This document shows positions 1-13,435 of a stretch of 13,435 nucleotides of DNA, one piece after another (the stretch's first letter is position 1; each line of letters begins with the position of its first letter). The DNA lies in contig JBGCDR010000231.1 in NCBI GenBank assembly GCA_045105515.1, forward strand, positions 1 to 13,435, read 5' to 3'. Source of the DNA: Oligoflexales bacterium (GTDB lineage Bacteria > Bdellovibrionota_B > Oligoflexia > Oligoflexales > Bog-1112). A model generated the notes under the pieces. That model saw nothing but the letters and a program-made list of their open reading frames with translations. It made no database searches and had not been told where the DNA came from. Position numbers and translations under genes: made by a program.

Positions 1-172
1 GCATGGGCACCCCCAAGATCTTTTGATTTTCCGACAATTATAGCCTTTTTAGAGAAACTGGGGAAATTCGCTAAAGATTATAGTGCTCTAAGCCTTACAT
101 ACAAAGGCGGCGGTGTGTTTCCAATCAGGCACTATATACTACTCAACATTTCGCATATTGGAGTTTTTCCCG

Positions 173-643
173 ATGCAACATCGTATCATCCTATTTTGCC
201 TTTTTATCTTAAGTTCTTCATCATTTGCTTCTAGTGAAAATAACCAATTAAAGCAAATACGGGATAGCTTAAGAGTTGATTTATGTTCAAGTATCAGCAA
301 TATATACGTCAACTTCTTTGATACCTACACTGACTTTATAACTCATCCTGACTATAATATTACAGATGTATTGTTTAACGAAAACATGCGAAACCACCCT
401 GGAAACAAATTGCTTTTAGAGTTAATTTATCGAATTCAATCTCGCTTCCACAGGTATTGTGAAATACATCTTTATAAAGTTCCCAATTGTATTTACTGCG
501 TACTCAAATCATCAGGTTCAGAGTTTAAAGAGTTTAATAATAACTCTAAAAAGTGGATTACTGTCTCCCAAGAGCGTGCTGAAGAGTTGATAGGATTTTA
601 CTTTGTAAAGTTTTTTACTTTTTTTGAAGTACCTTCTAAGTAA
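173..643 (+). CDS. Hypothetical exported protein (156 aa)
   Basis: The ORF track gives 113..643 (GTG start), but the ATG at 173 has GGAG at 160-163 upstream and opens a classic Sec signal peptide (MQHRIILFCLFILSSSSFA|SS). I recognise no family. Confidence 0.7.
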   Translation: MQHRIILFCLFILSSSSFASSENNQLKQIRDSLRVDLCSSISNIYVNFFDTYTDFITHPDYNITDVLFNENMRNHPGNKLLLELIYRIQSRFHRYCEIHLYKVPNCIYCVLKSSGSEFKEFNNNSKKWITVSQERAEELIGFYFVKFFTFFEVPSK

Positions 644-811
644 ATCTTCTCAATCCATACATTTCATGAGTCTATTCTACCCTATTTAACCAGTACAATG
701 TTTCTTTCTCAGTCATTGATTATTTTAGAGGCTTGGAAGTTTGTAAAAGCAGCAAAGACTTCCGATGCTGACTCTGGATCAACCCCATTCTTCTAAAAAA
801 CATACTTTTAC

Positions 812-1297
812 TTAGAAATTATTAAGTGTTGGCTCCCCAGTGGTACCAAAGCCGATTGCCAGATTGACATCTTCACCCTTATTTGCATAAAGATCTAGTT
901 CTCCTGAGTTAGAGGTTGGTGTTCCAAAGGTGGAACCGTTCCTATATTCCGTAAAAGATACGGTATAGGAATGCACTCCAGCTTCGATGTTTTCTATGAT
1001 GGTTCCTGACTCCACAAAAGTGAAACCATCAGTCCCAGGACCAGCACTGGCAGCGGCAGAGCTAATCGAACCATCTACCTGCGCAACACCATTGTAGTAA
1101 TACATACATGCTGTTTCAGTGGATGTAAGCACAATACATGCCCAATTTACACTAGTTACCGCGGAATCTGTGCTTGCACTTTGTAAGCCAGAATATAGAT
1201 CAAGTCGGATATTGACTTTTCCAAGACTTTCTTCCTCTTCTTCGCCACAGCTATGCATTAAAAAGCTTAATGAAAGTATAAAAATAAGTCTTAGCAT
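812..1297 (-). CDS. Putative lipoprotein (161 aa), beta-rich, unknown function
   Basis: N-terminus MLRLIFILSLSFLMHS-C: basic residue, hydrophobic core and lipobox-like Cys17, followed by an acidic tether (GEEEEES). RBS-like AGGGG lies about 10 nt upstream on the minus strand. The mature part is Ser/Thr/Gly-rich with a Cys pair. Confidence 0.8.
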   Translation of the reverse strand: MLRLIFILSLSFLMHSCGEEEEESLGKVNIRLDLYSGLQSASTDSAVTSVNWACIVLTSTETACMYYYNGVAQVDGSISSAAASAGPGTDGFTFVESGTIIENIEAGVHSYTVSFTEYRNGSTFGTPTSNSGELDLYANKGEDVNLAIGFGTTGEPTLNNF

Positions 1298-1468
1298 GAT
1301 TTAGATTCCCCTAATCTTGCTGATGATAGATTTTTGTCTCTTTTGATATTTTAGTTGAAATCATACTATCAAGGAAATGAGACTTTTCCGCGATGCTAAT
1401 TGAAGATTTGTTGTAAGTTAACTCAACCGAAGTGAAGGGATTTTTCGTGATGATTACCGTTTGTACTC

Positions 1469-3346
1469 TTATTTAATAGAGTTTATGATAGTTTTCTTGA
1501 AATGCGCGAATTTTTCACCAAAAAGCTCAAAATCCACGATTACTCCTCGGTGAAATTTTCTCACAAAATTTTGTAGAACAAAACGATTGTGGGTAATAGT
1601 TTTGCCCAGTTTCGAATAATTTACTACAAATGATTCAAATCTGTGCTCAGAAAAGTCCTTATGCATTCTTATGATTATTTCTGCAATTTCACTATAAACT
1701 AATTTGGTATTTTGGATTATCTTTTTTTCACAATTTTTTCGCGAAGCATTTTTACATAAATTTTTACTATTCTCTAAAGAAAAATAATTTCGAATCTCTT
1801 TTTTGCTAGATTTTATAAGTTTGTGATAAAGTCTTGAATTAGAACCAAGATTCATGATTTTACCGAGAAAACCTTGGCTAAACATAATGCTAAGTTCAAT
1901 GCGAACATAACCTAGTTCTTCATGAGGAAAACTAAATTTTAGCGATTCGAATCCACTTTCTCTACCTAGGCTTTCAATTTTCTTTTCTAATTTGTCACCT
2001 GTTATTTTATCAGTTTCATAGACCCATTTTTGGGTTCCGCCAAATTGATGATAAAATTGATTTTGGCCGTGTTTGAGATTTCCATTTCTTCTGTGATCCT
2101 TTAAGTTTATTTCTTCGACTCCCTCATGGTCAACATCTTCAAAATGATCAGGGAAATTAATCTCCGTACTTGGCATGCTTTTTTCATGAGTTGCGATAAA
2201 AAATTCAGTTTTTAATTTATGGTTGCTCAGACGTCCAAAAGTTGCACTTCGCTCTTCACGTAAAGCTATATTTGTCTTAATGGTATAGCCATTTTCAAGA
2301 TCCTTTTCAAATGAAGTGTTAATCACTTTGTTCTTTGATTTAGAGGCCCCATATAGAAAGGGTAAAGATAACATCTTTGAGCTTCGATTTCCGTGACTTT
2401 GGGATATACCTTCCACAAAAGTGCTTATGCCTGGATACGAATTATTACAGAGTTTTTGAACCTTTTTGAGGTTTCCTTTTAATACCTCTTTGAAGAGATT
2501 TGGGATTTCAGGTTTAGAAAAATCAAATATAAATTCAAAATACTTTTCTTTAATATGAAATTTTTCAATATCGATTTTTGAAAATGTTCCCTCAATTTCT
2601 GCACCAAAAGAATAAATTTTTTCGTTGACTAAATCGTATTTTATTTTATTCTTTCCAATTTTTTTAAGATGAACTTTCCATTCACCTAGAGCTCGATAAG
2701 CAGGTCCAACGAAGAGGAAGGGATCGTATCCTCCAAAAAAGTGAAAGCTAATTCCACCAATATGGGCAAATACCAGTTGGTCACCTACTGCCCAGTCCTG
2801 CAGTTGCTGCTTGCTAAGTGGTACCTGCAGATGATTTGTATTTTCTAGGTCGGAAAGATTTCTAATAAATCTTTCATAATATTTAGATTTTCCTCGGTGC
2901 CCCATTATAGCTACACCACTTACCAGATTGAGAACCCCTAAATGTGGGGCTAATCCAATACCGATATCAAATGCCTTTTTGCGTATAAGTCGGTAGCCTT
3001 TGTTGTCATTAGGATTACCGATTGGCAAAGGTACTGAAGAAGTTTGTTTTCCGAGTTTAACTAAACGTTTAATTTTGTCACCGTTAATTAAGATAATTGG
3101 TGACATAGAATATTCTAGACCATGGGTACCTGAGTGACCATGCATGAAAGTCAGGGATATAGTGCCATCAAATCCAATATGTATTGGGGTGTGAATATAA
3201 GGACTTTCTCTCTCAATTTCACCAATTGAATCTTTATTAATATTGTGATGGTGATGATTGGGTTTTAACTTTCCAAACGAATATGTGCTGTGTAATGTCA
3301 TTAGGCACAAAGTGACTTTAGTGGTATAGATTAGTTTAGTTGACAT
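1469..3346 (-). CDS. Hypothetical exported protein (625 aa) with His-rich N-terminal region
   Basis: Long uninterrupted ORF with AAAGGGGG just upstream of the ATG. Signal-peptide-like start (MSTKLIYTTKVTLCLMTLHSTYSFG), then NHHHHN and HGHSGTHG. The segment DWAVGDQLVFAHIGGISF reminds me of uncharacterised Bdellovibrionota exported proteins (recollection, unverified). Confidence 0.8.
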   Translation of the reverse strand: MSTKLIYTTKVTLCLMTLHSTYSFGKLKPNHHHHNINKDSIGEIERESPYIHTPIHIGFDGTISLTFMHGHSGTHGLEYSMSPIILINGDKIKRLVKLGKQTSSVPLPIGNPNDNKGYRLIRKKAFDIGIGLAPHLGVLNLVSGVAIMGHRGKSKYYERFIRNLSDLENTNHLQVPLSKQQLQDWAVGDQLVFAHIGGISFHFFGGYDPFLFVGPAYRALGEWKVHLKKIGKNKIKYDLVNEKIYSFGAEIEGTFSKIDIEKFHIKEKYFEFIFDFSKPEIPNLFKEVLKGNLKKVQKLCNNSYPGISTFVEGISQSHGNRSSKMLSLPFLYGASKSKNKVINTSFEKDLENGYTIKTNIALREERSATFGRLSNHKLKTEFFIATHEKSMPSTEINFPDHFEDVDHEGVEEINLKDHRRNGNLKHGQNQFYHQFGGTQKWVYETDKITGDKLEKKIESLGRESGFESLKFSFPHEELGYVRIELSIMFSQGFLGKIMNLGSNSRLYHKLIKSSKKEIRNYFSLENSKNLCKNASRKNCEKKIIQNTKLVYSEIAEIIIRMHKDFSEHRFESFVVNYSKLGKTITHNRFVLQNFVRKFHRGVIVDFELFGEKFAHFKKTIINSIK

Positions 3347-3677
3347 AACTTCCCCCTTTGTTTAAGCATTTGAATTGATCTTCTGTATATTTGAATGGGT
3401 TTATTAGTCCTGGAAATTTGACAATAAGTAAGACAATACTATTTAGATCTAAGTATGGAAACTTATCTACATCACTTGCTGAACTAGTTCTGTATTGAGA
3501 CCATCTCATTATAATAGAAGCTGCAATAATTAGAGTTAATTTACTTCAACAAGAAAGAAAATATATTATTTATCCAATTGCCAATCTACCCGTCAAAATT
3601 ATCGAATAATTGTAAGCTTAAAATATATTTAATATAGACATGTTCTATAACTTATTATATCCAAGGCAAGACCGTTA

Positions 3678-3699
3678 ATAGAAAGATGCATCATTCTAT
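3678..3699. promoter_or_regulatory. Near-perfect 22-bp palindrome, candidate operator in the divergent promoter region
   Basis: ATAGAA-A-GATGCATC-A-TTCTAT: 10 of 11 symmetric pairs match. It ends 46 bp upstream of the ATG at 3746. Confidence 0.35.
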
Positions 3700-3745
3700 C
3701 TAAAAATTTGTAAATACTCATAAATAGTTATAGCTAGGATAAAAT

Positions 3746-6700
3746 ATGATTTCTTCTGCGCTATTGTTTTTCTTATTATTTTCAAATTTGGAGCAATCCG
3801 GTTCCCATATTTCAATTCTTGATCGGAAGCTGATTGCGCAATTAAGAGAGGGCGAAATCTCCAAAAACTCTGATACTGTTTCACCTTACTTCGAAGGAAA
3901 AGAGTTTGATGATCCGATTCCTTCAAGCATATCCTCTTTTGATCAATCAATTTGGTTTGGGCAATATGCAAATCTATTGGAATCTCCTTTCAATCAATAT
4001 GCGCACGTTTTTCTGCTTATCGACCGCTTGATAAAACTAGATAAAATTGAAACCCAAGAGCATAAAAATCGTATTCTTGAAATCCTAAAAAATAAACTTC
4101 CTGAAGATTTTTTTCTATACCTTTCTCCTTTCATAGAAGGTGTTAACGTAATAAACAATGGAAAGAAAGTTGATGAAACTTCTATTAAGGCTAAGGGTTT
4201 AGTTCCTATAAATTTGGATAGATCTCTGTTCGATGCTCGTGGGGAAAATATTCCAAATGAAGGAGTTAAACAGTTATTTGAAGAGCACCTTCGCACTAAA
4301 TGGTTAGATTTTTCAAATTCCCAATCTCGAAAAAGCTATGCCAGCATTCATTTTGAAAGTCCAAAGAAAGTATCAGCCTATGAACTTACTTCGGCAAATG
4401 ACTGTTCTGAACGTGATCCGAGAGACTGGACATTATGGGGAAAAAGCAAAGAAAATGTACAGTGGCATGCAATTGATGTTCAGAAAAACATAAGATTTGA
4501 AAATAGGCATCAGTCCCTAAGATTTTTGCTTGCGGATGAATCGGAAGATTTTACCGACATCAAGCTAGAAATTCACAGTGTGAATAATATTAGTACTGCA
4601 AATTCAGTGCAACTTTCGCGATTGCGATTTTTTGGAGGATCTGCGGATGTAGAAGTTAAAAAGTCCATCTTCGGATTAAAAGAATCATCATTCTTTCATC
4701 AATTGCCAAAAAAGTCGGTTAATTTCTTTTGGGATGTCTCTCTTTATGATAAATTAACTTCAAATCCGAAGAAAAAACTTAAGGATAGTCCAAGGCACTT
4801 TATTTTTGATGATAATTTCGACCTTGCCTCTATTAAGTTGATGATTAAATACTCCAAGAATGATTGGTCTATTGAAAAAGAGATAGAACATGTTCTTGAG
4901 GAAGGGGCAATACCTGAGCATATGGTAGAAATAGAGATTCTACCGTATTTTATTAATCTATGCGAAAATATATGGGGTTATCGCTACAGAGATAAGTTAG
5001 ATAATTTAAGGGTGATCAATCGTGATGGCAGTGACGAACCTTTTTTTCGCAAGATTTCTTCGGCAAATAAGCAAAATGAAATACACCGTTACTTTGCTGA
5101 AGTAGCTCTAAATTCTAATGACCGTTTTGAATTATTAAAATCAATTCTTAATGGTGATAAGGAGCAAATAAGCCTTTTCGATGCGATCAATATAGCCATA
5201 GATCATAAAGACAATACAGTGCCATTAATACTAAATGATGAGAATCAGAAGAAACTAAAAGATTTCTTCAATAGAATGAAAAGGCCTGAGGAAATTGCAG
5301 TTCTTTCAGCATTTTTCTTTCATTTGCCTCAAAAAGATTTAGTTTCTTATTTGGAAAATTCAATAAGAGATAAGGAAGTGATTTCTGATTTGCTCCTATG
5401 TATTAAAAGAATGCCATCTTTAGATAAAAAAAACCTACAATGGCTGTTTTCTCGAATAAATAAAGACGAATTACTTAGCTATCATGATTTAAGTTTGAAG
5501 TCTGAGCTTCTTGAAAAAGGAATTAGTGCTGATCTATTAAATAAGTACAATACGCGATATCCTGATGGGAAGAAGGATACTTTTTCAAATATCATATTTG
5601 AATACATTTCTCGCAGTGGAGATCTAGAACGGGACCCAATGCATGAATTGTATAATTTCGCTCAAGAAAATTCTAGGTTTAAGCTCCCCTTACAGATGCT
5701 ACAAGGTATGTCAGTACCTCCTATTGATCAGCGATCAATCGAGTTGTTTGCTGACTCTATCAATCAGAAGATTCTAGGCGGAGAATTCCACCAAGATGCC
5801 GTAAGTAGTATAATTGATGGTCTTTTATCCCAGGTTGATTTGTCTAGGGATATGGAATCTTTGGCGAAAATATTTGAATATCAACTTGGGTCTCTACTTC
5901 CACTGCAGGATGTGCAAAAAATTGAATGGCTTGATCAGGAACTTACTGGAGGTGTCGATATAGCGGGAATAGATCTTCCTTTTACTCACGATATCTTCGA
6001 TGAACGCTTAATACCTGATGAAACCCAATCAGACTTGATTATGACTCCTACAGCTAACAAAGTTTTGCGAAAAATTGCAGGCCATTGGTTAAGTAAGTCT
6101 CCAGCAATTTTAGAAGGTTCAACTAGTGCTGGTAAAACTAGCTATGTTCAGTATGTTGCAGGTAAAACTCGTACCCCAATGATACGAGTTAACCTATCTA
6201 AATCTACTGGTGTACAAGACCTTCTGGGAAGGTGGGTTGCTGGTTATGAACAGTATAGCTTAGAAGAATTGAGAGCTTATAGTAGTGGGCAGCTTTCTAT
6301 TATTGCCAAATGTTTAGGAACTAGTCTTAAATCGGAAAATAGTGTCGAGCAGATGGTACAAGAAATTTTTAAATGGCAGCAAAAGCCTCATTTTCAAGCT
6401 GGACCAGTTTTAATTGCAATGTTTACGGGAAGTACCATAGTTTTAGATGAAATAAATCTAGCATCTAATGCTGTTATTGAGGGTGTTCTTAATTCTTTAC
6501 TAGATTCTAAAACAGTGACAGTTGATGATCATAAAGGAGAATTAGTTGTCGCACATGCGGATACAAGAGTTTTTGCTACCATGAATCCTGCTAGCTATAT
6601 TGGAAGAAACAAACTGTCCGATGCTTTGAAGTCTCGTTGTACCGTCTTAAAAGTGGATACGCCAAATATTGAAGATATTGTTCAAATATTAAGTGAAAAA

Positions 6701-7954
6701 TATCCAGGCATTTTAGATGTACCAGAACTGCAGCAACTAGTATCAGCCCATAGTGAGTTAGCTAAAATTGCTGAACAAGGAGCAATAGGCAGAGATCTAG
6801 GACGTATTAGTTATACTCTGAGAAACCTTTTTCGAGTGGTAAACAGATTTCAGCATTTCAAAGATTCCACGAATCTATCACGGATGGAATTACTCAGAAG
6901 AGAGTTTGAAGAAGTTTACAAAAGTCCCATCTTTAATTCCCAGGAGAAAATGATTATTGAAGATGCTTTAATGTTAAATATGCCAATCGATGATGATAAT
7001 GACTTTTATGAAAATCTCGACTTTAAGATTTATCCAGAAGAGTTTGTTATAGGTGATATTAAGGTAGCTAGAAAAACAGTTAGTCAGCATGACCAGACAT
7101 CATTGCCAGAAGACTTAAACATAATTATGACTCAACGAACTAAGAAGATTTTCTATCAATTGGTAAAGGCTCTAGAATTGGGAGAAAATGTCGCTTTGGT
7201 TGGAGAGAAAGCTAGTGGAAAAACCATGTTGGCTAAATACTACTCAGCTCTAAAAGGTCAGCCATTTTTTCGCGAAACCTTTAGTCCAGATACAGATAAC
7301 CTTAAGCTCATAGGAAAATATACTCCTAATGGATTTCAATATGGACCATTGATTGAAGCAGGTCATCCAGAGCATGAGGCAGGTATTTATTTAGCTGATG
7401 AAATTAACTTAGCTCCTGATGCTATTCAAGAACGATTAAATTCACTACTTGATAGTGGGCGTTCTTTGACATTAACTGAGGGCAATGGCGATCTGATTAG
7501 ATTTCATCAAGACTTTCGCTTTGTTGCTGCTATGAATCCTCCTACCCGTAAATATGGGGGAAGGAAGAAGATGTCGCAGGCACTACAGAATAGATTAACA
7601 GTCATTTTTGTGGAGAGTCTTGAAAATGAAGAGGAATTTTTAGAAATTTTCTCAGCAATTGGTGAATCAAAGGGTATTCCTAAAAATATCGTCCAGACTC
7701 TAGTTAGTTTGCACTTTTGGGTCAAGCAGCAGATTGAAGACGGTAATATCGGTACAACTGGACCTAAAGATTCTTATGTCTTTTCTATCCGGAAAATTGA
7801 GATGGCCTTTGGTGCTCTCGTAGACCTGAGCGTAATGAAAAAAGATATCCAACAAGCATTTAAGTTGGTGGCAGAAATTTATTATGAATCGATGTTTGAA
7901 GGAGAAGAAGACCGACAGATAGTTCGTGAGTTTGCTCAGGAGTCATGTCAATGA
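3746..7954 (+). CDS. Midasin/MoxR-like tandem AAA+ ATPase (two AAA_5-type modules) with N-terminal F5/8-type-C (discoidin)-like domain
   Basis: AAA1: Walker A GSTSAGKT (6116-6139), Walker B IVLDE-INLA, sensor-1 ATMNP, GRNKLSDALKSR, sensor-2-like YTLRNL. AAA2: Walker A GEKASGKT (7202-7225), YLADE-INLA, AAMNP, GGRKKMSQALQNR, FSIRKI. Discoidin-like motif TKWLDF...YELTSANDCSERDPRDWTLWG...VQL at about 4220-4635. AGGA lies upstream of the ATG. Confidence 0.9.
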   Translation: MISSALLFFLLFSNLEQSGSHISILDRKLIAQLREGEISKNSDTVSPYFEGKEFDDPIPSSISSFDQSIWFGQYANLLESPFNQYAHVFLLIDRLIKLDKIETQEHKNRILEILKNKLPEDFFLYLSPFIEGVNVINNGKKVDETSIKAKGLVPINLDRSLFDARGENIPNEGVKQLFEEHLRTKWLDFSNSQSRKSYASIHFESPKKVSAYELTSANDCSERDPRDWTLWGKSKENVQWHAIDVQKNIRFENRHQSLRFLLADESEDFTDIKLEIHSVNNISTANSVQLSRLRFFGGSADVEVKKSIFGLKESSFFHQLPKKSVNFFWDVSLYDKLTSNPKKKLKDSPRHFIFDDNFDLASIKLMIKYSKNDWSIEKEIEHVLEEGAIPEHMVEIEILPYFINLCENIWGYRYRDKLDNLRVINRDGSDEPFFRKISSANKQNEIHRYFAEVALNSNDRFELLKSILNGDKEQISLFDAINIAIDHKDNTVPLILNDENQKKLKDFFNRMKRPEEIAVLSAFFFHLPQKDLVSYLENSIRDKEVISDLLLCIKRMPSLDKKNLQWLFSRINKDELLSYHDLSLKSELLEKGISADLLNKYNTRYPDGKKDTFSNIIFEYISRSGDLERDPMHELYNFAQENSRFKLPLQMLQGMSVPPIDQRSIELFADSINQKILGGEFHQDAVSSIIDGLLSQVDLSRDMESLAKIFEYQLGSLLPLQDVQKIEWLDQELTGGVDIAGIDLPFTHDIFDERLIPDETQSDLIMTPTANKVLRKIAGHWLSKSPAILEGSTSAGKTSYVQYVAGKTRTPMIRVNLSKSTGVQDLLGRWVAGYEQYSLEELRAYSSGQLSIIAKCLGTSLKSENSVEQMVQEIFKWQQKPHFQAGPVLIAMFTGSTIVLDEINLASNAVIEGVLNSLLDSKTVTVDDHKGELVVAHADTRVFATMNPASYIGRNKLSDALKSRCTVLKVDTPNIEDIVQILSEKYPGILDVPELQQLVSAHSELAKIAEQGAIGRDLGRISYTLRNLFRVVNRFQHFKDSTNLSRMELLRREFEEVYKSPIFNSQEKMIIEDALMLNMPIDDDNDFYENLDFKIYPEEFVIGDIKVARKTVSQHDQTSLPEDLNIIMTQRTKKIFYQLVKALELGENVALVGEKASGKTMLAKYYSALKGQPFFRETFSPDTDNLKLIGKYTPNGFQYGPLIEAGHPEHEAGIYLADEINLAPDAIQERLNSLLDSGRSLTLTEGNGDLIRFHQDFRFVAAMNPPTRKYGGRKKMSQALQNRLTVIFVESLENEEEFLEIFSAIGESKGIPKNIVQTLVSLHFWVKQQIEDGNIGTTGPKDSYVFSIRKIEMAFGALVDLSVMKKDIQQAFKLVAEIYYESMFEGEEDRQIVREFAQESCQ

Positions 7955-10143
7955 ACATCATACTATTATTTTTTTTCCAGGCTATCATATTTGGTTTAGG
8001 CTCCAATAAGGTAAATGTCGAGGCTTGGAAATTTAAAAATTCGATAGGCGCTGCAGAACGAAAGGTAGGGGATATTTTTCCAGCGGTGGTTGATGAACAT
8101 ACTATAGAACTGAAAAAAAACCGCCTCGAATCACTAATTCGTTCTATTTTTTCCGAAGATTCATTATGTCTTGAGATTGGAGAAAAATGGGAGTTCATCG
8201 AATCTTCTAATACCCTCTTTTTTCCAAGTGAGTTCTTGCAACTACCTGAGGAAGCAGCAATTGCCAGTATAATGGACCATTTCGGCTTGCTAAAATATAG
8301 TCCATTTCCAGAAGGGTTTAGATCAAACCTCGGCTTAAGATTATTGTACGATACTGTAGAACGTCTAAGAATCGGACGCTTTCTATCCTCACAATATATG
8401 GGGTATCATGCACTAGAACGGCAAGCATTCCAATTTGATACTCAAAATTACCTAGTAAACCAAAATCATCTTCCTAGGTACCAGCAATTTTGTTTGGGTT
8501 TATTGGAGCAGCACTTGCAACGGGGGACTTCGCAGATAAATCTGGCTCCAGAAGTAAATGATGCGATCAAGGAAGCTAATCATTATGTGGATCGTATTTT
8601 AAATATGCCTTTATCTTCGGAATCGATATTTGGAGATTTTAAGCCTCATGAAATTGAAACACATGCTCTGGAAAGCCAAAAAATTGTAAATAACGATCTT
8701 TGGCCTATTTTTAAAAAGTTAATTGATCAGGATTTGCAAGATATTCAGATGAACGAAAATCAGGACCTTAAACCTGAAGCAACTGAAGGACCCTCAAATG
8801 GTAATCCTCCTCCAAATAGTTCAGGTAATCCGAGCAATCCAAATGGACAACCTATAAGTGAAAATGATTTGGATGAAACGGAACTCATTGATCCTTCATC
8901 CATACCCTTGTCTGATGAACAAAAAAGGGAAATGGAAGAACTTCTCAATAAAATGGGACGCGTTGAGGTAGTTCCGGATGCAGAGAATGGTGATGCAGGA
9001 ACTCAGTCAGGGCAAACAGATGCCCAGGGAGAAGGAGAAGGCCAGGGAGAAGGAGAACAGGGAGAAGGAGAAGGCCAGGGAGAAGGAGAAGGCCAGGGAG
9101 AAGGAGAAGGCCAGGGAGAAGGAGAAGGCCAGGGAGAAGGAGAAGGCCAGGGAGAAGGAGAAGGCCAGGGAGAAGGAGAAGGCCAGGGAGAAGGAGAAGG
9201 CCAAAACAGTAAAAATGGTAACAATGGTCGGGGTCTTGGCAAAGACACCGGAGGGAAAGCACAATCTCAAAGTCACGGGCAAACTTCTCAGCAAGTAGAG
9301 AATAAAAAAAATAGATATAAAAAAATGGCAGAAAATATTCAGGAAAATGTTCATGACTTGATAGATCGCTTTCGCAATAAAAAGCCAGAAAACGTTCTCA
9401 GTAATAATAGATACGAGGAGAGAAAGAGTAGAATAATACATATTATTAACCGCTTAGAGTACGAGTTGAGGATGATTTTTGAGGATCAGTCGGTATTTGA
9501 TTATCAGTCAGGATATGCTTCAGGAGACTATGATTTACAGCGAGGTATTGCATCAGATCTTCGAGAACAAGCTACTGGATTTCGTGATCCTAAGGTTTTT
9601 AGGCGTAAAAAGATACCTCAGGAAAAAAATGTAGAAATCGTTCTATGTCTTGATAAATCTGGGAGCATGAGCGATAGAGATTTGAGTTATGCAAAAGATG
9701 CAGTCATGGCAGTTGCTGAATCTGCAGAAATGCTTAAAATCCCATGGGCTTTGATTTCCTTTGACTCAGTTGTAAATTTATTAAAGGATCTAGATCCAAA
9801 TGGGGATGACTCCTGGAAAAATAAACTCGTGGATATGCAATCGGGTGGAGGAACTGATGATTTAACAGCTCTGAACACAGCTGTAGATCTATTAGAAGAA
9901 CAAGGTAGCGATTCTAGGAAAATTATTCTGTTTATGACAGATGGGCAAGGAGACTATCAGCAAAATATGAGAGTACGTGAGCTAGGTAAGAATGATGATT
10001 ATATAATTATCGGTATTGGTATGGGCGAGGGAACTGGTTTTGTAAAAAATACCTATGAAGAATCCCTTGTTATAAGGGATCTTAGTGATTTACCCCGTTC
10101 CTTAAGCTCTCTATTGGTTGAAGTCATCGCAGAGCAAGATTAA
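7951..10143 (+). CDS. VWA (MIDAS) domain protein, CobT/NorD-like partner of the AAA+ ATPase (730 aa)
   Basis: MIDAS DKSGS (9652-9666), GGGTDD and FMTDG are all present, with a long acidic Gly/Glu/Gln linker. Start set at 7951 rather than 7945 because AGGAG (7938-7942) is 8 nt upstream and the ATG overlaps the upstream stop as ATGA. Confidence 0.9.
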   Translation: MNIILLFFFQAIIFGLGSNKVNVEAWKFKNSIGAAERKVGDIFPAVVDEHTIELKKNRLESLIRSIFSEDSLCLEIGEKWEFIESSNTLFFPSEFLQLPEEAAIASIMDHFGLLKYSPFPEGFRSNLGLRLLYDTVERLRIGRFLSSQYMGYHALERQAFQFDTQNYLVNQNHLPRYQQFCLGLLEQHLQRGTSQINLAPEVNDAIKEANHYVDRILNMPLSSESIFGDFKPHEIETHALESQKIVNNDLWPIFKKLIDQDLQDIQMNENQDLKPEATEGPSNGNPPPNSSGNPSNPNGQPISENDLDETELIDPSSIPLSDEQKREMEELLNKMGRVEVVPDAENGDAGTQSGQTDAQGEGEGQGEGEQGEGEGQGEGEGQGEGEGQGEGEGQGEGEGQGEGEGQGEGEGQGEGEGQNSKNGNNGRGLGKDTGGKAQSQSHGQTSQQVENKKNRYKKMAENIQENVHDLIDRFRNKKPENVLSNNRYEERKSRIIHIINRLEYELRMIFEDQSVFDYQSGYASGDYDLQRGIASDLREQATGFRDPKVFRRKKIPQEKNVEIVLCLDKSGSMSDRDLSYAKDAVMAVAESAEMLKIPWALISFDSVVNLLKDLDPNGDDSWKNKLVDMQSGGGTDDLTALNTAVDLLEEQGSDSRKIILFMTDGQGDYQQNMRVRELGKNDDYIIIGIGMGEGTGFVKNTYEESLVIRDLSDLPRSLSSLLVEVIAEQD
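9025..9201 (+). repeat. Intragenic 18-bp tandem repeat (CAGGGAGAAGGAGAAGGC), 9 identical copies plus one 15-bp copy, encoding QGEGEG
   Basis: Units start at 9025, 9043 (15 bp, lacks GGC), 9058, 9076, 9094, 9112, 9130, 9148, 9166 and 9184. Confidence 0.97.
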
Positions 10144-10236
10144 TACATAGGCGTAAATTTATCCAAAATAGCAGAGAATCTTGTCAAAAATGATAAGTTT
10201 ATGCTTGTCTAAAAAAAATAGTTTTGGAGAGATAAT

Positions 10237-11412
10237 TTGATAAAATCAATTTCTCATTATCTTATTTATTTGCTTGTTGTTTTTGTTGTTATTAAAGGAA
10301 CTACCTCTAATTTTGCTTTCGGACAGCGAGAATTCAAGAAGAGAATCGTTTTTTTTCCTCAGGTACATTATATTCAAGAACTTGAAACCATGGAGCCTAA
10401 AAAAAAAGAAACAATTAGCCTTCAAATACTTAAGTCCCAATTTTATATTTATCACCAGCTTCTCGCAAAGCTCGAAGAGAACCCAGATTTAGCTGTCTTT
10501 AATGAAAGCTTTTATTTTTCTAAGCTTGAACTGTATCGAATATTAAGCAAGAAAGAAAATAAGTTAAGACGCAAATATAGAATTCCTGCTGTTCGGCACG
10601 AAGAATTTAGCTTAATGCCTAATTCTATTGAGAAGGAACTTGCTTCGCAAATACCAGAAAAAGATTTTTATCATCTTGATTGGCAAGCAAATCGTCTGCT
10701 GCATGAGGGCCTAGTTCGTATTAGCATTCCCAAATCATATAAATCCCAATTACCAAAAGTTTTACCAAAGTCGTTAGAGGAACTTAGTCAGATACAAAAA
10801 AAAGTCCTTATCAAATATGGTGCTGGTGATCTTCTAGTTTTACAAGGACATATTAAAAATGCGAAGGCCACATCGGAAACGGGAAAAAGATCAGGTTACC
10901 ATTTTTTGCGTAAGATAGAGAATTATAAAAGCCTGACAATGGATAAGCGCAAATATTCAAGGAAAAATATTCTTAGTATGTGTCCTGATTTAGTGCGTGC
11001 TGAACCAGATTTTGCAAAAGATTTGCAAAGTTTTTTACTTAATCATCCTCATAGTCAAGGGGGATTTTTGGCCATATTTGACCCCTTGAAGTTTTGGTTA
11101 GAGGAAACAAATAAAAATAAGGTAGATCAAGAATGCATTCATTGCGCGAGTATTAACGCAGAATGTCAAGAAATTGAGGATCAACTATTAAACTTGATGC
11201 ACATCTATCATGTTTATTTGACTAGAGAACAAGAAGTAGTTTTTCTCATAAATGATTTTTTATCGCGACAGGAAGATAATATTGAAAATGATGAAGTAGT
11301 CTTAATCTATGGAGCAGCCCATGAATTTGCTGAATATTTTAATGGAGAAGTCCTTGAGTTTGTAAGCTTGCCAGATAGTTATTCTCATTTTTTTGATGAG
11401 TCGGAACCTTAA
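10237..11412 (+). CDS. Exported protein, possible TraB/Tiki/ChaN/EreA-like superfamily hydrolase (391 aa)
   Basis: TTG start with GGAG about 7 nt upstream and a signal-peptide-like N-terminus (…NFAFG). Ordered motifs FFPQVH, VFNES, TREQEV and VLIYGAAH resemble the H…E…R…GxxH pattern of that superfamily. The CDS is well supported and the family call is tentative. Confidence 0.65.
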   Translation: MIKSISHYLIYLLVVFVVIKGTTSNFAFGQREFKKRIVFFPQVHYIQELETMEPKKKETISLQILKSQFYIYHQLLAKLEENPDLAVFNESFYFSKLELYRILSKKENKLRRKYRIPAVRHEEFSLMPNSIEKELASQIPEKDFYHLDWQANRLLHEGLVRISIPKSYKSQLPKVLPKSLEELSQIQKKVLIKYGAGDLLVLQGHIKNAKATSETGKRSGYHFLRKIENYKSLTMDKRKYSRKNILSMCPDLVRAEPDFAKDLQSFLLNHPHSQGGFLAIFDPLKFWLEETNKNKVDQECIHCASINAECQEIEDQLLNLMHIYHVYLTREQEVVFLINDFLSRQEDNIENDEVVLIYGAAHEFAEYFNGEVLEFVSLPDSYSHFFDESEP

Positions 11413-11433
11413 TAAGATCTCCTTTGCCCCAAG

Positions 11434-11523
11434 CTTCGTTCAAGATCTGGTGGATTCGAGCTAGATGACATTAGCCACCTTCGTTGAAAATCTGATGGTT
11501 CTATCAAGATGGCATTTCCCCAC
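11434..11523. repeat. Degenerate 45-bp intergenic tandem repeat (2 copies plus a partial copy at 11414-11433) with internal hairpins
   Basis: CTTCGTTCAAGATCTGGTGGATTCGAGCTAGATGACATT (from 11434) aligns with CTTCGTTGAAAATCTGATGG-TTCTATCAAGATGGCATT (from 11479) at 31 of 39 positions. It lies between convergent genes. Confidence 0.7.
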
Positions 11524-11562
11524 CATTTATTAGGTTTTGCTAGGATGTGGTATTGATCAATT

Positions 11563-13302
11563 TCAAGGTACGGATACTGTACAGCGAAAACCGAGGTCAG
11601 CGTTTGTAGCTGTAATATTACGACTTAAACGAGCTGTGAAAACTCCAACCCTGTCTCCGTCATCGAATGCATTTCCTCGGGTTAATGCTCCGCCGCTACC
11701 ATCACTTCCGGGATAATACTTACCAATAGACTCTGTTGCATTCCAGGTGTCGTCCCAAAAAGATTTGAGAGCATTCGTGGGAATGAGGTCAGAAAGTGGC
11801 ATAGTGCTTGTTCCTACAACTGGTTGAGTATATTGATACCAAGTACTAGCAACAGCTGGAGTAGGTTTTTCTTCGTCATTGAAATAGCTAGTCCATTCCC
11901 ATGCATTTCCAGCTAAATCCCATATCACTTCTCCATTTGAGAGGGTATGAGTTCTTCTTTGATTAAAGGTTCCTGATGAAGATCCTGTACAAGTTGTTTC
12001 TACATAAGCGTTTGCATCGCTAGCATCTGCAGCGCACATATTGGAAGGGTTGTCGTCAGAATGCCCGCGTGCAAGCTCCGCATCTCCCACGGTACCGTTA
12101 CTCCAGTTTGAGGCAACATTCGCTAAGTTAGCTCCAATTGTCATATATTCATCATTGCTTATTAGACGGTAACCTTTTCCGAGGGATGCACATTCTGTCC
12201 TAGCATCTGTCTGAGTGATACTTACCCAAGGAGTACCTGCAGCCTCAGATACTGGGCTACCAGAACTGTCCTTAGCTTCGTACTTCATCACACAAAAATC
12301 GTTGGTGCCGTAATCTGAATCACCTGGTACTAAGATCCAAGTGCCTCCTACACCGATGGATGCACAGTCCAGAGCTGCTCCTAAAGTTCCTGTCACCCCA
12401 AAAACTACGGTACTATCAACAATATTTGCTTCAATGATATCTGCATCACCTGTTACCGTGTAACGGGTTCCCGTTTCATCCCAAAATTCAAAGGTGAAAG
12501 ATGATTTAATCCGGGCAGAAAAAAGAGCATTTGTAATATCAATTGCGCCACCAGCATCTTTTGCAGAAAGATCCATGTATCTATAAGTTGATGTGGTCGT
12601 GCAATCGTCTTGGCCAGCCGCATTACAATCTGCATGCAGCTCAACTGCGCTTCCTGCGACCCCGGCAACGGTATTACCCGTAACCACTTTTGGACCTAGG
12701 CCCGTGGTCAGGGCCGCGGTATAAGTCGCGGTGGCAATACAGGCAGTGGCTCCATCGCTGCTACAGTTGGCTCGTGCTTCCTCGGTGGCGGAGCCAGCGA
12801 CTCCGGCAACGGTATTGGTGGTGATGACCTTGGCAGCAAGGCCAGTGGTCAGGGCCGCAGCGTAAGTTGCGGTGGCGGCACAGTCGGTGGCCCCATCGCT
12901 GCCACAGTCGGCTTTTTGTTCCACGGCGCTTCCTGCGACCCCGGCAACGGTATTACCCGAAACCACTTTGGGGCCTAGGCCGGTTACTAATCCTGCAGTA
13001 TAAGTTGCTGTAGCAATACAGGCGGTTTCCCCATCGCTGCTACAGTTAGCCCGCGCTTCTTCGGTAGCCGAACCGGCAACGCCAGCGACGGTGTTAGTGG
13101 TGATTACCTTAGCAGCGAGGCCTGTGGTCAAGGCTGCAGCGTAAGTTGCGGTGGCAGCGCAATCGGTGGCCCCATCACTGCCGCAGTCGGCTTTTTGTTC
13201 GACAGCACTTCCAGCTACTCCAGCAACAGTGTTGCCACTCACAATTTTAGGACCTAGGCCAGTAACGAGTGCAGCAGTATAAGTGGCAGTAGCAATTAGC
13301 TC
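11563..13302 (-). CDS. Repeat-containing surface/adhesin-like protein with C-terminal FGE-sulfatase/C-type-lectin-fold domain, apparently 5'-truncated (possible pseudogene or assembly break)
   Basis: C-terminal domain (about 11566-12345) has FCVMKYEA, PWVSITQTDARTEC, YRLISNDEY, IWDLAGNAWEW and RG…GFRC. The frame is open beyond the called GTG (13242) to 13302 with repeat sequence (IATATYTAALVTGLGPKIV), bounded by TAG at 13303-13305. There is no ATG or signal peptide. Confidence 0.75.
   Translation of the reverse strand, partial: ELIATATYTAALVTGLGPKIVSGNTVAGVAGSAVEQKADCGSDGATDCAATATYAAALTTGLAAKVITTNTVAGVAGSATEEARANCSSDGETACIATATYTAGLVTGLGPKVVSGNTVAGVAGSAVEQKADCGSDGATDCAATATYAAALTTGLAAKVITTNTVAGVAGSATEEARANCSSDGATACIATATYTAALTTGLGPKVVTGNTVAGVAGSAVELHADCNAAGQDDCTTTSTYRYMDLSAKDAGGAIDITNALFSARIKSSFTFEFWDETGTRYTVTGDADIIEANIVDSTVVFGVTGTLGAALDCASIGVGGTWILVPGDSDYGTNDFCVMKYEAKDSSGSPVSEAAGTPWVSITQTDARTECASLGKGYRLISNDEYMTIGANLANVASNWSNGTVGDAELARGHSDDNPSNMCAADASDANAYVETTCTGSSSGTFNQRRTHTLSNGEVIWDLAGNAWEWTSYFNDEEKPTPAVASTWYQYTQPVVGTSTMPLSDLIPTNALKSFWDDTWNATESIGKYYPGSDGSGGALTRGNAFDDGDRVGVFTARLSRNITATNADLGFRCTVSVP
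12601..13296 (-). repeat. Five alternating 46/47-aa coding repeats (A-B-A-B-A'; 279-bp higher-order period), each with a C-x7-C pair
   Basis: A1 13296-13159, B1 13158-13018, A2 13017-12880, B2 12879-12739, A3 12738-12601. Consensus xATATYxAALxTGLxxKVxxxNTVAGVAGSAxE…CxSDGxTxC. Confidence 0.93.
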
Positions 13303-13435
13303 CTACTGAAATCTTGGGTAACTTATTGAGTTGAAAGACAAAACAAACCCCTGTATTTCCCATCCACTTATAATTCCAAGAAATACCTAACCGCGTATCT
13401 AAAATCTCAATAGTCCAAAAAATATTTTCCATTAA

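Follow-up and report, generated by a model that had tools for sequence, protein, structure and literature searches.

A two-module AAA+ ATPase and its vWA partner in an Oligoflexales bacterium: putative kin of midasin among the MoxR-vWA chaperones

In the passages of two papers that deal with their origin (PMC3495828, PMC4047620), concatenated rings of six AAA+ modules were regarded as a speciality of dynein and midasin that arose early in eukaryotes from a single MoxR module. The midasin passages of the latter (PMC4047620) described consecutive side-by-side modules with five-helix small subdomains. Midasin carries its six modules in one chain and removes assembly factors from pre-60S ribosomes. 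The bacterial NorQ-NorD, CbbQ-CbbO and CobS-CobT systems pair an ATPase of one AAA module per chain with a vWA protein encoded by the adjacent gene, and the portion of PMC13036017 that concerns the NorQD mechanism served as our docking model. According to the pertinent section of PMC7824862, the ATPase of a jumbo-phage pair was a MoxR protein for virion assembly and its vWA cochaperone was fused to an N-terminal metallopeptidase domain. Our literature searches found no published account of a pair made of a two-module ATPase and a vWA partner, nor of six-module single-chain AAA-vWA giants of Omnitrophota or Planctomycetota. Here, we analysed a pair of the former kind in a stretch of 13,435 nucleotides (the window) from an Oligoflexales bacterium (GCA_045105515.1, contig JBGCDR010000231.1).

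The ATPase and its vWA partner

The ATPase gene (3746..7954, plus strand, 1402 aa) was delimited from the ORF list and characterized by Pfam, motifs and a structural model. Pfam AAA_5 matched it in two stretches (E 3e-36), which agreed with a sequence-only reading that had described two AAA+ modules with intact Walker A and B. Module 1 (6035..6979) contained Walker A at 6116-6139 (GSTSAGKT, residue 791), Walker B at 6446-6463, a five-helix lid and a helical H2 insert of ~50 aa (6236-6388). Module 2 (7121..7951) had Walker A at 7202-7225 (GEKASGKT, residue 1153), Walker B at 7397-7414 and a five-helix lid, and was without the long insert. The short motifs that the same reading had called midasin-like were all present, namely DEINLA at residues 901 and 1218, A(T/A)MNP at 944 and 1261, GRxxxSxALxxR at 953 and 1272, and YTLR and FSIR at 1023 and 1346, respectively, but parts of them also occurred in the single-module MoxR consensus. 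The Walker A lysine, the sensor-1 asparagine and the arginine finger were retained in both modules in 47/47 family rows, and the Walker B glutamate in 47/47 and 46/47 rows of the two modules. As judged by these residues, both modules are catalytically complete.

Upstream of the modules, ~745 residues comprised a hydrophobic, signal-peptide-like leader (3746..3805, assigned by a crude hydropathy rule only), a discoidin (F5/8 type C)-like insertion (4193..4633) and an unnamed, probably helical region (4733..5980). The insertion matched the PF00754 region of P0006 with E 1e-9; a direct Pfam search of the window ATPase gave no discoidin match, and only some homologues carried such a domain. An atlas search gave no match for the helical region, the last ~260 aa of which were common to the deltaproteobacterial/myxobacterial-type homologues (hhalign 95.8% for residues 480-745). 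These N-terminal parts and the H2 insert of module 1 were absent from the sequence-only description. Promoter and terminator counts were no different from those in shuffled sequences.

The partner ORF, on the same strand, ran from 7945 or 7951 to 10143, giving 732 or 730 aa depending on the start. The ATG at 7951 was preceded by GGAG 8 nt upstream, and the close homologue P0121 used the corresponding start; with this start, the gene (7951..10143, 730 aa) showed the expected ATGA overlap with the ATPase gene at 7951-7954. A leader called by hydropathy (7951-8010) was followed by a domain that sequence comparison identified as CobT-N or zinc-peptidase-like with a lost HExxH motif (8104..8748), and which replaced the "helical region" proposed earlier. 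The next segment was a low-complexity linker rich in D, E, G and Q (8752..9294) with nine GEGEGQ units, and residues 270-450 of the protein consisted of 23% D/E and 24% G. A conserved pre-vWA segment and the vWA domain occupied 9487..10140, with the MIDAS at 9652-9666 and its three motifs intact (DKSGS 570, GGGT 634, TDG 665), so that both the acidic, glycine-rich linker and the MIDAS domain were recovered as first described. By analogy with NorD, the pre-vWA segment is likely a pore-inserting finger. Prediction of the partner structure without an alignment was unusable (pLDDT 36.7). We classify the partner as an adaptor of the CobT/NorD type whose peptidase-like domain is dead, and its ordinary CobT/NorD plan argued against a literal "split midasin" with a severed tail.

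The partner gene adjoined the ATPase gene in 32/35 loci examined, many of them close kin, and in the remaining 3 the sequence ended <350 nt beyond the ATPase stop; the co-conservation of the two genes, set as a check by the sequence-only reading, was thus observed. The window combined an AAA+ domain, a helix-2 insert and the MoxR/dynein-midasin fold with a linked vWA partner bearing an intact MIDAS, which are two of the features of the MoxR-vWA clade according to PMC7159879, and the pair can be considered a variant of these chaperones. The third feature of the clade is the ATP-driven remodelling of a client by a six-site ring with its vWA protein bound. Similar to NorQ-NorD, CbbQ-CbbO and CobS-CobT, it had adjacent genes and a partner built of N-domain, linker, finger and vWA. 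In comparison to them, its ATPase consisted of two fused modules extended N-terminally by 745 aa, a client gene was missing from the neighbourhood, and the sequence match was much weaker than that to midasin. The partner shared a peptidase-type N-domain with the jumbo-phage pair but had lost the motif, and the ATPase differed from the phage one in its two modules. Five-helix lids (predicted for the window ATPase), an acidic tether and a MIDAS vWA were common to the window pair and midasin, and in both systems one module per pair had a helical H2 insert, which belonged to the first module in the window ATPase and to the second in midasin. On the other hand, the window ATPase had two modules per chain rather than six, its vWA was encoded by a separate gene and was without the long helical linker, the partner had a CobT-type N-domain, both proteins had export-like leaders, and no ribosome role is known for the pair.

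Proposed mechanism and site of action

In the mechanism that we propose, three ATPase copies would form a six-site ring of the midasin/dynein type, as the predicted geometry and the natural triplications described below suggest. The ring would dock one vWA partner, whose pre-vWA finger would enter the pore while its N-domain rests on a lid, a mode that we infer from NorQD and from fusions, and the acidic linker would tether the partner domains to the ring. ATP would be used for pulling on a client protein held by the MIDAS of the partner. The N-domain is a dead peptidase scaffold here, and in many relatives it probably works as a zinc peptidase. Both subunits would be at work either in the envelope or inside a host or prey cell that can supply ATP. 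Taken as a whole, this explanation of an exported trimeric motor with a docked partner appears reasonably probable.

Leaders were scored in 10/12 proteins of the window's type versus 0/14 others; P0242, from the same clade, was without such a leader at its listed start and was left out of this scoring. In the source genome, which had two loci (the window and a paralogue), leaders were found on 4/4 subunits versus 0/11 other AAA+ matches, by a crude hydropathy rule that flagged 1264/3754 soluble ORFs of the same genome. A plastid-like "S/A-A/G-F" leader motif of the paralogue group was found in only 30/1264 leader-bearing ORFs and was dropped. Also encoded in the genome were three secretins and, as nucleotide importers, six full TLC transporters. 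Since TLC transporters were present in 16/16 genomes of the family and the two-gene system in only 2, the transporters did not predict the system. The leaders on both proteins, the discoidin-like domain and the six nucleotide importers suggested that the machine may be exported, and we consider the export of both subunits in this lineage about evenly balanced.

Alternatively, the same ring and partner might operate within the cytoplasm of the producing cell, held at the membrane through their hydrophobic N-termini, and assist a native complex in its assembly or metal insertion in the manner of CobST or NorQD. ATP is normally cytoplasmic, the partner follows the CobT/NorD plan, and single modules superposed on NorQ and CbbQ at 2.3-2.5 A (Z 20-21). 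However, no conserved neighbour gene hinting at a client was found among the loci compared, the occurrence was patchy (3/131, 5/301 and 13/201 genomes in three phylum samples), the ATPase had a discoidin-like domain and a leader with a short hydrophobic core, and relatives without leaders had long low-complexity N-termini on both subunits. Thus, we regard a cytoplasmic chaperone as rather unlikely.

No VMAP, iSTAND, FtsH or beta-propeller third component was found beside the pair in the window or its paralogue, and the small third gene of relatives had no Pfam match and reached p 0.08 at best against AAA by hhalign. A pattern scan detected no viral relatives; phage and plasmid matches were weak and partial, the seven examined were single-module genes, and no RNA holder was listed. 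Three or more FlhA/SctV copies were present in 5/7 myxobacterial-type carriers versus 4/59 non-carriers (Fisher p 3e-4), an association confounded by kinship and genome size in a family that merges flagellar and injectisome gates. The tie to type III export in these carriers is a lead only.

Module geometry and ancestry

The model of the two-module ATPase (pLDDT 90.7, pTM 0.89) superposed as a whole on Mdn1 (6or5_A 117-825) over 505 residues at 3.1 A (Z 17.8), on Rea1 (5jcs) over 498 residues at 5.2 A (Z 21.0) and on adjacent dynein modules over 522-540 residues at 3.8-4.4 A (Z 21-23, top five rows). The modules are therefore predicted to lie side by side, as in midasin, and to form one third of a midasin/dynein-type ring, which is consistent with the arrangement supposed in the sequence-only reading. 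AlphaFold may be biased toward this geometry since dynein and midasin are known to it.

Giants from Omnitrophota and Planctomycetota had six modules, a partner-type N-domain and a vWA in a single chain. In one of them, P0265, identity among the three module pairs was 87-91% and their spacers were homologous; the two-module L031 protein matched it at three places through its N-terminus. The window pair had the module family, the N-domain, the vWA and the odd/even pattern in common with the giants, whereas the latter fused three pairs and the partner in chains of 4000-7500 aa and kept HExxH in 17/17 rows. An odd/even dimer triplication was reportedly proposed by Garbarino and Gibbons in 2002. 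Since the model superposed on adjacent modules and triplicated giants exist, a trimeric ring with one partner would be the best reading.

Two-module AAA+ proteins usually build stacked rings, and six chains forming two stacked homohexameric rings with 12 sites, as in p97, ClpB and Rix7, would be compatible with the conservation of both arginine fingers, as would the side-by-side plan. However, the model fitted stacked-ring proteins at 13-19 A (p97 18.7 A, Rix7 13.6 A, NVL 13.0 A) in comparison to 3-5 A for adjacent ring modules, and the triplicated single-chain relatives had exactly six modules, which made stacking improbable.

Midasin was the closest solved sequence (E 8e-79, versus 6e-11 for CbbQ). 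Mean scores were up to 202 bits for bacterial two-module groups, 164 for midasin AAA3 and 71 for single-module proteins. The best trees, with SH-aLRT supports from short searches, set all multi-module rows apart from the sampled singles (SH-aLRT 92 and 99.6), and the window modules nested in none of the six midasin clades. AU tests rejected (p 0.004) a grouping of every bacterial module to the exclusion of midasin, but retained both descent from a common two-module ancestor and a separate origin of midasin. Four pairings of the window modules with midasin odd and even modules gave p 0.12, 0.31, 0.42 and 0.08, and midasin as its own clade p 0.67. A tree forced to unite the window modules with six NorQ-like singles was likewise retained (p 0.19). 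On the best trees, the window modules were placed alongside those of midasin and away from the sampled single MoxR proteins, in a topology that the AU tests left compatible with more than one ancestry. That the genes were a fragment of eukaryotic midasin, transferred and split, would fit the best solved match, two of the retained odd/even pairings (p 0.12, 0.31) and the rejected all-bacterial clade, but is most improbable since bacterial two-module groups outscored every midasin module, the window modules fell outside all midasin clades and the profile of the partner N-domain had no match in midasin rows.

Significance for the family and the organism

The two-gene system might preserve the two-module block behind single-chain six-module rings, which would have arisen repeatedly in bacteria and once in an ancestor of midasin and dynein, and might in this nucleotide-importing lineage have evolved into an exported motor of two subunits for remodelling host or prey proteins; as a combined scenario, this is unlikely. 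The bacterial two-module family and its triplicated relatives would represent a missing step in the origin of six-module rings, testable by trees and structures. Its minimal members (~720-780 aa plus the partner) would offer a small, expressible model for the ring-MIDAS cycle of midasin. Finally, if the export is true, this would be an ATP-driven machine at work outside the cytoplasm of the cell that produces it.

Linkage of the two-module ATPase to its partner gene

The window, contig C231, came from a draft genome of 6.3 Mb. Its ATPase gene (3746-7954, plus strand; 1402 aa) overlapped through ATGA with the partner gene (7951-10143, plus strand; 730 aa), and the translated ORFs contained all the motifs that the sequence-only reading had listed for a split bacterial 'mini-midasin'. 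Pfam searches identified two AAA_5 stretches in the ATPase, together with a weak midasin lid match below the cut-off (E 6e-4), and vWA families in the partner; no NCBIfam family reached its cut-off for the pair. The top matches of the ATPase among the sequences of solved structures were midasins (E 8e-79 to 1e-74), followed by CbbQ and NorQ (E 6e-11 to 5e-4). The flanking ORFs (113-643 and 10237-11412, plus strand; 812-1297 and 1469-3346, minus strand), three of which had hydrophobic N-terminal leaders, gave sub-threshold Pfam matches only, and none was common to other loci. In a 559-aa ORF (11563-13242, minus strand), Cys-containing units recurred and the C-terminus matched an FGE-sulfatase-like domain at the level of the Pfam cut-off; this ORF showed no linkage to the system in other loci.

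The same genome encoded a paralogous pair with an equally tight overlap (contig C218, 2662-9110; 50% identity in the ATPase region), which had three neighbours in common with the closest named locus, from an Oligoflexales MAG (L013). Searching with the ATPase region retrieved 25 two-module proteins (37-100% identity), then midasin fragments and one Omnitrophota protein; the best 150 matches of an exhaustive search added more two-module proteins and single-chain giants. The named loci belonged to Oligoflexales, Deltaproteobacteria/Myxococcota, UBP9/Vulcanimicrobiota/Eremiobacterota and Ca. Anammoxibacter MAGs. The system was rare, being present in 3 of 131 genomes of its own phylum and in 5/301 and 13/201 of two other phylum samples.

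Among 35 loci chosen for a two-module ATPase, with near-duplicates and fragments excluded, a vWA or N-domain partner gene adjoined the ATPase or lay within about 1 kb in 32, and in the other three the sequence stopped less than 350 nt past the ATPase. The partner was split over two ORFs in four cases. Beyond close kin no neighbour genes were shared, except for a gene of about 140 aa in myxobacterial-type and Vulcanimicrobiota-type loci, located between or after the pair (L014:3834-4265, L015:10184-10597, L018:10112-10573, L027:15605-16039 and L032:15188-15634). This third gene was absent from the window and had no Pfam match, and its AAA-like appearance was not confirmed.

Several variants were also observed. 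Namely, protein P0258 (1236 aa) was a family two-module ATPase with MORN and leucine-rich repeats fused to its C-terminus. One genome of the same order as the window encoded three divergent two-module ATPases (L154:7193-10612, L155:2916-6056 and L156:3235-6677), two adjoining vWA genes without an N-domain match and one adjoining an ankyrin gene, as well as a 2507-aa protein with AAA_5 and transglutaminase domains (L158:5998-13521). In the Anammoxibacter locus L028, two small ORFs (10004-10551; 104 and 76 aa), whose look suggests a possible toxin-antitoxin-type pair, separated the ATPase from the partner.

Six-module giants and the relation to midasin

Giants of 4000-7500 aa, among them proteins from planctomycetes and Omnitrophota, contained six modules followed by a partner-type N-domain and vWA. 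Since these chains fuse the partner domains to the ATPase, they are independent genomic support for the ATPase-partner partnership. The three module pairs of one giant (P0265) were 87-91% identical and its spacers 31-41%, and three places in it matched the N-terminal part of L031, a two-module protein; in four other giants the pairs were 39-46% identical. P0265 (4471 aa) began with a hydrophobic leader and carried a unit of one spacer with TPRs and two AAA modules that had recently been triplicated, followed by an HExxH domain and vWA. In trees, the modules of giants separated into odd-numbered and even-numbered clusters, and one of the two L028 modules joined each cluster (SH-aLRT 96 and 97).

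Multi-module rows grouped apart from the sampled single-module proteins, both in a first tree of 195 of the 369 extracted modules (161 columns; SH-aLRT 92, with three rows of genome G039 outside) and in a later one of 125 modules without the Clp and G039 rows (221 columns; 99.6). Profiles of the window modules scored highest against bacterial two-module groups (means up to 202 bits), versus 164 bits for midasin AAA3 and a mean of 71 (maximum 121) for 21 singles. An AU test with 10,000 replicates, resting like the trees on short LG+G4 searches and a small single-module sample, with dynein and VWA8 left out, rejected the union of all bacterial modules in one clade (p 0.004) and did not reject a separate midasin clade (0.67), a common odd/even origin (0.42), either direct pairing of the window modules with midasin (0.12 and 0.31) or their joining to NorQ-like singles (0.19). 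We place the system in the MoxR-vWA clade, outside both the NorQD and the midasin family. The proposal that a two-module ATPase with a separate vWA partner is an intermediate held for the architecture; the pair may also be an ancestral intermediate.

Across 47 family rows, some of them duplicates (after the removal of three divergent rows from G039 and the reassignment of three to other groups), the Walker A lysine, sensor-1 asparagine and arginine finger were invariant in both modules, and the Walker B glutamate was kept in 47/47 and 46/47. A helix-2 insert of about 50 aa was present in module 1 of the window ATPase and absent from module 2, whereas in midasin modules 2, 4 and 6 have long inserts; Vulcanimicrobiota-type two-module proteins had theirs in module 2. 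The L027 and L032 ATPases had a long insert in module 2, like midasin pairs.

The model of residues 739-1402, predicted from the 47 family sequences (pLDDT 90.7, pTM 0.89), had five helices in each small subdomain, a number that PMC4047620 gives as known for dynein and as a prediction for midasin. As a whole, the model could be superposed on neighbouring modules of Mdn1 (3.1 A over 505 residues), Rea1 (5.2 A over 498) and dynein (about 4 A over 522-540), and it fitted stacked-ring proteins at 13-19 A; NorQ or CbbQ fitted a single module at 2.3-2.5 A. Thus, by this prediction the chain would make up a third of a ring.

Literature searches that covered listings and the openings of abstracts gave no account of a two-module or six-module form in bacteria, although comparative-genomics supplements and subscription papers may list such proteins, and the term 'bacterial midasin' had no match in our literature search. 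The available part of bioRxiv 2023.11.21.568195 names AAA_5 in a figure legend as one of the domains of giant proteins and makes no mention of midasin. Midasin is mentioned in PMC7203096.

The partner protein and the proposed mechanism

The predicted structure of the partner N-domain matched CobT-type and vWA-linked clusters (TM 0.61-0.79), and sequence matches carried CobT_C. The peptidase motif HExxH was intact in 19 of 30 partners having the N-domain and in 17/17 giant rows, and was lost in the window partner and its paralogue. According to PMC13036017, NorD has the same order of N-domain, linker, finger and vWA and binds a NorQ hexamer with its finger inside the pore and its N-domain on a lid; for jumbo phages, PMC7824862 likewise describes a MoxR partner that combines a peptidase with vWA. 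The partner is therefore of a standard adaptor type and not a midasin tail. The L027 and L032 partners (10337-15496 and 10579-15186, respectively) reached 1500-1700 aa, the N-domain and vWA being separated by roughly 1000 additional residues.

With motifs, linkage and fusions observed and the geometry predicted, we infer that three ATPase chains would form one six-site ring on which one partner molecule would dock; the partner MIDAS would grip a client protein, and ATP turnover would pull or twist it. We hold this scheme as a whole to be the likeliest, with moderate confidence. The system most likely works like NorQD and midasin.

Place of action

By a crude rule, which one third of the soluble ORFs in the window genome also passed, hydrophobic leaders were present at the start of both window proteins and both paralogues, versus 0/11 other AAA+ matches in this genome; 10 of 12 scored ATPases of the window type passed it versus 0/14 others. 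Leaderless relatives had long low-complexity N-termini on both subunits, which we take to resemble type III export signals. The window ATPase also contained a discoidin-like insertion, and the genome encoded three secretins. We put the export of the ATPase and partner in the window lineage at about an even chance.

The genome also encoded six full-length TLC/NTT nucleotide transporters (contigs C74, C181, C166, C40, C393 and C190). TLC genes were found in each of the other 15 genomes of its bacterial family and in 1 of the 115 remaining genomes of the phylum, a distribution that suggests association with a host or prey and access to external ATP.
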